From the NCBI GenBank assembly GCA_964653975.1, contig CAZZIG010000129.1, positions 5,440-69,439 of the forward strand: 64,000 nt of DNA, in the 5' to 3' direction. The translations under genes were made by a program, and so were the position numbers. The DNA is from an uncultured Acidimicrobiaceae bacterium. GTDB taxonomy: Bacteria > Actinomycetota > Acidimicrobiia > Spongiisociales > ZC4RG35. Within the stretch, counting starts at the first letter, position 1; every line of letters starts with the position of its first letter. Under the pieces are notes generated by a model. It searched no databases and had not been told where the DNA came from. It saw nothing but the letters and a program-made list of their open reading frames with translations. Of the stretch, positions 1 through 64,000 are shown in pieces.

Positions 1-790
1 CGAGGCCGGTGCGGAGAAAGTGGTCAGTCCAGATGGTGCCCTCGGTGCCTGCCACCTCGTCACGCAGGTCCATCCCGCCGCGGAAAGTCCACGACACTTC
101 GAACTGGCCCAGCGCACCCGACTCGAAGCGGATCAACCCGACTGCGTTGTCCTCGGCCTCGATGGGGTGGACGAGGGTGTCGGCCCAGGCCATCACCTCC
201 ACTGGACGGTTTCCCTTGCCGACGAAGTTCCTGATGATCTCGATGCAGTGACAGCCCAGGTCGACGATGGCCCCCCCGCCGGCTTTGGTCTTGTCCCAGA
301 ACCAGGCACTGTGCGGACCGGGATGGGTCTCTCGTGATCTCACCCAGGTGACATCGCCGATTGCCCCGGATCTGACCGTCTGCAACGCCTTGAGTGTCTT
401 GGGCGTGTAGCAGAGGTCCTCCAGGTAGCCGGCGAACACTCCCGCGGATTCGACCTTTTCGAGGATCCTCTTGGCCTCCTCGCGAGTGCGGGCAAGTGGC
501 TTGGTGCACAGGATGGCTTTGCCCGCCTCGGCTGCTGCGGCGATGACCTCCTCGTGGAGGAAGTTGGGCAGCCCGACGATCACGGTGTCGATGCCGTCGT
601 GGTTGATGGCCTCTTCCAACGATGTCGTGTGCTCGGGGATGTCCCACCGCTCGCTGAACGCCTTGCCCCGCTCCGCGCTCCTGGAGTACACGATGCCGAC
701 CCGATCGCGGTTGCGCTGCCCGTGCAGGGCCATCGTGTAGAAGTCACCGATCAGACCGGTGCCGAGCATTGCGACTTCGTGGGACTTCAT
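1..790 (-). CDS. Gfo/Idh/MocA family NAD(P)-dependent oxidoreductase (C-terminal end runs off the left window edge)
   Basis: Absent from the ORF track because it is open to the window edge. Reverse-complement reading from ATG at 790 gives [49 protein letters not shown]...[36 protein letters not shown]. This shows an N-terminal GxGxxG Rossmann motif and the E-K-P-like segment of the family. AGGAGG lies directly upstream (plus-strand cctcct 794-799). Confidence 0.8.
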
Positions 791-855
791 GATCCTCCTG
801 TGCCAATGGTGTCGCTACAACGTATCAGCGTGATCGGAGTGCGACGTCAGGCCGG

Positions 856-2961
856 TCAGCTATTGACCACTACCACGGGGCACGTCGCCTCCCGCACGAG
901 ACGTTCCACACGCGGACCGAGATGGAGGCGTGTCGTGCCGGCGCGGACCTCGGTACCCAGGATCAGAAGGTCCGGCCGAGTCTCGTCGATGTATGTCAGG
1001 ATGCCTTCTTCGGCGGAGACGTCGCGGCGGATCGTGGTCTCGGGAGCTCTTCCCAATGCGTCCCCGACGGCTTCGAGCTCGGCGGTTATCTCCATAGCCA
1101 TGTCGCCACGGACGTCGACCAGCGATGGTGTCACGATGTGGAGACCCTCGACCACGGTGTCTCCGCCCGCGATGGCGAAGGCGAGCTCTGCCGCCCTGCG
1201 GGCGGCCCGGGTGCCGTTGGTAGGAACGAGGACCCTGCGAATTTGCTCCGCCATCCCCACGCCACGTACGAGCAGGGTTGGACACGGTGACAACTTCACC
1301 AGATCGTCGATCAACGGCCCGAAGAGACTGTCCTCGCCACCCTCCGCCGAAGGCGTCCCCAGAACCATGAGGTCGTAGTCGCGAGCAGCCTCTCTAAGGA
1401 TCGCCTCGACAGGGTCTTCGGCCACCACCACCTTGGTGATCGTCTCGGTCTTCCCGAACATGCCCTGCAGCGCGGCGAGACGACGACCTGCCTCGGCTCT
1501 TTCCTCGGCCGGCACCACCGAGATCAATGTGACACTGAGACCTCGAAGCTCGGACAGCCGGTTGAGGATCGAGATCTGGAGATGCCTGGTGTGTCCCGGC
1601 GCCGACCGGGTTCGCACGGGCACCAGGACTCTCTGTATAACGCCGAGGAACGAGGCGCGAACCGCCGACTCGACCTTGATCCGCTCTTCCTCCTCGGAAC
1701 CTGGTTGCACCCTGGCGATGGTGTAGCGGAGGGCGAGCGGTGCCATGAGCGAAGTGACGACCGCCATGACCACGATGATCGAGAACATCGTTTGGCTCAG
1801 GATCCCAAGTGACAGACCGATGGTGGCGATGATGATCTCCAGGGCCCCGCGGGCGTTGAGCCCGGAGCCATAGGCCAGGGCAGACCAGTGATCCTGGCCG
1901 GAGAGAAGCCGGGCACCTGCATACGCACCCGCCACCTTGCCGAAAGTGGCCACCGTGATCACGGCGAGAGTGACCAGCAGCAGCCTGGGCTCGAGGATTG
2001 CTGTCACGTCGACTTTCAGGCCGGCGACGGCGAAGAAGATCGGGGCGAAGACTGCGACTGCGATCGCCTCGAGCTTCCTGATGGTGTCCGCAGGCAAACG
2101 CGGCGATCGACCGAAGAGTATCCCTATGGCGAACGCCCCCAGGACCGGCTCGAGGTGGAGGGCCTGGCTGAAGGCGCCCCAGGCGAATGCGAGCACCAGG
2201 ACCAAGCTGAGCATACGGTCCTCGCTCCGGAAATGATCCTGGATGAAGCCGAGTCCCCGGTTCACCAGCCAGGTCCCGATCGTGGCGGTCGCGACGAGAA
2301 AGAGGACCACCATCCCGACCGTCTCCAGGACGGTCCCCGCGGTGAGCGCGGAGGCGCTGGCCAGGGCGGTGACCACGCCTAGGAGGGTCCACCCGGTGAT
2401 GTCGTCGATCATCCCCGCGGCGAGGAGGGTCTGTCCGATGTCTCGACGCATGAGGTCGAGGTCCATCAACACCCTGGCCAGGACGGGTATCGCCGAAATG
2501 GAGAGCGCGGTGGCGAGGAACAACATGAATACCGTTCGTTGGGTCGGGTCGGCGAGCAGGTCCGCCGGTATCGTGTAGCCGAGGGCAAGGCCGGCTGCGA
2601 AGGGAAGGATGAGGCCTCCGACCGCCACCCCGAGCGCCGTTCGGAACTTGCGGCGGATCAGGCCGAGGTCGGTCTCCAGCCCGGTGACGATCAACAGCGT
2701 CATCACGCCGACCAGAGCGATAGTCTCGATGAGGAATCCCTGGACCTCGGTTCGGGGAACGATCCACACCCCCAAGGCCGGCACCGCCCCGGAGAGGAGC
2801 GACGGCCCAAGGAGAACCCCGGCGAGGATCTCGCCGACGACCGACGGTTGGCCCATCTTCTGGGCGAGACCTCCGAGGAGACGGGCCACAGCCAGCAGCA
2901 CGGCGATCTGCACCACCAGCTGGAGCACCTCGTCGTGGGAGGCGGCACCAAACGCATCCAC
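856..2961 (-). CDS. CPA2-type cation:proton antiporter fused to two C-terminal universal stress protein (Usp) domains
   Basis: ORF 856..3063(-). N-terminal half is multi-TM (LQLVVQIAVLLAVARLLGGLAQKMGQPSVVGEILAGVLLGPSLL...). C-terminal part has two Usp-like halves (RVLVPV..., RRVLVPTNG...CPVVVVNS). Start trimmed to GTG 2961, preceded by GAAGGAGG; the 34 upstream codons are Arg/Pro-rich. Confidence 0.85.
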   Translation of the reverse strand: MDAFGAASHDEVLQLVVQIAVLLAVARLLGGLAQKMGQPSVVGEILAGVLLGPSLLSGAVPALGVWIVPRTEVQGFLIETIALVGVMTLLIVTGLETDLGLIRRKFRTALGVAVGGLILPFAAGLALGYTIPADLLADPTQRTVFMLFLATALSISAIPVLARVLMDLDLMRRDIGQTLLAAGMIDDITGWTLLGVVTALASASALTAGTVLETVGMVVLFLVATATIGTWLVNRGLGFIQDHFRSEDRMLSLVLVLAFAWGAFSQALHLEPVLGAFAIGILFGRSPRLPADTIRKLEAIAVAVFAPIFFAVAGLKVDVTAILEPRLLLVTLAVITVATFGKVAGAYAGARLLSGQDHWSALAYGSGLNARGALEIIIATIGLSLGILSQTMFSIIVVMAVVTSLMAPLALRYTIARVQPGSEEEERIKVESAVRASFLGVIQRVLVPVRTRSAPGHTRHLQISILNRLSELRGLSVTLISVVPAEERAEAGRRLAALQGMFGKTETITKVVVAEDPVEAILREAARDYDLMVLGTPSAEGGEDSLFGPLIDDLVKLSPCPTLLVRGVGMAEQIRRVLVPTNGTRAARRAAELAFAIAGGDTVVEGLHIVTPSLVDVRGDMAMEITAELEAVGDALGRAPETTIRRDVSAEEGILTYIDETRPDLLILGTEVRAGTTRLHLGPRVERLVREATCPVVVVNS

Positions 2962-3261
2962 CCCGACCTCCTTCTTCGCTCGCCTTGGGGTTAGCTGACG
3001 GGCTGGAGGGTCGGCCCTACACGGGATCCACCCGGAATTCGCCCGATGATGGGTCCTTCCCACCTGGTCTGTACCAGGTTCGGGGGGAGATGCGGCATCC
3101 TAGCCGGGGGGACCTCCGGCATGATCGTGGCTTCCTCTCGTCGTATCACTGTCGTCGTATCAGAAGGACCCATCTGGCCTCTTCATCGGTGAGGAACGGG
3201 GAGAGGAGCCGAGTTGATCCTCCCGTGGCCGTGAGCCAGCGACCTCGTGGCCACAGGCAAC

Positions 3262-3296
3262 GGAGATGCACCCCGGTGTTCCCGGGGTGCATCTCC
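3262..3296 (-). terminator. Perfect 15-bp stem hairpin just downstream of the S8 peptidase stop (terminator-like, no clear U-tract)
   Basis: GGAGATGCACCCCGG-tgtt-CCCGGGGTGCATCTCC at 3262-3296, 6 nt beyond the stop codon at 3303-3305. Confidence 0.5.
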
Positions 3297-3302
3297 ATTG
3301 GG

Positions 3303-4475
3303 TCAGCCAAACTGCAGCCCGGGGACGTCGCCGTAGCTCATGGCTCGATTGGGCCAATAGGCGACACCACCAACGACTTCGACCGGTCCGCCATTCACGT
3401 AGGAGGCGGTGGCCACGGCGGCGGCGAAGGACGATCCGCTCCATTTGATGGCGTCGTCGGAATCACTGCCCCCGACACCGATGAGGTCCGATCCCGGCCC
3501 CACATCGTCCACCCAGTCGCGTGTTGGCGGCTCGACCGCGGAGTCATCCCGGTCCCAGACGACCTGTTTGCCGTCGCCGTCGGCTGCAGCCACCCCGCGA
3601 ACGTATCGGAACCCTGCGGGGTAGATCCTCTCCGCCGCGGGGGTGTTACCTGCCGCGGCGAAGACCGGAGTCTTGGGGAACACGTCGCGCCATCTGGCGA
3701 TGGCCTGCTGCAGGGTCACCATCACCAGATCGGCCTCGGTGGACCCCCCGATCGAGAGATTGAGCGCTTCGACGGCACATAGCCCCTTGTGACGCTCGAT
3801 GAGACGGTCAATGGCCCCGGCGACATGCAACTCCGTGGTCGGACCGGGCAGAGGGTGGTCGGCCTCGTGCTCGTTCTCCTGATCGAAGATTCCGGCCGCG
3901 GCGATGGAAACCGCATGTGAGGGGGCGACCTGACGGAGGAGGCTGGCGACGAATGTGCCATGACTGACCTCGTCGTCATGGAGTTCCTCCACATCCTCGA
4001 CGCCGTGGACGATGCTGGAGCTCATCCATGGCGGCAAGGATTCGGGTCTCACCACTCCCGTGTCGACCACGGCGATCACGCGGTGGCGGTCCCCGGCAGG
4101 GAGGGCGGGGAACACCACGTCCTCCACTCGGTCCGGCGTCGTCGCCGAGAAGGGTTGGTGCCAGTGGAAGCCGAGTTGGTGCACCGGGGAGGCGGTCACC
4201 CGGGCATCGGCTTCCATCACCTCTCGCGCCGCCTGCACCGGATCGTCGACGACGGCGAAATCCACGAACCGGCTCACCCGGTCGATCACGTCTGTTTCGG
4301 CCGGCTCACGCAGATGCTCCTGGAGGTCTGCCCGGTTGGCGCGCCGCCCCCGTCCCACCTCAGCCACCCGCTCCAGACCCCTCCGTCGCTCGTCGGGGTC
4401 TCTGGTGTCGATGCTGATCGCCAAGAGACCGGGAAGGACTTTGCGCCCGTGCCCCCCATCGTCTTTCTGGCTCAT
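3303..4475 (-). CDS. S8 family (subtilisin-like) serine peptidase with no recognisable signal peptide
   Basis: ORF 3303..4511(-). Catalytic-triad contexts VIAVVDTGV (Asp), SHGTFVASL (His) and WSGSSFAAAVATA (Ser), plus LNLSIGGS. Start set at ATG 4475 (MSQKDDGG...) preceded by AAGGAGGGG. N-terminus is hydrophilic and charged. Confidence 0.85.
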   Translation of the reverse strand: MSQKDDGGHGRKVLPGLLAISIDTRDPDERRRGLERVAEVGRGRRANRADLQEHLREPAETDVIDRVSRFVDFAVVDDPVQAAREVMEADARVTASPVHQLGFHWHQPFSATTPDRVEDVVFPALPAGDRHRVIAVVDTGVVRPESLPPWMSSSIVHGVEDVEELHDDEVSHGTFVASLLRQVAPSHAVSIAAAGIFDQENEHEADHPLPGPTTELHVAGAIDRLIERHKGLCAVEALNLSIGGSTEADLVMVTLQQAIARWRDVFPKTPVFAAAGNTPAAERIYPAGFRYVRGVAAADGDGKQVVWDRDDSAVEPPTRDWVDDVGPGSDLIGVGGSDSDDAIKWSGSSFAAAVATASYVNGGPVEVVGGVAYWPNRAMSYGDVPGLQFG

Positions 4476-4554
4476 GTCCCCTCCTTGTAACCGTCCTCTG
4501 GGGCGCGTCACCCCGGCGTGCGAGTATACGGAACACTGTCATGGGTGAAGTGAC

Positions 4555-7113
4555 GTGAAGCCGACTGTGCATCAGGTTTTCCAACTCGCCACCTCCGATC
4601 CCCATCGAGCCCTGGAGTTGGCCGGGTCGCTAGACGGCGATGAGCCCGCACTCTCCGCCGCAGAGCGGGCCACCCTCCATCGAGCCCGGAGCGTCGCCAA
4701 TCGTGTCCTGGGTGACTTTCAGAACGCACTCGACCTGGCCGAACGAGCATTGGCGATCGCGAGGGAGGCCGACGACGGGGCGCAACAACTCCTGGCGATC
4801 GTCACCATGGTGGGGCCCCTGCTCATTCTCGGTCGTTCTTCGGAGGCAATGGCTCGCCTCGATGGTGCCGTCGACCTGGCTACCACGCCGTATCTCCAGG
4901 CCCGGCTCTCCTATCAGAGGGGAGTGATATGGGGGATGAAGCGAGAGTTCTCGCGTGCCATCGAGGCGTTGGATGCGGCGCTTCCCGCATTCAGGGAGGC
5001 AGACGATCCCGAGATGGTGTTGGGCGCCTTGCGCGGCCGCGGGCTCTATCGGCTGGCCCTTGGCGATCTGCGTCGGGCTCGCGAAGACCTCGAGGAAGGA
5101 CTGGCCATCGCAGTCGGACGCAACGAAGAGGTGGTAGTCAGCGGGATCAAGCACAGCCTCGGTCTCCTCGCCTCCTACCGCGGGGACATCACCGAGGCCT
5201 TGCGTCTGCTGCTCGAATCTGACGAGATCTACATGCGTCTCACCGGGTCTCCCGTGCCCCAACACGTGGCCCGGTCCGATGTGCTGCTCAGCGCCGGTCT
5301 CTTCCACGAGGCATACGAGCTCGCCCATGCGATAGCCGAGCATCACCGGGCTCACGGAGATCCCGAGCATCTCGCCAATGCCCTTCTCGTCGCCGCCAAT
5401 GCCGCCCTGTTGGCAGGTGAGCTCCAGGATGCCTTGGCCACGGCGGAGAAGGCCGTGACCCAGTTCGAGCTGCACGAGAGGCCCCTCGACGCCGTCGAGG
5501 CCAGACGCATCGTCATCGAGGCCAGGTACAACCTCGAGGGAGCATCTCGAGAGCTCCTCGACAGCGCGACCGACGTGGCGACCACCCTCGAGTCGCAACG
5601 ACAGCTCGTGGCGGCGGCCCAGGCCCGTCTCCTCGTTGCCAGGATCGCGACCGACGTCGGCGATGTCGACGAGGCCGTGAGCTGGCTGGAGCCGGTGTCG
5701 AGAATCGGCACCGGGCCGGTCGAGCTCAGGATCCACGCCCTGGTGGCGACGGCGAGACTGCGACGGCTCCGTGGCGACAAGCGGCGTGCCGATGCTGCGG
5801 CGCGGTCCGGATTGCAGCTGATCGATGACTACCAGAGTGCCCTGGGCGCCACCGACCTCCGCATGGGCATCGAGCGCCACGGCTTCGAGTTGGGGGACAT
5901 CGGGCTCGATCTGGCGCTGGGCTCGGGAAACCCAAGGCGGATTTGGCGATGGATGGAACGAACCAGGGCTCGCGCCCTCCGTCATCAACCGGTGGTCGTT
6001 CCCGACGACGAGATCGGGGACGCCTTGGGGCGTCTCCGTCAGATCGAGGCCGGGTTGCGGGAGAGACAGGGGGATTCACGACTGCATCGCGAGAGACGGG
6101 CGCTTCAGGAGGAGATCCGCAACGCACATCGGCTCAGACGGTCCGAAGGGAGGTCAGCTCACGTATTCGACCTGGGGGCGCTCGTCACGGCGCTCGGCGA
6201 CCGATCTCTCCTGGAGATCGCGATCCATGACGGCCGGCTGCTGGGCGTGCACGTCTCCTCCGGGCGGGTGCGGCGGGTGGAGATGGGCGAAGCGGAGCCG
6301 GCTGTCCGCGAGCTGGTACATGTCCGATTCGCCATGCGGAGGGCGGCCCGTCTCGGGAGGGCCTTCGACGTCGGTGAGTTGGAGGCTTTGGGTGGGTTGC
6401 TCTTGGGGGACATCAGACTCGACGGCGAAGAGCTCATCCTGGTCCCGCCCCCGCGGCTGATGGCCGCTCCCTGGGCCGTCCTCCCCAACCTGGGGGACAA
6501 GGTGGTGACCGTCAGCCCGTCGGCGGAGATGTGGTGGCGGTCCCATCGTGCCGGATGGCGGGGAGACGGGGTCGTGATCGCCGGAGGCCCGGATTTGGAG
6601 TTGGCGGAGTCCGAGGTGAGTGCGGTTGCCGGTCTCTACCCCGACTCCGTCGTGCTTCCCCCCGGGTCCACCGTCGAAGGGCTGAAAGAGGCCTTGGGCG
6701 GGATGTCCCTGGCCCACATCGCCGCCCATGCCACTTTCAACAGCGAGAACCCGATGTTCTCCTCGCTCCGACTCGGCGATGGCGACCTCAATGTCTACGA
6801 CATCGAGCGGGTGAAGCCACCGCCGGCGACGGTGGTGCTCTCCGCCTGCGACTCCGGTTACACCGAGACGCGGGCCGGTCTCGAGCTCGCCGGCTTGACC
6901 TCGGCGCTGCTCAGCATGGGGACGCGGTCGGTGGTGGCCAGCATCGGGTTGGTGCCCGACTCCCCGGCCACGTCGGACCTGATGGTCCGTTTCCACCGGC
7001 GTTTGGCCTCCGGGGTCTCCACGTCGCAGGCGTTGGCCGAGACACAAGCCGAGACCTTCGACGACGCCACTGCCTTCGTCGCTGCCGCCTCTTTCGTCTG
7101 TGTGGGCGCATGA
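4555..7113 (+). CDS. TPR-repeat protein with C-terminal CHAT (caspase-like) protease domain
   Basis: 852-aa ORF with a GTG start. Long helical Ala/Leu/Arg-rich repeat region. C-terminus reads ...SLAHIAAHATFNSENPMFSSLRLGDGDLNVYDI...ATVVLSACDSGYTE, the His/Cys dyad context of CHAT domains. Confidence 0.8.
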   Translation: MKPTVHQVFQLATSDPHRALELAGSLDGDEPALSAAERATLHRARSVANRVLGDFQNALDLAERALAIAREADDGAQQLLAIVTMVGPLLILGRSSEAMARLDGAVDLATTPYLQARLSYQRGVIWGMKREFSRAIEALDAALPAFREADDPEMVLGALRGRGLYRLALGDLRRAREDLEEGLAIAVGRNEEVVVSGIKHSLGLLASYRGDITEALRLLLESDEIYMRLTGSPVPQHVARSDVLLSAGLFHEAYELAHAIAEHHRAHGDPEHLANALLVAANAALLAGELQDALATAEKAVTQFELHERPLDAVEARRIVIEARYNLEGASRELLDSATDVATTLESQRQLVAAAQARLLVARIATDVGDVDEAVSWLEPVSRIGTGPVELRIHALVATARLRRLRGDKRRADAAARSGLQLIDDYQSALGATDLRMGIERHGFELGDIGLDLALGSGNPRRIWRWMERTRARALRHQPVVVPDDEIGDALGRLRQIEAGLRERQGDSRLHRERRALQEEIRNAHRLRRSEGRSAHVFDLGALVTALGDRSLLEIAIHDGRLLGVHVSSGRVRRVEMGEAEPAVRELVHVRFAMRRAARLGRAFDVGELEALGGLLLGDIRLDGEELILVPPPRLMAAPWAVLPNLGDKVVTVSPSAEMWWRSHRAGWRGDGVVIAGGPDLELAESEVSAVAGLYPDSVVLPPGSTVEGLKEALGGMSLAHIAAHATFNSENPMFSSLRLGDGDLNVYDIERVKPPPATVVLSACDSGYTETRAGLELAGLTSALLSMGTRSVVASIGLVPDSPATSDLMVRFHRRLASGVSTSQALAETQAETFDDATAFVAAASFVCVGA

Positions 7114-7703
7114 GGAGGCTGGCCACCCTCTACGATCACACCATCGAAGACCCATCACACGGAGAACTGTTCACGCTCGCGGCCACCGGGGAGCAAGCCG
7201 CCTGGGAGGCCCTCGTCGACCGGTTCGGGCAAATGGTGTGGTCGGTGGCGCGCGGTCTCCGTCTCGACGACGCCACCGCCAAGGACGTAAGCCAAACCGT
7301 TTGGCTCAAGCTGATCGAGAACATCGACAACATCCGTGACCCGGATCGTCTCCCCGGCTGGCTTGCCACTACCTGTCGCCGCGAGGCGCTGCGGGTGGCC
7401 AAGGGGCGTGACCGGGACTTGCCCACGGAGTTCGCATATGACGTGGAGGACGAGAGCCCGACCCTGGACGAGTTGCTGGTCTCCGAAGAGGAGAATCGCT
7501 CGATCGTTGCCGCGTTCAACACCCTCGACGACATGTGCCGGCAACTGTTGCGGCTGATGATCGTCGAGCCTCCTCTCTCCTATGAGGAGATCTCCGCAGC
7601 GACCGGGCGGCCCATCGGGAGTCTCGGTCCCACCAGGGCGCGATGTCTGGAGAAGTTGAAGGGGGCGATCTCACGTATCAACCCGGCACCCGGGGCCTCT
7701 TAG
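7110..7703 (+). CDS. ECF-type RNA polymerase sigma-70 factor
   Basis: In-frame part of ORF 6531..7703. ATG 7110 overlaps the CHAT stop (ATGA). Region 2 (FGQMVWSVARGLRLDDATAKDVSQTVWLKLIENI...DRLPGWLATTCRREALR) and region 4 HTH (CRQLLRLMIVEPPLSYEEISAATGRPIGSLGPTRARCLEKLK). Confidence 0.9.
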   Translation: MRRLATLYDHTIEDPSHGELFTLAATGEQAAWEALVDRFGQMVWSVARGLRLDDATAKDVSQTVWLKLIENIDNIRDPDRLPGWLATTCRREALRVAKGRDRDLPTEFAYDVEDESPTLDELLVSEEENRSIVAAFNTLDDMCRQLLRLMIVEPPLSYEEISAATGRPIGSLGPTRARCLEKLKGAISRINPAPGAS

Positions 7704-7722
7704 TGACAGGAGGTGAGCATCG

Positions 7723-8178
7723 ATGAGCGAAATCAGTAGGGAAGAGTCGAACCTGCTCGCCGGTCTCCGCAAGGGACTGAGCGAGAGCGACCCTGTGCCC
7801 TCCGACGTCGCCCAATTCGCCAAAGCAGCCTTCGCATGGCGACAGATCGACGCTGAGCTCGCCGAGCTCGGTTTCGATTCGATCGACGAAGAGGTTCCCT
7901 CCGGTGTGCGCTCGACCACGGTCATTCGGATGCTGTCGTTCCAGGCGGGGCGATGGATGATCGACATCGAGTTCGACGAGACCGCGGGTCGACTGATGGG
8001 CGCAACCACACCTCCGGGTCGCTACACGATCGAGCTTCACACTGCAGGTGCCCGTTTCACGACGGAGTCCGACGACTCGGGGCGATTCAGCGCCGAGGGG
8101 GTGGTGCGCGGTCCGATGGGAATGGTCCTCCGTTTCGCCGACGGCGAAGTCGTCAAGACCCAGTGGGTCGTTCTCTGA
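7723..8178 (+). CDS. Hypothetical soluble 151-aa protein, third gene of the CHAT/sigma operon (candidate sigma partner)
   Basis: ATG preceded by ACAGGAGGTGAG, 19 nt after the sigma stop. No TM segment and no HxxxCxxC motif. Coding-like codon usage. Confidence 0.65.
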   Translation: MSEISREESNLLAGLRKGLSESDPVPSDVAQFAKAAFAWRQIDAELAELGFDSIDEEVPSGVRSTTVIRMLSFQAGRWMIDIEFDETAGRLMGATTPPGRYTIELHTAGARFTTESDDSGRFSAEGVVRGPMGMVLRFADGEVVKTQWVVL

Positions 8179-8212
8179 CGAGCCTCGTCGCGGCTGACCT
8201 CCTCTGAACTCT

Positions 8213-8597
8213 CGTATCAGGGTGCGACCTCATCCCTCTATCCGGATGACCGTCGCTCCGGGGCGATGGTCGTGAGGGGAGCGCAAGTGCGCTGATGTTC
8301 GGCGAGTTTCTCCCGACGGGGGAGTTCCGGGCCACCGGAGGAATCGGGTGGGGAGAACCGAGCAGACGGGCAGAGTGAGGGGGGCCGCACCGAGGGCGGC
8401 CCCCCTCTCCGTTGCCCATGATTCGAGAGTCGCCCGTGACCAAGAAGGACCCCGGGCCCTTGCGAGCCCGGGGTCGTGTTCCCCCCTTGTCGGAAAGCCT
8501 TTCCGTAGACCTTCCAGGTCGACGGAAAGGCCGCCCCCCACCGGGAAGTCCAGGAGCTTGTCTGTTGGATAGAGGGGAAGGACCGGCTCCTGATACG
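8213..8597 (+). ncRNA. Candidate large structured RNA or long structured leader (family unassigned)
   Basis: Long-range pairing 8213-8221/8589-8597 and 8234-8243/8568-8577 encloses strong hairpins at 8248-8271, 8377-8407 (perfect 12 bp), 8448-8475 (perfect 10 bp) and 8497-8531. A G-T pair in the 8248-8271 stem is tolerated only on the + strand. Overlapping ORFs are non-coding-like. Confidence 0.35.
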
Positions 8598-8613
8598 CGT
8601 TGTGTCTTGTTGT

Positions 8614-9639
8614 ATGGAACTGGGAATCACGAGCTTCGCCGAGACCATCGCTCCCCACGGCGGGGGATCGCCGGTCGGTCACGGTGAGCGACTCCGTCAG
8701 GTACTGGAAGAAGTCGATGTCGCCGAGTCGTCAGGGCTCGACGTCTACGGCCTGGGTGAGCACCACCGCCCCGACTTCGCCTCGTCGGCCCCTGCGGTCG
8801 TGCTGGCGGCCGCGGCGGGTCGAACCTCTCGGATCAGGCTCTTCCCGGCGGTCTCCATCCTGAGCACCGACGACCCGGTCCGAGTGTTCCAGCAGTACGC
8901 GACCCTCGACCTGATCTCGTCGGGACGGGCCGAGCTCCTCGTGGGTCGTGGCTCGTTCATCGAATCGTTCCCTCTCTTCGGCTACGACCTCGACGACTAC
9001 AACGAGCTGTTCGCCGAGAAGCTAGACCTTCTCGTTCAGCTCAGGGACAGCGGCGAGGCGGTCACGTGGTCGGGTCGGTTCCGACCGCCGATACGAGGCC
9101 AGGGCGTATACCCCCGTTCCGAACGCAAACTCCCGATTCGTGTCGCCGTGGGCGGAACACCCCAATCCATCGTCCGCGCCGCTTCCCGCGGGCTGGAAGT
9201 CGCCCTCGCCATCATCGGAGGGAGCCCCGAGCGATTCGCGCCGCTCGCAGACCTCTACCGGAAGACACTCACGGAGTCGGGGTATGACCCCGCGGACGTG
9301 CCGTTGTCGGTTCACGGCCACGGCTACATATCCGACAGCAACGAGAAGGCGGCCGAGGAGTACTACAGCTCGTATGCCGCCGCCATGAGTCGCCTCGGTC
9401 GGGAGCGGGGCTGGGGCCCGATGACCAAAGGACAGTTCGACTCGATGCGATCCGAGGAGGGCTCGCTCGTGCTCGGCGACGTCGAGACGGTGGCGGCCAA
9501 GATCCTGCGTTGGAAACAGATCCTCGGTATCACCCGGTTCGAGCTCCACATCAGTGTCGGGACGATGCCTCACGAAAAGGTCCTGTCGAGCATCGACCTC
9601 CTTGGCACCAAGGTGGCCCCCATCGTCAACGCCTCCTGA
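8614..9639 (+). CDS. LLM-class (luciferase-like) flavin-dependent oxidoreductase
   Basis: ORF 8602..9639. MELGITSFAETI...GLDVYGLGEHHRPDFASSAPAVVLAAAAGRTSRIRL...STDDPVRVFQQYATLDLISSGRAELLVGRGS is typical of the LLM family. Start taken at ATG 8614; GTG 8602 is possible. Confidence 0.85.
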   Translation: MELGITSFAETIAPHGGGSPVGHGERLRQVLEEVDVAESSGLDVYGLGEHHRPDFASSAPAVVLAAAAGRTSRIRLFPAVSILSTDDPVRVFQQYATLDLISSGRAELLVGRGSFIESFPLFGYDLDDYNELFAEKLDLLVQLRDSGEAVTWSGRFRPPIRGQGVYPRSERKLPIRVAVGGTPQSIVRAASRGLEVALAIIGGSPERFAPLADLYRKTLTESGYDPADVPLSVHGHGYISDSNEKAAEEYYSSYAAAMSRLGRERGWGPMTKGQFDSMRSEEGSLVLGDVETVAAKILRWKQILGITRFELHISVGTMPHEKVLSSIDLLGTKVAPIVNAS

Positions 9640-9711
9640 GCAGACAGAAAGGGAGCGGGGTTGGGTCCAGCTATTGACGCCCGCCGTCATCGCTAGTACA
9701 ACTTCCTCGCA

Positions 9712-9765
9712 ATGAGCAGCAGAGTCACGTTTCTGACCCGGCAGTGGTGGTGGTCGACCCCATAG
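9712..9765 (+). CDS. trpL: trp operon leader peptide (17 aa, MSSRVTFLTRQWWWSTP) with three consecutive Trp codons
   Basis: ATG 9712 ... TGG TGG TGG at 9745-9753 ... TAG 9763-9765. Lies 107 nt upstream of trpE and is followed by alternative hairpins and a U-tract terminator. Confidence 0.8.
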   Translation: MSSRVTFLTRQWWWSTP

Positions 9766-9833
9766 AGGTGGCGACCACACGGCTCATCCCATAGACCGAC
9801 ACAGACCCACCTCCAGCCACGAGGTGGGTTTTT
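9745..9833 (+). promoter_or_regulatory. Transcription attenuator of the trp operon (1:2, 2:3 antiterminator, 3:4 terminator)
   Basis: GTGGTCG (9750-9756) pairs with CGACCAC (9773-9779). GAGGTGG (9766-9772) pairs with CCACCTC (9807-9813). The terminator is CCCACCTC (9806-9813)/GAGGTGGG (9821-9828) followed by TTTTT (9829-9833). A possible promoter is TTGACG at 9674-9679 with TACAAC 17 nt downstream (weak). Confidence 0.75.
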
Positions 9834-9872
9834 CGATTCCCGGACTTCCGACCTCTGGTGAGGAAGGACATC

Positions 9873-11233
9873 ATGGAATCGATATTCGACATACCGGCCG
9901 ACCTCGACACCCCCGTGTCGGCCTATCTGCGTCTGAGATCGCTACGTCCCCGTTACCTGCTGGAGAGTGTCGAGGGTGGCCACACCGGCCGCTACTCGTT
10001 CATCGGATTCGGTGACACCCGGCGGGTCGTCGTCGAAGAGGACGGGGTCTACATCGACGACGCAAGAGTGAGCCCCGATCTCCTGGCGGGTCTGCGACAT
10101 GCCCTGGAGACGGCCCCGCTCTGCGCCCCGGTCGACGACGCCTCCCCGTTCCAAGGCGGGCTGGTCGGCGTGGCCACCTTCGACCTGGTGCGCCGGTTAT
10201 ACCGCCTCGCCGACTCGCGACACGGGCGCACCGGGCCCGACGGGGTGTACATCACCACCGAGTCGACTCTCGTCTTCGACCACCTGACCCGGCGGATGGC
10301 ACTCCTCCACTCCGGCTCCGAAGACGAGCGACGCCACCTCAGGTCGGACGTTCAGTCGGCATTGCGCGGCCCGCTCGACCACTCACTACCACCGGCGAGG
10401 CTCCAGACGGCCAGACCGAGCATGACCCGCGACGAATTCATGGGTGGGGTCGAGTCTGTCAAGGGTCACATCGCGGCAGGCGACGTGTACCAACTCGTTC
10501 TATCGATTCGTTTCGCAGGAGAGACCGACATCGACCCTTTCTCTGCCTACCGGGCATTGCGGCTCCTCAACCCCTCGCCCTACATGTACTTCGTGGACAC
10601 CGGGGACCGACAGGTCGTCGGGTCCTCCCCGGAAGCTTTGGCCCGGCTCAACGGGCGCAGGGCCGAGCTACGACCGATCGCCGGGACCAGGCCACGGGGA
10701 ATCGACGAAGTCGAAGACCGCCGTCTCGAGCGAGAGCTGCTCACCGACCCCAAGGAGACCGCCGAGCACGTGATGCTGGTCGACCTGGCCCGCAACGACG
10801 TCGGTCGCACTGCCTCACCCGGCACGGTGGTGGTCGATCCCTACAAGACCATCGAGCGCTACAGCCATGTCATGCACATGGTCAGCGGGGTGACAGCCGA
10901 TCTTCGCCCCGAGTTCGACGCCTTCGACCTATTCGCCGCCACCTTTCCCGCCGGGACCGTCTCCGGCGCTCCGAAGCTGCGCGCAGTGGAGATCATCGAC
11001 GAGCTGGAGCCCGTCTCCCGGGGTCTCTACTCGGGGGCGATCGGCTATTTCGGCCACGGTGGCTCCATGGACCAGGCGATCACCATCCGAACCCTGGTGT
11101 TCGAGGACGGGGGATACAGCTACCAGGCCGGCGCCGGGATCGTGGCCGACAGCGATCCCGCTGCCGAGCACGCCGAGGTCCTCTCCAAAGGGGCCATCCT
11201 GGAGGCGGCGTTGCAGTTGGCCAAGGAGGGTCT

Positions 11234-11237
<4 letters not shown>
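9873..11237 (+). CDS. trpE: Anthranilate synthase component I
   Basis: ORF 9858..11237. Start taken at ATG 9873 after GAGGAAGGA. Motifs ...GDVYQLVLS..., LNPSPYMYF, PEALARL, IAGTRPRG, ELLTDPKETAEHVMLVDLARND, GAPKLRAVEIIDELE. Confidence 0.95.
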
Positions 11238-11838
<601 letters not shown>

Positions 11839-11842
<4 letters not shown>

Positions 11843-12858
11843 AGGAGATACTCGGGAAGCTCCTCGCCGGTGAGGTCCTCGGTGACGACGAGGCGGCCGC
11901 GCTCGTGCAGTACCTGACCACAGAAGACCTCGACCAGGTGGTGGCCGGTGCCGCCCTGGCCGCACTCCGGACCCGGGGAGAGACCGCCGCCGAGGTGCGA
12001 GTGTTCGCCCGTGGTCTCCAGGATCTCGCCGTTCGCCCCGCGATCGACGACGTCTCCGACGCGGTCGACGTCGTCGGAACCGGGGGCGACGCGTCGGGCA
12101 GCCTCAACCTCTCCACAGGGGCTGCGCTGTTGGCGGCGGCGGCGGGAGCCCGGGTGGTCAAACACGGGAACCGGTCCGTGTCCAGCCGCAGCGGCAGCTT
12201 CGATGTCCTCGCTGCTCTCGGTCTCGACGTCCCCTGGGACGCGACCCGCGCCGGACACGTGTTCTCTGCCACCGGGTTCACCTACCTGTTCGCTCCCGGG
12301 TTCCATCCGGCGATGAAGTCGGTGGCGCCGGTGCGTCAGGCGATGGGAGCACGCACGATCTTCAACCTGGTCGGCCCGTTGGCCAACCCCGCCCGGGCGC
12401 CACACCTGGTCGTGGGTGCGTTCTCCCCGGAGATGGCCCGAATGATGGCCGAGACCCTGTCCGGGATGGACATCGCCCGGGCCTTCGTCGTCCATGGCGA
12501 ACCTGGATGGGACGAGCCCACCCCCGTCGGCCCCTACCTCCTCCTCGAGGTCGAGCCGGGGCGAATCCTCGAGACCGAGGAAGATCCGGCGGAACTCGGC
12601 ATTCCCAGGTGCCCTCCCGAAGCATTGCTCGGCGGCGAGCCGGCGGTGAACGCCGCAGCCATCAGGAGAGTCTTCGAAGGGGAGCGAGGTGCGCACCGCG
12701 ACGCTCTTGTCCTCGGGGCGACCCTGGCAATGAGGGTGACCGGGGTCCATCGTGAGCAGGCCCGGGAGCGAGCCGAGAACGCGTTGGAGGAGGGTCACGC
12801 CATCGATCTCCTCTCCAACCTCGCCGCCATGGCGGAACAGGAGCCGGTCGGTGTCTGA
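11839..12858 (+). CDS. trpD: Anthranilate phosphoribosyltransferase
   Basis: VDVVGTGGDASGSLNLSTGAALLAAAAGARVVKHGNRSVSSRSGSFDVL... Overlaps the trpG stop. Confidence 0.95.
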
Positions 12859-13672
12859 GTTCCTGACCGAGATGAAGCAAACCAGTCTCCGGCGGGCCCG
12901 GGCCGCCGGAGCGCAACCAGGTCCCGACCAACTCCAGGAGAGCGTGGCCCGGCTTGCCGATCCGATCCCGCTGATTCTGTCATCGGAGGGGTTCGACATC
13001 ATTTGCGAAACCAAGCTGGTCAGCCCTTCGGAGGGGGCGCTGGTCCCGGGTGCGCCGGGTGACGACGAGGTGGTCGGCCTCGCCCGTGCTTTCGAGGCGG
13101 GTGGAGCGTCTGCGATCTCAGTCCTCACCGAGGAGAGCCGGTTCGCCGGGTCGTTGCGGCACCTGGAGTCGGTTGCCGCCGCCGTGGCAGTGCCGGTCAT
13201 GCGCAAAGACTTCCTCGTCGATCCGATCCAGGTGCTCGAAGCCCGAGCTCGGGGAGCCTCCGGTGTCCTGCTCATAGCCCGCATGCTCCCCGGCGCCCTC
13301 CTCGCCGAGATGACCGATCTCGCCATCGAGCTCGGGATGTTCGCCGTCGTCGAGGTGTTCGACACCACTGACCTGGCCAACGCCGTCCGTGTCTTCGACC
13401 GCGACGTGTTGGTGGGGGTCAATTGTCGCGACCTGGCCACGCTGGAGGTCGACACGGGACGGTTCGCTCAGCTGGCCCCACGTCTGCCCGACCATCTCCC
13501 CGCGATCGCGGAGAGCGGAATCGTTACCCCCGAGGACGTGGCCGAGATCGTCGACCAGGGCTATCGGGCAGCTCTGGTCGGGTCGTCTCTCGTGTCGAGC
13601 CCCGACCCGGAAGCCGCGTTGCGCCGACTCCTCGCGGCCGGCCGGACCGCTACGGCCGGATCCGGTCGATGA
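12851..13672 (+). CDS. trpC: Indole-3-glycerol-phosphate synthase
   Basis: In-frame part of ORF 12752..13672. Motifs ICETKLVSPSEG, ISVLTEESRFAGS, VMRKDFLVD, VNCRDL, AESGI. Start uncertain: GTG 12851 overlapping the trpD stop, or ATG 12872. Confidence 0.9.
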   Translation: MSEFLTEMKQTSLRRARAAGAQPGPDQLQESVARLADPIPLILSSEGFDIICETKLVSPSEGALVPGAPGDDEVVGLARAFEAGGASAISVLTEESRFAGSLRHLESVAAAVAVPVMRKDFLVDPIQVLEARARGASGVLLIARMLPGALLAEMTDLAIELGMFAVVEVFDTTDLANAVRVFDRDVLVGVNCRDLATLEVDTGRFAQLAPRLPDHLPAIAESGIVTPEDVAEIVDQGYRAALVGSSLVSSPDPEAALRRLLAAGRTATAGSGR

Positions 13673-14262
13673 GCCTCTTCGTGAAGATCTGCGGGATCGC
13701 CGACCACGAGGGAGCGGAGGCTGCCGTCGACGCCGGCGCCGACGCCGTCGGCTTCGTCTTCGCGGACTCGGTCCGACGGGTCGCCCCGGCGCGGGCCGCC
13801 GCCATCGCGGCCACGTTGCCGCCGGACGTCCTGAGTGTTGCGGTGTTTCGCCGCCCCGCGCTCTCCGACGTCGAGACCGTGCTCAGCCAGTTCACCCCTG
13901 ACGTCATCCAGGCGGACCACGGGGCGATGGGATCCTTCGGGGGGCTCAGGGCGCTCCCGGTGTACCGGGAGACCGATGACTCCGCCCCCCGAGGGGGTCT
14001 GTTCCTCTACGAGGGGCCGGAGAGTGGTGTCGGGCGGACCGTCGACGTGGGGCGGGCCGCAGCCATGGCTCGCCATGGCGAGATGGTGTTGGCTGGCGGG
14101 CTGGGACCGGCCAACGTCGCCGGGGCTATCGCCACGGTGAGACCCTTCGGGGTGGACGTCAGCAGCGGGGTCGAGACCTCGCCGGGGTCGAAGGACCCGT
14201 CCTTGATTCGAGACTTCGTGGCCACGGCCCGCGCGGCCCAGGAGAGGTTGGTGGTGACATGA
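13669..14262 (+). CDS. trpF: Phosphoribosylanthranilate isomerase
   Basis: In-frame part of ORF 13423..14262. MSLFVKICGIADHEGAEAAVDAGADAVGFVFADS...GGLGPANV...PFGVDVSSGVE. ATGA overlap with trpC. Confidence 0.9.
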   Translation: MSLFVKICGIADHEGAEAAVDAGADAVGFVFADSVRRVAPARAAAIAATLPPDVLSVAVFRRPALSDVETVLSQFTPDVIQADHGAMGSFGGLRALPVYRETDDSAPRGGLFLYEGPESGVGRTVDVGRAAAMARHGEMVLAGGLGPANVAGAIATVRPFGVDVSSGVETSPGSKDPSLIRDFVATARAAQERLVVT

Positions 14263-15449
14263 CGATCACGACGAGAACGGCGGCACAGGTGCCGGCCGAC
14301 GGGCGTTACGGGGCATACGGGGGTCGATATGTCCCCGAGACCCTGATGACCGCCCTGGTCGCACTGGAGCAGGCAGTGCGCGCGGTCCTCGAAGATGAGG
14401 AGTTCCTCGCCGACCTGGCCCACGAACAGGTCGACTTCGTGGGCCGACCCACTCCGCTCACGCCCGCTCGCGGACTGAGCCGTCTCTGGGGTGCCCGGGT
14501 CTTCCTTAAGCGGGAGGATCTGTGCCACACCGGCGCCCACAAGATCAACAACGCCATCGGCCAGGCGCTGCTGGCGAAGAGTCTCGGTGCGAGCCGGATC
14601 GTGGCCGAGACCGGGGCCGGCCAGCACGGAGTGGCCGCCGCTGCCGCCGCCGCCCGGGTGGGTCTCCCCTGCACGGTGTACATGGGAGCCGTCGACGTGG
14701 TCCGCCAGGCGACCAACGTGGAGCGGATGACCTTGCTCGGGGCCAGGGTCGTGCCGGTCGAAAAGGGCGGGCAAACCCTCCAGAGCGCCATCGACGAGGC
14801 GATGCGGGACTGGGTGGCGGACCCCGACGACACGTATTACCTCCTGGGCTCCGCCGTCGGCCCCCACCCCTATCCCGCTCTCGTCGCCTGGCTCCAGTCG
14901 GTCATCGGCACCGAGACCCGTGCCCAGATGCTGGAGACCACGGGGGCCCTCCCCGACGTGGCAATTGCGTGTGTCGGGGGAGGCTCCAATGCCATCGGGA
15001 TGTTCCGGGGTTTCCTCGACGACGATTCGGTGGCGCTGCTGGGTGTCGAAGCGGGTGGGGACGGCACCTCCCACAGCGCAACCCTCGGCTCGGACTCCGT
15101 GGGTGTCCTCCACGGTGCCATGACTCCGCTGCTCCAGGACTCATATGGCCAGGTGCACGAGACCCACTCCATCGCGCCCGGGCTCGACTACCCGGGGGTC
15201 GGCCCCGAGCACGCCATGCTTCGCGATTCGGGTAGGGCGTCATACGTGGCGGCGAGTGACACCGAGGCTCTGGCCGCATTACGCGAGTGCGCGATGGCCG
15301 AGGGGATCATCCCGGCGTTGGAGTCGGCCCACGCCCTGGTGGGAGCGCGACGGTGGGCCGCAGATCATCCCGGCTCGTCCATCGCAGTCTGTGTCTCGGG
15401 TCGGGGCGACAAAGACCTCGCCATCATCAGGGAGGCATCCGATGGCTGA
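14259..15449 (+). CDS. trpB: Tryptophan synthase beta chain
   Basis: GRYGAYGGRYVPETL..., LKREDLCHTGAHKINNAIGQALLAK (PLP lysine), AETGAGQHGVA, GGGSNAIG. Confidence 0.97.
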   Translation: MTITTRTAAQVPADGRYGAYGGRYVPETLMTALVALEQAVRAVLEDEEFLADLAHEQVDFVGRPTPLTPARGLSRLWGARVFLKREDLCHTGAHKINNAIGQALLAKSLGASRIVAETGAGQHGVAAAAAAARVGLPCTVYMGAVDVVRQATNVERMTLLGARVVPVEKGGQTLQSAIDEAMRDWVADPDDTYYLLGSAVGPHPYPALVAWLQSVIGTETRAQMLETTGALPDVAIACVGGGSNAIGMFRGFLDDDSVALLGVEAGGDGTSHSATLGSDSVGVLHGAMTPLLQDSYGQVHETHSIAPGLDYPGVGPEHAMLRDSGRASYVAASDTEALAALRECAMAEGIIPALESAHALVGARRWAADHPGSSIAVCVSGRGDKDLAIIREASDG

Positions 15450-16215
15450 CCGAGTCGACCTGGTCAGCTGGGCGATCGAGAAAAGTGGCGGTCAGGCGGT
15501 CTGTGCCTATCTCACCGCCGGATACCCGGACCTGGAGCGCTTCCCCGGGCTCATGGAGGAGGTCGCCATGGCCGCGGACGTCGTCGAGGTCGGTGTGCCT
15601 TTCACCGACCCGATGGCCGACGGCCAGACCATCCAGCGAGCGAGTCACGAGGCGCTGACCCGGGGGGTGAACCTCGACTACGTGTTCGACACCCTGGAGG
15701 CGATCGATCTCGATGCCCCCCACCTCCTCATGGGGTACTACAACCCGTTCCTCGCCTACGGGCTCGACCGTCTCGTCGCCCGCATGGGTGTGAGCGGAAC
15801 CGCGGGTCTCATCGTCCCCGACCTGCCTCTCGAGGAGAGTGCCGAGCTCAGCGCCTCCCTGGGGGAGGAGGGCCTCGGGCTCGTGCAACTGGTCTCCCCG
15901 ACCACGCCGACGGAGCGGCTTCGCAAGTTGGCCGGCGCCAGCAGAGGGTTCGTCTACGCGGTCACCACCAAGGGGACCACCGGCAACACGACCAGCTTCG
16001 ACTCCGGTGTGCTCTCCTATCTCGACCGGGTCAAGGCTGTCTCGGCCCTTCCCGTCCTAGCCGGTTTCGGGGTGAGAGAGCGCACCCAGGTGGAGCTCTT
16101 GTCGGGTCATGTCGACGGGGTCGTGGTCGGCTCCGCCCTCATCGACGCCATCGACTCCGGGGAGGATCCGGCTGTCTTCCTCACCGGGTTGCGTCCCCTG
16201 GAGACGGCTCCGTGA
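15442..16215 (+). CDS. trpA: Tryptophan synthase alpha chain
   Basis: In-frame part of ORF 15145..16215. MADRVDL...AYLTAGYPD...VVEVGVPFTDPMADGQTIQRAS... Start overlaps the trpB stop. Confidence 0.93.
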   Translation: MADRVDLVSWAIEKSGGQAVCAYLTAGYPDLERFPGLMEEVAMAADVVEVGVPFTDPMADGQTIQRASHEALTRGVNLDYVFDTLEAIDLDAPHLLMGYYNPFLAYGLDRLVARMGVSGTAGLIVPDLPLEESAELSASLGEEGLGLVQLVSPTTPTERLRKLAGASRGFVYAVTTKGTTGNTTSFDSGVLSYLDRVKAVSALPVLAGFGVRERTQVELLSGHVDGVVVGSALIDAIDSGEDPAVFLTGLRPLETAP

Positions 16216-16327
16216 TCTTTGTTCTCCACGGCGCGTATCACGCCCAAACCCACCCCACGGCCGGACCGAATTGGGATATCTCCTGGAGTGGCCCGGGTGT
16301 TGGTGCCGACGGATTACACGCCGGGCC

Positions 16328-16759
16328 CTAGACCATCATCGTGACGAGGGCCCCGACCCAGATCAGGCTCTCCAGACCCAGCGCCCTGCCCAACTGACGC
16401 CCGGCGACGGTCGCCTCGACCCGATCCTCATTTCGGACCGCCTCATGGAGCCGCTTCGATGCCGGGCGGGCAACGGTGACGCCGATGCCGATGGCGAGGA
16501 CGACCAGACCCAACCCGACCCAGATCCAAAGACTGACCGTGGAGACACCGACCGCCCAGATCAAAGCGGCACCGGACAGGAGGGTCCCAAAACCGGTGAG
16601 GATCCCGAAGCGCTCCGCCCGCTTCAGTCTCGCCAACAACACGTCTCCGTCCTCCCTGGTGGCGTGGACCGACTCGCGAATGTCGGCGGGGATCAGGAGC
16701 TTGTGGCCGAACCAGGCGGCGGCGATGGCGACATGGAGGATTCGTAGCGCCAGGATCAT
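16328..16759 (-). CDS. Hypothetical integral membrane protein (4 predicted TM helices)
   Basis: ORF 16328..16783(-). MILALRILHVAIAAAWFGHKLL...GILTGFGTLLSGAALIWAV...LWIWVGLGLVVLAIGIGV...IWVGALVTMMV. Start ATG 16759 or 16783. Confidence 0.6.
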   Translation of the reverse strand: MILALRILHVAIAAAWFGHKLLIPADIRESVHATREDGDVLLARLKRAERFGILTGFGTLLSGAALIWAVGVSTVSLWIWVGLGLVVLAIGIGVTVARPASKRLHEAVRNEDRVEATVAGRQLGRALGLESLIWVGALVTMMV

Positions 16760-16839
16760 GGGGATCGGGCAGCCTACGCTCACCGGGTCGGCGTCGGTGC
16801 CAGAATCCCCACATCAGCTTCATCGCACGCGCCCGGGAG

Positions 16840-18123
16840 ATGGCGGAGGGGACTCCCTCTTCACGCAACCGCGTCGTCGATCTCATCCGCGTCTTCTCGA
16901 TCCTGGTCGTCGTGTTCGGCCATTGGCTGATGGCAGCGATCACATTCCAGGACGGCGAAATCGTCCCCGGCCACCTTCTCGAGCTCGCCGAATGGACCCA
17001 CCCGCTGACCTGGCTCTTCCAGGTCATGCCGCTGTTCTTCTTCGTGGGGGGCTATTCCAACGCTTTGTCGTGGCGGTCGGCCCGTCGCCGCCACGAGTCT
17101 TACGGTTCGTGGCTGCGCGCTCGCTTGCGACGTCTCGCTATCCCGGTGGTCCCTTTGCTGTTGGTCTGGACGATCGGCGGCTGGATCGGGCTGCGACTGG
17201 GTCTCGACTGGGAGATCCTCCAGCTCGCCTCCCGGGTGGCCCTGGTGCCGACCTGGTTCCTGGCCGCGTACGTGGTGATCGTCACCCTCGCGCCGGTGGC
17301 GCTCATGGTGTGGGAGCGGTTCGGGTGGTGGTCGATCTTCGTCGGCATCGCCCTCGGTGGTGTGGCCGACCTCCTCTCGATCGGTGCCGGAGTGGTGCCC
17401 GCGGGGTTCCTCAACTACGTGTTCGTGTGGGCCACGGTTCACCAACTCGGATACGCATGGGTCGACGGTCGTCTCGCCTCGACCGGTCGCAGGCTCGGGC
17501 TGCTCCTCGTCGGTCTCCTGGCGACACTCGCCCTGGTCCGGTTTGGCCCGTACCCGGTGGCGATGGTGGGTCTCGACACGGCCCAGATCACCAACTCCTA
17601 CCCGCCACGGGTGACACTCACCTTCCTCGGTCTGTTTCAGTCCGGGCTGATCCTCGTCCTGGAGCCGGCTCTGGAGAGATGGATGCGTCGGCTGGGGGCT
17701 TGGACGGCTGTGGTGGTTGTCAGCGGTCGGATCATGACCCTCTACCTCTGGCATCTCACCGCGATGGTGATCGTCATCGGTCTCGGCCTGATCACGGGTG
17801 GGTTCGGCTTCGGGATCGAGCCGCTCTCCGGGGAGTGGTGGTCGACTCGACCGGTCTGGTTCGCGGTATTGATCGTCCCGACACTCGTCTTGATGGCGAT
17901 ATTCGGCCGGTTCGAGCGCCCCGAGCACGATTCCAGACCGGCGCCGCCCTGGTGGCGACCGGTCCTGGCTGTCACCCTCATCTGTGCCGGCCTTGGCTTT
18001 CTCGCCGCAATCGGCATCGCCGACGAGCAGGGCCTCAACGGGTTGGTGCTCAGTCTCCCGGTGATCGGTGTGATCCTGGGTGGCATCGCCCGTCTCCCCC
18101 GTAGCCAACCAGTCGTCGGGTGA
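16840..18123 (+). CDS. Acyltransferase family 3 (OafA/YrhL-like) membrane protein
   Basis: N-terminal RVVDLIRVFSILVVVFGHW... and MPLFFFVGGYS motifs, with about 10 TM helices. Confidence 0.75.
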   Translation: MAEGTPSSRNRVVDLIRVFSILVVVFGHWLMAAITFQDGEIVPGHLLELAEWTHPLTWLFQVMPLFFFVGGYSNALSWRSARRRHESYGSWLRARLRRLAIPVVPLLLVWTIGGWIGLRLGLDWEILQLASRVALVPTWFLAAYVVIVTLAPVALMVWERFGWWSIFVGIALGGVADLLSIGAGVVPAGFLNYVFVWATVHQLGYAWVDGRLASTGRRLGLLLVGLLATLALVRFGPYPVAMVGLDTAQITNSYPPRVTLTFLGLFQSGLILVLEPALERWMRRLGAWTAVVVVSGRIMTLYLWHLTAMVIVIGLGLITGGFGFGIEPLSGEWWSTRPVWFAVLIVPTLVLMAIFGRFERPEHDSRPAPPWWRPVLAVTLICAGLGFLAAIGIADEQGLNGLVLSLPVIGVILGGIARLPRSQPVVG

Positions 18124-18165
18124 ACGTCACCCCCACGGTGCGGCGTCTTCGTCAGGAGGGCATCG

Positions 18166-18525
18166 CTAGTCGTCGGGGAGGACGGCTCCGATGATCCAGC
18201 CGACGATGGCGACCACTATCGCGGCCAGGAACGTCTCCCAGAAGAATCCCTCCGAGGTGAGACCCAGTTCGAAGACTCCGGAGAGCCAGACCACCAGGGA
18301 GAGCACGAGGGCGTTCACGACGAGGAGGAAGAGGCCGAGGGTCAGCAGGATCAGGGGAAGGCTGAACAGCTTGAGGATGGGTTTCACCACGGCATTGGCG
18401 AGACCCATGATCGCGGCGACGATCAGGAACTGCCACCACTCGCCGCTGAACTCGAACCCGTCGACGACCCACACCGCCACCCAGAGCGAAGCCGCGGTGG
18501 CGAGGAAGCTGAGTATGAAGCCCAT
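18166..18525 (-). CDS. Small 4-TM membrane protein of the phage-holin-4_2 / YvlD-like family
   Basis: MGFILSFLATAASLWVAVWVVDGFEFSGEWWQFLIVAAIMGLANAVVKPILKLFSLPLILLTLGLFLLVVNALVL... Confidence 0.7.
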   Translation of the reverse strand: MGFILSFLATAASLWVAVWVVDGFEFSGEWWQFLIVAAIMGLANAVVKPILKLFSLPLILLTLGLFLLVVNALVLSLVVWLSGVFELGLTSEGFFWETFLAAIVVAIVGWIIGAVLPDD

Positions 18526-18567
18526 GGCCCCAATCTATCCGAACGAGCCCCCACCGCGTGGCTCTGT

Positions 18568-18686
18568 TTTCCTCAGGAAGTACGACCCGGATGTGGGTCT
18601 GTCCGCCTCGAGAAATTCTCGAGGCGGACAGACCCACTTTTCTAGAGGAACTGGGACCCGTATACGGGTCCCAGTTCCTGAGGATT
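18568..18686. repeat. Nested-palindrome intergenic repeat, copy A (REP/MITE-like)
   Basis: TCCTCAGGAA...TTCCTGAGGA terminal inverted repeat. Central hairpin 18593-18637 with about 22-bp arms. Perfect 17-bp-arm hairpin 18646-18679. Second copy at 23123-23249. Confidence 0.8.
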
Positions 18687-18694
18687 CCGTCGAT

Positions 18695-19525
18695 CTAGAG
18701 CAGTTCCGCCGCCACGGCGCGGAAAGCGGAGGCCGGGTCGGGTCCCAGGTCCTGGATGCAGACGTGGTCGGCGCCGGCGTCGATGTGGGCGCGGACCCCC
18801 TCGGCGACCTCCTCGGCGCTCCCGATGAGGACCAACTCCGCGAGCAGACGGTCGCTGCCCCCGTCGGCGAGGTCCGATTCCTCCCATCCCTCACGAAGCA
18901 GGCTGTTGCGGTAGTTGACCAGCCGCAGGTACCGGGCCACGAACTCGCGTGCGATCCGGTTCCCCTCGTCCACATCCAGTCCCACCACGACGGTCTGTTC
19001 CGGTGCCAGCAGCGGCCCAGCGCCGAGGACCTCACGAGCCATTGCGGTGTGACGGGGTGTGGTCAGGTAGGGATGGGTGCCCGCGGTGCGCTCCCCGGAA
19101 ATCCTCAGCGCCTTCGGTCCCAGCGCGGCGACGACGACGTGTTCGGCGGGTACCCCGGCGGCGTCGAGGGCATCGAGATAGGAGATCACCGTCTCCAGGG
19201 GCTTGCGGTACTCCGAAGTGGCCTCCGGATGCCCGATGCCGACCCCGAGCAGGAACCTCCCGGGATGGCGCTGTGCGATCCGGTGGTATGAGGCGGCGAC
19301 GGTCTCGGCGTCGTCGCGCCACACTTTGACGATGCCGGTGGCCACGGCGATCGTCTCGGTGGCGTCGAGCAGTCTCTCGATGTCGGCGAGGTCACCGGGC
19401 GGGGAACCACCGACCCAAAGGGCGCCGAACCCGAGCCCTTCCCCCTCCTGTGCCATCTCGGGTGTGGTCTGGGGGGCTCGCTGCCAGATTCCGAATCGTC
19501 CGATGTCGATAGTCATGGACCCCAA
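18695..19525 (-). CDS. LLM-class F420-dependent-type oxidoreductase
   Basis: MTIDIGRFGIW...GFGALWVGGSP...RFLLGVGIGH...LGPKALRISGERTAGTHPY... Start ATG 19525 or 19516. Confidence 0.8.
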   Translation of the reverse strand: MGSMTIDIGRFGIWQRAPQTTPEMAQEGEGLGFGALWVGGSPPGDLADIERLLDATETIAVATGIVKVWRDDAETVAASYHRIAQRHPGRFLLGVGIGHPEATSEYRKPLETVISYLDALDAAGVPAEHVVVAALGPKALRISGERTAGTHPYLTTPRHTAMAREVLGAGPLLAPEQTVVVGLDVDEGNRIAREFVARYLRLVNYRNSLLREGWEESDLADGGSDRLLAELVLIGSAEEVAEGVRAHIDAGADHVCIQDLGPDPASAFRAVAAELL

Positions 19526-19537
19526 ACTAGGTCGAAC

Positions 19538-20248
19538 TCACCTCGCCATCACCACCCGGCGCATCAGCGACCGCCGGAACAGGAGGGCGATGACCACGCC
19601 GAACACGAACCCGCCGACGTGTGCCTCCCAGGCGGTGCCCGTTCCCCCCAAACCGAACTGCCCGAAGAACCAGAAGGCGAGGAAGACGATGGCGGGCAGG
19701 GGAACCAGGAACCAACCGACGAAAGTGAGGATGCGGTGACCGGGGAACAGCACAGCGTATGCACCGAGCGCGGCGGCAATCGCACCCGACGCGCCCACCA
19801 GGGGGACCGTCGAGTCGGGGTTGACCGCGACGAAGGCCAGGGTGGCGACGACACCGCCCACCAGATAGAGCAGCAGATAGCGGAAGTGCCCGAACGCCTC
19901 CTCGACGTTGTTGCCGAAGATCCACAGCGACCACATGTTGAAGAGGAGATGGAGGAGGTTCCCGTGCAGGAACATCGAGACGAACACCGCTGTCCAGGGC
20001 TCCTTCTCGACGAAGACCGGGGCGCCCGACCCGGGTTGGCAGACTTGTTCGGAGATCTCGACGGCGCTCAACGGCTCCCCGTTGAGGACTTCGCAGGCGA
20101 TAGCCGCCCGACGGTAGAGGAACTCGATCTGGTCGCGTTCGGTGTCCTGGGTCTGGACACCGAAGAACACGAGAACGCAAGCGGCGACGAGGACAAACGT
20201 GACCCATGGGGTGATGCGGGTCGGGTTGACGTCGCGGATCGGCAGCAC
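19538..20248 (-). CDS. Rhomboid family intramembrane serine protease
   Basis: FLHGNLLHLLFNMWSLWIFG and VGASGAIAAALGAYAVLFP motifs (catalytic Ser/His contexts), 6 TM helices. Confidence 0.9.
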   Translation of the reverse strand: MLPIRDVNPTRITPWVTFVLVAACVLVFFGVQTQDTERDQIEFLYRRAAIACEVLNGEPLSAVEISEQVCQPGSGAPVFVEKEPWTAVFVSMFLHGNLLHLLFNMWSLWIFGNNVEEAFGHFRYLLLYLVGGVVATLAFVAVNPDSTVPLVGASGAIAAALGAYAVLFPGHRILTFVGWFLVPLPAIVFLAFWFFGQFGLGGTGTAWEAHVGGFVFGVVIALLFRRSLMRRVVMAR

Positions 20249-20292
20249 CGTCGCTCATCGTACGACGGTCTTCGCCACTTGGCTCGCCAAGG

Positions 20293-20673
20293 TCAGACGA
20301 TCGGCTCGATACCCCGTTCCGAGACTCGCCACACACCGGGGCCGGCCACCTCACCCACCACGACGGGACAGCTCACGTCGTAGAGCATCCTGGCCACCAG
20401 CGAGCCGACGACGAGGATCTGATCCGGTTCGCCGAGGACCAGTGCCGCCGGACCGGTTCCCAGCCGGAGCGCCTCCGCCAGGACCGCGGACGACGAGCTC
20501 GAGCCCCTCCCATGGGCGACCGAGACCACCTTTCCCTGCAACGACTCTCCACACTGGGGATGGCTGGCGTCGATGATCCGCCCCGTCTCCGGGTCGTACC
20601 CGCCCCAGAAGGAGAGGGGCTCCGACAACGAGACCGCCTCTCCCACGGCCTCCCCGCCGACCAGGACCTCCAT
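20293..20673 (-). CDS. Aconitase X swivel-domain subunit (DUF126)
   Basis: In-frame part of ORF 20293..20784. MEVLVGGEAVGEAVSLSEPLSFWGGYDPETGRIID...LQGKVVSVAHGRGSSSSS... ATG overlaps the stop of the upstream subunit (ATGA at 20671-20675). Confidence 0.8.
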   Translation of the reverse strand: MEVLVGGEAVGEAVSLSEPLSFWGGYDPETGRIIDASHPQCGESLQGKVVSVAHGRGSSSSSAVLAEALRLGTGPAALVLGEPDQILVVGSLVARMLYDVSCPVVVGEVAGPGVWRVSERGIEPIV

Positions 20674-21911
20674 CAGGCCAAACCCTCGACCTGGACCCGG
20701 CCCGTGGTCGCCGACTCGACACAGTCTTTCAGACCCGCGAGAACCACCTCCACGCCGAGGTTTCCGGGGGCGTAGTGGGCCCACTTGCCCGAGTTGGTCA
20801 TAACGACTCCCTGTGGCTGTCCCATCATCGCGGTCACGTAGGTGCAGGTGTCGGTGACGATGGTCGCCCCGAATGCTTCGATTGCCCCGAGGTGCCCGGC
20901 CGCATCGGCAGCAGCCAGGATGTTGCGTCCGGTGTTGACGTAGAACGGAACCACCGTCTTGCGCCCCGACACCAGACCGGCGAGTGCGGACATCTCCCGG
21001 ATCGAGGCGTGGGGGGTTCCGACACTGACCGCGCCGAGGGTGCTCGAAGACGTCGTCGACAACTCGGAGACGGCCCGGCGAAGGTCATCGGCCCCGATGG
21101 CCACGAGATCAGGAGGGAGCCCTCCGCAGGCCTCATCCAATGTGGCCGCCTCGGGTGTCACCCCGGCGACATGGAACATCCCCACCGCACCGGAGGAGGC
21201 GGCGGCCGCTCCCAGCGACTTGAGACGATCCTCGTCGGCGCGCTGGTCCAGCCCGGTGAGGACCGCGACCCGGGTACCGACCCGCCGACCGAGGACGTGG
21301 CCGAGGGCGACGTAGAAGAGGTCGTTGTCACGCCAGGAGTCGGGAGCGTCGACATCGACCTGGAGGGTGGCGCGGCGGCCCTCGTCGGTGTGCAATCCCG
21401 AGGCGGGTGCCCGCCCGGTGAGAGCGCAGCAGATGTCGAGGAAGTCCCCGTACCGGTTGGTGCGGGCTCCGAGAACCGAGTTGGCGAAGACGATGGCGTT
21501 GGACTCGCCCCAGGCGATCTGGTCTCCCAACCCGGGTCGGTTGGCGAGTTGATACGGGGCGCATGTCCAGCTGGGTTCGCAGCCCATCTCCACATAGGCT
21601 TCCATCAACGCCCGGGCCCGACGTGCCATCAGGGCGTCACCACGGAAGAGGTCGGGGTGCAACAGGTCGAGCGACGCCACGTTGAGGGTGGTGGGGACGA
21701 CCACGCGAGCTCCGGCTGCGGCGAGCCTCTCGGCGAAGTCGAGGCTGGCGAGCCCGTGATAGAGACAGCTGTCGACATGGGCTGAGCGGATGTCGAGGAG
21801 GGAGTCGGCTCCCATCGCCCGTCCCGCGGCCACCACCAGCTCCATCGCCATCGCCACCGCGGGGCCGGATTCGCCAGCGAGACAGGCCCGGTCGGCTTCG
21901 TCCAGATGCAT
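20673..21911 (-). CDS. Aconitase X catalytic subunit (DUF521)
   Basis: In-frame part of ORF 20673..22067. MHLDEADRACLAGESGPAVAMAMELVV...IRSAHVDSCLYHG...PTTLNV...WTCAPYQ...AWGESNAIVFANSVLGARTNRYGDFLDICCALTGRAP. Confidence 0.8.
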   Translation of the reverse strand: MHLDEADRACLAGESGPAVAMAMELVVAAGRAMGADSLLDIRSAHVDSCLYHGLASLDFAERLAAAGARVVVPTTLNVASLDLLHPDLFRGDALMARRARALMEAYVEMGCEPSWTCAPYQLANRPGLGDQIAWGESNAIVFANSVLGARTNRYGDFLDICCALTGRAPASGLHTDEGRRATLQVDVDAPDSWRDNDLFYVALGHVLGRRVGTRVAVLTGLDQRADEDRLKSLGAAAASSGAVGMFHVAGVTPEAATLDEACGGLPPDLVAIGADDLRRAVSELSTTSSSTLGAVSVGTPHASIREMSALAGLVSGRKTVVPFYVNTGRNILAAADAAGHLGAIEAFGATIVTDTCTYVTAMMGQPQGVVMTNSGKWAHYAPGNLGVEVVLAGLKDCVESATTGRVQVEGLA

Positions 21912-21990
21912 CTGGAGACGATACGGTGTCGGCTTGACAGAGAGCCAACCGACGACAGAGACCACCGGTCGCCGGAGCACATGGTCCGGG

Positions 21991-23124
21991 ATGGTGGTCG
22001 TGGCCAGTGCTCTGGTGCTGGCTGCCCTCCCCCTGTTCCTGGTGGGCGGGCTCGCCGTCCAGATCAAAGAGGAGTTCGCTTTCAGCGAGGCGGCGCTGGG
22101 AGCCGGAGTGACCGTGGGTTTCGTCGTCGGCGCCCTCAGCGCACCGTTTGGGGGTCGACTCGCCGACCGTGTCGGACCGAAGACATCGGTCTACCTGGGG
22201 ATATCCCTCGGCGCCCTCTCCCTGGTCGGGTTGGGTCTCCTCACCACCGGATGGGGAACCATGGTCGGTTTCCTCTGCCTCGCCGGAGTGGGCATCGCCA
22301 TCACCGACCCCGGGCTCGCCATACTGGTCAACCAGGCGATCCCCCACGGCCGCCAGGGCCTCGCCTTCGGGATCAAGGAGGCGTCGATCCCCGCGGCGAC
22401 CCTGGCTGCCGGTATCGCGGTGCCCGTCATCGCCCTCACCGTCGGATGGCGCTGGGCCTTCGCCATCGGGCTGGTCCCCTTCGCCGTGGTGATGGTGATG
22501 CTTCCCGGCCTCGAGAGTGCCCGACGTCGAGCACCCCGCCCTCCGGCGAGCCCCGGGCCTGGCGACAAACCCCCGCCCAATCGCGGCGCCCTGCTGCTCG
22601 CTGCCGTCGCCGCAGCTTTTGGTACCGCGGCCGCGAGCGGAGTGGGCATCTTCCTCACCGACAGCGCGGTCTCGATGGGGTTGAGCCCCGCCAACGCCGG
22701 GATCCTCCTCGCCGTCGGCAGCGTCGCCGGGATCATCGCCCGGGTCGGCTCCGGTGTCCTGGCCGACCGGTCCGGAGGGCCGCAGTTCAAGCTGATCGCA
22801 GTGATGCTGGCGGTCGGGGCCGTGACCATGGCCCTTGGCGGAACCGGCAACACGTGGTTGCTGGTGCTCGGGACCATCGGGGCGTTCGGTGGCGGCTGGG
22901 CCTGGACGGGGATCTTCTTCCTCTCTCTCGTCAAGACCAACCCGGACCGCCCCGGGACGGTGGCGGGCATCGGCACCTTCGGTCTCGGCGTCGGAAACGC
23001 CTCCGGCCCTCTCCTGTTCGGTGTGGCCGCCCAGACCTACTCCTACGGCATCGCCTGGCTGGGAGCCGCCGTGGTCGCCGGGGTAGCCGCCGTCCTCATG
23101 GCCGCGGCCCGGTCCCGGTTCTGA
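21991..23124 (+). CDS. MFS transporter
   Basis: In-frame part of ORF 21790..23124, 12-TM pattern, GGRLADRVGPK loop motif. Start ATG 21991; TTG 21934 is possible. Confidence 0.8.
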   Translation: MVVVASALVLAALPLFLVGGLAVQIKEEFAFSEAALGAGVTVGFVVGALSAPFGGRLADRVGPKTSVYLGISLGALSLVGLGLLTTGWGTMVGFLCLAGVGIAITDPGLAILVNQAIPHGRQGLAFGIKEASIPAATLAAGIAVPVIALTVGWRWAFAIGLVPFAVVMVMLPGLESARRRAPRPPASPGPGDKPPPNRGALLLAAVAAAFGTAAASGVGIFLTDSAVSMGLSPANAGILLAVGSVAGIIARVGSGVLADRSGGPQFKLIAVMLAVGAVTMALGGTGNTWLLVLGTIGAFGGGWAWTGIFFLSLVKTNPDRPGTVAGIGTFGLGVGNASGPLLFGVAAQTYSYGIAWLGAAVVAGVAAVLMAAARSRF

Positions 23125-23249
23125 ACTTTCCTCAGGAAGTGGGACCCGTATGTGGGTCTGTGCGCCTCGAGAATTTCTCGAGGCGCACAGACCCACATTT
23201 CTCGAGGAAGTACGACCCGGATACGGGTCGTACTTCCTGAGGAAAGTTC
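23123..23249. repeat. Nested-palindrome intergenic repeat, copy B (REP/MITE-like)
   Basis: 18-bp terminal inverted repeat GAACTTTCCTCAGGAAGT / ACTTCCTGAGGAAAGTTC. Central hairpin 23152-23196 and second hairpin 23205-23238. It exactly fills the gap between two convergent stop codons. Confidence 0.8.
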
Positions 23250-24274
23250 TAGCCCGCCACGGTCACGTCGACCCGTTGGACCACGTTGTTGGCGTAGCCG
23301 CGGGCGTTCCAGCGGGGCTGGAGTGGCTGGGTGGCGCCCTCGGTGTCGATGGCGCGCGCCATGATCGACAGCGGGCCTGGTTCTGGCTCGGCCCGGAAGG
23401 CCCAACGCACCGGGGCCCACCGGCCTCCGGTCTCCCGGCGCGACAACTCCGCCTCCCCCCATGTGTCGCCACCGTCGACGGAGACGTCGACCCTCGCCAC
23501 CTCGGCGACACCCGACCAGGCCGAGCCCTTCACCTCGAGGATCCCCCCGGAGATGGTCTCTCCTTGGAAGGGGGCGGCGATGACCGAACGCACCGCCATC
23601 GCCCCCACCGGCGCGTATTCGGGCTCGTCGTCGTCGCGGAGATACCGGTACTGCTCGACGAAGTAGCCGCGAAACGGCGTGGTGACCGCCTCCAACTTGA
23701 TCAGCCACTTGACCGACTTCATCGCGTAGTGACCCGGGACGACCAGCCGTATCGGGGCCCCGTGGAGGAGCGTCAGCGGCTCGCCCCCGATGTGGGTGAC
23801 GAGGACGGGCACGGTCGACTCGGCCATTTCCCGGCTGATGGAGAACTGGTAGGGCACTCGCTTCCCGGTCGGGACGGTGCCGAAGTCCGCCCCCGTGAAG
23901 ACCAGCTCCACGACCTCTTCGGGCAGGGGCCCGACCACCTCGTTGAGCCGGTAACCGCTGATCGTTATCGGAGATACACCGTCGAGCTCCCAGGCGGTCC
24001 CCTCCGGGACCGGCTCCATGAGTGCCCTGCCGTTCCCGGCGCATTCGAGGACGATGTCCCGGGTCACCTGCTGGAACGGCTTGAACTGCTCGGGGGTGAT
24101 CGTGCGTCTCCTCCGACCCGGGACCACCAGCTCGAAACCTGCCGGGGCCGATAACGGTGTGGGCAGGTTGGAGCGGACATACATCTGCTGCTGATTCAGC
24201 GACTCGCCGGTGAGACCCTCGACCCGGACACCGGTGTTGGGCGGGTTATCGGTTATGACGCGATGGAACACCAA
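23249..24274 (-). CDS. Sulfite-oxidase-family molybdopterin oxidoreductase (Mo-co binding plus dimerisation domains)
   Basis: ...ECAGNGR..., GAPIRLVVPGHYAMKSVKWL..., C-terminal Ig-like domain ...VDVSVDGGDTWGEAEL. Confidence 0.8.
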   Translation of the reverse strand: MVFHRVITDNPPNTGVRVEGLTGESLNQQQMYVRSNLPTPLSAPAGFELVVPGRRRRTITPEQFKPFQQVTRDIVLECAGNGRALMEPVPEGTAWELDGVSPITISGYRLNEVVGPLPEEVVELVFTGADFGTVPTGKRVPYQFSISREMAESTVPVLVTHIGGEPLTLLHGAPIRLVVPGHYAMKSVKWLIKLEAVTTPFRGYFVEQYRYLRDDDEPEYAPVGAMAVRSVIAAPFQGETISGGILEVKGSAWSGVAEVARVDVSVDGGDTWGEAELSRRETGGRWAPVRWAFRAEPEPGPLSIMARAIDTEGATQPLQPRWNARGYANNVVQRVDVTVAG

Positions 24275-24305
24275 ACTCGCAGACCTCCCTCCAGGACGTG
24301 GCAGC

Positions 24306-25868
24306 CTAACGTCGATCCTGGCGGAGCAGTCCCACGACGATGCCGTCGGTCAGAGCCTCCCAGGAGGCCTCCATCACGTTCTCGTGGACCCCGATGGTGC
24401 CCCACGACGTCTCAGGGTCGGAGGTCTCGATGAGGACCCTGACCCGGGCAGAGGTCCCTTCCGTCGAGTCGAGCACCCTGACCCTGTAATCGGTGAGCCG
24501 CAGATCGGCCACACCCGGGTAGTCGTCTCGGAGGGCGCCACGCAACGCCATGTCGAGGGCGTGCACCGGCCCCACCCCCTCACCGATGCTGACCCGCCGC
24601 TCTCCCCCGACGACGACTTTCACGGTCGCCTCGGAATAGATGGTCTCGTCGCTGCGCCGCTCCGCCATCACCCGGAAAGACTCGAGCTCGAAATAGGGGT
24701 TGGTCCACCCCGTCATCTCCCTGACCAACAGCTCGAAAGTGCCGTCGGCGGCCTCGAAGTGATAGCCCTGATGCTCGAGTTGCTTCACCCTCTCGACGAC
24801 ATCCCCGGCCAGGTCGGGTTCCAGCTCCAGACCCAGCTCGGCGGTCTTGGACAGCACCGAAGCCTTCCCGGCGAGCTCGCTGACGACCATCCGGGTCCGA
24901 TTGCCCACCTGGGAGGGGTCCTCGTGCTCGTAGGCGTCGGAGCGACGGGCCAGCGCCGAGGTGTGTAAACCGGCCTTGTGGGTGAACGCCGACACCCCCA
25001 CATAGGGTCGATGCCCGTCGAGGGTGATGTTGACGATCTCGGCGATGTGATGGGAGATCGATGTGATGAGACCCAGGTCGCCGCTGATCACCTTCTTGCC
25101 CATCTTCACTTCGAGGTCGGGGATCAGCGTGGAGAGGTTGGCGTTGCCGGTGCGCTCGCCGTAACCGTTGATGCACCCCTGCACCTGGGTGACACCGGCC
25201 TCCACCGCGCCGATCGACGATGCCACCGCCGTTCCGACGTCGTCGTGATAGTGAACCCCGACGAGAGCGTCGGGCAGCTTCGCCTTGACCTTCTCGATCG
25301 CGACGAGAGTCTGACTGGGTAGTGACCCCCCGTTGGTGTCACACAGGACGAGACGCTCGGCCCCGGACTCGTGCGCTGTCTGCAGGACGGCCATGGCGTA
25401 GTCGGGGTTGGCGTTGTAGCCGTCGAAGAAGTGCTCTGCGTCGAAGAACACCCGGTGACCGTGTCCTTCGAGGAACTCGATGGACTCCCCCACCATGCGG
25501 AGACCCTCGTCGAGGCCCACCCGGAGCGCCTCGGTCACGTGGTAGTCCCAGGACTTGCCCACCAGACAGATGAACTCGGTCTCTGCGTCGAGGAGAGCGC
25601 GAAGCTGTGGATCCGACGCCACGTCGCCTCCGGGACGGCGCGTTGAGCCGAAGGAGGTCAAAACCGAGTTGGCCAAATCGAGCTCGGTTCGAGCGCGGGC
25701 GAAGAACTCGGTGTCTTTCTGGTTGGCACCGGGCCAGCCCCCTTCGATGAAGGCGACACCCAAATCGTCGAGCAGACGAGCGATGCGCAGCTTGTCGCTG
25801 ACGGTGAGGCTGATCCCCTCCTGCTGGGATCCATCTCTGAGTGTCGTGTCGTATATCTCCAGTTCCAT
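24306..25868 (-). CDS. cimA: Citramalate synthase-type member of the LeuA/CimA family (2-alkylmalate synthase)
   Basis: ORF 24306..25889(-). Start ATG 25868 (MELEIYDTTLRDGSQQEGISLTV) after GGTGAGGG. HMGL-like TIM barrel (HYHDDVGTAVASS, HTSA) and a C-terminal LeuA-dimer-type regulatory domain. The ~520-aa length and the Ile-rich leader upstream favour CimA over LeuA. Confidence 0.75.
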   Translation of the reverse strand: MELEIYDTTLRDGSQQEGISLTVSDKLRIARLLDDLGVAFIEGGWPGANQKDTEFFARARTELDLANSVLTSFGSTRRPGGDVASDPQLRALLDAETEFICLVGKSWDYHVTEALRVGLDEGLRMVGESIEFLEGHGHRVFFDAEHFFDGYNANPDYAMAVLQTAHESGAERLVLCDTNGGSLPSQTLVAIEKVKAKLPDALVGVHYHDDVGTAVASSIGAVEAGVTQVQGCINGYGERTGNANLSTLIPDLEVKMGKKVISGDLGLITSISHHIAEIVNITLDGHRPYVGVSAFTHKAGLHTSALARRSDAYEHEDPSQVGNRTRMVVSELAGKASVLSKTAELGLELEPDLAGDVVERVKQLEHQGYHFEAADGTFELLVREMTGWTNPYFELESFRVMAERRSDETIYSEATVKVVVGGERRVSIGEGVGPVHALDMALRGALRDDYPGVADLRLTDYRVRVLDSTEGTSARVRVLIETSDPETSWGTIGVHENVMEASWEALTDGIVVGLLRQDRR

Positions 25869-25891
25869 GTCCCTCACCTGGTGGCCCAATT

Positions 25892-25951
25892 AGAAGACCC
25901 CCTGCGTTTGGCGCAGAGGGTCGAGGGCACAGACCGGTGTTCGGTCTGCGC
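25892..25951 (-). promoter_or_regulatory. Two stem-loops between the Ile leader peptide and cimA; the second is terminator-like (candidate attenuator)
   Basis: On the minus strand, GCGCAGACCG-aacac-CGGTCTGTGC (25927-25951). Then CCCTCTGCG-ccaaa-CGCAGGGGG (25898-25920) followed by UCUUCU (25892-25897). GGCGCAGA, overlapping the leader stop, can alternatively pair with TCTGCGCC, the 5' arm of the second hairpin. Confidence 0.5.
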
Positions 25952-25993
25952 CTAGTCGATAATGATGATGGTCGAGTTCGCTGGGTGGCCCAT
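25952..25993 (-). CDS. Candidate leader peptide MGHPANSTIIIID (four consecutive Ile codons) upstream of cimA
   Basis: Minus strand ATG GGC CAC CCA GCG AAC TCG ACC ATC ATC ATT ATC GAC TAG. It starts 9 nt after a CATACT -10 box, so it is probably leaderless. Confidence 0.5.
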   Translation of the reverse strand: MGHPANSTIIIID

Positions 25994-26002
25994 CGCCCGG
26001 TG

Positions 26003-26031
26003 AGTATGGCCGCACCGGGTATCGGGGTCAA
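26003..26031 (-). promoter_or_regulatory. Sigma-A-like promoter TTGACC-N17-CATACT driving the cimA leader
   Basis: On the minus strand, TTGACC (plus 26026-26031), a 17-nt spacer and CATACT (plus 26003-26008). Confidence 0.45.
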
Positions 26032-26054
26032 GGCCCGGCGCTAGCGTTTGGGGT

Positions 26055-29000
26055 ATGGAGCCCCTGCAAATTCATCTGTTTGGCGGGTTTCTCCTGACAC
26101 GAGGGGGTGTCTCCCTGCCGCCCATTGCCTCGCGCGCCGGCCGATCCCTCTTCGCCCATCTGGTGATGAGCCGTGACCGCCCCCTTCAGCGTGACCTCCT
26201 CGCCGGAACCTTCTGGCCAGATCTCCCCGAAGGACGGGCGCGGCGACGTCTCAGTCACACCCTGTGGCAGATCCAGGACGTCGTGAACACCGACTCCGTC
26301 TCCCACCTCGACGTCACCGCCGACACCCTCAGCTTCAAGGTCTCCACCCCTTACTGGCTCGATGTGGAGGAGTTCGACCGTAACTACGAAGGGCCGGTCA
26401 GGTCCGGCACCGACAAGAGACACCACGACAGGCTGGAAGCCGACCGGCTGCGTCGTGTGGTCGATCTGTACCGGGGCGACTTCCTCGCCGGCTACTTCGA
26501 CGACTGGGTGCTGATCGAACAAGACCACTATCGCCAGCGCTACCTGACCGCGCTGGGACGTCTGGTGGACGCCACCAAGGCGAACGGGGCCTATGTCGAT
26601 GCTCTCGCTTTCGCCCGACGCCTGACCCACCACGACCCGCTCAACGAGGAGGCTCATCGCGAGGTGATGCGGCTCAGCTACCTCCTCGGACGCACCACCG
26701 ACGCCATCGAGCAGTACGAACGTTGCGTATCGGTCCTCGAAGACGAGCTCGGCGCCAAACCCTCCGCCCCCACCGTCGAGATCTACGAGAAGATCGTCAG
26801 GGAACGCAACTCGGGGATCCGGCCCCTCCGCGAGGAGGAGACGGCTGTGTTGCAGGGTCGGCGGGCCGATTCGCCCTTTGTCGGCCGCGAGGAGGAGCGT
26901 CGGGTCCTCGTCGACTCCCTGGAGCGAGTTCTGGCCGGTTCGGGCGGTGTGGCCCTCGTCGAAGGCGAACCTGGTGTCGGCAAGACACGTCTCGCGATCG
27001 AGGGGGCGGAGGATGCCCGTTGGCGGGGATTCGAGGTCAGTTGGGGCTCGTGCACTCCGGGGGCGCTGCGCCCATTCGCTCCCCTCATCGAGGTGCTCGA
27101 CTCGTTGAGCCCGCTGCGAGTCGAACAGCTCTCCGAGCAGGTGGCCCCGGTTTGGCTGGCCCAGGCCGCCCGGCTCGCACCACGTCTCGGCGATCCCATC
27201 ACCTTCGACACCCCGGTCCAACTCCGTCCCGCCGAGGAGTCGACCAGGATGATCGAGGCGCTGGTCCACACTCTCGGCGCCCTCGGGAAGATCGCTCCGC
27301 ATCTGGTGATCATCGACGACGTCCACTGGGCCGACCAGGACACTCTGTCGGTGCTCACTCAGGTGGGGGCCCGGCTCGCCGGCTCGAGGGTCCTTCTCAT
27401 GCTCCTCTACCGCAGCGAAGAGGCCCGGGGTGACGCCGAAGTCTGGGATGTCATGCGCGACCTCGATCGGGTCTCCGGGCTGGGCCGGGTGGTGCTCTCG
27501 CCACTCTCGGTCTTCGAACTCGAGGAGATGATCCGAAAGATCCTCGGCGTCGGTCGTCTCGACACCGGGATCGCCACCCATCTGCACCGCCAGACCGGCG
27601 GAAACGCCCTGTTCACGATCGAGACACTGATGGCGCTGCGGGATCGGGGCCTTTTCGAGTCCGGTATCGACCCGATGACCATCCTCGAGGGGCAACTCGA
27701 CGAGAGCGCCATCCCCGTAGCGCCTCGAGTGCGGTCCGTGATCGAGTCGCGGATCTCCCAACTCGGAGACGAAGTAGCCGCGGTGTACCAGCTGGCAGCG
27801 GTCTGTGGCGACCGGGTCGACCTCCGTCTTCTCGAGACAGCTAGCGATCTCCCCCGGGCCACGGTGCTCAATGCGATGGACGAGTTGCTCTACAGGGGGC
27901 TGATGCGCGACGACGGCGACGGCTCGTTCCGGGTGGTTCACGACCAGATCAGGCAGGTGGTCTACGAGGAGATCGAGGGCCTCCGCAGGAGAGAGCTGCA
28001 TCTCGCCGTGGGTGACGCCGTTGCAGAGTTGGAACCAGGGAACGTCGAGGCCACCGGGCACCATTTCAGGGAAGGCGGCGATCTAGCGCGGGCAGTCGAA
28101 TATCTGCGCATGGCCGGCCAGAGGGCGATGCGTCTCAATGCCTACGCCACCGCCCGTCATCATCTGCAGTCGGCCCGGGAATGCGCCGCCGCGGGCGGGG
28201 TTTCGGACCGGGACCGTTTCGATCTGCTCGGTGAGCTCGATGATGTCCTGAGTGTCCTCGGGGCCAGGACAGCCCAGGATTCGGTTGTGGAGGAGATGGC
28301 TGCGCTGGCCCGGTCCGATATCGCCTTGCAGAGGGAGGTGGAGCGACGCCGGGCCTGGTTGGCGGCACAGGTCGGGGACCTGACCCGAGCCGAGGCGAGC
28401 GCCCGCAAGTCTCTGGCCGCAGAGCGCAGCAACGGCCACGCCCGCTCCCTGGCCGGGTCACTGATAGCCCTGGGGACCATCCAACGCTGGTCGGGGCGTC
28501 CGCTACATGCCGTGCCCTCGTTGCAGGAGGCTGTCGCCACGGCCACCGAGGACTCCCAGCATGCCGACGCCCTGACCGAGTTGGCCAGCACCCTGGTCGA
28601 AGTGCAACGAGCGGAGGAGGCGATCGCTCACCTCCAGGAGGCCGCCGACATCTACCGGCGTCTCGACGATCTACGTGGTCTGGCCGAGGTGGCCGGCATC
28701 GAAGCCCGCGCCTTTCACCAACGGGGAATGCGCGACCAGGCCGTGACTCGTTACGAGCTGGCCATCGAACTGTGTCGTCGTATCGGCTATCGGCATGGCG
28801 AAGGGGTCAACCTCACCAACCTGGCCAACCTCCATCAGCTCCTCGGCAGCGTCGCGGAGGCGCTGGAGGGCTACGACCGGGCCGCGCTCATCTTCGAGGA
28901 ATTGGGCAACACCCGTGGAGAGGCCATGGTCCTCGCCAACTCGGCCTCGGCCCGCCACAACATCCTCGGTGACGACGAGCGTGCCCGGACCGACGCCACC

Positions 29001-29903
29001 AAGGCCCTGCGCCACTTCTCCGAGATCGGCGACCGGGCCCGCCAGGCGCAATGCAAGGAGGTGCTCGCCGGGATCGCGGCCCGTCGAGGACACCGCCCCG
29101 AGGCGCGACAGATGCTGGAAGAGAGCATCACCGCCCTGGAGGAGACGGGAAATGTCCTGCTCCAGGGCCAGCATCTGCGCTCGCTCGCTCTGCTCCATCT
29201 CGATGACGACGAGATCGAGGCGGCGTCGGCAACCCTCGATAGGGCGGAGCGGCTCTGTGAGAGTGCGGGTCTCGACGAGTTGGGTGTCGAACTGGAATCG
29301 ATCCGCGGGCTGATCTACCTGAACTCAGGGGCGCCCAAGGAAGCGGTGCGGACCACAGCCGCCGCAGTGCAACGGCTCACCCCAGGTGTCGAGCGGCCCT
29401 ACCTGGTGCTGCATCGGCATGCCCTGGCCGCCGAGGCCTCCGGTGACACCCAGACCGCACGTGAGGCAGGGTCACGTGCCGAAGCCGCCCTCCGCCAGAC
29501 CCTCGACGGTCTCGGCCCGGACAGCATCGAAACCGCCATCGGGTCGGTCCCCACCCACCAGGCGATCGTCAGGGCAGCAGACCGGTTCGCTCCCCTGGAG
29601 ATCGAGGTCTGGCTGCCCGCTGCGGACGCCCCGATCGGCAAGACACTCGACCATACCGACCTCCGTCGGGTGACCTGGACCGTCGAACATCCCGATGACG
29701 AGGCGCACACATCACCCCTGGAGAGGCGGAGGGCACGGCTGCTCCGTCTCCTCGACCAGGCCCGGCGGAGCGGGGCGGTTCCCTCCAGTGAGCAGGTGGC
29801 CGATGCGCTCGAGGTGAGTGCCTCGACGGTCCGTCGCGACCTCGCTGAGCTGCGGAAATCCGGCCACGACGCAACAACCAGGGGCCAGCGTCGCGCCTCG
29901 TGA
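26055..29903 (+). CDS. Large SARP/AfsR-type regulator: OmpR-like winged helix + BTAD + P-loop NTPase + TPR array + C-terminal DeoR-like HTH
   Basis: N-terminus LFGGFLLTRGGVSLP...RRRLSHTLWQI; BTAD (YRGDFLAGYFDDWVLIEQDHYRQRYL...EAHREVMRLSYLLGRTTDAIEQYERCVSVLEDELGAKPSAPT); Walker A VEGEPGVGKT, then LVIIDDVHWAD; TPR-like repeats; C-terminal SSEQVADALEVSASTVRRDLAELRKSG. Confidence 0.85.
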   Translation: MEPLQIHLFGGFLLTRGGVSLPPIASRAGRSLFAHLVMSRDRPLQRDLLAGTFWPDLPEGRARRRLSHTLWQIQDVVNTDSVSHLDVTADTLSFKVSTPYWLDVEEFDRNYEGPVRSGTDKRHHDRLEADRLRRVVDLYRGDFLAGYFDDWVLIEQDHYRQRYLTALGRLVDATKANGAYVDALAFARRLTHHDPLNEEAHREVMRLSYLLGRTTDAIEQYERCVSVLEDELGAKPSAPTVEIYEKIVRERNSGIRPLREEETAVLQGRRADSPFVGREEERRVLVDSLERVLAGSGGVALVEGEPGVGKTRLAIEGAEDARWRGFEVSWGSCTPGALRPFAPLIEVLDSLSPLRVEQLSEQVAPVWLAQAARLAPRLGDPITFDTPVQLRPAEESTRMIEALVHTLGALGKIAPHLVIIDDVHWADQDTLSVLTQVGARLAGSRVLLMLLYRSEEARGDAEVWDVMRDLDRVSGLGRVVLSPLSVFELEEMIRKILGVGRLDTGIATHLHRQTGGNALFTIETLMALRDRGLFESGIDPMTILEGQLDESAIPVAPRVRSVIESRISQLGDEVAAVYQLAAVCGDRVDLRLLETASDLPRATVLNAMDELLYRGLMRDDGDGSFRVVHDQIRQVVYEEIEGLRRRELHLAVGDAVAELEPGNVEATGHHFREGGDLARAVEYLRMAGQRAMRLNAYATARHHLQSARECAAAGGVSDRDRFDLLGELDDVLSVLGARTAQDSVVEEMAALARSDIALQREVERRRAWLAAQVGDLTRAEASARKSLAAERSNGHARSLAGSLIALGTIQRWSGRPLHAVPSLQEAVATATEDSQHADALTELASTLVEVQRAEEAIAHLQEAADIYRRLDDLRGLAEVAGIEARAFHQRGMRDQAVTRYELAIELCRRIGYRHGEGVNLTNLANLHQLLGSVAEALEGYDRAALIFEELGNTRGEAMVLANSASARHNILGDDERARTDATKALRHFSEIGDRARQAQCKEVLAGIAARRGHRPEARQMLEESITALEETGNVLLQGQHLRSLALLHLDDDEIEAASATLDRAERLCESAGLDELGVELESIRGLIYLNSGAPKEAVRTTAAAVQRLTPGVERPYLVLHRHALAAEASGDTQTAREAGSRAEAALRQTLDGLGPDSIETAIGSVPTHQAIVRAADRFAPLEIEVWLPAADAPIGKTLDHTDLRRVTWTVEHPDDEAHTSPLERRRARLLRLLDQARRSGAVPSSEQVADALEVSASTVRRDLAELRKSGHDATTRGQRRAS

Positions 29904-30007
29904 CTGAAGGTGGCGGACGCCCTGCCACGGAGTTGAGACAGTTGAAAGACGGGTCGTGCGCATAGTTGGCCCCAGTCGCAAACAACCCCAGGGCTAAGGA
30001 GGTCCCA

Positions 30008-30100
30008 ATGCGCCGCCGTCTGACCGTTCTCGTCATCTCCGTGTTGAGCGCCCTCGCCATAGCCGCACCGGCACTCGCCTCTGTCTCCAATATGAGCTGA
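30008..30100 (+). CDS. 30-aa ORF encoding a signal-peptide/signal-anchor-like sequence (MRRRLTVLVISVLSALAIAAPALASVSNMS), in frame with the downstream histidine kinase
   Basis: Strong SD (TAAGGAGG) 5 nt upstream of ATG 30008. TGA at 30098-30100. There is no further stop before GTG 30167 in the same frame. Confidence 0.45.
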   Translation: MRRRLTVLVISVLSALAIAAPALASVSNMS

Positions 30101-30166
30101 ACTGGCCCGGATGGAGTTGAGCCGGTCGTCCACGTTTGGCCGGCTCCTCCCACCCTGAAGCATCTA

Positions 30167-31189
30167 GTGCAGGTCTCCAAGCAGCCAACACCCTCGTACG
30201 ACTTCGACGAGGTCCTCTCCGCGTTGCCTGAGACGATCGTTCAGGTCGACCCCGACCACACCATCGTCCATCTCAACCGGGCCGAGTCGCCGGTGTTCCG
30301 CGCTCGCACCCCGCCGGGCACCACCCTCGAAGACGCTGTGGTTCCAGAGGCTGTGGAGGCATTGGCCGGGCTGATCGACAACGCACAGGTCACCGGTGGC
30401 GCCCTGGCCGAGTTCCGCACCGGAAACGACCTCTTCCGGGTGACCGCGAAGCCCCTGAGGGAGAACCACCTCACCCTGCTCGTTTTCAAGAACATCACCA
30501 GCATTCGCAGCGCCGGCCAGACCATCGTCGACCTGGTGCGGGACAGGAGTACCTTCCTGGCTGCCGTCAGTCACGAGTTGAGCCACCCCCTCAGCGCCGT
30601 GGTGGGATACGCAAACCTCCTCGCCGAGTCGGCGGAGGATCTCGACGAGGAGACCCGATCGGAGATGGTTCGCGACATGACGGACCAGGCCTGGGACCTC
30701 GCCGGGATAATCGAAGACCTCCTCACGGTGGCCAGCGCCGAGTTGGGCGAGCTTCACCTGGCCAAGGTGAATGTCAGCATCGGAGCGAACGTCGCCCAGG
30801 TGCTGGAGTCGATGGGCAGCCGAGGAGCGTCCATACACTTGGAGCAGCGGGCACCGGTGACAGGGCTTGGGGATCCCGCCCGCTATCGACAGGTGGTGAG
30901 GAACCTGGTCAGCAACGGCCTCGAGCACGGGAGGGAGCCGATCCGCATCATCATCACCGAGGACCGCGGCGAGGCCAGGCTCGAAGTCCGGGACCAGGGT
31001 GATGGGGTCTCACATGACCTCGAAGAGATGATCAACGAGCAGGCCGACCACGGGATACCGTCGACGCCGGGAGTGATGGGCCTCGGTCTCTGGGTTTGTC
31101 AGGAGCTCACCCGTCTCATGGGCGGACGTCTCACGTATCGACGGATCGACGGCGAGACCTCGTTCCAGGTGGCCATACCCGTGTCGTAG
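30167..31189 (+). CDS. PAS-domain sensor histidine kinase (HisKA + HATPase_c)
   Basis: H-box FLAAVSHELSHPLSAVVGY; N/G boxes VVRNLVSNGLEHG, DQGDGV, GLGLWVCQEL. The GTG start lacks an SD. Confidence 0.85.
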   Translation: MQVSKQPTPSYDFDEVLSALPETIVQVDPDHTIVHLNRAESPVFRARTPPGTTLEDAVVPEAVEALAGLIDNAQVTGGALAEFRTGNDLFRVTAKPLRENHLTLLVFKNITSIRSAGQTIVDLVRDRSTFLAAVSHELSHPLSAVVGYANLLAESAEDLDEETRSEMVRDMTDQAWDLAGIIEDLLTVASAELGELHLAKVNVSIGANVAQVLESMGSRGASIHLEQRAPVTGLGDPARYRQVVRNLVSNGLEHGREPIRIIITEDRGEARLEVRDQGDGVSHDLEEMINEQADHGIPSTPGVMGLGLWVCQELTRLMGGRLTYRRIDGETSFQVAIPVS

Positions 31190-31269
31190 ATCCTCAACTG
31201 GGCGTCCGATGCCTCCCCCAGTGGCCAAACCGGCCAGCCCCCACACAATCGGACGCCCAGTTGAGGATC
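31189..31269. repeat. Perfect 22-bp inverted repeat with a 37-nt spacer between convergent genes (large hairpin / bidirectional terminator candidate)
   Basis: GATCCTCAACTGGGCGTCCGAT (31189-31210) and ATCGGACGCCCAGTTGAGGATC (31248-31269). The spacer contains a small hairpin TGGCC-aaacc-GGCCA. Confidence 0.7.
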
Positions 31270-31331
31270 CGCGGACCGCACCACAGTCGCAGGGAGGTTA
31301 ACGGTCGGGTATCGGGCGGTGTCGCGCCCGG

Positions 31332-31934
31332 TCAGTCCTCGCGCCGCAAGGTGACGGTTCGTGGTTGGTCTCCGCTCTCGCGAAGGACCGAGACCTCGGT
31401 GGCTCCGACGTCGGCGAGGGCGGTGGAGGTTCGCTCGGTTTCGTCTTCGGAGGTTTCTATGGTGACGACGAACCCGTCGCGCTCGATGGCGTCCATATAA
31501 CGCACTTCGGTGGTCTTCACCTTGGTCGCGTCGTGGTCGGTGGCGCCGAGCAGTGCGCCGATCAGCGTCCCGGTTATCGACCCACCGACCGCGCCGGCGG
31601 CGGCCGCTATCGCTGCCGCGGCCACAGTCCCCGCGGCGAGGAGGGCGCCGATGGGAGTGGCCAGCACCACCCCACCAGCAGAGGCCAGGAGGACGCTGCC
31701 GACTCCGGCGGCACCACCGCCCAACGCCCCGCCGATGGCTCCCTTTTTCGCCTCGACGACAGGCTCCTCGAAATGGTCGACGTACACCCAGAGCTCGACC
31801 TCTTCGGTCTTGGGCACCGACTTCTCACGCCAGACGACGCCGATGGCGTCTTTGGCTATGCCCCTCTCGACCAGACCGTCTATCGCGGTCTCGGTCTCCT
31901 CGCGGTTGGGGAATACCCCTACGACTGCAGGCAT
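31332..31934 (-). CDS. Hypothetical protein: YflT/general-stress-like N-terminal domain, Gly/Ala-zipper membrane segment, acidic C-terminal domain
   Basis: MPAVVGVFPNREETETAIDGLVERGIAKDAIGVVW... followed by GAIGGALGGGAAGVGSVLLASAGGVVLATPIGALLAAGTVAAAAIAAAAGAVGGSITGTLIGALLG. Confidence 0.6.
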   Translation of the reverse strand: MPAVVGVFPNREETETAIDGLVERGIAKDAIGVVWREKSVPKTEEVELWVYVDHFEEPVVEAKKGAIGGALGGGAAGVGSVLLASAGGVVLATPIGALLAAGTVAAAAIAAAAGAVGGSITGTLIGALLGATDHDATKVKTTEVRYMDAIERDGFVVTIETSEDETERTSTALADVGATEVSVLRESGDQPRTVTLRRED

Positions 31935-31999
31935 ATGACTTCTCCCACGTCCCAGGGTACCCCCGGTATGGCACAGTCAATCGCGATTTCGTCCCACTT

Positions 32000-32227
32000 T
32001 CAGCGATCGCGAAACACCCATCCCAACACGTTGACGACGAGTGTCAGCACAACACTCGCCAGGATCATCGACGTGATGGGGATGAACACCCGCGAGTTCT
32101 CCCCCTCGATCCGGATGTCGCCAGGGAGGTTGCCAAACCAGCCGAAGAGCCCGGGAGCGAACCTGACCAGTGCGCCGACGACCAGCATCGCCGCCCCGAG
32201 CACCATGAGGACGTTGCCAAACCTCAT
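32000..32227 (-). CDS. DUF2905-type small membrane protein
   Basis: In-frame part of ORF 32000..32260. MRFGNVLMVLGAAMLVVGALVRFAPGLFGWFGNLPGDIRIEGENSRVFIPITSMILASVVLTLVVN. Confidence 0.7.
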   Translation of the reverse strand: MRFGNVLMVLGAAMLVVGALVRFAPGLFGWFGNLPGDIRIEGENSRVFIPITSMILASVVLTLVVNVLGWVFRDR

Positions 32228-32282
32228 GCCGCCAGGGTATCCACCATGCACCCAATCCAACCCGGTCTAACCTGGATAACCA

Positions 32283-32528
32283 ATGACAGACCGCGGCCAC
32301 AGCACCCGGGTTCGCCCCGAGACCGACACGAGTCACGGCGACTCCGACGCGGTTGCCCACATCGTGATGAGGGACGACCAGATGAAAGGGTATGTCAGCG
32401 GTGAGACGATCCAGGCCCTATGCGGGAAGGTCTGGGTGCCCTCTCGGGACTATCAGGGTCTCCCGGTCTGCGAAGCGTGCCGCGCCGAGCGGGAGCGGCT
32501 GGTTGCAGGCATGAAGGGCCTCAACTGA
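32283..32528 (+). CDS. DUF3039-type small conserved actinobacterial protein
   Basis: ...HIVMRDDQMKGYVSGETIQALCGKVWVPSRDYQGLPVCEAC... Confidence 0.7.
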   Translation: MTDRGHSTRVRPETDTSHGDSDAVAHIVMRDDQMKGYVSGETIQALCGKVWVPSRDYQGLPVCEACRAERERLVAGMKGLN

Positions 32529-32534
32529 GCTGAC

Positions 32535-32738
32535 CTACCCGGGCCTGGGCCGCGATCCGGCCCGTCGGTAGAACCACCATCCCACCAGGGCGGGGACGAG
32601 GGCAATCGCCAGGACCATCGCGAACACCTGCAGCCCGGACGATTCCCCGTAGAGCTCCTGGAACTCCAGGGCTCCGAAGACACCCAACACGATCCAGACC
32701 GCGGCCAGGGCCCACAAGACCCACGCCACGACCCTCAC
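32535..32738 (-). CDS. Hypothetical 2-TM small membrane protein
   Basis: MRVVAWVLWALAAVWIVLGVFGALEFQELYGESSGLQVFAMVLAIALVPALVGWWFYRRAG. Confidence 0.5.
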   Translation of the reverse strand: MRVVAWVLWALAAVWIVLGVFGALEFQELYGESSGLQVFAMVLAIALVPALVGWWFYRRAGSRPRPG

Positions 32739-32827
32739 CGGTGGCCGTCCCTCATCTTCGACCCGTCCCCTGGATTCGGCTTTCTCATGTCGCGCAACAT
32801 AGCCACGTTCGTTGAAGAAAGGGCCCT

Positions 32828-34120
32828 TTGGCCCTCAGGGGTCAGCGGGAAATGGTCGATACCAACTATGTGAGAGAACCCAACGTCCGAGGACCGACGA
32901 GCCTGATCAATCGGTTCACGTCGACCTATCTCCGGGCCCGATGGTTCATCGGTGCCGGGCTGATCGTGCTGACTGCCTTCGCCCTCCTGGTCGGCGCGGG
33001 AGGCGAATATGTGTGGGTGGTGGCAGTCGCAGGGGTTGTGATCCTCGCCCACACCTTCGCCATGAGGGTATGGGACCTGCACGCTGCTTCCGTGGCGCTC
33101 GTCGTCGATCTCACGGCAGCGCTGGTCGCCACCATGATCGTCGCCAGCGCCAACCACGACCTGGTGCCGGTGTTGCTCACCCTGGTGGGGGCCTCTGTCC
33201 TGATACCCCTGTTTCTCGACGGTTGGACACGCGTGGCGGTGGCGGCCTATGTGACGACCCTCAGCCTGGGATCCATGCTCATGATTAACGACTGGGATTT
33301 CGGGCTTGCGGTGAGCGGCTTCATCGGCGGGTTCTTCCTGGCGGCGTTGATCATGGGAGTCATCGTGGCGATTCGCTCCCGCATCGTCGAGTTGGAGGCA
33401 GCACGAGCACAGACCATCGGAGTGGTCAGCCACGAACTGCGCAACCATCTGACCGGCATCATCGCCGCCGTTGAACTGGTCACGGACGAAGGAATCGACC
33501 TCACGCCGACAGAGGTCGGCGAGATGCTCGAAATGGCGCTGCAACAGTCGGTCGAGGCCGCTGAGGTGATCGAGGACCTCCTGGTAGCCAGTCGGGCCGA
33601 ACGTGGTGTCCTCGACGCCATAGCAGAGGTGGTCGACGTTTCTTCACTGACCGAGACCGTGATCCGGCGTACTTCAACCGAGGAGGGTCGCATTCGATTC
33701 CAGGGTCCTGCTGGGCCGGTATGGGCGACGGCCGACCCGCTGCGATACAAGCAGGTGCTGCGCAATCTGCTCACCAACGCCCTCCGCTACGGAGGCGACG
33801 AGGTCCGGGTTTCGGTCGAAGCTCGGGGCCAGTGGGTGTCGGTCATCGTGGCCGACAACGGCCCGGGTGTCGATCCGGCCGACGAGTCGGTTCTGTTCCA
33901 GGCATACCATCGGGGTCGTCATCAAGGCCCCGCCGAGGGCTCGAGCGGGCTGGGTCTGTGGATCGCCCGTGGTCTCGCCCACAAGATGGGTGGCGAGTTG
34001 GCCTACCGACGTGCGAGCGGCCACACCGTGTTCGAGATCACTCTGCCCAACGCGGACACATCCCACCATTCGGACTCGTCCTACACGATGAAGGTGGGCG
34101 CCGCCTCGGTCAGCGGCTGA
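32828..34120 (+). CDS. Membrane sensor histidine kinase (multi-TM N-terminus, HisKA, HATPase_c)
   Basis: About 6 TM helices, then the H-box GVVSHELRNHLTGI, then LRNLLTNALRYGG, DNGPGV, GLGLWIARGLAHKMGG. Start ATG 32828 or 32852. Confidence 0.85.
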   Translation: MALRGQREMVDTNYVREPNVRGPTSLINRFTSTYLRARWFIGAGLIVLTAFALLVGAGGEYVWVVAVAGVVILAHTFAMRVWDLHAASVALVVDLTAALVATMIVASANHDLVPVLLTLVGASVLIPLFLDGWTRVAVAAYVTTLSLGSMLMINDWDFGLAVSGFIGGFFLAALIMGVIVAIRSRIVELEAARAQTIGVVSHELRNHLTGIIAAVELVTDEGIDLTPTEVGEMLEMALQQSVEAAEVIEDLLVASRAERGVLDAIAEVVDVSSLTETVIRRTSTEEGRIRFQGPAGPVWATADPLRYKQVLRNLLTNALRYGGDEVRVSVEARGQWVSVIVADNGPGVDPADESVLFQAYHRGRHQGPAEGSSGLGLWIARGLAHKMGGELAYRRASGHTVFEITLPNADTSHHSDSSYTMKVGAASVSG

Positions 34121-35855
34121 GAGTCTCCAACTCGGTGTCGGTCGTCTGCGGCGTCGATTCGGCAGCCGGCAGAACGAGACGGAAGACGCTCCATCCCGCC
34201 ACACGCTGGTAGGTGAGATCTCCGTCCATCAGATTCGAGAGATGTCGGGCCACACTCAAACCGATCCCGAGGGCTGCCGGCTGGGTCCCCACGGTCTGAT
34301 CCGCCCTGTAATAGGGCTCGAAGATCCGATCCTGTTCGGAGACCGGGACTCCAGGTCCGTTGTCGGCCACCTCGAGGAACGTCGCGCCATCGGCCTCCTG
34401 GAAACGAACCTCGATGCGGTCGCCGCCGTATCGGCCCGCGTTCGTGATCAGGTTGCGAATGATCTGACGCACCCGACCCGGGTCGCCGATGGCCGCATGC
34501 CGGGGCGCGCCGACGATCTCGACACGATCACGCACTTCGGCGTCGGCCGCCTCCAGCACCTGTGACAGCTGTGCCCGCAACGAGACCGGCACACGTGTGA
34601 TCGCGAGGAGATCGAGCTCAGAGCGGGCCGCAACGAGGAGATCGTCGATGATGGAAGAGAGGTCGGTCGCCTCAGCCGCCACGTTGGCGATCATCGAGCG
34701 CCGCTCCTCATCGCTGAGATCGTCCTGGTTCTCTCGGAGCAACTCGGCAAACCCGAGCACCCCGGTGAGTGGGGTGCGCAACTCGTGGCTCACCGAGGCC
34801 AGGAACTCGTCCTTGGCGCGGGTGAGGGCGATCAGCTGGACCAACTCGACCTGGGTCTCCTTCCTTCGTCTCAGCTGGTAGACGACAGTGGCCGCAAGCA
34901 GGGTCGTTGCCAAACCGGAGATGACGATGGCAACCAGGGTTTCCTGGGATCGCTCGAGGGGGAATGCCGAGCCCTCGGCCCTGGTGACGGCCAGCTCCCA
35001 CCAGTTGCTGCCCACGTCGATCGTGGTGTACCAGGCGTCGGTGGAGACAGGACGGGGCACCCGCCCGGTGCTGAGCACCTCGATGTCCCAATCGAGGTCG
35101 TAGGAGGCTGCTTCCCGCGCCGGTCGCTCCAGTAGCTCTGACCGGTCCATGGGGGCGACGGTGAATCCGATGACCTCACTCGTCTCCGGGTCGCTGACCG
35201 GCCAGTAGACCAAGAAGCCATCTCTCTCGTCTTCGGAGACGAGAGACAAGAACGTGGTCACGGCAGGTTGCTTCTCGGTGCGGGCACGCAACAGAGCTGA
35301 GTGGCGGCTCGGCTCAGTGGTCGAATCGAAACCGTGGGGCCGGTCGAAGGCGTCGCCCGGTTCGAACCACTGAACCGGCACATGGAATGGCCGCTCTCTC
35401 ACCGGGATTCGGGCACCGTCGTCATCGATCTCGAACACGTAGTAGCCCGGGATGGTCTCTCTAATCATCGTCTCGAATGCCGTCAGCTCCTCGGAGCGAA
35501 CGATGGGCATGTAGCCGATGCCTCCCATACCCGGGATCGGCCCGAAGCTGGCGACGAAGCGACGGAAGTCGGCCTGTGTCACCACATCACTGGCCTGGAA
35601 GAAGCTGCCGACACTGATCAGGCGCTCGATGACCTGATCGAGGACATCGTCGACCGAAGCGGCCAGTGCTTCGCCCTGTTCGATCAGCTCCTGGGCTGAT
35701 TCCTCCTGGTCGCGGTCGTGGACCCACCACGCCGAGGAGACGGTTATCACGAGGCCAATCAGGCCAACCACCAGCGCGGGCCGCCAGCGTCGTGCCGAAC
35801 CTGGGGCCGTTTCTGTGATGACGAGCCCGCCCTCGTCTCTACGGGAGAATGCCAC
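34110..35855 (-). CDS. CHASE-domain sensor histidine kinase
   Basis: TM, then a periplasmic CHASE-like domain (FRRFVASFGPIPGMGGIGYMPIV...HVPVQWFEP...), a second TM, FLASVSHELRTPLTGVLGF, IRNLITNAGRYGG, DNGPGV, GIGLSVARHL. Confidence 0.85.
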   Translation of the reverse strand: MAFSRRDEGGLVITETAPGSARRWRPALVVGLIGLVITVSSAWWVHDRDQEESAQELIEQGEALAASVDDVLDQVIERLISVGSFFQASDVVTQADFRRFVASFGPIPGMGGIGYMPIVRSEELTAFETMIRETIPGYYVFEIDDDGARIPVRERPFHVPVQWFEPGDAFDRPHGFDSTTEPSRHSALLRARTEKQPAVTTFLSLVSEDERDGFLVYWPVSDPETSEVIGFTVAPMDRSELLERPAREAASYDLDWDIEVLSTGRVPRPVSTDAWYTTIDVGSNWWELAVTRAEGSAFPLERSQETLVAIVISGLATTLLAATVVYQLRRRKETQVELVQLIALTRAKDEFLASVSHELRTPLTGVLGFAELLRENQDDLSDEERRSMIANVAAEATDLSSIIDDLLVAARSELDLLAITRVPVSLRAQLSQVLEAADAEVRDRVEIVGAPRHAAIGDPGRVRQIIRNLITNAGRYGGDRIEVRFQEADGATFLEVADNGPGVPVSEQDRIFEPYYRADQTVGTQPAALGIGLSVARHLSNLMDGDLTYQRVAGWSVFRLVLPAAESTPQTTDTELETLSR

Positions 35856-35940
35856 CCGGTCTTATCGGCGTTTCGACGTCCTCTCATGAGCGCGCACACC
35901 GAAAACACTTGGCGGTCGCGAATCGACCGTCTCATGGGAT

Positions 35941-37425
35941 TCAGGCCGAATTCTCCGCCGCCAATTGCTCCCAGGTGCACTCCTCCGGGCGCTTGTCGTC
36001 CCGGAAGCCCTGGAAAGAGGGTGCTCTCAGCCGACCCGCCGACGTCAGTTGACGGTGCTGGACCTTGGCCACGAGCTCGGGCATCACCCAATGGGCGCGC
36101 CTCAGCTCCGGTCGCGATCGGATGGCCTCGGAAGAGAAAGGAGGTCCGGTCTCCTCGAGTGCCTGCAGTCGGTCCATCGCATCCTGGAGCGAGCCGCGAT
36201 CGAACCCGGTTCCGACGTTGCCCACATAGCGCAACTCGTCGCCCTGGTATACGGCCATCACCAGCGAGCCCAGGGATCCCGCACGCCGCCCCTCACCTTC
36301 GGTCCAACCCACGATGACGACGTCGGCATCGAAGGTGACCTTCACCTTCAGCCAGTCGCGCGATCGTGAGCCGGGCTGGTAGCTCGACTCCCGTCGCTTG
36401 GCCATGATTCCTTCCAATCCCTGATCGGCCGCGGCATCGAACAGGGCCACGCCGTCTCCCTCGGTCACCGGTGACAACTGGACCGATTCGGATGGAACGA
36501 CCAGCTGTTCCAACACTCGACGGCGCTCCTCCCAGGGCCGACCCGTCAAGTCCTCCCCGTCCACGAAGAGGACGTCGAAGACGATGTAGGCCACCGGGAT
36601 CTCACGGGACATCTGCTCGACGCGACGCGGCTCACGCAGATGCATCCTCTGCTGGAGACGCTGAAACGACGGCACACCCTCGTCGAAGGCGACCACCTCG
36701 CCGTCGAGGATGGCGTCGTGGGCTACGACCTGGTTGTGCAGGCGGTGCAGTTCCGGATAGGCAACGGTTATGTCCTTGTCGTTCCGCGAGATGAGACGGG
36801 TGTCTTCCCCACACACCGCAACGGCGCGTATGCCGTCCCATTTCGGCTCGAACACCCAGTCGGGGTCGTCGAATGCCTCGCCGGTGAGAGTGGCGAGCAT
36901 CGGATCGATCGACGGCGGACCGTCGCCCTTCGGACGCAGATCCTCCGACATGAGCGCGAGCCATTGGTCCTTGCCGTCCTCGACTCCCGTGTGGACGAGA
37001 TGCCACACACCATGGAGACGGTCTCCATGGAGCCGAAATGTGATCCGGTCGTCGCTCCGGTCGACCATTTCGTAGGTTCCCCGATCGAAGATCCGCACCT
37101 CGCCTCCCCCATATTCGCCTGCGGGGATGGTCCCCGAGAAGGTGGCGTAGGCCATGGGATGGTCCTCGGTCCGGATGGCGAGATGGCGATCACCCCTGCG
37201 TCGTGGCAGCCCTTTCGGCACGGCCCAGGACACCAACACAGGTGTCGTCTCGTTGCTCATCTCGAGACGCAGGTCGTGATGGAGGGCGGTGGCGTGGTGC
37301 TGTTGAATGACGAAGCTCTCACCGACCGGGGCAGTCAGAGGGTCCACGTCGTCTGAGACGTGCTCCGCCGGTGGCTCCGGCGTGGAGCCCAACTCTCGCA
37401 TCTCGTCGTACCGGGAGGCACTCAT
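35941..37425 (-). CDS. ligD: ATP-dependent DNA ligase LigD-type: 3'-phosphoesterase domain + ligase domain (no polymerase domain)
   Basis: N-terminal PE domain FVIQQHHATALHHDLRLE...SWAVPKG...EDHP...YGGG. Ligase motif I FEPKWDGIR with downstream motifs; C-terminal OB fold. Confidence 0.85.
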   Translation of the reverse strand: MSASRYDEMRELGSTPEPPAEHVSDDVDPLTAPVGESFVIQQHHATALHHDLRLEMSNETTPVLVSWAVPKGLPRRRGDRHLAIRTEDHPMAYATFSGTIPAGEYGGGEVRIFDRGTYEMVDRSDDRITFRLHGDRLHGVWHLVHTGVEDGKDQWLALMSEDLRPKGDGPPSIDPMLATLTGEAFDDPDWVFEPKWDGIRAVAVCGEDTRLISRNDKDITVAYPELHRLHNQVVAHDAILDGEVVAFDEGVPSFQRLQQRMHLREPRRVEQMSREIPVAYIVFDVLFVDGEDLTGRPWEERRRVLEQLVVPSESVQLSPVTEGDGVALFDAAADQGLEGIMAKRRESSYQPGSRSRDWLKVKVTFDADVVIVGWTEGEGRRAGSLGSLVMAVYQGDELRYVGNVGTGFDRGSLQDAMDRLQALEETGPPFSSEAIRSRPELRRAHWVMPELVAKVQHRQLTSAGRLRAPSFQGFRDDKRPEECTWEQLAAENSA

Positions 37426-37596
37426 CGCTTCGATTCCATCGATGGCTGACTGTCCGTTGCGAAGGATACGTTCGCCAAACTCGGTCGACCCGAAGTGCCC
37501 GATCGCCGAGCGCGGGTGGGAGTCGATTCGCTAGGTTTCGCCGACCTACGTTTGGGAGGCGTGGCGCGGGCTGGTCGGCTCGACGAAGGAGACGAC

Positions 37597-39990
37597 ATGG
37601 AACGACCGAGGTCCCGAATCTCGAGGAGATTCGCCTGGCTGCTGGCTCTCGCCCTGGCGGCGTCGATGTTGGCGCCCGGAGCCGCCGCGCAGACCGACGA
37701 CGAGGCGCTCCAAGAAGACCCTGAGCCCTCTTCGCTCGTGGAGATACACATCACCGACCGAACAGAGCTCGATCGCCTGGTGGCCACTGGTGTCGACCTC
37801 ACCCCCGATCTCGACGAGACAGCCGACGGGTACACGATCACCGCCGTCCTCACCCCGAGCCAGGAAGCCGACCTGCTCGCACAGGGCTTCAGCGTTGGTG
37901 ACACCCTGCAAACCCAGGAGGACGTGGACGCTCTGCGCGCAGAGAGAGCCCGAGCCCTGCAATCGAAGAGCAGCTCGACCTTCCAGACGCTGGCAGAGTC
38001 CGAGACCGGTGCCTTGAAGGTGTTGCGCGCCGACTACTTCCAGGGTGCAGACGGCGAGTTTCTCTCGGTGGAGGCCAAGTCCGTGGCCGGGGACGACGAC
38101 ACGATCACCGTGGCCTGGGATGCCGGGCCCGGCACCGCCATCGGTGACGGTGGGTCCATCAACCTCTTCGACTTCGTCGACGCCGGCGTCTACCTCTACC
38201 ACCGACTGCAGTTCTCGGTCGACACCCGCCCCGAGCTGATTGAGGTGTCGAGTAGCGACACGGGAGAGTCGGTGACCCTGGGCGTGGTCGAGTGGCTGCC
38301 GCTCGACCAACCCGGCAATCAGGGAGGGAACTCCCCTTACCTCAGCGACTTCGTCGACCGTTACATGGATCCCACCGAGGTGACCGAACGGATCGAGCAA
38401 CTGGCAGCGGAGTTCCCCGACCTGGCCGAGGTCATCGAACTGCCCTACCAGACCAACGGCTACCGGCGTCACGCCCAGGCGGTCATCGGAACGGTGGCTT
38501 CGAACGCTGTCGTGGTCACCTCGCTGGCCTGGGGTCACGAGGGCGGCAACGACCTGAGCATCGAGTTCGTCGATCCGGGAGCCGCCGACCAACCCCTGAC
38601 GGTCTCGGTGGCCGGCAACGACATCGTGCTCACCAGTGCCACCGATGCCACCGGAGCCCGAACCACCACGGCGGCGCAGGCGGTGGCGGCCATCAATGCC
38701 GGGGCCGGCGATCTGGTCTACGCCCACACCTATCGAGGCAGCTCCGGCGGCGGTGTCATCGTCCCGGAGTTCGAAGAGCTCACCGATTCGCTCGGCGCGC
38801 CCGCACACGTGTCGAGGGAGCCCTGGACCGTCAAGGCACTCCGGATCGGCGCTGACCGGGACGGATCCCGCATGGGTGTCCTGGCATACGCCCAGGAGCA
38901 CGCTCGTGAGTGGGTGACACCTCTGGTGATGGTGGAGACGGCCGAACGTCTGCTGCGCAACTACGCACACGACGGTGAGACCAGACAGTTGGTGAACAAC
39001 CTGGACATCTTCATCGTCCCGACCGTGAACCCGGATGGAGGCCACTACAGCTTCTACGACTTCAACTTCCAGCGGAAGACAATGCTCAACCACTGCGACG
39101 ACAACCTGTCGGATCCGGCTCTTCGCAACCTCTGGGGTGTGGACGCGAACCGCAACTACGGAGTGGGGTCGTTGTTCGATGGGTACACCGGAGCCTCGAC
39201 GTTCTGTGTGAGCGAGGTGTTCGCCGGGCCGAGTGAGCTCTCCGAACCGGAGAGCCGCAACGTGACCTGGCTGGCCGACACCTACACGAACATCGAGTTC
39301 GCCATGAACACACACAGCTTCGGCAACTACTTCATGTGGTCACCTGGTTCCTACGCGTTGCCGGGTCGGGTGACACTGCCCCGGCCCGACTTCGGAGACG
39401 AGGCGTTCTTCTGGGCGGCGTCCCAGGAGATCCTCACGGCGATCAAGGAGCACCGCGGCACGGTGGTCACACCGGCCCGGACCGGTCCCATTGCCGACGT
39501 CCTCTACTCGGCGGCGGGCAACTCCGGCGACCATCTGTGGTACGACAACGGGATCTTCGCCTGGAACTTCGAGGTCGGCGACGCCGGGTTCCAACCGCCG
39601 TTCGACGACGAGGGCCACGAACAGGCGCTCGAGTTCTCCAACGGCCTGATGGAGTTGTTCCGGGTCGCGTACCAGTTCGACAACGACAACCAACGGCCCA
39701 CCAGCACACTGGTTCCGGGCCAGGGTCGCTATGACGGTCCGGTCGAGATGGTGTTCGAAGCCAGCGAGCCGGTCACCATCTTCTACACCCTCGACGGAAG
39801 CGCACCCACCACCTCATCACCGATGATCCAGTCGGCGGGGGTCAGGGAAGGAGCGCAGTCGATAACCATCTTCGAAACGACCACGGTCCATTGGTTCGCC
39901 GTCGATGCGGCCGGCAACGTCGAGAAGAACTACGACCCGACCGGCAACGCCAACAACTACAACAAGGCGAGGGTGACGATCACCGGCTGA
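37597..39990 (+). CDS. Secreted M14 family zinc carboxypeptidase with a C-terminal Ig/FN3-like domain
   Basis: In-frame part of ORF 37495..39990. ATG 37597 after GAAGGAG. Signal peptide MERPRSRISRRFAWLLALALAASMLAPGAAAQ. QEHAREWVTP (HxxE zinc site), IVPTVNPDGG, WGVDANRNY. C-terminal VTIFYTLDGSAPTTSS. Confidence 0.85.
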   Translation: MERPRSRISRRFAWLLALALAASMLAPGAAAQTDDEALQEDPEPSSLVEIHITDRTELDRLVATGVDLTPDLDETADGYTITAVLTPSQEADLLAQGFSVGDTLQTQEDVDALRAERARALQSKSSSTFQTLAESETGALKVLRADYFQGADGEFLSVEAKSVAGDDDTITVAWDAGPGTAIGDGGSINLFDFVDAGVYLYHRLQFSVDTRPELIEVSSSDTGESVTLGVVEWLPLDQPGNQGGNSPYLSDFVDRYMDPTEVTERIEQLAAEFPDLAEVIELPYQTNGYRRHAQAVIGTVASNAVVVTSLAWGHEGGNDLSIEFVDPGAADQPLTVSVAGNDIVLTSATDATGARTTTAAQAVAAINAGAGDLVYAHTYRGSSGGGVIVPEFEELTDSLGAPAHVSREPWTVKALRIGADRDGSRMGVLAYAQEHAREWVTPLVMVETAERLLRNYAHDGETRQLVNNLDIFIVPTVNPDGGHYSFYDFNFQRKTMLNHCDDNLSDPALRNLWGVDANRNYGVGSLFDGYTGASTFCVSEVFAGPSELSEPESRNVTWLADTYTNIEFAMNTHSFGNYFMWSPGSYALPGRVTLPRPDFGDEAFFWAASQEILTAIKEHRGTVVTPARTGPIADVLYSAAGNSGDHLWYDNGIFAWNFEVGDAGFQPPFDDEGHEQALEFSNGLMELFRVAYQFDNDNQRPTSTLVPGQGRYDGPVEMVFEASEPVTIFYTLDGSAPTTSSPMIQSAGVREGAQSITIFETTTVHWFAVDAAGNVEKNYDPTGNANNYNKARVTITG

Positions 39991-40010
39991 TCGCCCGGAC
40001 TCGCCGTGAA

Positions 40011-40050
40011 CCAGGTCATGCCGGCCCGAGGCCGGGTCGGCATGACCTGG
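40011..40050 (+). terminator. Hairpin downstream of the carboxypeptidase gene (terminator-like, no U-tract)
   Basis: CCAGGTCATGCC (40011-40022) pairs with GGCATGACCTGG (40039-40050). A GGCC/GGCC extension lies inside the loop. Confidence 0.45.
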
Positions 40051-40097
40051 GCAACTCGGGGCGGCGTGGCGCGGGGAATCCCTTGTAGGATTGGTGG

Positions 40098-40961
40098 GTG
40101 AGAGCGGTGTCCTTGCTGGTTGCCCTCATCGTGGTGGGCGGCTGCTCTTCGGGGATCTCCGACCCGGCAACGACGAGCACCCGGAACGACTCTGAGGTGC
40201 CCACGTCTGTCCCGACCACGTCGACATCGACTCCGGGCACGTCGACCATCACCCCGGTCACCACCTCGACCACCGTCCCGACCACCACGAGCACACGGAC
40301 TACCTCCCTGGCCGGGGCGACGATCGTCATTGACCCGGGTCACAACGGCATGAATTGGGCGCACCCCGACGAAATCGGTCGGCTCGTCGACATCGGGAAT
40401 GGGACCAAGCCGTGCAACACCACCGGGACGTCGACCCTCGACGGTTACACCGAGGCCGAATTCAACTGGGCCGTGGCAGAGAAACTGGTTTCGCTCCTCG
40501 AGGTGGCAGGGGCGGATGTGATCCTGACCCGGACCGACAATCGGGGATGGGGACCCTGCATCACAGAACGGGCCGCCACCGGGAATCGGCACTCTGCGGA
40601 CGCGGTCGTCTCGATACACGCCGACGGCGGGCCGGAGGACGGGAGAGGGTTTCACGTGATCTACCCCGCAACCGTCGCTGGCCTCACAGATGACATCGCT
40701 GACGAGTCGCGTCGTCTGGCCGAGGAGTTGCATTCCTCATATCGGACGACCGGGATGCCACCGGCCGACTACATCGGAGAAGGCGGTCTCTCGGAGCGAG
40801 ACGATCTCGGTGGTCTCAACCTCTCCGACGTCCCTGTGGTCTTTCTGGAAGCAGGGAACATGCGACACCCGGGCGACGCGGCCCTGCTGGTCGACGACGA
40901 GTTTCAGTCCGCCGTGGCGGGAGCCGTCGTCGACGCCGTGACCGCGTTCCTCGGTGACTGA
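40098..40961 (+). CDS. N-acetylmuramoyl-L-alanine amidase (Amidase_3) lipoprotein with a Thr/Ser/Pro-rich linker
   Basis: Lipobox LVALIVVGGC. Linker TSTSTPGTSTITPVTTSTTVPTTTST. Catalytic domain VIDPGHNG...EAEFNW...SIHADGG...LEAGNM. Confidence 0.85.
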   Translation: MRAVSLLVALIVVGGCSSGISDPATTSTRNDSEVPTSVPTTSTSTPGTSTITPVTTSTTVPTTTSTRTTSLAGATIVIDPGHNGMNWAHPDEIGRLVDIGNGTKPCNTTGTSTLDGYTEAEFNWAVAEKLVSLLEVAGADVILTRTDNRGWGPCITERAATGNRHSADAVVSIHADGGPEDGRGFHVIYPATVAGLTDDIADESRRLAEELHSSYRTTGMPPADYIGEGGLSERDDLGGLNLSDVPVVFLEAGNMRHPGDAALLVDDEFQSAVAGAVVDAVTAFLGD

Positions 40962-40997
40962 AGGCAGCCGTGACCACCGCCAACTGGATGTGTCGAT

Positions 40998-42182
40998 CTA
41001 TGTCGTCACCACGGTTGTCTCCGGCGCCAGGTCGGTGCGGCAGGTGGCGTGGAGGAAACAGGTCCGCTCCCCCATGTCGAGGGTCTTCCGGGCGAACTCC
41101 TCACCTTCGGGCGTGACCAGATAGACATGAGTCTCGACAGGGGCAGCCTGTCCCGGACTGCCCGGGTGGAGGGAAGAGAAATGGGTGTCCTGGACGATGA
41201 GGTAATCGTCGAGTCGCTTCTTGGTGATCGTTGCGTAACGACCGAACTGGGTCATGAAACAAAAGCCGATCCCTGCTGCCAGATAGGTGGCGGCGTCCGG
41301 CGCAAGCCCCCTTCCCCCTGCCTCCGGGGCCTCGTCGGAGAGAAACCGGAACTCGGAGCCGATCGGACGAAACAGATTCTCCTGGATGACCTTGACCCCG
41401 TCGTCACGGATGGTGCATCGGGCCTGAACGTGCAGGGTCCGGCTCTGTGATTCCTGGAGGCTCGAGTCGACTCCTCCGGGCACCCCCTCCACCTGTTCGG
41501 CCGGCTTGGTCTTCACCATCAGATCTTCGGCCACTGGGACACCAGCGATCTCTATCTCGTCGAACCCTCCCGAAGGGTCGGGCTCAGGGTCCCTGTCGAG
41601 GGCGGCCACCTCCCCCACCGGTATCTGGGCTCCGTTCCAGCTCAAGGTGAACAGGCTGTGGTTCTCCCCACTCAGCAGACCGTTGACCGGGGAGGCGATC
41701 ACGGCGTCCTGCACCAGGCCGATCAGCTCGGCCTCGTCGGCGTCGGCGCTGGTCTCGACTTCCAGCTCAGGGGTCATCGCGCCGCCCAGCATCGTCCCTC
41801 TCAGTGCGGAACCTTCCATGCTGTAGTGATTGCTGAGAGTCAGGGCCAGTCCGTCGAGGTCGAGCCCGCGATCGCGGGCGAGGCCGGTGACCGTATTCGC
41901 GTAGGCGGCCACCATCCCGGTCACGAAGGTGCACAACGGACATGGTGCCTGGTCGTGACCGGCCAGGTACGGGCCTTCGTCGCTGACGAGACGCCAGGTG
42001 CGCCCTGTGGCCCCGTTGGCCACCAGGGCCTCCTTCTGCATACCGGCGAGGGCCCGAACCCACGTCCGCACACCGACCCCGAGTCGGTCGGGAGGGGGCT
42101 CCAAGCCGATCTCGGCTGCGTTGGCAACGGGGAAGAAGGGAGGTCGAGGGTCCGGTCCGAGGAGATCTGCAGTTTGGTTCAT
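40998..42182 (-). CDS. Tandem OsmC/Ohr-like domain protein
   Basis: ORF 40998..42278(-). Start taken at ATG 42182 (MNQTADLL). Two halves each carry an OsmC-like A-P-x-P-x-x-x-[LF] segment around a Cys (APCPLCTFVTGMVAAY; APDAATYLAAGIGFCFMTQFG). Confidence 0.5.
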   Translation of the reverse strand: MNQTADLLGPDPRPPFFPVANAAEIGLEPPPDRLGVGVRTWVRALAGMQKEALVANGATGRTWRLVSDEGPYLAGHDQAPCPLCTFVTGMVAAYANTVTGLARDRGLDLDGLALTLSNHYSMEGSALRGTMLGGAMTPELEVETSADADEAELIGLVQDAVIASPVNGLLSGENHSLFTLSWNGAQIPVGEVAALDRDPEPDPSGGFDEIEIAGVPVAEDLMVKTKPAEQVEGVPGGVDSSLQESQSRTLHVQARCTIRDDGVKVIQENLFRPIGSEFRFLSDEAPEAGGRGLAPDAATYLAAGIGFCFMTQFGRYATITKKRLDDYLIVQDTHFSSLHPGSPGQAAPVETHVYLVTPEGEEFARKTLDMGERTCFLHATCRTDLAPETTVVTT

Positions 42183-42264
42183 CGTCGCCCAGTCAAGCCG
42201 AAAGTCGGCACGTACACACCGGTTCCTCCGATGGCCCCACGCAGACGAGAGGTGGGCCACGGAT

Positions 42265-43164
42265 ATGGTTCGGTGCATGAGGGACTACGGCAGGACGTTG
42301 GAGTTCGGCATCTCGCTGACCCCGAATGCGGCCGATCTGGAAACGATCGTGACTTCCGCCAGAGTCGCCGACGAGAGCCTCGACCTCCTCGGCGCACAGG
42401 ACCACCCCTACCAGCGCCGTTTTCTCGACACCAGCGTGCTTCTCACCTGGTTGGCTGCCGAGACATCGCGGCTCCGTCTCTTCCACGACGTGGCATGTCT
42501 CCCTTTGCGACCGCCCGCCATGCTCGCAAACGAGGCGGCCGCGATCGACATCGTCAGCGGGGGGCGGTTCGAGCTCGGTCTCGGAGCGGGGGCCTTCTGG
42601 GACGCAATCGAAGGCATGGGCGGGCCGCGCCGATCTGCCGGAGAGTCGTTGGAAGCCCTGGAGGAGGCGGTCTCGGTGCTACGCCTCATGTGGAGTGGCG
42701 AGCGCGGGCTCCGGCACGAAGGTAGCCACTACACCATCAGGGGGATCCATTCCGGCCCCCTACCCGTGCACGACATCGAGATCTGGTTCGGGGTCTACGG
42801 GCCCCGGGCCTGCGAGCTTCTCGGCCGTGTGGCCGACGGGTGGATCCCCTCTCTCGGCCGAAGCAGCCTGGCAGAGCTCGCTGAGCGCCATGGGATCATC
42901 GACGAGGCGGCCCGCAGCGTGGGGCGCGATCCTGCCGAGATACGACGGATGCTGAACATCGGTGGGCACATCACCGACGGTGCCAGTGAAGGACAGCTGG
43001 TCGGGCCTGCCGGCCAATGGGTCGAGGAGATCTCGGCCATGGTGCTCGAATACGGTTTCGAGACCTTCATCTTCTGGCCCGAGGACGACCCCGTCGACCA
43101 GATCAGACGGTTCTCCGGACTGGTGCCGGAAGTGCGCGCCCGGGTGAGCCGGGAGCGAGGTTGA
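42265..43164 (+). CDS. LLM-class flavin/F420-dependent oxidoreductase
   Basis: In-frame part of ORF 41998..43164. LEFGISLTP...LDLLGAQDHPYQ...SGGRFELGLGAGAFW... Start ATG 42265 or 42277. Confidence 0.8.
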   Translation: MVRCMRDYGRTLEFGISLTPNAADLETIVTSARVADESLDLLGAQDHPYQRRFLDTSVLLTWLAAETSRLRLFHDVACLPLRPPAMLANEAAAIDIVSGGRFELGLGAGAFWDAIEGMGGPRRSAGESLEALEEAVSVLRLMWSGERGLRHEGSHYTIRGIHSGPLPVHDIEIWFGVYGPRACELLGRVADGWIPSLGRSSLAELAERHGIIDEAARSVGRDPAEIRRMLNIGGHITDGASEGQLVGPAGQWVEEISAMVLEYGFETFIFWPEDDPVDQIRRFSGLVPEVRARVSRERG

Positions 43165-43673
43165 GCACCGGTCAGCCCCCGAACTCGGGGACGGCCACAT
43201 TCGATCCCCTCGGCCGTTACCGATATCGACTCACCAGAGCCTGGGACCGAACGGGCCCGGCGATCACCTGGATCATGCTCAACCCGTCGACAGCAGACGA
43301 GGCGGCCGACGACCCGACGATCAGACGTGTCATCGGATTCTCCCGGGCCTGGGGATTCGGAAGACTCGTCGTCGTGAATCTCTTCGCCCTCAGGGCGACC
43401 CGACCCCATGGTCTGTCCGATTCGCCTGCGCCGGTGGGACCCGGCAACGACGACGCCATCTCGGAGGCGATGTCGGCGGCCGATCTGCTGTTGGTTGCCT
43501 GGGGCAACCACGGAGTGATCTCGAACCCTGGCACCGGTGTGCGTCGTGATCAGGAGGTGCTCGATGCATTGGCGGGTGCTTCGAAGGCGATCAAATGCCT
43601 GGGGACGACCAACGAGGGCCAGCCCCGCCACCCCCTCGGCCTGCCTGCCCTGTCGGCGCCGGTGGTCTTCTGA
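43161..43673 (+). CDS. DUF1643 domain protein
   Basis: In-frame part of ORF 43017..43673. TTG 43161 overlaps the upstream stop (TTGA) after GGGAGCGAGG. RYRYRLTRAWD...ITWIMLNPSTADEAADDPTIRRVIGFSRAWGFGRLVVVNLFALRAT. Confidence 0.75.
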   Translation: MSTGQPPNSGTATFDPLGRYRYRLTRAWDRTGPAITWIMLNPSTADEAADDPTIRRVIGFSRAWGFGRLVVVNLFALRATRPHGLSDSPAPVGPGNDDAISEAMSAADLLLVAWGNHGVISNPGTGVRRDQEVLDALAGASKAIKCLGTTNEGQPRHPLGLPALSAPVVF

Positions 43674-43738
43674 CCGAGGGCTCGCCCGACCGGTCACCGG
43701 CCACGGGCCAACACCGGCAGCGCGGTAGCCTGTGATCG

Positions 43739-44542
43739 ATGGCTGAGGCCCCTGAGTTCCGGGACCAGCGCATGCCGGTGATCTATCTGAGTCACGGTGC
43801 GCCTCCGCTCGCCGACGATCCCCTTTGGACCAGGCAATTGGCCGACTGGTCGGCGACGATGCCCAAGCCGAGCTCGGTGCTGATGGTCTCGGCGCACTGG
43901 GAGGATGACCCTCTGACACTGTCCGCCACACAAACGGTCCCCCTGTTCTACGACTTCTACGGGTTTCCCCAGCACTACTACGAAGTGCAGTATTCAGCTC
44001 CTGGCGCCCCCGCCCTCGCCGACGAAGTGGAGCGTTTGCTCGGCGGTGCCGACCAGAGCGTGCATCGCGATCCCCAACGCGGTCTCGACCACGGGGCCTA
44101 CGTCCCGTTGGTGGAGATGTACCCCGACGCCGACGTCCCCGTCCTGCAGATCTCGATGCCCACCCTCGACCCCAGGGCCTTGTTCGACATCGGGCAGACA
44201 CTCGCCCCCCTGCGCGATCAGGGCGTACTCATCGTCGGCAGCGGTTTCAGCACTCACAATCTCAGAGAGATGAACTGGCACGCCGGGCCCGAAGGTCATC
44301 CCCCGACCTGGTCCGTGGAGTTCGACGACTGGCTGGACAAGACCTTGCAGGCTGGTGATGTCGACACGTTGATCGACTTCCAGAGAACCGCTCCGGCGGC
44401 GCGCATCGCCCACCCCCGAACCGAGCATTTCGCCCCACTTTTCCTGGCCCTCGGCGCCAGCGCCGAGACCGGGGTCGAGTCCCGAACCGAAGTGACCGGG
44501 TTCTGGTTTGGGCTGTCGAAACGATCGGTCGAGTTCGCCTAG
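43739..44542 (+). CDS. Class III extradiol ring-cleavage dioxygenase (4,5-DOPA dioxygenase/YgiD-like)
   Basis: MPVIYLSHGAPP...VLMVSAHWE...LFYDFYGFPQHYYEVQY...GLDHGAYVPL...LIVGSGFSTHNL...HPRTEHFAPLF. Confidence 0.85.
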   Translation: MAEAPEFRDQRMPVIYLSHGAPPLADDPLWTRQLADWSATMPKPSSVLMVSAHWEDDPLTLSATQTVPLFYDFYGFPQHYYEVQYSAPGAPALADEVERLLGGADQSVHRDPQRGLDHGAYVPLVEMYPDADVPVLQISMPTLDPRALFDIGQTLAPLRDQGVLIVGSGFSTHNLREMNWHAGPEGHPPTWSVEFDDWLDKTLQAGDVDTLIDFQRTAPAARIAHPRTEHFAPLFLALGASAETGVESRTEVTGFWFGLSKRSVEFA

Positions 44543-44592
44543 GCCGAACCTTGGACTGGAGGCTCGTCATCAGCCGAACTCGGAGCCCGCGG

Positions 44593-45978
44593 CTATTCGC
44601 CGGCGAGTTGCTGCAACCCGTCGTACGCGGCGTACTTGAAGACCTCCGACCGGGTGGGGACGTTGTAGGTGGAGTCGATGAAATAGTCGATCGTCCCCGA
44701 ATTGTGGATGACGGCTTGGGCCTGGTGGATCAGCTCGGTGGCCTCCTCACCCACGATGTGGGTGCCGAGCAGGCGACGATCCTTCCGATCGAACACCAGC
44801 TTGATCAGCCCCTGTTGGGTTCCGGCGATCGCACTGCGAGGGTTGTCCGCGAACCAGGACCGGCCCACCTCCACTTCGAGACCCGCGTCGCGTGCGGCTT
44901 CCTCGGTCATCCCCACCATCCCCACCTCCGGGATCGAGTAGACCCCGTATGGAGGTAGTGGGTCGACCGTCTCCTTGAACGGGATCCCGAACGCATGACA
45001 GATCGCCACGCGACCCTGCTCGGTGGAGACCGAAGCCAGGGCAGGAGGGCCGATCACGTCGCCGGCGGCGTAGATGCCAGGCGCGGAGGTCCGATACTCC
45101 TCGTCGACGATGACCCGGCCCCGCTCATCGCAGGCGACACCGGCCTCGGCCACCCCCAGAACCTCCGTGTTCCCGATCCGGCCCGCGGCGAAGAGCACGA
45201 TGTCCGGGTTCAAGGCCGCCTCCTCTCCTATGGTCACCTGGAGTCGCTCCTCGTTGCGATGCACCGTTCCGCTCTTACCCAGGATCATTCGGACCCCGGC
45301 TTCCTCCATGTGCCCGCGAAGCACATCGGAGATCTCGGCATCGAGGAACGGGACGAGACGGTCGGCCATGTCGATAACCGTCACCGACACTCCCAGCGCG
45401 GTGAAGATGGAGGCGTACTCGACTCCCACGGGACCGCCGCCTATGACCACCATGCTCCCGGGGATTCGATCGAGGTCGAGGATCGTGTCCGAGTCGTGCA
45501 CGTCGGGGTCGTCGAATGGGATCCAATCGGGATGCCAGGGTCGCGACCCGCTGGCGACGAGGACCACCTTGGCTTCGAGGAGCCGTTCGTCGCCGGAGTC
45601 GTCGGTGACCCTGACCCCTCCTTCGTCGAGCGTCGCCTCGCCGACGACGAACTCGATGTCGTGACGTTCGAGGTTGGCACGCACCGCGGCTCCGACCTTC
45701 TCCTGCACGTCGGTGGCCCTGGTGCGGAGACGGTCGAGGAGGACATCCGGCTCCAGGCTGATCCCCACCCCATAGATCTCCCGCTGACGGAACCCGGTCA
45801 GATAGGTGGCAGCCTCGCGCAGGGTCTTGGTCGGTATCCCCCCGCTGTTGACTGGGGCGCCGCCCGGCCTCGGGTTGCGGTCGACCACTGCCACCTTGTG
45901 GCCGAAATAGGCAGCCTGTGCCGCTCCTTTCTCACCTGCCGGTCCCGAGCCGATCGTGACCAGGTCGTACTGACTCAT
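44593..45978 (-). CDS. sthA: SthA-like soluble pyridine nucleotide transhydrogenase / class I flavoprotein oxidoreductase lacking the redox-active Cys pair
   Basis: MSQYDLVTIGSGPAGEKGA...GGAPVNSGGIPTKTLREAA (the usual CxxxxC positions are A and G), a second Rossmann VVIGGGPVGVEYA, and a C-terminal dimerisation domain. Confidence 0.7.
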   Translation of the reverse strand: MSQYDLVTIGSGPAGEKGAAQAAYFGHKVAVVDRNPRPGGAPVNSGGIPTKTLREAATYLTGFRQREIYGVGISLEPDVLLDRLRTRATDVQEKVGAAVRANLERHDIEFVVGEATLDEGGVRVTDDSGDERLLEAKVVLVASGSRPWHPDWIPFDDPDVHDSDTILDLDRIPGSMVVIGGGPVGVEYASIFTALGVSVTVIDMADRLVPFLDAEISDVLRGHMEEAGVRMILGKSGTVHRNEERLQVTIGEEAALNPDIVLFAAGRIGNTEVLGVAEAGVACDERGRVIVDEEYRTSAPGIYAAGDVIGPPALASVSTEQGRVAICHAFGIPFKETVDPLPPYGVYSIPEVGMVGMTEEAARDAGLEVEVGRSWFADNPRSAIAGTQQGLIKLVFDRKDRRLLGTHIVGEEATELIHQAQAVIHNSGTIDYFIDSTYNVPTRSEVFKYAAYDGLQQLAGE

Positions 45979-46047
45979 TTCCCGCCTCCATGCTCAGAGC
46001 AACTCCGGGCAAGCCTACGGACTCTGCGGTGCCATACTCTGCGCACC

Positions 46048-46365
46048 ATGACGACTTCGTCGACCGAGCCCTGGGAAGGATGTCGGGTCTGCGGGCACAC
46101 CGACCACAGCTACCGAACCCACCTCCACGAGGTGGCAGCCCCCGAGTTCGTCCACGCCTCTGTGGGGCGACTGCGTGAGATCGAGCGAACCGGGGGCGAG
46201 GTGCACTCCCTGGTGACGGAGACCTCGGGACTGGTCGACAGCGAAGAGGGCGGCCGCCAGGCTTGGGCGATCTGGCTACTCCAGCTGCTGCGACAACTCG
46301 AAGACGCCAAGGACACTCCCGATGTCGCCGCCGAGATCGAGAGCTATCTGCTCGGCGGGTACTGA
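46048..46365 (+). CDS. Hypothetical 105-aa protein (CxxC...H cluster near the N-terminus)
   Basis: 3'-terminal, coding-like part of the otherwise antisense ORF 44995..46365. MTTSSTEPWEGCRVCGHTDHSYRTHLHE... A CATACT box lies 10 nt upstream of the ATG. Confidence 0.45.
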   Translation: MTTSSTEPWEGCRVCGHTDHSYRTHLHEVAAPEFVHASVGRLREIERTGGEVHSLVTETSGLVDSEEGGRQAWAIWLLQLLRQLEDAKDTPDVAAEIESYLLGGY

Positions 46366-46432
46366 TCGATCCGGCGCTCCTCCCGGTTGACGATCGGATA
46401 GCCTGCAACATCATCGGTACCAGGAGAGGTGA

Positions 46433-46834
46433 ATGGCGATAGTCGTAGGTTTCATCGACAACCCCGAGGGCAGACAGGCGTTGGACCTGGCCATCGAAGA
46501 GGCCCAGCGGCGACAACGTCGGCTCATCATCGTCCACTCCATGAAGGGAGGCTCGAAGACCCGAGAGGAGGAGTACCTCAACTACCAGAAGGCCCTCGAC
46601 ACCCTCGCCGCCGACCTCGCCAAACGCGGGATCGACCACGAGATCCATGAGTACGTCCGGGATCAGACACCCGCCGAGGATCTCATCGAGGCGGTCTCCG
46701 AGTTCGACGCCGAGTTGCTCGTGATCGGCTACAAGCGCCGGACGGCGACCGGCAAGGCTCTCCTGGGCAGTCACGCCCAGGACGTCCTGATGAGCGCGAC
46801 CGTTCCGGTTCTGGCGGTGATGGCTCCCGACTGA
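46433..46834 (+). CDS. Universal stress protein (UspA family)
   Basis: MAIVVGFIDNPEGRQALDLAIEEA...LIIVHS...LLVIGYKRRTATGKALLGSHAQDVLMSATVPVLAV. Confidence 0.85.
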   Translation: MAIVVGFIDNPEGRQALDLAIEEAQRRQRRLIIVHSMKGGSKTREEEYLNYQKALDTLAADLAKRGIDHEIHEYVRDQTPAEDLIEAVSEFDAELLVIGYKRRTATGKALLGSHAQDVLMSATVPVLAVMAPD

Positions 46835-46902
46835 GACCGGTCGCCCGGGCGTCTTCCACATCAGAGACTGCCCTGTCTAGGCTCACCGGCACCTCCACCC
46901 GG

Positions 46903-48425
46903 TCACGATCCACGTCCGGTGGCCAGGGTGAGCGCGTGAAGCTGTTCCAGGGTCTCGTCGCCGAGCTGGTCGCTCCGAAGCCTCCATTCCCAGTTGCCGC
47001 TCGTGGTCCCCGGAGTGTTCAGCCGAGCCTCGCTGCCCAGACCCAGGATGTCCTGCACCGGAAAAATCGCGGTCATGGCCCGGGAGCCGGCCACCATCTC
47101 GACCAAACCCCATGGGATCCGTCCGCCCACCCTGCGGTACAGGATGCGTCGCGGTCGTTTCAGCTTCCACAATCTGTGTTTGGGATTCGCTTCCCAGAAC
47201 CAGCCCCTGGTGGTGTCGTTGTCGTGGGTACCGGTGTAGGCCCAGACGTGCTCCGGGTAGTTGTCCGGATGGTGGAGGGCGGTGTCGCTGACCCGGTCGA
47301 AGCCGAATTGGGCGATTCTCATCCCGGGCAAACCGAAGGTCTCCCGAATGGCGACCACGTCGTCGGTGATGAGTCCGAGGTCCTCGGCGATGAGGGGCAA
47401 GGCACCAACCTCGTCCGCGACGGCCTCCATCAGCTCGGCTCCCGGGCCGGAGACCCACCGGCCACGGACCGCGGTGGGCTCATCGACGGGGATGGCCCAG
47501 TATCCCGCAATGCCGCGAAAGTGATCCAGCCGTAACCGGTCGAACAGCTCGAGGGCTTCGACCACACGGGACCGCCACCATCGGAAGCGACGGGAGGCCA
47601 ACTCCTCCCAATCGAAGATCGGGTTCCCCACCTCTGTCCGGTCGGGGAGAAGTAGTCCGGTGGGACACCGGCTACCACGGTCGGCTCACCTCGTTGGTCG
47701 AGTTGGAACAGGTCGGGATTTGCCCAAACATCTGCCGAGTCGTGGGCGACGTAGAGGGGGAGGTCACCAACCAGACCGACGCCGTGCTCTCGTGCCGTTT
47801 CCCGTAGCGTCGCCCACTGGTCGAAGAAGAGGAACTGGATGACCTTCTCCGCATCCACTTCTGAGGCGAGCTCCGTCCTGGCCCGGTCGAGAGCGGCGTG
47901 ATCCCGTCTCGCCAGATCGGGGTCCCACCGGTTCCACGGGCGCCCGGCTTGGTGCTCCTTGAGGGCTGCGTAGAGGCTGTAGTCGTCGAGCCAGATGGAG
48001 CCTTTCCGGTCGCAGAACTCTGCGTAACGGCGCTGTTGTTCGTTACCGGCTCTGGTGGCGAACCTCGCCGCGGCCCGCCGTAGCAGTTGGCGCTTGTTCC
48101 GGGCGACCACGTCGTAGTCGACCCGGCCTTCGGGGACGACGATGGCGTCTCTCTCTTCGTCCTCGACCAAACCCTGATCGACGAGCACATCCGGGCTGAT
48201 CAACCACGGGTTCCCGGCGAACGTGGACGACGACTGATAGGGCGAGTTGCCTAACCCCGTCGGGCCCACGGGGAGCATCTGCCAATAGCTCTGGTCCGCC
48301 CGGCCCAGCTTCGCCACGACGTCATGGGCTGCCGGGCCGAGATCTCCGATCCCGAAGAGACCTGGAAGCGAGGTGATGTGGAGGAGCAGGCCACTCGCAC
48401 GCGGCTGCGTATCGGGCATGCTCAT
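46903..48425 (-). pseudogene. malQ: 4-alpha-glucanotransferase (amylomaltase) interrupted by a 1-nt frameshift in a G-run
   Basis: ORF 47430..48425 encodes the N-terminal two thirds, up to ...GVPPDYFSPTGQRWG. ORF 46903..47631 continues in another frame with GNPIFDWEEL... The conserved GQxWGNP motif is split at the minus-strand GGGG run (plus CCCC 47626-47629). An intact gene would need one more G. Confidence 0.8.
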
Positions 48426-48479
48426 CTGCTGGTGCGGGGTTGAACGACTGGTGGGGCCGTCCTGCGGGACGGCTTCGTC

Positions 48480-48899
48480 CTACCCGCCCCAGCCCTCGGG
48501 CGGCTGGTGGATGCCATCGGTGAAATTCCAGTACTCCCGGAGGTCGGAGCACAACCCCGTCTCGTCGAAGGTGAGCAGAAGACATCCGGCCAGTGTGACC
48601 GGGGCGTCTTCCACCTTCATCGTGGTCCAGAACTCGACTGCGGCCCGCAGACCGTCGACGAAGGGCCGTCCCATCCGCACGGAGATCTCGGTTTGGGTGG
48701 AGGTGACCCCGACCCAGTATTCGGTTACCCCGGACCGTTCCCGGTGTGGCTCCTCGAAGATGAGCGATCGGTAGGAAGCAGCCTCGGTGAACAACGCCGC
48801 GGCGGCCTCGGCGTCGCCGTTCTCCCACGCCTTTCGATAGGCCTCAGCCCATTCTGTCACCCGGTCCCTGTCTCCCATGTCGGTCTCCTCGTCGGCCAC
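48480..48899 (-). CDS. NTF2-fold (SnoaL/DUF4440-like) protein
   Basis: VTEWAEAYRKAWENGDAEAAAALFTEAASYRS...EYW... pattern, about 135 aa. Confidence 0.6.
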   Translation of the reverse strand: MADEETDMGDRDRVTEWAEAYRKAWENGDAEAAAALFTEAASYRSLIFEEPHRERSGVTEYWVGVTSTQTEISVRMGRPFVDGLRAAVEFWTTMKVEDAPVTLAGCLLLTFDETGLCSDLREYWNFTDGIHQPPEGWGG

Positions 48900-48980
48900 G
48901 GCTCGGAGGTTACCGGAGGGAGACCCGGGGCCCGGAGTGGGATTCGTCGGATCTGGTCTTCACAACAGAACTCGAGCCCC

Positions 48981-49184
48981 TCAGCGCCGGTCTACCACAC
49001 GTTCCGCGATCCCGATTACACCTGCCACCGCAATCGCGGCCAACCCGATGCCGACGATCACCATGTTCCCGGCCGCGAACAGCCCGAGCACGGCAATTAG
49101 GGCGCCGAGCCCGCTGAGGAGAAGCACCGGAAGCGACGGCGACGACCTGCTGGGCTCGACACGGATCTCTCGTTCCTCGGTCAT
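48981..49184 (-). CDS. Hypothetical small 2-TM membrane protein
   Basis: In-frame part of ORF 48981..49349. ATG 49184 after GAGGAA. MTEEREIRVEPSRSSPSLPVLLLSGLGALIAVLGLFAAGNMVIVGIGLAAIAVAGVIGIA. Confidence 0.5.
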   Translation of the reverse strand: MTEEREIRVEPSRSSPSLPVLLLSGLGALIAVLGLFAAGNMVIVGIGLAAIAVAGVIGIAERVVDRR

Positions 49185-49305
49185 CAGCGATTCCTCGATT
49201 CGTAGAGCGGTGGGCTTGTCGGCACACATAGTGGCACGGTCCAGTGCGAAGACTCGTCTCGATTGGGGGCGACAGACCACCGTTCCTGAATGCGATGGCC
49301 TGACC

Positions 49306-50781
49306 TCATCCCGGAGCCGGAGAATCGGGGATGCCCCTCCTCGCCACACGGGCCTCCGTCAACGATCTCCTCATGCGCAGGGCGGACAGCCAGCCGAGCA
49401 CTATGAGCCCGAAACCCACCGCCACGGTTACTGCGAATCCTGACCGGACCGCGGCGGCGGCACCAGCAGGGCCGCCCCCTTCGGGCGAGGCGATGAGTTC
49501 ACGGACCAGTTCGACGTCGCCGAGTTGGAGTGTCACCACGAGGAGAAGCACCGCACCGCCGATGGCCGAACCAAAGGTGAAACCCTGGTTGCGGGCGAAC
49601 AGGTGTGCCGAGACCACCCGGCCCATCTGTGCCGACTGGGTGACGGCACGGAGCAGGGTCAGCGAGGCGTTCGTCGCCATGCCAACACCAATCCCGGAGG
49701 TGAAGAACACCGTGAAGGCGGCATATACCGGGAGGTCGATCGTGATCGCCAGCCAGGCGCCCGCGAGTGACGGCATCCCCACCATGAAGCCCAGCAGCAC
49801 GATCCACGACTCCGAGTGGCGGTCGGCCAGCCTGCTGGAGAGGACGGCCCCCACCGTCCATCCGACGGTGAGAGGGAGAACCGACCAGGCCGTGAGCGCA
49901 GGCGAGGCCTCCAACCCGGCGCGGACGTAGAGCGGGATGTAGGTCGACATGGCGAAGGTCCCGGTGAGGAGGAGACCGGTCGACAGGGCGAGACCACGGT
50001 AAGGCTGGGGTGCGATGTGCTCGAGTCTCACCACCGGCGGGTCGGCGCGACGGGCGTGTCTGATGTAGACGAGGAGGGCGCCCGCGGCGCCAGCCAACCA
50101 GATGAGGGAGGTGAGGTCGAGGGCGTCGACGGCGAACAGACTCGCCACCGTGACCACCGCCAACAACGCCGAGCCAAAGAGGTCGAACCTCCCGGCGGCT
50201 TCGCCGAACGGGCCGGGGAACACCTTCCATGCGGCGACGAGGGCGATCGCCCCGAGGGGGAGGTTGGCGTAGAAGATCCACTCCCAGGAGAGGAAGGTGA
50301 GGATGAATGCCGCCACCGCCGGGCCGGCGACACCCATCACTCCCCACACCGTGGCGTTGGCAGCGAACGCCCGTCCCACCAGATGCTGTGGATAAACGAG
50401 CGAGATGGCTGCAGTCCCGGTGGAGAGGATCAGGCCGGCACCGGCGCCCTGGAGGAGACGGAGGCCGACCAGGACTTCCATCGAGGGGGCGAAAGCGGTG
50501 GCGAACCCCGTGAAGGCGAACACCGCGAGGGAGAGGCGGAACATCCTGGAGACACCGACCGCGTCTAGGAAAGGCCCAGCCACCACGGTGGCAAGACTCG
50601 AAGTGAGCAGATATGCGGTTATCACCCAGGGCAGCAGGGAGACGTTTCCCAGGTCGGTGGCGATGTCGGGGAGGGCGGCGGCGATGCCCAGTGCCTGGAA
50701 CGAGGCCAGGGCGGCGCTAGCGAAAACGGCGATCGACGCCGGCAGCAACTCGCGGGAGAGGACGCTCCGTGGCTCTGACAC
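49306..50781 (-). CDS. MFS transporter, 14-TM drug:H+ antiporter (DHA2/EmrB-like)
   Basis: ALPDIATDLG..., LLTSSLATVVAGPFLDAVGVSRMF, LRLLQGAGAG; 491 aa. Confidence 0.85.
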   Translation of the reverse strand: MSEPRSVLSRELLPASIAVFASAALASFQALGIAAALPDIATDLGNVSLLPWVITAYLLTSSLATVVAGPFLDAVGVSRMFRLSLAVFAFTGFATAFAPSMEVLVGLRLLQGAGAGLILSTGTAAISLVYPQHLVGRAFAANATVWGVMGVAGPAVAAFILTFLSWEWIFYANLPLGAIALVAAWKVFPGPFGEAAGRFDLFGSALLAVVTVASLFAVDALDLTSLIWLAGAAGALLVYIRHARRADPPVVRLEHIAPQPYRGLALSTGLLLTGTFAMSTYIPLYVRAGLEASPALTAWSVLPLTVGWTVGAVLSSRLADRHSESWIVLLGFMVGMPSLAGAWLAITIDLPVYAAFTVFFTSGIGVGMATNASLTLLRAVTQSAQMGRVVSAHLFARNQGFTFGSAIGGAVLLLVVTLQLGDVELVRELIASPEGGGPAGAAAAVRSGFAVTVAVGFGLIVLGWLSALRMRRSLTEARVARRGIPDSPAPG

Positions 50782-50849
50782 GGACGCAATCTATGACGGT
50801 TCGACCCCGGTTCGGAACTCGGTCCGATCTCTGGAGAGCCGGGCGTCGA

Positions 50850-51737
50850 TCAGTCCGAAGTGGTCCTGGTCTCGGCTTTCTTCAGGTCGGCGGAGTGGTC
50901 TCCACCCAGGTCGGCGGTGAGGAACTCCGCGGTCTCCGGCAACGCCAGGTGGAGATCTGACTCTGTGTGGAGACGGACCCGCAGGTCTCGCCCCCGGCAG
51001 CCGAAGACGTGGCCACCCACCGACCGGTCGTCGGTGATGAAATGGAAGTGATAGCCGGGGACACTCACCGACGTCGCATATTCCGGCGCCCAGAAGCCAA
51101 CCAGGGTCCCGGTCAGGTCCATCATCTCGAACTCGCTCTGATGACGGGTGGCCTCCACCAGACTCTCGCCCGGACGCGCCGGACAGGCGGCCCGCATGGA
51201 GAGCCCTTCGAATCCTCCGTCGACTCTGATCCCGACGAAGACGTTCTCCGAAGATCTGAGGGCGTCCAATTGGGTGAACAGCAACTCGATCGAGTCGGCC
51301 GCTTCGATGTTCGACTCGGAGTCGACGTGGAACCTGGTGACCAGGGCGAAAGGCGTCTCCCAGTCGTCCTCCGCGGGTCTAACCGTTCCCCCGTATGTGG
51401 CCTGGAAGCATTCGCCGTCGATCATGATCAACTCACCGTCGAGCCCGGCGAATGTCCCCAGCCCGAAGTCGCCGTGCCGTTTCAACTCGCCGACTGTCGC
51501 GGTCCCGTCGAAGACCCCTCGAACCAACGCTTTCGAAGTCGACACCTGGAACAGGGAGTGCCGCTCCAGACCCAAAGCCTCGGAGAGGAGAGAGTCGAGG
51601 ACCCGGGAAAGGGACTCCCCGGTTTCCTGTCGTCGCCGTTCCACGCCACGCCAGACGCTTTCGGAAACTTCGCTCTCGATTCGCGGCGACACCGAGTGAG
51701 GGTACCTGGAGACGACCGGGGCAGCGTCGGACCACAT
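50850..51737 (-). CDS. budA: Alpha-acetolactate decarboxylase with a ~60-aa N-terminal extension
   Basis: In-frame part of ORF 50850..51965. LFQVSTSKALVRGVFDGTATVGELKRHGDFGLGTFAGLDGELIMIDG...GTLVGFWAPEY...VPGYHFHFITDDRSVGGHV. Start ATG 51737, chosen so that it does not overlap the divergent LLM gene. Confidence 0.8.
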   Translation of the reverse strand: MWSDAAPVVSRYPHSVSPRIESEVSESVWRGVERRRQETGESLSRVLDSLLSEALGLERHSLFQVSTSKALVRGVFDGTATVGELKRHGDFGLGTFAGLDGELIMIDGECFQATYGGTVRPAEDDWETPFALVTRFHVDSESNIEAADSIELLFTQLDALRSSENVFVGIRVDGGFEGLSMRAACPARPGESLVEATRHQSEFEMMDLTGTLVGFWAPEYATSVSVPGYHFHFITDDRSVGGHVFGCRGRDLRVRLHTESDLHLALPETAEFLTADLGGDHSADLKKAETRTTSD

Positions 51738-51781
51738 CTCCGACCAATATGACCCCCGCCGAAAGAGGAGTGCCTGACGAA

Positions 51782-52789
51782 GTGAGAGTCGGATTGCGAG
51801 TTCCGCCATGCGAGCCACTCGACGCAATGGTGGACATCGCCGTCGCAGCCGAAAGGGCCGGGTTCGACATTCTGTGGGTCCCCGACTCCCAGTTGATCTG
51901 GCGCGACATGTGGGCGACTCTCGGCGCGATGGCCACCGGGACCGAAGAGATAGTCCTCGGGGCAAACGTGACCAACCCGGTCACCCGTCACCTCTCTGTG
52001 ACCGCCGGAGCGGCAGCCACCCTGGTCGAGGCAGCTCCCAACCGGTTTGTGCTTGGGATCGGCGTGGGTGACAGCTCGGTACGAATCATGGGGTGGCGGC
52101 CGTCACGCATCTCAGAGCTCGAGGCCTACGTGGACGACACACGCACTCTCCTCCGGGGCGAATCCCTCGAAGGACGTGGCGGCAAGGAATACCGTCTCAT
52201 CGACCCACCTTCCAGCCCCGTTCCCATCTACATCAGCGCCACCGGGCCGAAGATGTTGCAGACGGCGGGTGCGATCGGCGACGGGGTCATCTTCGTTGGA
52301 GGTCTGGACGAAGAAGCTCTCAACTACGCGCGGGAGAACATCTCGGCCGGGGCGGGACGGTTGGGGCGAGACGGAGCGGATCTCGACCTCTCTGTGGGAT
52401 GTTTCTGCCACATCGGCCCCGACGTCGACTACGGCAAGCTTCTCATGCGCCCATATGCCGCCGTCTTCGCCCTCCGCCACCCCGAGCTGATGGGTGAGTT
52501 CGACATCGAATCGCCGGGCCAGGAAAAACGTCTTGGCTTCTACCCCGATCTCGGCCACGCCCAGGATTGGGAGGCTGCAATCGAACAGACCGATTGGCTA
52601 CCGGACCCGGTCCTCGACAGGTTCTGTGACCGCTACTGCATCATCGGAGACGGGCCCGAAGTCCTCGCCGAGGTCCAACAGCTGGCTGGGTTGGGAGTCG
52701 ACAATCTCTACGTGCGGGGGGTGTACTCCTACCGGCTCCCTCACGACCTGTTGGCCGGGTTCGCAAACCAGGTCATTCCCCACCTCTAA
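51782..52789 (+). CDS. LLM-class F420-dependent-type oxidoreductase
   Basis: In-frame part of ORF 51452..52789. VRVGLRVPPCEPLDAMVDIAVAAERAGFDILWVPDSQL...RFVLGIGVGDS...ATGPKMLQTAGAIGDG. Start GTG 51782; ATG 51749 is possible. Confidence 0.8.
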   Translation: MRVGLRVPPCEPLDAMVDIAVAAERAGFDILWVPDSQLIWRDMWATLGAMATGTEEIVLGANVTNPVTRHLSVTAGAAATLVEAAPNRFVLGIGVGDSSVRIMGWRPSRISELEAYVDDTRTLLRGESLEGRGGKEYRLIDPPSSPVPIYISATGPKMLQTAGAIGDGVIFVGGLDEEALNYARENISAGAGRLGRDGADLDLSVGCFCHIGPDVDYGKLLMRPYAAVFALRHPELMGEFDIESPGQEKRLGFYPDLGHAQDWEAAIEQTDWLPDPVLDRFCDRYCIIGDGPEVLAEVQQLAGLGVDNLYVRGVYSYRLPHDLLAGFANQVIPHL

Positions 52790-53955
52790 CCATCGACCAT
52801 GAATCGGGCCAGGGCACGCGCCGAGTCGACCGCCTCGTCGAGTCTCACGAAGTCCTCGTCGGTGTGGGCCCTCGTGATGTCCCCGGGTCCGAACAGCACG
52901 GACGGAATCCCACGGCTGTTGACGTAGCCGGTGTCGCTGGCCGCCGATATTCGCAGAAGCTCGGGATGGCGTCCCGTCACTGCGGCGACCGCTGAGGACA
53001 GACCGGCCACGAGCGGGCTGTCGGGGTCGATTTCACTGGGGTACATGTAGTCACCGCCGAGGACCTCGATCTGGTAGGGCTCGAGGCCACCAAGCTCGTC
53101 TTCGAGCAGATGTTGGGCCCACTCCGGAGTGTCTCCGGGGAGGAGTCGCCAGTCGAGACGCAGCTCGGCTACAGCAGGAACGGTATGGGAGGCTCTGGGC
53201 CCGGTCTCGACCGCGACCGGAGTGATGCTCCGTGGTCCGAGCGTCGGGTCGGGAGGACCCGGATCGAGGGCGGCTACCCGATCCAGGACAGCCACGGCTC
53301 CGTCGATGGCGCTGACCCCGAGCCAGGGCGAACTTGAATGAGCCGCCTTGCCTTTGACTACGACCGTGAGATCGACGCGGCCCTTGTGGGCGACGACGAT
53401 GTCGTTGCCGGTGCAGACGACGAGGACGCTGGCCGACACGGCAGGCGCGAAGTGGTCGAGAGCACTGCGTATCGCGTCGTGACGGCCGGTTTCCCCCGAG
53501 GCGAGAGCGAGGAGGTAGAGATCTCGCCTCGGTGTCGCCCCTGAATCGATCACCGCTTTGAGAGCCGTCAGAGCCGCAGCGAGAGGGCCCTTCTGCTCAC
53601 CTGCACCGCGACCCATCATCACGCTGCCCTGCACTCCGAACTCCGAACCGTCGACGATCCGGGGCCGGAAAGGATCAGGCATGGCGCCCGCAGGGTGGGT
53701 CATGCCGAAACCCACAACCAGGAGTCCATCATCGGCCGCGTCCGTGCCCGTCAACCGTCCGCAGACATTGCCCATCGCGTCATATCCGACCTCGCCCATG
53801 CCAATGTCGTTCATGGCGGCACCGACCACATCGCGGAGGAAGAGACCCAACTGGGGATCCGACTCGGCCTGGTCGGTGAGGGGAGAAGGGAAGCTGAGAC
53901 TGCGCTCGAGGAAGTCTTGGAGAAAGCGACGATCGACGGTGGGCACTCTCATCAC
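52786..53955 (-). CDS. M20 family metallopeptidase (ArgE/DapE/ACY1-like deacylase)
   Basis: ...MTHPAG...GRGAGEQKGPLAA...SGETG...; about 390 aa with a dimerisation insert. Confidence 0.7.
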   Translation of the reverse strand: MMRVPTVDRRFLQDFLERSLSFPSPLTDQAESDPQLGLFLRDVVGAAMNDIGMGEVGYDAMGNVCGRLTGTDAADDGLLVVGFGMTHPAGAMPDPFRPRIVDGSEFGVQGSVMMGRGAGEQKGPLAAALTALKAVIDSGATPRRDLYLLALASGETGRHDAIRSALDHFAPAVSASVLVVCTGNDIVVAHKGRVDLTVVVKGKAAHSSSPWLGVSAIDGAVAVLDRVAALDPGPPDPTLGPRSITPVAVETGPRASHTVPAVAELRLDWRLLPGDTPEWAQHLLEDELGGLEPYQIEVLGGDYMYPSEIDPDSPLVAGLSSAVAAVTGRHPELLRISAASDTGYVNSRGIPSVLFGPGDITRAHTDEDFVRLDEAVDSARALARFMVDG

Positions 53956-54042
53956 GTCACATCATGGCCGGTTGGATCAGATGTCGCCTGATGGCCGCCC
54001 CAGGGCTGACCGATTTCTCGTTGCAACTAGCCTGACCGGCTT

Positions 54043-54864
54043 GTGGCTACCGAAAACACACCGGTCCGAGGCGAGCACTCCGAGCACTGGGCTCGACTCC
54101 TCGGGGGAGATGACTCGCATCTCAGCGTGCTGCAACGCACACTCAGCAAGCTGCCGTCGCCACCACGCTGCAAGCTGTGTATGGCGCCATTCACCGGTCC
54201 CTACGCACCTTTTCTGCGTGTCCTCGGTTTCAAACGGTGGGCGTTGAACCAGCAGATGTGCCGGGTCTGTGTCCGCGACCTGGAACGGCACAGCGGAGGC
54301 GCCGAGGTCCCGGTCTCGCTGGTCTATGTGGACGTGCGAGGCTCCACCGAGATCGCGGAGAGGATGTCGGCGAGCGAGTTCAGCGACGGGCTCCGGCGAT
54401 ACCTCTCTCTGGTCGGTGCCGCGGTCGACCAGGAGCACGGGGTCATCGACCACATGGCGGGTGACGGAGTGATGGCGATGTGGATCCCCGGTTTCGTCGG
54501 TCGACAACATCCGAAGCGGGCGGTCAAGGCGGCGATACAGATCGCCCGCTCGATCGAAGCTGCAGTCGACGCCGGTGAGGGATTCCCCGCTGGTGTCGGT
54601 GTCCATACCGGTGAGGCATATGTCGGCGTGGTCGGCGACACCGGTTCTCGCGACTTCACCGTGGTCGGCGACACGGCGAACACCACGGCCCGGCTCAGCG
54701 CCGCCGCGGAACCAGGGGAAGTGGTGTTGAGCGGCTCGGCTGTGGCCGCCACCGATGCCGACACCTCCACACTCGAGCGGCGCTCCCTGGTGTTGAAAGG
54801 CAAGGCGGAGCCGTTCGAGGCCTGGGTGTGGAAGGCATCCGACCCCGTTCCTCTCGAAGTCTGA
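54043..54864 (+). CDS. Class III adenylate/guanylate cyclase with an N-terminal double-CxxC (zinc-ribbon-like) segment
   Basis: CKLCMAPF...CRVCVRDL, then VSLVYVDVRGSTEI...DHMAGDGVMAMW...GVHTGEAYVGVVG...FTVVGDTANTTARL. Confidence 0.8.
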   Translation: MATENTPVRGEHSEHWARLLGGDDSHLSVLQRTLSKLPSPPRCKLCMAPFTGPYAPFLRVLGFKRWALNQQMCRVCVRDLERHSGGAEVPVSLVYVDVRGSTEIAERMSASEFSDGLRRYLSLVGAAVDQEHGVIDHMAGDGVMAMWIPGFVGRQHPKRAVKAAIQIARSIEAAVDAGEGFPAGVGVHTGEAYVGVVGDTGSRDFTVVGDTANTTARLSAAAEPGEVVLSGSAVAATDADTSTLERRSLVLKGKAEPFEAWVWKASDPVPLEV

Positions 54865-54900
54865 GCCCAACGCCGATCCAGAGAACCCGGCGGTCGTGCC

Positions 54901-55230
54901 CTACTTGGCGGGAAGACCCTCGGCGAAGGCGACTCCCTGAAGCACCCAGGCCCGGAGATCGCTCTCGGTGCCGAAACCCTCTTCGGCGACGCTGACCCAA
55001 CCTCTCATCGGACGGGAACCCATGTCGAAGGTCCGGGCACCCGCCCGGGCGACGGCTTGGTCGTGTTGGTCCTTGCCCACCCTGACCATCAACTCGCGGC
55101 CACTGACCCCCACCGCCATGTTGCCGTTGATCAGGAAGGCGATACCACCGAACATCTCCCGTTCGCTCACCCCCGGGTGGTCACCGACGACCGTTCTGAT
55201 CTCGTCGGCGAGTTGCTCGTCGTATGCCAT
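54901..55230 (-). CDS. TfoX/Sxy N-terminal domain family protein
   Basis: In-frame part of ORF 54901..55284. MAYDEQLADEIRTVVGDHPGVSEREMFGGIAFLINGNMAVGV... Confidence 0.7.
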   Translation of the reverse strand: MAYDEQLADEIRTVVGDHPGVSEREMFGGIAFLINGNMAVGVSGRELMVRVGKDQHDQAVARAGARTFDMGSRPMRGWVSVAEEGFGTESDLRAWVLQGVAFAEGLPAK

Positions 55231-55277
55231 GGGCCGCAACGTTAGGCCGGAGGCGTGGCGACGGCTGGGCGGCCCCT

Positions 55278-55919
55278 TCACCACGGGTGGACACGGCCGT
55301 CCCAGGTGAGAAAGCTGCCGTGGTCGGCGCTACGCAGGTTGTCGAGGACCTCTTTGATCCCTTCGACACTCTCGGAGATGGTCAGGGAGGCACTCCGACC
55401 ACCCATGTCCGTCTGCACCCACCCCGGGTGGATCACCGCTGCGATCGCGCCGAGATCACGCCAGCGACGGCTGCGACGGCGGAACTCGTCGTTGAGCATC
55501 GCCTTGGAGTCTCCGTAGTCGCCCAGACTCCCCGACCGGGCTCTCCTCGCTCCCATCTGTGAGGTCATGATGGCGACGACACCGTCATCGACCACCCGGC
55601 CCGACTCGAGCAGTGTCTCCACCACACGGATCGGCGCCTCGGCGTTGACTTCGATCAGCTCGGCCCTGGGGGCTCTCAGGACTCCGGCGTTGTGGATGAT
55701 CCGCTCGAAGGGCTCGTCGAGTTCGCCGATCAGTTCTTCGAGTTGGTCGTGGTCCCGGACATCGAGACGATGTGGCGTCACCCGGGAGTCGTCACGTGGG
55801 CTCGCACCATCGCGGGTGGTGGCGTGAACCCGCCAACCCTCGCGGAGATGGACGTCGACCAGACCGAGACCGATGCCCCTGCTGGCCCCGACGATGAGAA
55901 CGCTTCGCACCGCGGACAC
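55278..55919 (-). CDS. Short-chain dehydrogenase/reductase (SDR)
   Basis: VLIVGASRGIGLGL..., NAGV..., YGDSK (YxxxK). Start GTG 55919 or 55910, downstream of the preceding gene's stop. Confidence 0.75.
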   Translation of the reverse strand: MSAVRSVLIVGASRGIGLGLVDVHLREGWRVHATTRDGASPRDDSRVTPHRLDVRDHDQLEELIGELDEPFERIIHNAGVLRAPRAELIEVNAEAPIRVVETLLESGRVVDDGVVAIMTSQMGARRARSGSLGDYGDSKAMLNDEFRRRSRRWRDLGAIAAVIHPGWVQTDMGGRSASLTISESVEGIKEVLDNLRSADHGSFLTWDGRVHPW

Positions 55920-55950
55920 GGTATAGCGGCGACGGGGTCGGGTCTCCGAG

Positions 55951-57339
55951 CTAGGACCTGGCGCGGGCAATGGCGCCCGAGATGGCCTTCACAGCGACAT
56001 CGATGTCATCTTCGGTCGTAGACCAGTTGGAGATTGCTGCCCGGAGCAGACGTCTGCCCCGCCACGTGGTGGCCCCCATCCAAACCTGGCCGTCGTCCTG
56101 GATCATCCCCTCCACCTCGTTGGTGAAGTCGGTGTCACCCACAGAGATGAGCACCTGGTTCAACACCACGTCGTTGGGGATCTCGACACCGTCGATGGCG
56201 CTCACCTCTGCTGCCAGATATCTCGCCAACCGGCAGTTCCGCTCGATGAGCTCGGCGACACCCGACCGCCCGAAGGAGCGAAGCGCCGCCCAGGTGGCGA
56301 ATCCGCGCGCTCGCCGCGACGACTCGGGCACGAAGTCTCCACCGCCGAACTCCCGACCCGCCACCTGCCCGGTCAGGTAGTCGGCGGTGTAGGCCATGGC
56401 AGTGGCATGTATGTCGGGATGGGCGCAGAAGGCGTACCCGGAGTCGTAGGGCACGTTGAGCCATTTGTGCCCGTCGCATCCCCAGGAGTCGGCCCCCTCC
56501 AGCCCGTCGACCAGGTGGGTGTGCTCGGGGCTGGCCGCAGCCCACAGACCGAAAGCACCGTCGACGTGGAGCCAGGCACCGTGCTCCTTGGCGAGCGCCG
56601 AGATACCGGCCAGGTCGTCGAACGCACCCGTGTTCACGTTGCCGGCCTGGGCCACGACGATGGTCGGTGTGCCGGGGTGTCGTGCCAGCGCCGCAGCCAA
56701 CGAGTGGGTCTCCATCGCCCCGTTGTCGTCGGCGGGGACGATCTCGAGCGACCGCTCCCCGAACCCGAGGAGTCGCAGTGCCCGATCGACGGTGGCGTGT
56801 CTCTCCTCGCCGGCGACCACCCGGATGGGTGGTGCACCGAACAGACCATCCACGCCCACGTCCCAGCCTTGGTCGCTCAACACCTTCCAGCGAGCCGCCG
56901 CCAGACCGACGTTGTTGGCCGCCTGGGCACCGGTGACGAACCCGACCGATGCGGATCGGGGTATGCGGAGGAGATCCTTGAGCCAGGCCCCGGCCACGTC
57001 CTCGAAGGCGATGGCGGCAGGCGACACCGCCTCGTTGAAGCCCACCTGGTCCCAGCCACTGGTGAGGAGGTCGGCAGCGAGCGCCGCGTCGGTGGACCCG
57101 CCGATTACGAACCCGAAGTATCTTGGACCGGCCGAGGCCATGAGACCAGGAGTCGCCTGTTTCGCCAGCTCGGCGACGACCTCGGGCAAGGCGGCGCCAG
57201 CCTCGGGCAGCGGCATCATGAGGCTCTCGCGGACACCGGAACGGCTGGTGAGTGGCGTCACCCTCGAAGTGGCGAGACCTTCTCGGTAGTCGGCGATCTG
57301 GTCGGCGACATCGTGGAGTGTGGCGCGCAGTTGGTTCAT
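55951..57339 (-). CDS. PLP-dependent group II decarboxylase family protein
   Basis: ...FVTGAQAANNVGL..., HVDGAFG..., SWGCDGHKWLNVPYDSG (PLP lysine). Confidence 0.8.
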   Translation of the reverse strand: MNQLRATLHDVADQIADYREGLATSRVTPLTSRSGVRESLMMPLPEAGAALPEVVAELAKQATPGLMASAGPRYFGFVIGGSTDAALAADLLTSGWDQVGFNEAVSPAAIAFEDVAGAWLKDLLRIPRSASVGFVTGAQAANNVGLAAARWKVLSDQGWDVGVDGLFGAPPIRVVAGEERHATVDRALRLLGFGERSLEIVPADDNGAMETHSLAAALARHPGTPTIVVAQAGNVNTGAFDDLAGISALAKEHGAWLHVDGAFGLWAAASPEHTHLVDGLEGADSWGCDGHKWLNVPYDSGYAFCAHPDIHATAMAYTADYLTGQVAGREFGGGDFVPESSRRARGFATWAALRSFGRSGVAELIERNCRLARYLAAEVSAIDGVEIPNDVVLNQVLISVGDTDFTNEVEGMIQDDGQVWMGATTWRGRRLLRAAISNWSTTEDDIDVAVKAISGAIARARS

Positions 57340-57529
57340 GGACAGAAATTACTCACACTGCCGGTCGATGGATGACGGTCCGGCCCAAACGGCCGAGCCG
57401 AGACCCCCATCGCGTTCGTGCCTCGTGCTTGCGCGCCGCGCCCGGGTGGGCTGCCGGGAACAAGGTGGTGTCGTCCCGGGGCCGGTCCAACGAACCCATG
57501 GTCCGCCGTACCGCTACGTTGGCCCCGCA

Positions 57530-58825
57530 ATGGTCGACCCTCAGATACCGGTGGGGGCCCGAGGCCTCCGCTACCCGGGCAACTGGCCGGCGGTGCTCAA
57601 CCGAATGGTCTCCCTTGCGGTGGTACCCGGTGACGGACCCGATGCGATCCGAACCAAGAGACTCTTCACGACGGCGATGTGGGCCTCCCTGGTCACCTCG
57701 GTCAGCTCTGTCGCCCTCTTGATTCGAGACGACGCCCCCTGGGCTGCGGCGGCCACCGCCATCCCCTTCCTGATCGCGGCCATCTCGCTGACAGCCATGT
57801 GGCGAGACCCGGCCACCTACCCCGGAGTCATGCACCTCGTTGCCGGAGGCACCATCGCCACCTCGATGGGCATGATCGTGATGTTCGGGGGCATCTTCGA
57901 GTCGGCCGGCGCCGCCACCTGGAGCATGCTCGCGGTGTTCGGCGCCGTTGCGATCTTCAGCGACCCGAGAGCGCACTTCTGGCTCGTCGTCTACGGGGTC
58001 GGCGTCGGCGGCGCCGCCATCCTGGCGGCAGAGATCGATCCTCTCTACGAGGTGGCCAACCCCGAGTCGTTGGCCACTTTCAACCTCGTTGTGGTGAGCC
58101 TGTTCATCTATGTCATCCTGTACTACTTCGTCCGCAAGTCCGACGAGCTGTTCCAACAAGCCGACGGGTTGTTGCGCAACGTCCTTCCCGACGAGGTGGC
58201 GGAGCGGCTGAAGGTCTCCGGGGAGATGATCGCCGACGAGTTCGAGTCGGCGTCGATCCTCTTCGCCGACATATCCGGCTTCACGCCGATGGCTGCCAAA
58301 CTGGGCCCGGGCGAGGTGGTCACCCTGCTCAACGAGATCTTCACCGTCTTCGACGATCTCGTGGAGGATCTGGGACTGGAGAAGATAAAAACCATCGGCG
58401 ATGCCTACATGGTCGCCGCCGGGGTCCCCGTGCCCCGGGACGACCACGCCCGGGCGATGTGCGAGCTGGCACTACAGATGCAACACCATCTCCAGACCCA
58501 CAGCTTCGAGGGCCGTGCCATCGAGATGAGGATCGGCATCGCCTCCGGACCGGTCACTGCGGGGATCATCGGACGGAAGAAGTTCTCCTACGACCTCTGG
58601 GGTGACACCGTCAACATGGCGAGTCGGATGGAGAGCTCGGGGGTTCCCGGGCGGATCCAGCTCACCGGGGAAACCCGCGACCTGATCGACCCCTTCTTCA
58701 CCCTGGAGCCCCGGGGTTTGGTCGAGGTGAGTGGAATAGGTCAGCTGGAGACCTGGTTCCTGACCGGTGACGCGACCATTCCCGGAGACCCAACACAGGT
58801 GGTCGACAGCTCCGAGCTGGATTGA
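57530..58825 (+). CDS. Membrane-anchored class III adenylate/guanylate cyclase (6-TM N-terminus)
   Basis: In-frame part of ORF 57320..58825. TM region, then ASILFADISGFTPMA...KIKTIGDAYMVAAG...RIGIASGPVTAGIIG...YDLWGDTVNMASRMES. Start uncertain (ATG 57530 or 57605). Confidence 0.85.
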   Translation: MVDPQIPVGARGLRYPGNWPAVLNRMVSLAVVPGDGPDAIRTKRLFTTAMWASLVTSVSSVALLIRDDAPWAAAATAIPFLIAAISLTAMWRDPATYPGVMHLVAGGTIATSMGMIVMFGGIFESAGAATWSMLAVFGAVAIFSDPRAHFWLVVYGVGVGGAAILAAEIDPLYEVANPESLATFNLVVVSLFIYVILYYFVRKSDELFQQADGLLRNVLPDEVAERLKVSGEMIADEFESASILFADISGFTPMAAKLGPGEVVTLLNEIFTVFDDLVEDLGLEKIKTIGDAYMVAAGVPVPRDDHARAMCELALQMQHHLQTHSFEGRAIEMRIGIASGPVTAGIIGRKKFSYDLWGDTVNMASRMESSGVPGRIQLTGETRDLIDPFFTLEPRGLVEVSGIGQLETWFLTGDATIPGDPTQVVDSSELD

Positions 58826-58829
58826 GCGA

Positions 58830-61604
58830 TCACCCCATCGAGAGCAGGTCGAGCAGCTCCTCGCCGTAAGCCTCGAGTTTGGCGGGCCCGATTCCCGGGA
58901 CGCCGAGGAGCGCCTCGGTGGTCGAGGGGCGCAGCGCCGCCAGCACCTCGAGAGTCCGGTCGTTGAACACGACATAGGCAGGCACGCCCTGTTGCCTCGC
59001 CTGGTCTCGGCGCCAGTCTCTGAGACGGCCGACGAGATCGGGGTCGGCAGAGCCGCTCCCGGGAGCGAGCCGACCGATGGCACCCGCCTTGGTGACCCGC
59101 TCCCCCCAGGGGACCGCCATGGTGGCCCCGGTTTGGAGCCGGAGGATCACCCCTGTCGTGAGGATCTCGGAGACGGTGCCCCGGTATCCGCCGCTGATCT
59201 CGATCAGTTCACCCAAATTGACGTGGACACCGTCGACCGGTGGCGACGCCGATATCCGGTCTTCGCGCCGTGGTGGGGGCGCCGTCGGCACCGGAGCCGT
59301 TCCGTCGATCTCGGTGAGGAACCGGGAGGGCCGGTCCCTGTCGGCCAGGACCGTCACCGACGACCGACCTCTGGTGATGGCGACGTGGAACACCCGACGT
59401 TCCTCCTCGACGTCGTCGGCGAGCTCATGGGGCATGGCGCCCCGGTCGGCGCCGAACACGATGGCGTGATCCCATTCCAACCCTTTGACCCGGTGCACCG
59501 TGGACAGCATGACCCCTTCGGAGCCGGCAGGGGCCGACAGACTCCTGCGCAGCCACGGCTCGAACTCGACGGGTCCTGGCCCCAGGGCGGCGGCCCGTCG
59601 CAAAGCGGTGAGATCGTCGCCCTGGGCCGATCGGTCGGCGCGAGTGCGGCCGGCGTCGAGGGCCGCGGCAGCGCGGTCGAGCCCGATGACGTGGGTGAGC
59701 ACGTCGAGCAGACCCGGAGTAGTGGCGACAGCCTCCGCGGCGGTGACGATGTCGTCGCAGAATGCCTCCCAGCGTTCCCGTCTCCTCCCGTCGAGAGAGT
59801 CCCCCAACACGGCCAGATCGTCGACCCCAAACGGGCCACGTCGGCGTCCGATCATCTCGCCGAAGACACGGGTGATGCCACGGCCCGGACGTCGGATCAC
59901 TTCGAAGAGGTCGTTGCGGGTCATCGCCGAGGGGTCGAGCGCGATCCGTATCCAGGCCAGTGTCGCCCGCAGCAGAGTCCGCTCCAGAATGCTCACCGAG
60001 AGCAGGGAGTCGAAAGGGATCCCACGCTCCGAAAGGGCGATGCGGACCGGGAGCAGAGTCGAGTTGACCCGGGCCAGCACGGCGATCGAACCCGGTTCTG
60101 CACCGCCATCGACCAGTTCGGCCACCCTGTCGGCGGCCGCAATCGCCAGCTCGTCGCCGGGAGCCGTCTCCACTTGGAGACCGTTGCCCGGGTTGTGCGC
60201 ACTGATCTCCTTCTCGACCCTGCACAGGTTGTAGCCGACGAGATTGGAGGCTGCCTCGACCACGTCGGCGGGGCTCCGATAGTTGACCTCCAACGCATGT
60301 TCGCCGGCGCCGGGAAACAGACGGGCGAAGTCGATCAGATAGGCGGGGTCGGCGCCCGAGTAGCCATAGATCACCTGGTCGTCGTCCCCGACGCCGAACA
60401 CGGTCATCCCCGGCGAGGCGAGAAGACGCACCAACAGCAGGTAGGCGGGAGTGAGATCTTGGAACTCGTCTACCAGGAGATGACGGCACGACATCTGCCA
60501 CCTCACCCGAAGGTCGGGAAAGCGGCAGAGAGCCTCGATCGCCCCATAGATCTGTTCGGCATGGTCCGCCTCCCCGGAGCGTTCCAGACGATCCCGGTAG
60601 CGACGGAAGGTGTCGACGAACCCGGGTACGTCGTCCCGTCCCGCTTCCACCTCCTCGGGGTCGCGGAGCCCGATCCGAACTTCGTCGAGCGCCTCGACGT
60701 AGGGACCGATGACGTCGGTGTTGGCGCGGGGTGGGGCGGCAGTGATCGGCTCCAATCGTCGTCGCTGCTCCGCCTCGTCGATGAGACGTATCCCCGGCTT
60801 GGCCATCCTCAGGATCTCCCACCCGATGGAGTGGATGGTGCGGACGTTGAGCGCCTCGCCGTTGGGGAGACGGTCGACCATCTCCTGGGCGGCCCGTCGG
60901 TTGTAAGCGAGAGCGGTCACCAGCTCGGGCTCCACTTTGCGGTCCTCGATGAGGTGCCGGACCCGCCCGGTGAGAACCCGGGTCTTCCCCGAGCCGGCGG
61001 GGGCGATGACTCTCGCCGGGCCGACCAGGTGGGATACGGCGTCGAGTTGGTCGGGAGCCAGGTCAGCGGTGGGAGCAGTGACCGATGGAACGGGCGTCGC
61101 CATCCCCAGTTCCACCGACTCGTGGTGAACAACCATGAGCTCGAGGTCGAGCGACTGACGGGGGCCACCATCGATCCACATCGGGGTCCCGTCCCCCGAC
61201 ATCACGTCTGCTGGGCCATCGACGACCACATCGAGACGGGCAGCCGCCTTGTGGGCCCACCACCACACCGGAGGATCGGAGCGGGCGTCGTAGGAGTTGT
61301 GCCATATCACCTTGGTGAGCCGCTCCCGGAGAAAGCTGAACCTCCCGCCGAGTTCGTAGGGAGGGGCGTCGGTCGACTCCGGCCTGGTGATCTCCTCGGG
61401 GTCGGCCTCCAACACGAACACCCCGGGAACCCTCCTCACGTATCGCCGTTGCAGTTCGTCGACGGTCGACTCGAGACGGGCCGGGTCGGCGAGGAGTCTC
61501 TCGTCGATGACGAACCGTTGAGTCTCGGCCCACGGGTCGGGTGGGGTGGCTCCGGGGGAGACTACGACTGATCGCCCGAGTTTTGGTGGGCCGGGTGAGG
61601 TCAC
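58830..61604 (-). CDS. UvrD/Rep-family SF1 DNA helicase with a C-terminal HRDC domain (UvrD2-like)
   Basis: In-frame part of ORF 58830..62453. Walker A APAGSGKTRVL; LVDEFQDLTP; VHRVKGLEWD. C-terminal HRDC LRDWRRDQARQQGVPAYVVFNDRTLEVLAALRPSTTEALLGVPGIGPAKLEAYG. Start set to GTG 61604; upstream codons are antisense to the aminotransferase gene. Confidence 0.8.
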   Translation of the reverse strand: MTSPGPPKLGRSVVVSPGATPPDPWAETQRFVIDERLLADPARLESTVDELQRRYVRRVPGVFVLEADPEEITRPESTDAPPYELGGRFSFLRERLTKVIWHNSYDARSDPPVWWWAHKAAARLDVVVDGPADVMSGDGTPMWIDGGPRQSLDLELMVVHHESVELGMATPVPSVTAPTADLAPDQLDAVSHLVGPARVIAPAGSGKTRVLTGRVRHLIEDRKVEPELVTALAYNRRAAQEMVDRLPNGEALNVRTIHSIGWEILRMAKPGIRLIDEAEQRRRLEPITAAPPRANTDVIGPYVEALDEVRIGLRDPEEVEAGRDDVPGFVDTFRRYRDRLERSGEADHAEQIYGAIEALCRFPDLRVRWQMSCRHLLVDEFQDLTPAYLLLVRLLASPGMTVFGVGDDDQVIYGYSGADPAYLIDFARLFPGAGEHALEVNYRSPADVVEAASNLVGYNLCRVEKEISAHNPGNGLQVETAPGDELAIAAADRVAELVDGGAEPGSIAVLARVNSTLLPVRIALSERGIPFDSLLSVSILERTLLRATLAWIRIALDPSAMTRNDLFEVIRRPGRGITRVFGEMIGRRRGPFGVDDLAVLGDSLDGRRRERWEAFCDDIVTAAEAVATTPGLLDVLTHVIGLDRAAAALDAGRTRADRSAQGDDLTALRRAAALGPGPVEFEPWLRRSLSAPAGSEGVMLSTVHRVKGLEWDHAIVFGADRGAMPHELADDVEEERRVFHVAITRGRSSVTVLADRDRPSRFLTEIDGTAPVPTAPPPRREDRISASPPVDGVHVNLGELIEISGGYRGTVSEILTTGVILRLQTGATMAVPWGERVTKAGAIGRLAPGSGSADPDLVGRLRDWRRDQARQQGVPAYVVFNDRTLEVLAALRPSTTEALLGVPGIGPAKLEAYGEELLDLLSMG

Positions 61605-61715
61605 GAACCGCAGGCTAGGAGTGGGACGTGACAGTTCCCGAGGACATCCCGGTTTCGCTGCCGCGCGCCCGGCTCGAACCGGGCATCCGGGGTCCACCGC
61701 TAACGTGCTCGTCTC

Positions 61716-62876
61716 ATGTCCACGGCACGAATCACCTCGATAACCAAGGCCAACGAGCCACTGCTCTCCTATCTCCCGATCTGGGAGGAACATCGTGGTC
61801 GCCCCGACGTTGCCGACTTCGCCTTCGGGAATCCCCAGGAGATGGTGATCGACGGCTTCGTATCCGCGCTGTCCACGGCGATCGAGCCCCGTGACAAGAG
61901 CCACTACGCCTACAAATTCTCCGAGGAGGAATCGCGCCGCGAGGTCGCCCGCTACCTGACCGAGTGGCGGGGCCAGCCCTTCCAGCCCGAGGACATCGCC
62001 ATGACCCCGGGCGCTTTCGGAGCCATCGCCACCGCGCTCGACACCGTGGTCGACATCGGCGACGAGGTGCTCTACTCGGATCCGCCCTGGTTCTTCTACG
62101 AGTCGATGATTCTCTCGGCAGGAGCGACCCCGGTGAGCGTCCCGGTGAGGGCCGACGACCACGATCTCGACCTCGACCGGTTCGCCGCGGCGATCACGGA
62201 GAAGACCCGGCTGGTGATCGTCAACACTCCTCACAACCCGACGGGGCGCATCTACCCACCGGACACTCTGCGTGGTCTCGCCGAGATCCTGACCGATGCC
62301 TCGCGGAGGTTTGGCGCACCGATCTTCCTGCTCTCCGACGAGCCCTACTCGAGACTCGTGTTCAGCGACGCCCGATTCACCAGCCCCGCCGAGCACTACC
62401 CGTACACCATGGTCTCGTACAGCTACGGCAAGATCCTGCTCACGCCGGGGCAACGCATCGGCTGGCTGGCGCTCTCCCCCGACATGCCCGAAAGGGAGAG
62501 CCTGCGCTCTGACATCTTCATGGCTCAGGTGGCAGGCGGGTGGCTGTTCCCCAGCGCCGTGATGCAGTATTCGCTCCCCGAGCTACACCGGCTCTCCATC
62601 GATCTCTCCGAACTGGAGCGGAAACGCGATCTCATGGTCACCTCACTCGGTGACGCCGGGTACGAGCTCCGTTCCCCTCAGGGCACTTTCTATCTGTGGG
62701 TGCGCTCGCCCGACCCCGACGACGCCGGATACGCCTCACGTCTCGCCAAGCGTGGTGTCCTCGTGTTGCCGGGCGCGACATGTGCCGCCCCCGGGCACTT
62801 CCGCATCACCCTCACCGGGGGGTTCGACATGCTGGAGCGGACTCTTCCCATCTTCCGAGAGGCGCTCGCTGGCTGA
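61716..62876 (+). CDS. Class I/II PLP-dependent aminotransferase
   Basis: ...IVNTPHNPTG..., LLSDEPYSRL..., SYSYGKILL (PLP lysine), R near the C-terminus (GHFRITL). Confidence 0.85.
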   Translation: MSTARITSITKANEPLLSYLPIWEEHRGRPDVADFAFGNPQEMVIDGFVSALSTAIEPRDKSHYAYKFSEEESRREVARYLTEWRGQPFQPEDIAMTPGAFGAIATALDTVVDIGDEVLYSDPPWFFYESMILSAGATPVSVPVRADDHDLDLDRFAAAITEKTRLVIVNTPHNPTGRIYPPDTLRGLAEILTDASRRFGAPIFLLSDEPYSRLVFSDARFTSPAEHYPYTMVSYSYGKILLTPGQRIGWLALSPDMPERESLRSDIFMAQVAGGWLFPSAVMQYSLPELHRLSIDLSELERKRDLMVTSLGDAGYELRSPQGTFYLWVRSPDPDDAGYASRLAKRGVLVLPGATCAAPGHFRITLTGGFDMLERTLPIFREALAG

Positions 62877-62901
62877 GACGCCGGCTGCCTAACCTGGCCG
62901 G

Positions 62902-63180
62902 ATGACCGAATCGACCCTCCACCACGACGTCGCCGGAATGTTCGCCGGGGCCGCCCGCGCCCACCACGAAGCCACCGGTGGCGCCAGCCCGGGATGGCCC
63001 CACTGGTACGCCCAACACCTCGTCGACGACCTCAACGATGCGCTGGGGTCTGACCTCACCAGCGACGCCCTGGCCGACTGGCTCGTCGACGCCGATCGTC
63101 GTTATCAGGAGGAGTCGCCCTCGGAGTCCTGGCCCAAGGCCTACGCCCACTGGATCCTGGCGGAGCGTGCGTCGGGCTGA
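62902..63180 (+). CDS. Hypothetical 92-aa protein
   Basis: Coding-like codon usage. MTESTLHHDVAGMFAGAARAHHEATGGASPGWPHWYAQHLVDDL... Confidence 0.5.
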   Translation: MTESTLHHDVAGMFAGAARAHHEATGGASPGWPHWYAQHLVDDLNDALGSDLTSDALADWLVDADRRYQEESPSESWPKAYAHWILAERASG

Positions 63181-63224
63181 GTCGCAGACCGGGGTTGCCG
63201 CCTCAGGACTGGCTCGGTGGGACT

Positions 63225-63357
63225 CTCCACTCCGCTGCACACCGTCACCCAAGACACCACCCAACGCAGCCCAAACCAAAACCAACCTGACCCCCTCCAC
63301 TCCGCTGCACACCGTCACCCAAGACACCACCCAACGCAGCCCAAACCAAAACCAACC
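63225..63357 (+). repeat. Perfect 63-nt tandem direct repeat (two copies, 7-nt spacer), C-rich and G-poor on the + strand
   Basis: CTCCACTCCGCTGCACACCGTCACCCAAGACACCACCCAACGCAGCCCAAACCAAAACCAACC at 63225-63287 and again at 63295-63357. The 70-nt period is not a multiple of 3. Confidence 0.9.
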
Positions 63358-63384
63358 CTCAGCCCCTGACCGGCTCGAGGACGG

Positions 63385-64000
63385 CTACCGGTAGTTGGCG
63401 GCAGCCCCCGTGTTGAACAGCACCACTTCATCGTCGGTGGTCAACCAGCCATCGGAGAGAAGACGGCGGTAGGCGGCGAGACAGGCCCCGCCCTCGGGAG
63501 ACCCGATGATCCCCGCTTCGGTCGCCAGCGCCGTGGTGGCCGCTGCCATCTCAGCCTCAGAGACCGCTATCCCCGTTCCGTCTGTGGCCCGGAGCGCGGC
63601 GAGCATCAGCCGGTCCCCGATGGCGGAGGGCACCCGGAGTCCGTAGGCCTCGGTCACCCCGGGATCCACCCAGGGCTCGGCCCGGGTCGCGCCCTCGTGG
63701 AAAGCCCGCACGATGGGTGCGCAATCCGCGGATTGGACCGCCACCAGCCGTGGTCGTTCCGGACCGAGCCAACCGAGCTCCTCCATCTCGTCGAAGGCCT
63801 TGGCCATGCCCACGAGACCGGTGCCGCCTCCAGTCGGGTAGAAGATGGCGTCGGGGAGACGACCCAGATCCCAATAGATCTCATATCCCATCATCTTCTT
63901 TCCCTCCACGCGGTAGGGCTCGCCCAGGGTGGCGAGAGAGAAGGAATGGCCGTCTTGGTTGGCAGCAGCTTTGGCAGCGTCTGCGATGGTCCCCTCGACC
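63385..64000 (-). CDS. thrC: Threonine synthase-type fold-II PLP enzyme (N-terminal part lies beyond the right window edge)
   Basis: ORF 63385..63909 continues open to position 64000. ...LGEPYRVEGKKMMGYEIYWDLGRLPDAIFYPTGGGTGLVGMAKAF...LVAVQSADCAPIV...SAIGD...GIIGSPEGGACLAA... Confidence 0.6.
   Translation of the reverse strand, partial: VEGTIADAAKAAANQDGHSFSLATLGEPYRVEGKKMMGYEIYWDLGRLPDAIFYPTGGGTGLVGMAKAFDEMEELGWLGPERPRLVAVQSADCAPIVRAFHEGATRAEPWVDPGVTEAYGLRVPSAIGDRLMLAALRATDGTGIAVSEAEMAAATTALATEAGIIGSPEGGACLAAYRRLLSDGWLTTDDEVVLFNTGAAANYR

Follow-up and report, generated by a model that had tools for sequence, protein, structure and literature searches.

We located a four-gene cassette in the 64-kb stretch of DNA analysed here (the window), consisting of genes for an S8 subtilase, a TPR-CHAT protease, an ECF sigma factor and a 151-aa small protein (Table 1). 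A sequence-only reading had claimed a signal-less S8 protease, a TPR-CHAT protein, an ECF sigma factor and a 151-aa ORF at these positions, and all four were found there. Independent gene calls in a relative with 92-95% identity give the same lengths (390, 852, 197 and 151 aa), and an alternative in-frame start of the S8 gene (GTG at 4511) would yield 402 aa. The start codon of the sigma gene overlaps the CHAT stop codon (ATGA at 7110-7113). All four genes have dN/dS values of 0.13-0.18 and are under purifying selection, with no indication of positive selection in the cassette at the whole-gene level. The cassette is flanked by housekeeping genes in the window, and its synteny with a Na+/H+ exchanger, an LLM monooxygenase and the trp operon is stable among relatives; the flanking genes at distant loci are metabolic and do not form defence islands. 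In agreement with the earlier claim that CRISPR repeats and cas genes are absent, Tandem Repeats Finder detected nothing resembling a CRISPR array across the 64 kb, and no cas-related Pfam domain was present in the ten largest other ORFs of the window.

Table 1. Features of the cassette and their positions in the window
Feature	Position (nt)	Strand	Details
S8 gene	3303-4475	-	390 aa; ATG at 4475 after GGAGG; Pfam Peptidase_S8 E 2.3e-7
S8 catalytic domain	3357-4091	-	residues 129-373
S8 catalytic residues	D138 4062-4064; H172 3960-3962; N277 3645-3647; S349 3429-3431	-	
S8 prodomain	4170-4439	-	residues 13-102
Divergent intergenic region	4476-4554		79 nt
GC-rich inverted repeat	~4500-4515		intergenic; between GTATAC element and S8 ribosome-binding site
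GTATAC core	4523-4528 (plus-strand coordinates)		intergenic; TATACT on S8 strand; from alignment
TPR-CHAT ORF	4555-7113	+	852 aa; Pfam CHAT E 3.9e-29, TPR_12 E 2e-12
TPR array	4669-5454	+	~residues 39-300
CHAT domain	6418-7068	+	residues 622-838
CHAT conserved residues	H721 6715-6717; H725 6727-6729; C765 6847-6849	+	
ECF (group 4) sigma	7110-7703	+	197 aa; TIGR02937 sigma70-ECF E 5.9e-18; Sigma70_r2 E 2.9e-10
Small soluble partner ORF	7723-8178	+	151 aa; 19-nt gap after sigma; GGAGG
Small-protein helices	7738-7866	+	residues 6-21 and 27-48; AF2 model
Small-protein linker	7867-7920	+	residues 49-66; low confidence; flanked by near-invariant D52-S53 and G-V-R63
Small-protein R63	7909-7911	+	near-invariant
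Small-protein eight-strand beta-sandwich	7927-8172	+	residues 69-150; AF2 model

By alignment, the catalytic residues of both proteases are conserved. The Asp/His/Asn/Ser set of the S8 protein (triad plus oxyanion Asn) is kept in 50 of 50 orthologues and is invariant in alignment A4 too, and the His and Cys of the CHAT domain, which lie in the motifs LAHIAAHATF (residue 719) and VVLSACDSGY (residue 760), are kept in 59 of 60 loci. The S8 N-terminus contains no hydrophobic segment (top hydropathy 1.16, at residue 179) and the protein has neither a signal peptide nor a TM segment, in line with the signal-less form that had been claimed. The AF2 model of the S8 protein (pLDDT 88, pTM 0.91) has unautoprocessed pro-subtilisins and PCSK9 as its best Foldseek matches, over 370-430 aligned columns, and the predicted fold is that of an unprocessed pro-subtilisin; the protein is therefore probably a cytoplasmic zymogen. 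The prodomain junction (residues 103-110) is modelled with low confidence, and no conserved basic residue is visible in its consensus. In the CHAT protein, the region between the TPR array and the CHAT domain is helical without a Pfam match, no Walker A motif was found, and no sequence match to Csx29 or another CHAT chain was detected in the PDB. Median identity among near relatives is 38% in the TPR array, 47% in the middle region and 60% in the CHAT domain, and within the S8 protein it is the prodomain that evolves fastest; fast evolution of the TPR array and the prodomain is expected of input and control modules.

The sigma factor has SigE, RpoE and SigK as its closest solved chains; at E<=1e-5 it has 1589 homologues, the best of which are named as Acidimicrobiia. 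Since only about 18 residues precede region 2, it has no obvious pro-sequence. The small protein is a member of a large unnamed family (3303 representative clusters at E<=1e-3), in which P26, D52 and R63 are conserved at 1.00, 0.99 and 0.99 among 147 divergent sequences, and the linker measures 7-11 aa in 140 of these. Its beta-sandwich is a divergent, CarboxypepD_reg-like domain: 13 of 36 diverse family members match CarboxypepD_reg (best E 1.6e-6), and the window copy itself has no Pfam, NCBIfam or PADLOC match. Foldseek returned only generic Ig/FN3-like matches to the sandwich (E>=3e-3) and no known protease inhibitor. Nothing credible was found among PDB sequences (only E 0.12 to a designed protein), with no match to Csx30, Csx31 or anti-sigma chains, and the N-terminal helices showed no sequence match to known anti-sigma domains. 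The claimed lack of an HxxxCxxC motif and of a TM segment is borne out, because the protein has no Cys at all and its top Kyte-Doolittle hydropathy (19 residues) is just 0.74; none of 83 small proteins reaches the TM threshold. The small protein is absent from 50,697 phage records, and its one appearance among 72,556 plasmid records is in a mislabelled chromosome.

The small protein is encoded at 280 GTDB species loci, and the cassette is spread over Acidimicrobiia, Thermoleophilia, Actinomycetes and Nitriliruptoria-like MAGs. Among the 44 related loci that extend 7 kb or more to either side, sigma is present in 44, CHAT in 41, S8 in 40 and all four genes in 40, an association beyond chance. 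The neighbourhood thus proved strongly conserved, and across Actinomycetota the four genes constitute a conserved functional unit, arranged in at least 11 different orders. In Nonomuraea, for example, the layout is S8-sigma-small with CHAT divergent. Both major layouts have one protease gene translationally coupled to sigma. The proteases change position, but the sigma-small order stays constant (adjoining in 44/44 fully flanked loci, median gap 11 nt), and the small gene follows sigma, not S8, when the order changes. A sigma gene closely followed by a small downstream gene is the usual layout of a sigma/anti-sigma pair. As the constant and tightly coupled downstream neighbour of sigma, the small protein fits a soluble sigma partner. 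One MAG carries paralogous copies (L028 and L030). Around the module there are no further conserved genes that might be targets of sigma, and the regulon of sigma does not lie within the neighbourhood. In an intergenic alignment of seven loci, the GTATAC core is the sole conserved block; a sigma-70 consensus scan found no full promoter in this region, and any function of the element we infer from the sequence only.

Our best explanation, to which as a whole we give slightly less than an even chance, is that the cassette is a self-contained, wholly cytoplasmic signalling unit of the ECF54 type on an Acidimicrobiia chromosome, matched to ECF54 by gene neighbourhood, in which the small protein would be a soluble anti-sigma factor destroyed by the CHAT and S8 pair. 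The two N-terminal helices of the small protein would keep sigma inactive, making it a new class of soluble anti-sigma factor, and a signal sensed by the fast-evolving TPR array would turn on the CHAT protease, which might then cut the conserved linker after Arg63 ([A/V]-G-V-R followed by G/S). Cleavage after Arg is known from clan CD enzymes such as separase and metacaspases. Csx29, on the other hand, does not require Arg at its cleavage site (PMC10028731). Once autoprocessing or CHAT had removed the inhibition by its prodomain, the S8 protease would degrade the remnant of the small protein and so free sigma, the whole amounting to a two-protease relay similar to that of RseA (DegS/RseP/ClpXP) but soluble. 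We infer such protease-triggered release of sigma; which protease cuts which substrate is a guess. Several points speak against this model. The N-terminal helices of the small protein resemble no known anti-sigma domain in sequence and are just two in number, whereas known anti-sigma domains have three or four; a crude test found no conserved ECF-type autoregulatory promoter upstream of the operons; and published classifications describe ECF54 as lacking an anti-sigma factor.

Alternatively, CHAT and/or S8 might degrade or process sigma itself and so set its level, the small protein being an adaptor, stabiliser or co-factor instead of an inhibitor. A review statement on ECF54 (PMC8999054), the direct cleavage of PCc-sigma by PCaspase in a type III-B cascade (10.1101/2023.06.23.546230) and the translational coupling of a protease gene to the sigma gene point in this direction; however, we consider it unlikely, as it accounts neither for the constancy of the small protein, which no other neighbour equals, nor for the fixed length and near-invariant Arg of the linker, and sigma has no obvious pro-sequence. 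Rather less likely still is an initiator-executioner cascade, in which CHAT would activate pro-S8 by cutting at its prodomain junction, the small protein would act on S8 as a PCi-like inhibitor or as a decoy substrate, with Arg63 exposed as the P1 residue of a loop resembling a reactive site, and sigma would be a downstream substrate or output. The pro-subtilisin fold with its low-confidence junction, the fast-evolving prodomain, the conserved-Arg loop of constrained length and the four-part parallel to SAVED-CHAT, PCaspase, PCc-sigma and PCi are consistent with such a cascade, but the junction consensus shows no conserved basic residue, the beta-sandwich is unlike known protease inhibitors, and the small gene tracks sigma rather than S8. 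We regard as improbable that the neighbours are the regulon of a sigma factor controlled elsewhere, for example transcriptionally, which would induce CHAT, S8 and beta-sandwich effectors of stress proteolysis, dormancy or programmed cell death: Casas-Pastor et al. point out that context alone does not distinguish regulators from targets (PMC7826278), and the module has no other conserved neighbours as possible targets, but the operons share no ECF-type promoter motif in the same crude test, the S8 genes of near relatives bear a housekeeping-like TATACT element, and the close coupling of sigma with the small gene is what a sigma factor and its direct regulator typically show. Equally improbable is a CRISPR-independent anti-phage or conflict system, in which the TPR array would sense a phage protein and the proteases would trigger defensive transcription or abortive infection, since the defence ties of all experimentally studied CHAT protease-sigma pairings, the fast-evolving sensor and control parts and the paralogous copies in one MAG are set against weak, domain-level PADLOC matches (S8 to IetS, CHAT to BovA), stable housekeeping synteny, metabolic flanks at distant loci, near-complete absence of the small protein from plasmid and phage records and no whole-gene sign of positive selection. 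With the missing Walker A motif added, the link to NTP-dependent conflict systems drawn in the sequence-only reading is unsupported.

In the RseA pathway, DegS, RseP and ClpXP destroy the anti-sigma factor in succession and thereby free sigma-E, an ECF factor. Successive proteases may likewise destroy an anti-sigma factor and free an ECF sigma here; however, the RseA pathway is membrane-embedded and envelope-sensing, whereas no cassette protein of the window has a convincing TM segment. In DdvA-DdvS of Myxococcus xanthus, the protein that controls an ECF sigma factor has a TPR-CHAT architecture of the separase/craspase type, but DdvA is a transmembrane, zinc-binding anti-sigma factor, and the active site of its periplasmic CHAT domain is incomplete (PMC11506125), whereas the TPR-CHAT protein here is separate and soluble, with a complete His/Cys pair, and the zinc motif is absent. 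In the type III-B system of Haliangium, SAVED-CHAT activates a second protease, which cleaves a sigma factor and a small inhibitor (10.1101/2023.06.23.546230). CHAT, a second protease as an inactive precursor, sigma and a small protein are parallel parts; however, the sensor there is a cA3-binding SAVED domain instead of TPR, a C14 caspase takes the place of the pro-subtilisin, and a kinase and a CRISPR/CBASS context are present; the parallel is one of parts list. In type III-E Craspase (Csx29, Csx30, Csx31, CASP-sigma), the locus contains genes for both a TPR-CHAT protease and an ECF-like sigma factor, and cleavage of Csx30, a soluble, two-domain inhibitor, by CHAT releases CASP-sigma, with further degradation of the fragments suspected (PMC10028731). 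The present cassette differs in having neither Cas7-11 nor a CRISPR array, no detectable sequence similarity to the Csx29, Csx30 or Csx31 chains, a partner of 151 aa versus 565 aa, and a second protease (S8). The earlier proposal that the locus may use the type III-E logic thus stands as an analogy of logic only, there being no detectable homology to Csx29 or Csx30.

The closest parallel in gene neighbourhood is ECF54 (Huang et al. 2015; Casas-Pastor et al. 2021; reviewed in PMC8999054), an actinobacterial group with no known anti-sigma factor and with carboxypeptidase, subtilase and CHAT neighbours, for which proteolytic regulation has been proposed (PMC8999054). The ECF classification gives the same picture, with CHAT, subtilase and carboxypeptidase-like neighbours but no anti-sigma factor, and warns that neighbouring genes could be targets instead of regulators (PMC7826278). 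Such neighbours occur here and in 40 of the 44 related loci, and a canonical anti-sigma factor is likewise absent. However, the likeness is one of gene neighbourhood, which makes our sigma factor a candidate member of the ECF54 clade; we saw no counterpart of the 4Fe-4S neighbour that was described for this group in 2021, published accounts do not regard the +1 gene as a partner of sigma, and the present example comes from Acidimicrobiia MAG-type genomes instead of cultured Actinomycetes. The idea of proteolytic control is therefore not new, having been put forward for ECF54 already, and since its neighbourhood is that described for ECF54, the cassette is a further example of the kind of switch proposed for that group.

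The sequence-only reading of the window had described four adjacent genes, encoding an S8 subtilase (S8), a TPR-rich protein ending in a CHAT protease domain (CHAT), an ECF sigma factor and a 151-aa partner (hereafter the small protein), and our ORF calls and profile searches recovered every gene, overlap and gap as it had reported them.

Coordinates of the four cassette genes and of the divergent spacer in the window
Feature	Position	Strand	Length	Remarks
S8 gene	3303-4475	minus		ATG preceded by GGAGG
Divergent S8/CHAT spacer			79 nt	
TPR-CHAT ORF	4555-7113	plus	852 aa	TPR repeats, CHAT domain C-terminal
ECF sigma gene	7110-7703	plus	197 aa	ATG overlaps the TGA of CHAT
Small ORF	7723-8178	plus	151 aa	19 nt and GGAGG after sigma

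Searches against Pfam and NCBIfam confirmed the subtilase (Peptidase_S8, E = 2.3e-7), the CHAT protein (CHAT, 3.9e-29; TPR_12, 2e-12) and the sigma factor (sigma70-ECF, TIGR02937, 5.9e-18, across residues 31-185), and Pfam, NCBIfam and PADLOC gave no match to the small protein. Convincing hydrophobic segments are absent from all four proteins, and the small protein has no cysteine, in agreement with the earlier statements that the subtilase lacks a signal peptide and that the small protein has neither a TM segment nor an HxxxCxxC motif. An alternative, longer start of the S8 gene exists at an in-frame GTG at 4511. Independent calls in a relative at 92-95% identity gave identical lengths for all four genes, and comparison with the closest relative indicates purifying selection on them (dN/dS 0.17, 0.18, 0.14 and 0.13, with 0.08 for the flanking monooxygenase in the same comparison). 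Median identities in near relatives are 37% for S8, 48% for CHAT, 55% for the small protein and 70% for sigma. The closest homologues of sigma, like the related loci, come from MAGs named as Acidimicrobiia or Actinomycetota. The cassette is flanked by a Na+/H+ exchanger-Usp fusion, an LLM monooxygenase and the trp operon, and the positions of the exchanger and the monooxygenase are kept in the relatives examined. At the locus of the closest relative (L086, positions 1-1816, 92-95% protein identity; window 8602-12858), the LLM monooxygenase is followed by a 64-aa ORF and trpD, and trpE and trpG (9858-11842), which intervene between the monooxygenase and trpD in the window, are not found there; this looks like a gain or loss of trpEG between two nearly identical genomes.

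At E <= 1e-3, the small-protein profile matches the representatives of at least 3303 clusters built at 50% identity, and nearly all of the 150 best matches listed are 145-170 aa long. When one genome from each GTDB species was scanned with a peptide pattern, 280 loci emerged, and we retained the best 80. Neighbour content was determined by tblastn, then by HMMs built from the matches, for the 44 loci in which 7 kb or more is available on both sides of the small gene. Among these fully flanked loci, sigma is present in 44, CHAT in 41, S8 in 40, and all four genes in 40, which rules out chance co-location and bears out the conservation in Actinomycetota that the sequence-only reading had proposed as a check. 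The genes occur in at least 11 orders, the commonest being that of the window, with S8 divergent from CHAT-sigma-small (29 loci), followed by the reciprocal one, with CHAT divergent from S8-sigma-small (11 loci). The reciprocal layout is found, for instance, in Nonomuraea gerenzanensis, whose sigma and small protein are 40% and 31% identical to those of the window, respectively. The sigma-then-small pair remains unbroken through these rearrangements, with a median gap of 11 nt. Since linkage is kept across classes of the phylum despite shuffled order and orientation, the four genes form a functional unit, and we consider their linkage robust; the core of the module is the sigma-small pair. A few fully flanked loci (L021, L078 and L084; for S8 also L039) keep this pair with neither CHAT nor S8 within 8 kb, and the missing proteases may be encoded elsewhere in these genomes.

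Some individual loci deserve mention. Eight module-carrying MAG records (L015, L018, L019, L022, L027, L028, L030 and L058) are titled 'uncultured Acidobacteriota bacterium', and their sigma factors are 66-70% identical to that of the window; these taxonomic labels may be incorrect, or the module may have passed between phyla. As L028 and L030 come from one MAG, paralogous copies exist. The protease of N. gerenzanensis (L004, 5716-8548) is split into two overlapping frames, with TPR and CHAT at 5716-7659 and 6734-8548, which suggests a frameshift or sequencing error. The locus of this culturable species occupies 7,898,103-7,913,539 of NZ_LT559118.1, a record that is labelled 'plasmid I' but, at 11.85 Mb, is evidently the chromosome.

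The sigma factor is a group 4 (ECF) protein from Actinomycetota whose only sigma regions are sigma-2 and sigma-4. Its gene has no neighbour encoding a canonical anti-sigma factor of the ZAS or the transmembrane type, the +1 product having no profile match, Cys or TM segment. In the 2021 classification (Casas-Pastor et al., PMC7826278), ECF54 is an actinobacterial group with no anti-sigma factor or clear regulator. Its conserved neighbours include CHAT, subtilase and carboxypeptidase(-regulatory-like) domains (PMC8999054, which cites Huang et al. 2015 together with Casas-Pastor et al. 2021 and takes a Geodermatophilus protein as the model; SFT86700.1 of Geodermatophilus amargosae is an example member), to which Casas-Pastor et al. 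2021 added a 4Fe-4S cluster protein. CHAT and S8 are present in the window, and Pfam CarboxypepD_reg is reached by 13 of 36 diverse members of the small-protein family (best E = 1.6e-6). The 4Fe-4S protein did not show up in a ferredoxin-type screen that used the single motif CxxCxxCxxxC, an ORF with this motif occurring in only 3 of 82 loci. Since the phylum, the lack of a canonical anti-sigma factor and all three context domains match, we filed the window module as ECF54-type, an assignment made by phylum and gene context and not by clade placement of the sigma sequence. We found no experimental study of any ECF54 member in the literature searched.

Members of the small-protein family are annotated by NCBI as 'hypothetical protein'. 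The structural model of the window protein predicts two helices (residues 6-21 and 27-48), followed by a linker of low confidence (49-66) and a beta-sandwich of eight strands (69-150). Across 147 divergent members, the best-conserved positions are P26, L46-A47, D52-S53, R63, F73, G93, G120 and F122; R63 lies in the motif [A/V]-G-V-R-[G/S], and the stretch from S53 to R63 spans 7-11 residues in 140 of the 147 sequences. Foldseek aligned the model with generic Ig/FN3-like beta-sandwiches only (E >= 3e-3), and the family profile found no PDB chain other than a designed protein at E = 0.12, and thus neither Csx30 nor Csx31. In P0186, a 207-aa representative sequence of the family, the helical module (DPVP...WRTIDAELAEL) is tandemly duplicated ahead of a single beta-sandwich, so the helical part appears to be an independent unit.

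Both proteases retain their catalytic residues, as the sequence-only reading had supposed. The catalytic His (H721/H725 in the window) and Cys (C765) of CHAT are kept in 59 of 60 orthologues, and with its CHAT domain the window protein belongs to Pfam PF12770 (clan CD). In S8, the Asp/His/Ser triad and oxyanion Asn (D138, H172, N277 and S349) are invariant in 50/50 loci. Searching all PDB chains with the CHAT protein (phmmer, E <= 1) returned TPR proteins only (Pins, LGN), with no CHAT chain and no Csx29, and the sequence search of the PDB with S8 was uninformative. The high-confidence AlphaFold2 model of S8 (pLDDT 88, pTM 0.91) has an alpha/beta domain at the N-terminus (residues 13-102), connected to the catalytic domain by a junction of low confidence, and its top Foldseek matches, which cover both domains, are unautoprocessed pro-subtilisins and PCSK9. 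The Pfam I9 propeptide model does not match the window S8. The predicted structure, with the triad, the oxyanion Asn and a propeptide domain at the N-terminus that packs against the catalytic one, agrees with MEROPS S8 pro-enzymes carrying an I9-like propeptide. The model and its structural matches thus point to a pro-subtilisin-like zymogen without a signal peptide, and S8 is probably cytoplasmic. The fastest-changing parts of the two proteases are the TPR array (38% median identity in near relatives) and the S8 prodomain (29%).

The only block of the S8/CHAT spacer conserved among seven related loci is GCGAGTATAC(GGAAC), which on the S8 strand reads TATACT, a -10 hexamer of the housekeeping type. 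Between this element and the S8 ribosome-binding site there is an inverted repeat rich in GC, which in the window reads GGGGCGCGTCACCCC. The two, in the stretch 4500-4535 of the window, may represent an S8 promoter and a 5'-UTR hairpin or operator. Enumeration of bipartite -35/-10 motifs in 72 upstream regions gave none above the reverse-complement and shuffle controls (best 12/72, versus 13 in a control), and a sigma-70 and terminator scan of 3000-8700 revealed neither a promoter nor an operon-relevant terminator.

We propose a model in which the small protein would be a soluble anti-sigma factor gripping sigma through its N-terminal helices, and the TPR-CHAT protein would act as sensor and initiator, cutting the conserved linker of the small protein after Arg63. 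The pro-S8, once freed from its prodomain, would then complete the breakdown and release sigma. We infer each of these binding and cleavage steps, and put the model as a whole slightly below an even chance; its logic is credible because Csx29/Csx30, SAVED-CHAT and DdvA provide precedents, by analogy and not by homology. The proteolytic switch proposed by the sequence-only reading is reasonable, if only partly supported, and is essentially the published ECF54 hypothesis re-derived. What is new here is that the module reaches Acidimicrobiia and other classes, that the sigma-small pair is constant, that S8 is modelled as a pro-subtilisin, and that a very large unnamed protein family carries a candidate cleavage motif.

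Among other explanations, direct proteolysis of sigma itself is unlikely, and a CHAT-to-S8 cascade in which the small protein inhibits S8 is somewhat less probable still. Casas-Pastor et al. 2021 (PMC7826278) cautioned that the neighbours of ECF54 could be either regulators or targets; that the cassette genes are the regulon of sigma instead of its regulators seems to us improbable. We give an equally low probability to a defence role, for although S8 and CHAT have PADLOC matches, these are weak and at the domain level only (S8 to IetS, E = 6e-6; CHAT to BovA, E = 4e-4), sigma and the small protein have none, the flanks are housekeeping genes with synteny stable among relatives, and the small protein was not found in plasmid or phage collections, apart from one chromosome mislabelled as a plasmid. 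The suggested link to NTP-dependent conflict systems is rejected, since CHAT contains no P-loop (Walker A), the cassette has no NTPase gene and the flanks are housekeeping.

Taken alone, the window yields a functional annotation of four genes that is well supported, but it does not amount to the discovery of a new type of system. ECF54 is among the few ECF groups without a known regulator, and if the model of partner and two proteases is true, this gap would be filled, a soluble, proteolysis-gated class of anti-sigma factors would be added, and the CHAT-protease-to-sigma logic of type III CRISPR would turn out to serve housekeeping signalling in a major phylum as well. More tentatively than the model itself, we suggest that the small protein might be the first of a new and very large class of anti-sigma factors that are soluble and combine two helices, a cleavable Arg linker and a CarboxypepD_reg-like sandwich. 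ECF54, recorded for a decade as having no regulator, might then be run by a cytoplasmic relay from a TPR-CHAT initiator to a pro-subtilisin executioner. Such a relay would be widespread in Actinomycetota and would correspond, on the chromosome and independently of CRISPR, to the sigma switches of Craspase and SAVED-CHAT.

In type III-E Craspase, CASP-sigma is freed from inhibition when Csx29 cleaves Csx30, and the fragments are suspected to be degraded further (PMC10028731). The likeness to this system drawn by the sequence-only reading stands for the TPR+CHAT architecture and, as an analogy, for the shared logic, but not for homology, since sequence matches to Csx29, Csx30 or Csx31 were not detected among the window proteins in the PDB searches, and the two systems share the Pfam CHAT superfamily and this architecture only. 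The Cas7-11 (gRAMP) effector of type III-E is likewise missing from the large ORFs, and a scan of the 64 kb gave no tandem array resembling CRISPR, in keeping with what that reading had noted. The large ORFs are ordinary chromosomal genes, encoding a BTAD-AAA-TPR regulator, a UvrD-like helicase, an M14 peptidase and the like. The regulator (26055-29903, plus strand), a 1282-aa BTAD, AAA_16 and TPR protein of the large SARP/LAL activator type, is the sole NTPase-TPR protein among them, at a distance of 18 kb from the cassette. At 63225-63357, a C-rich 70-bp unit containing repeats of the ACC/CCA type is perfectly duplicated in tandem (1.9 copies, 100% match). DdvA, in which a TPR-CHAT module is fused to an anti-sigma factor (PMC11506125), spans the membrane as one polypeptide, its anti-sigma domain binding zinc at the N-terminus and its TPR-CHAT lying in the periplasm, whereas the window encodes individual soluble proteins in which no TM segment is convincing. 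In the SAVED-CHAT/PCaspase cascade, SAVED-CHAT activates a second protease that cuts a sigma factor and a small inhibitor (10.1101/2023.06.23.546230); there the sensor is SAVED-CHAT and the second protease a C14 caspase, whereas the window encodes TPR-CHAT and S8.
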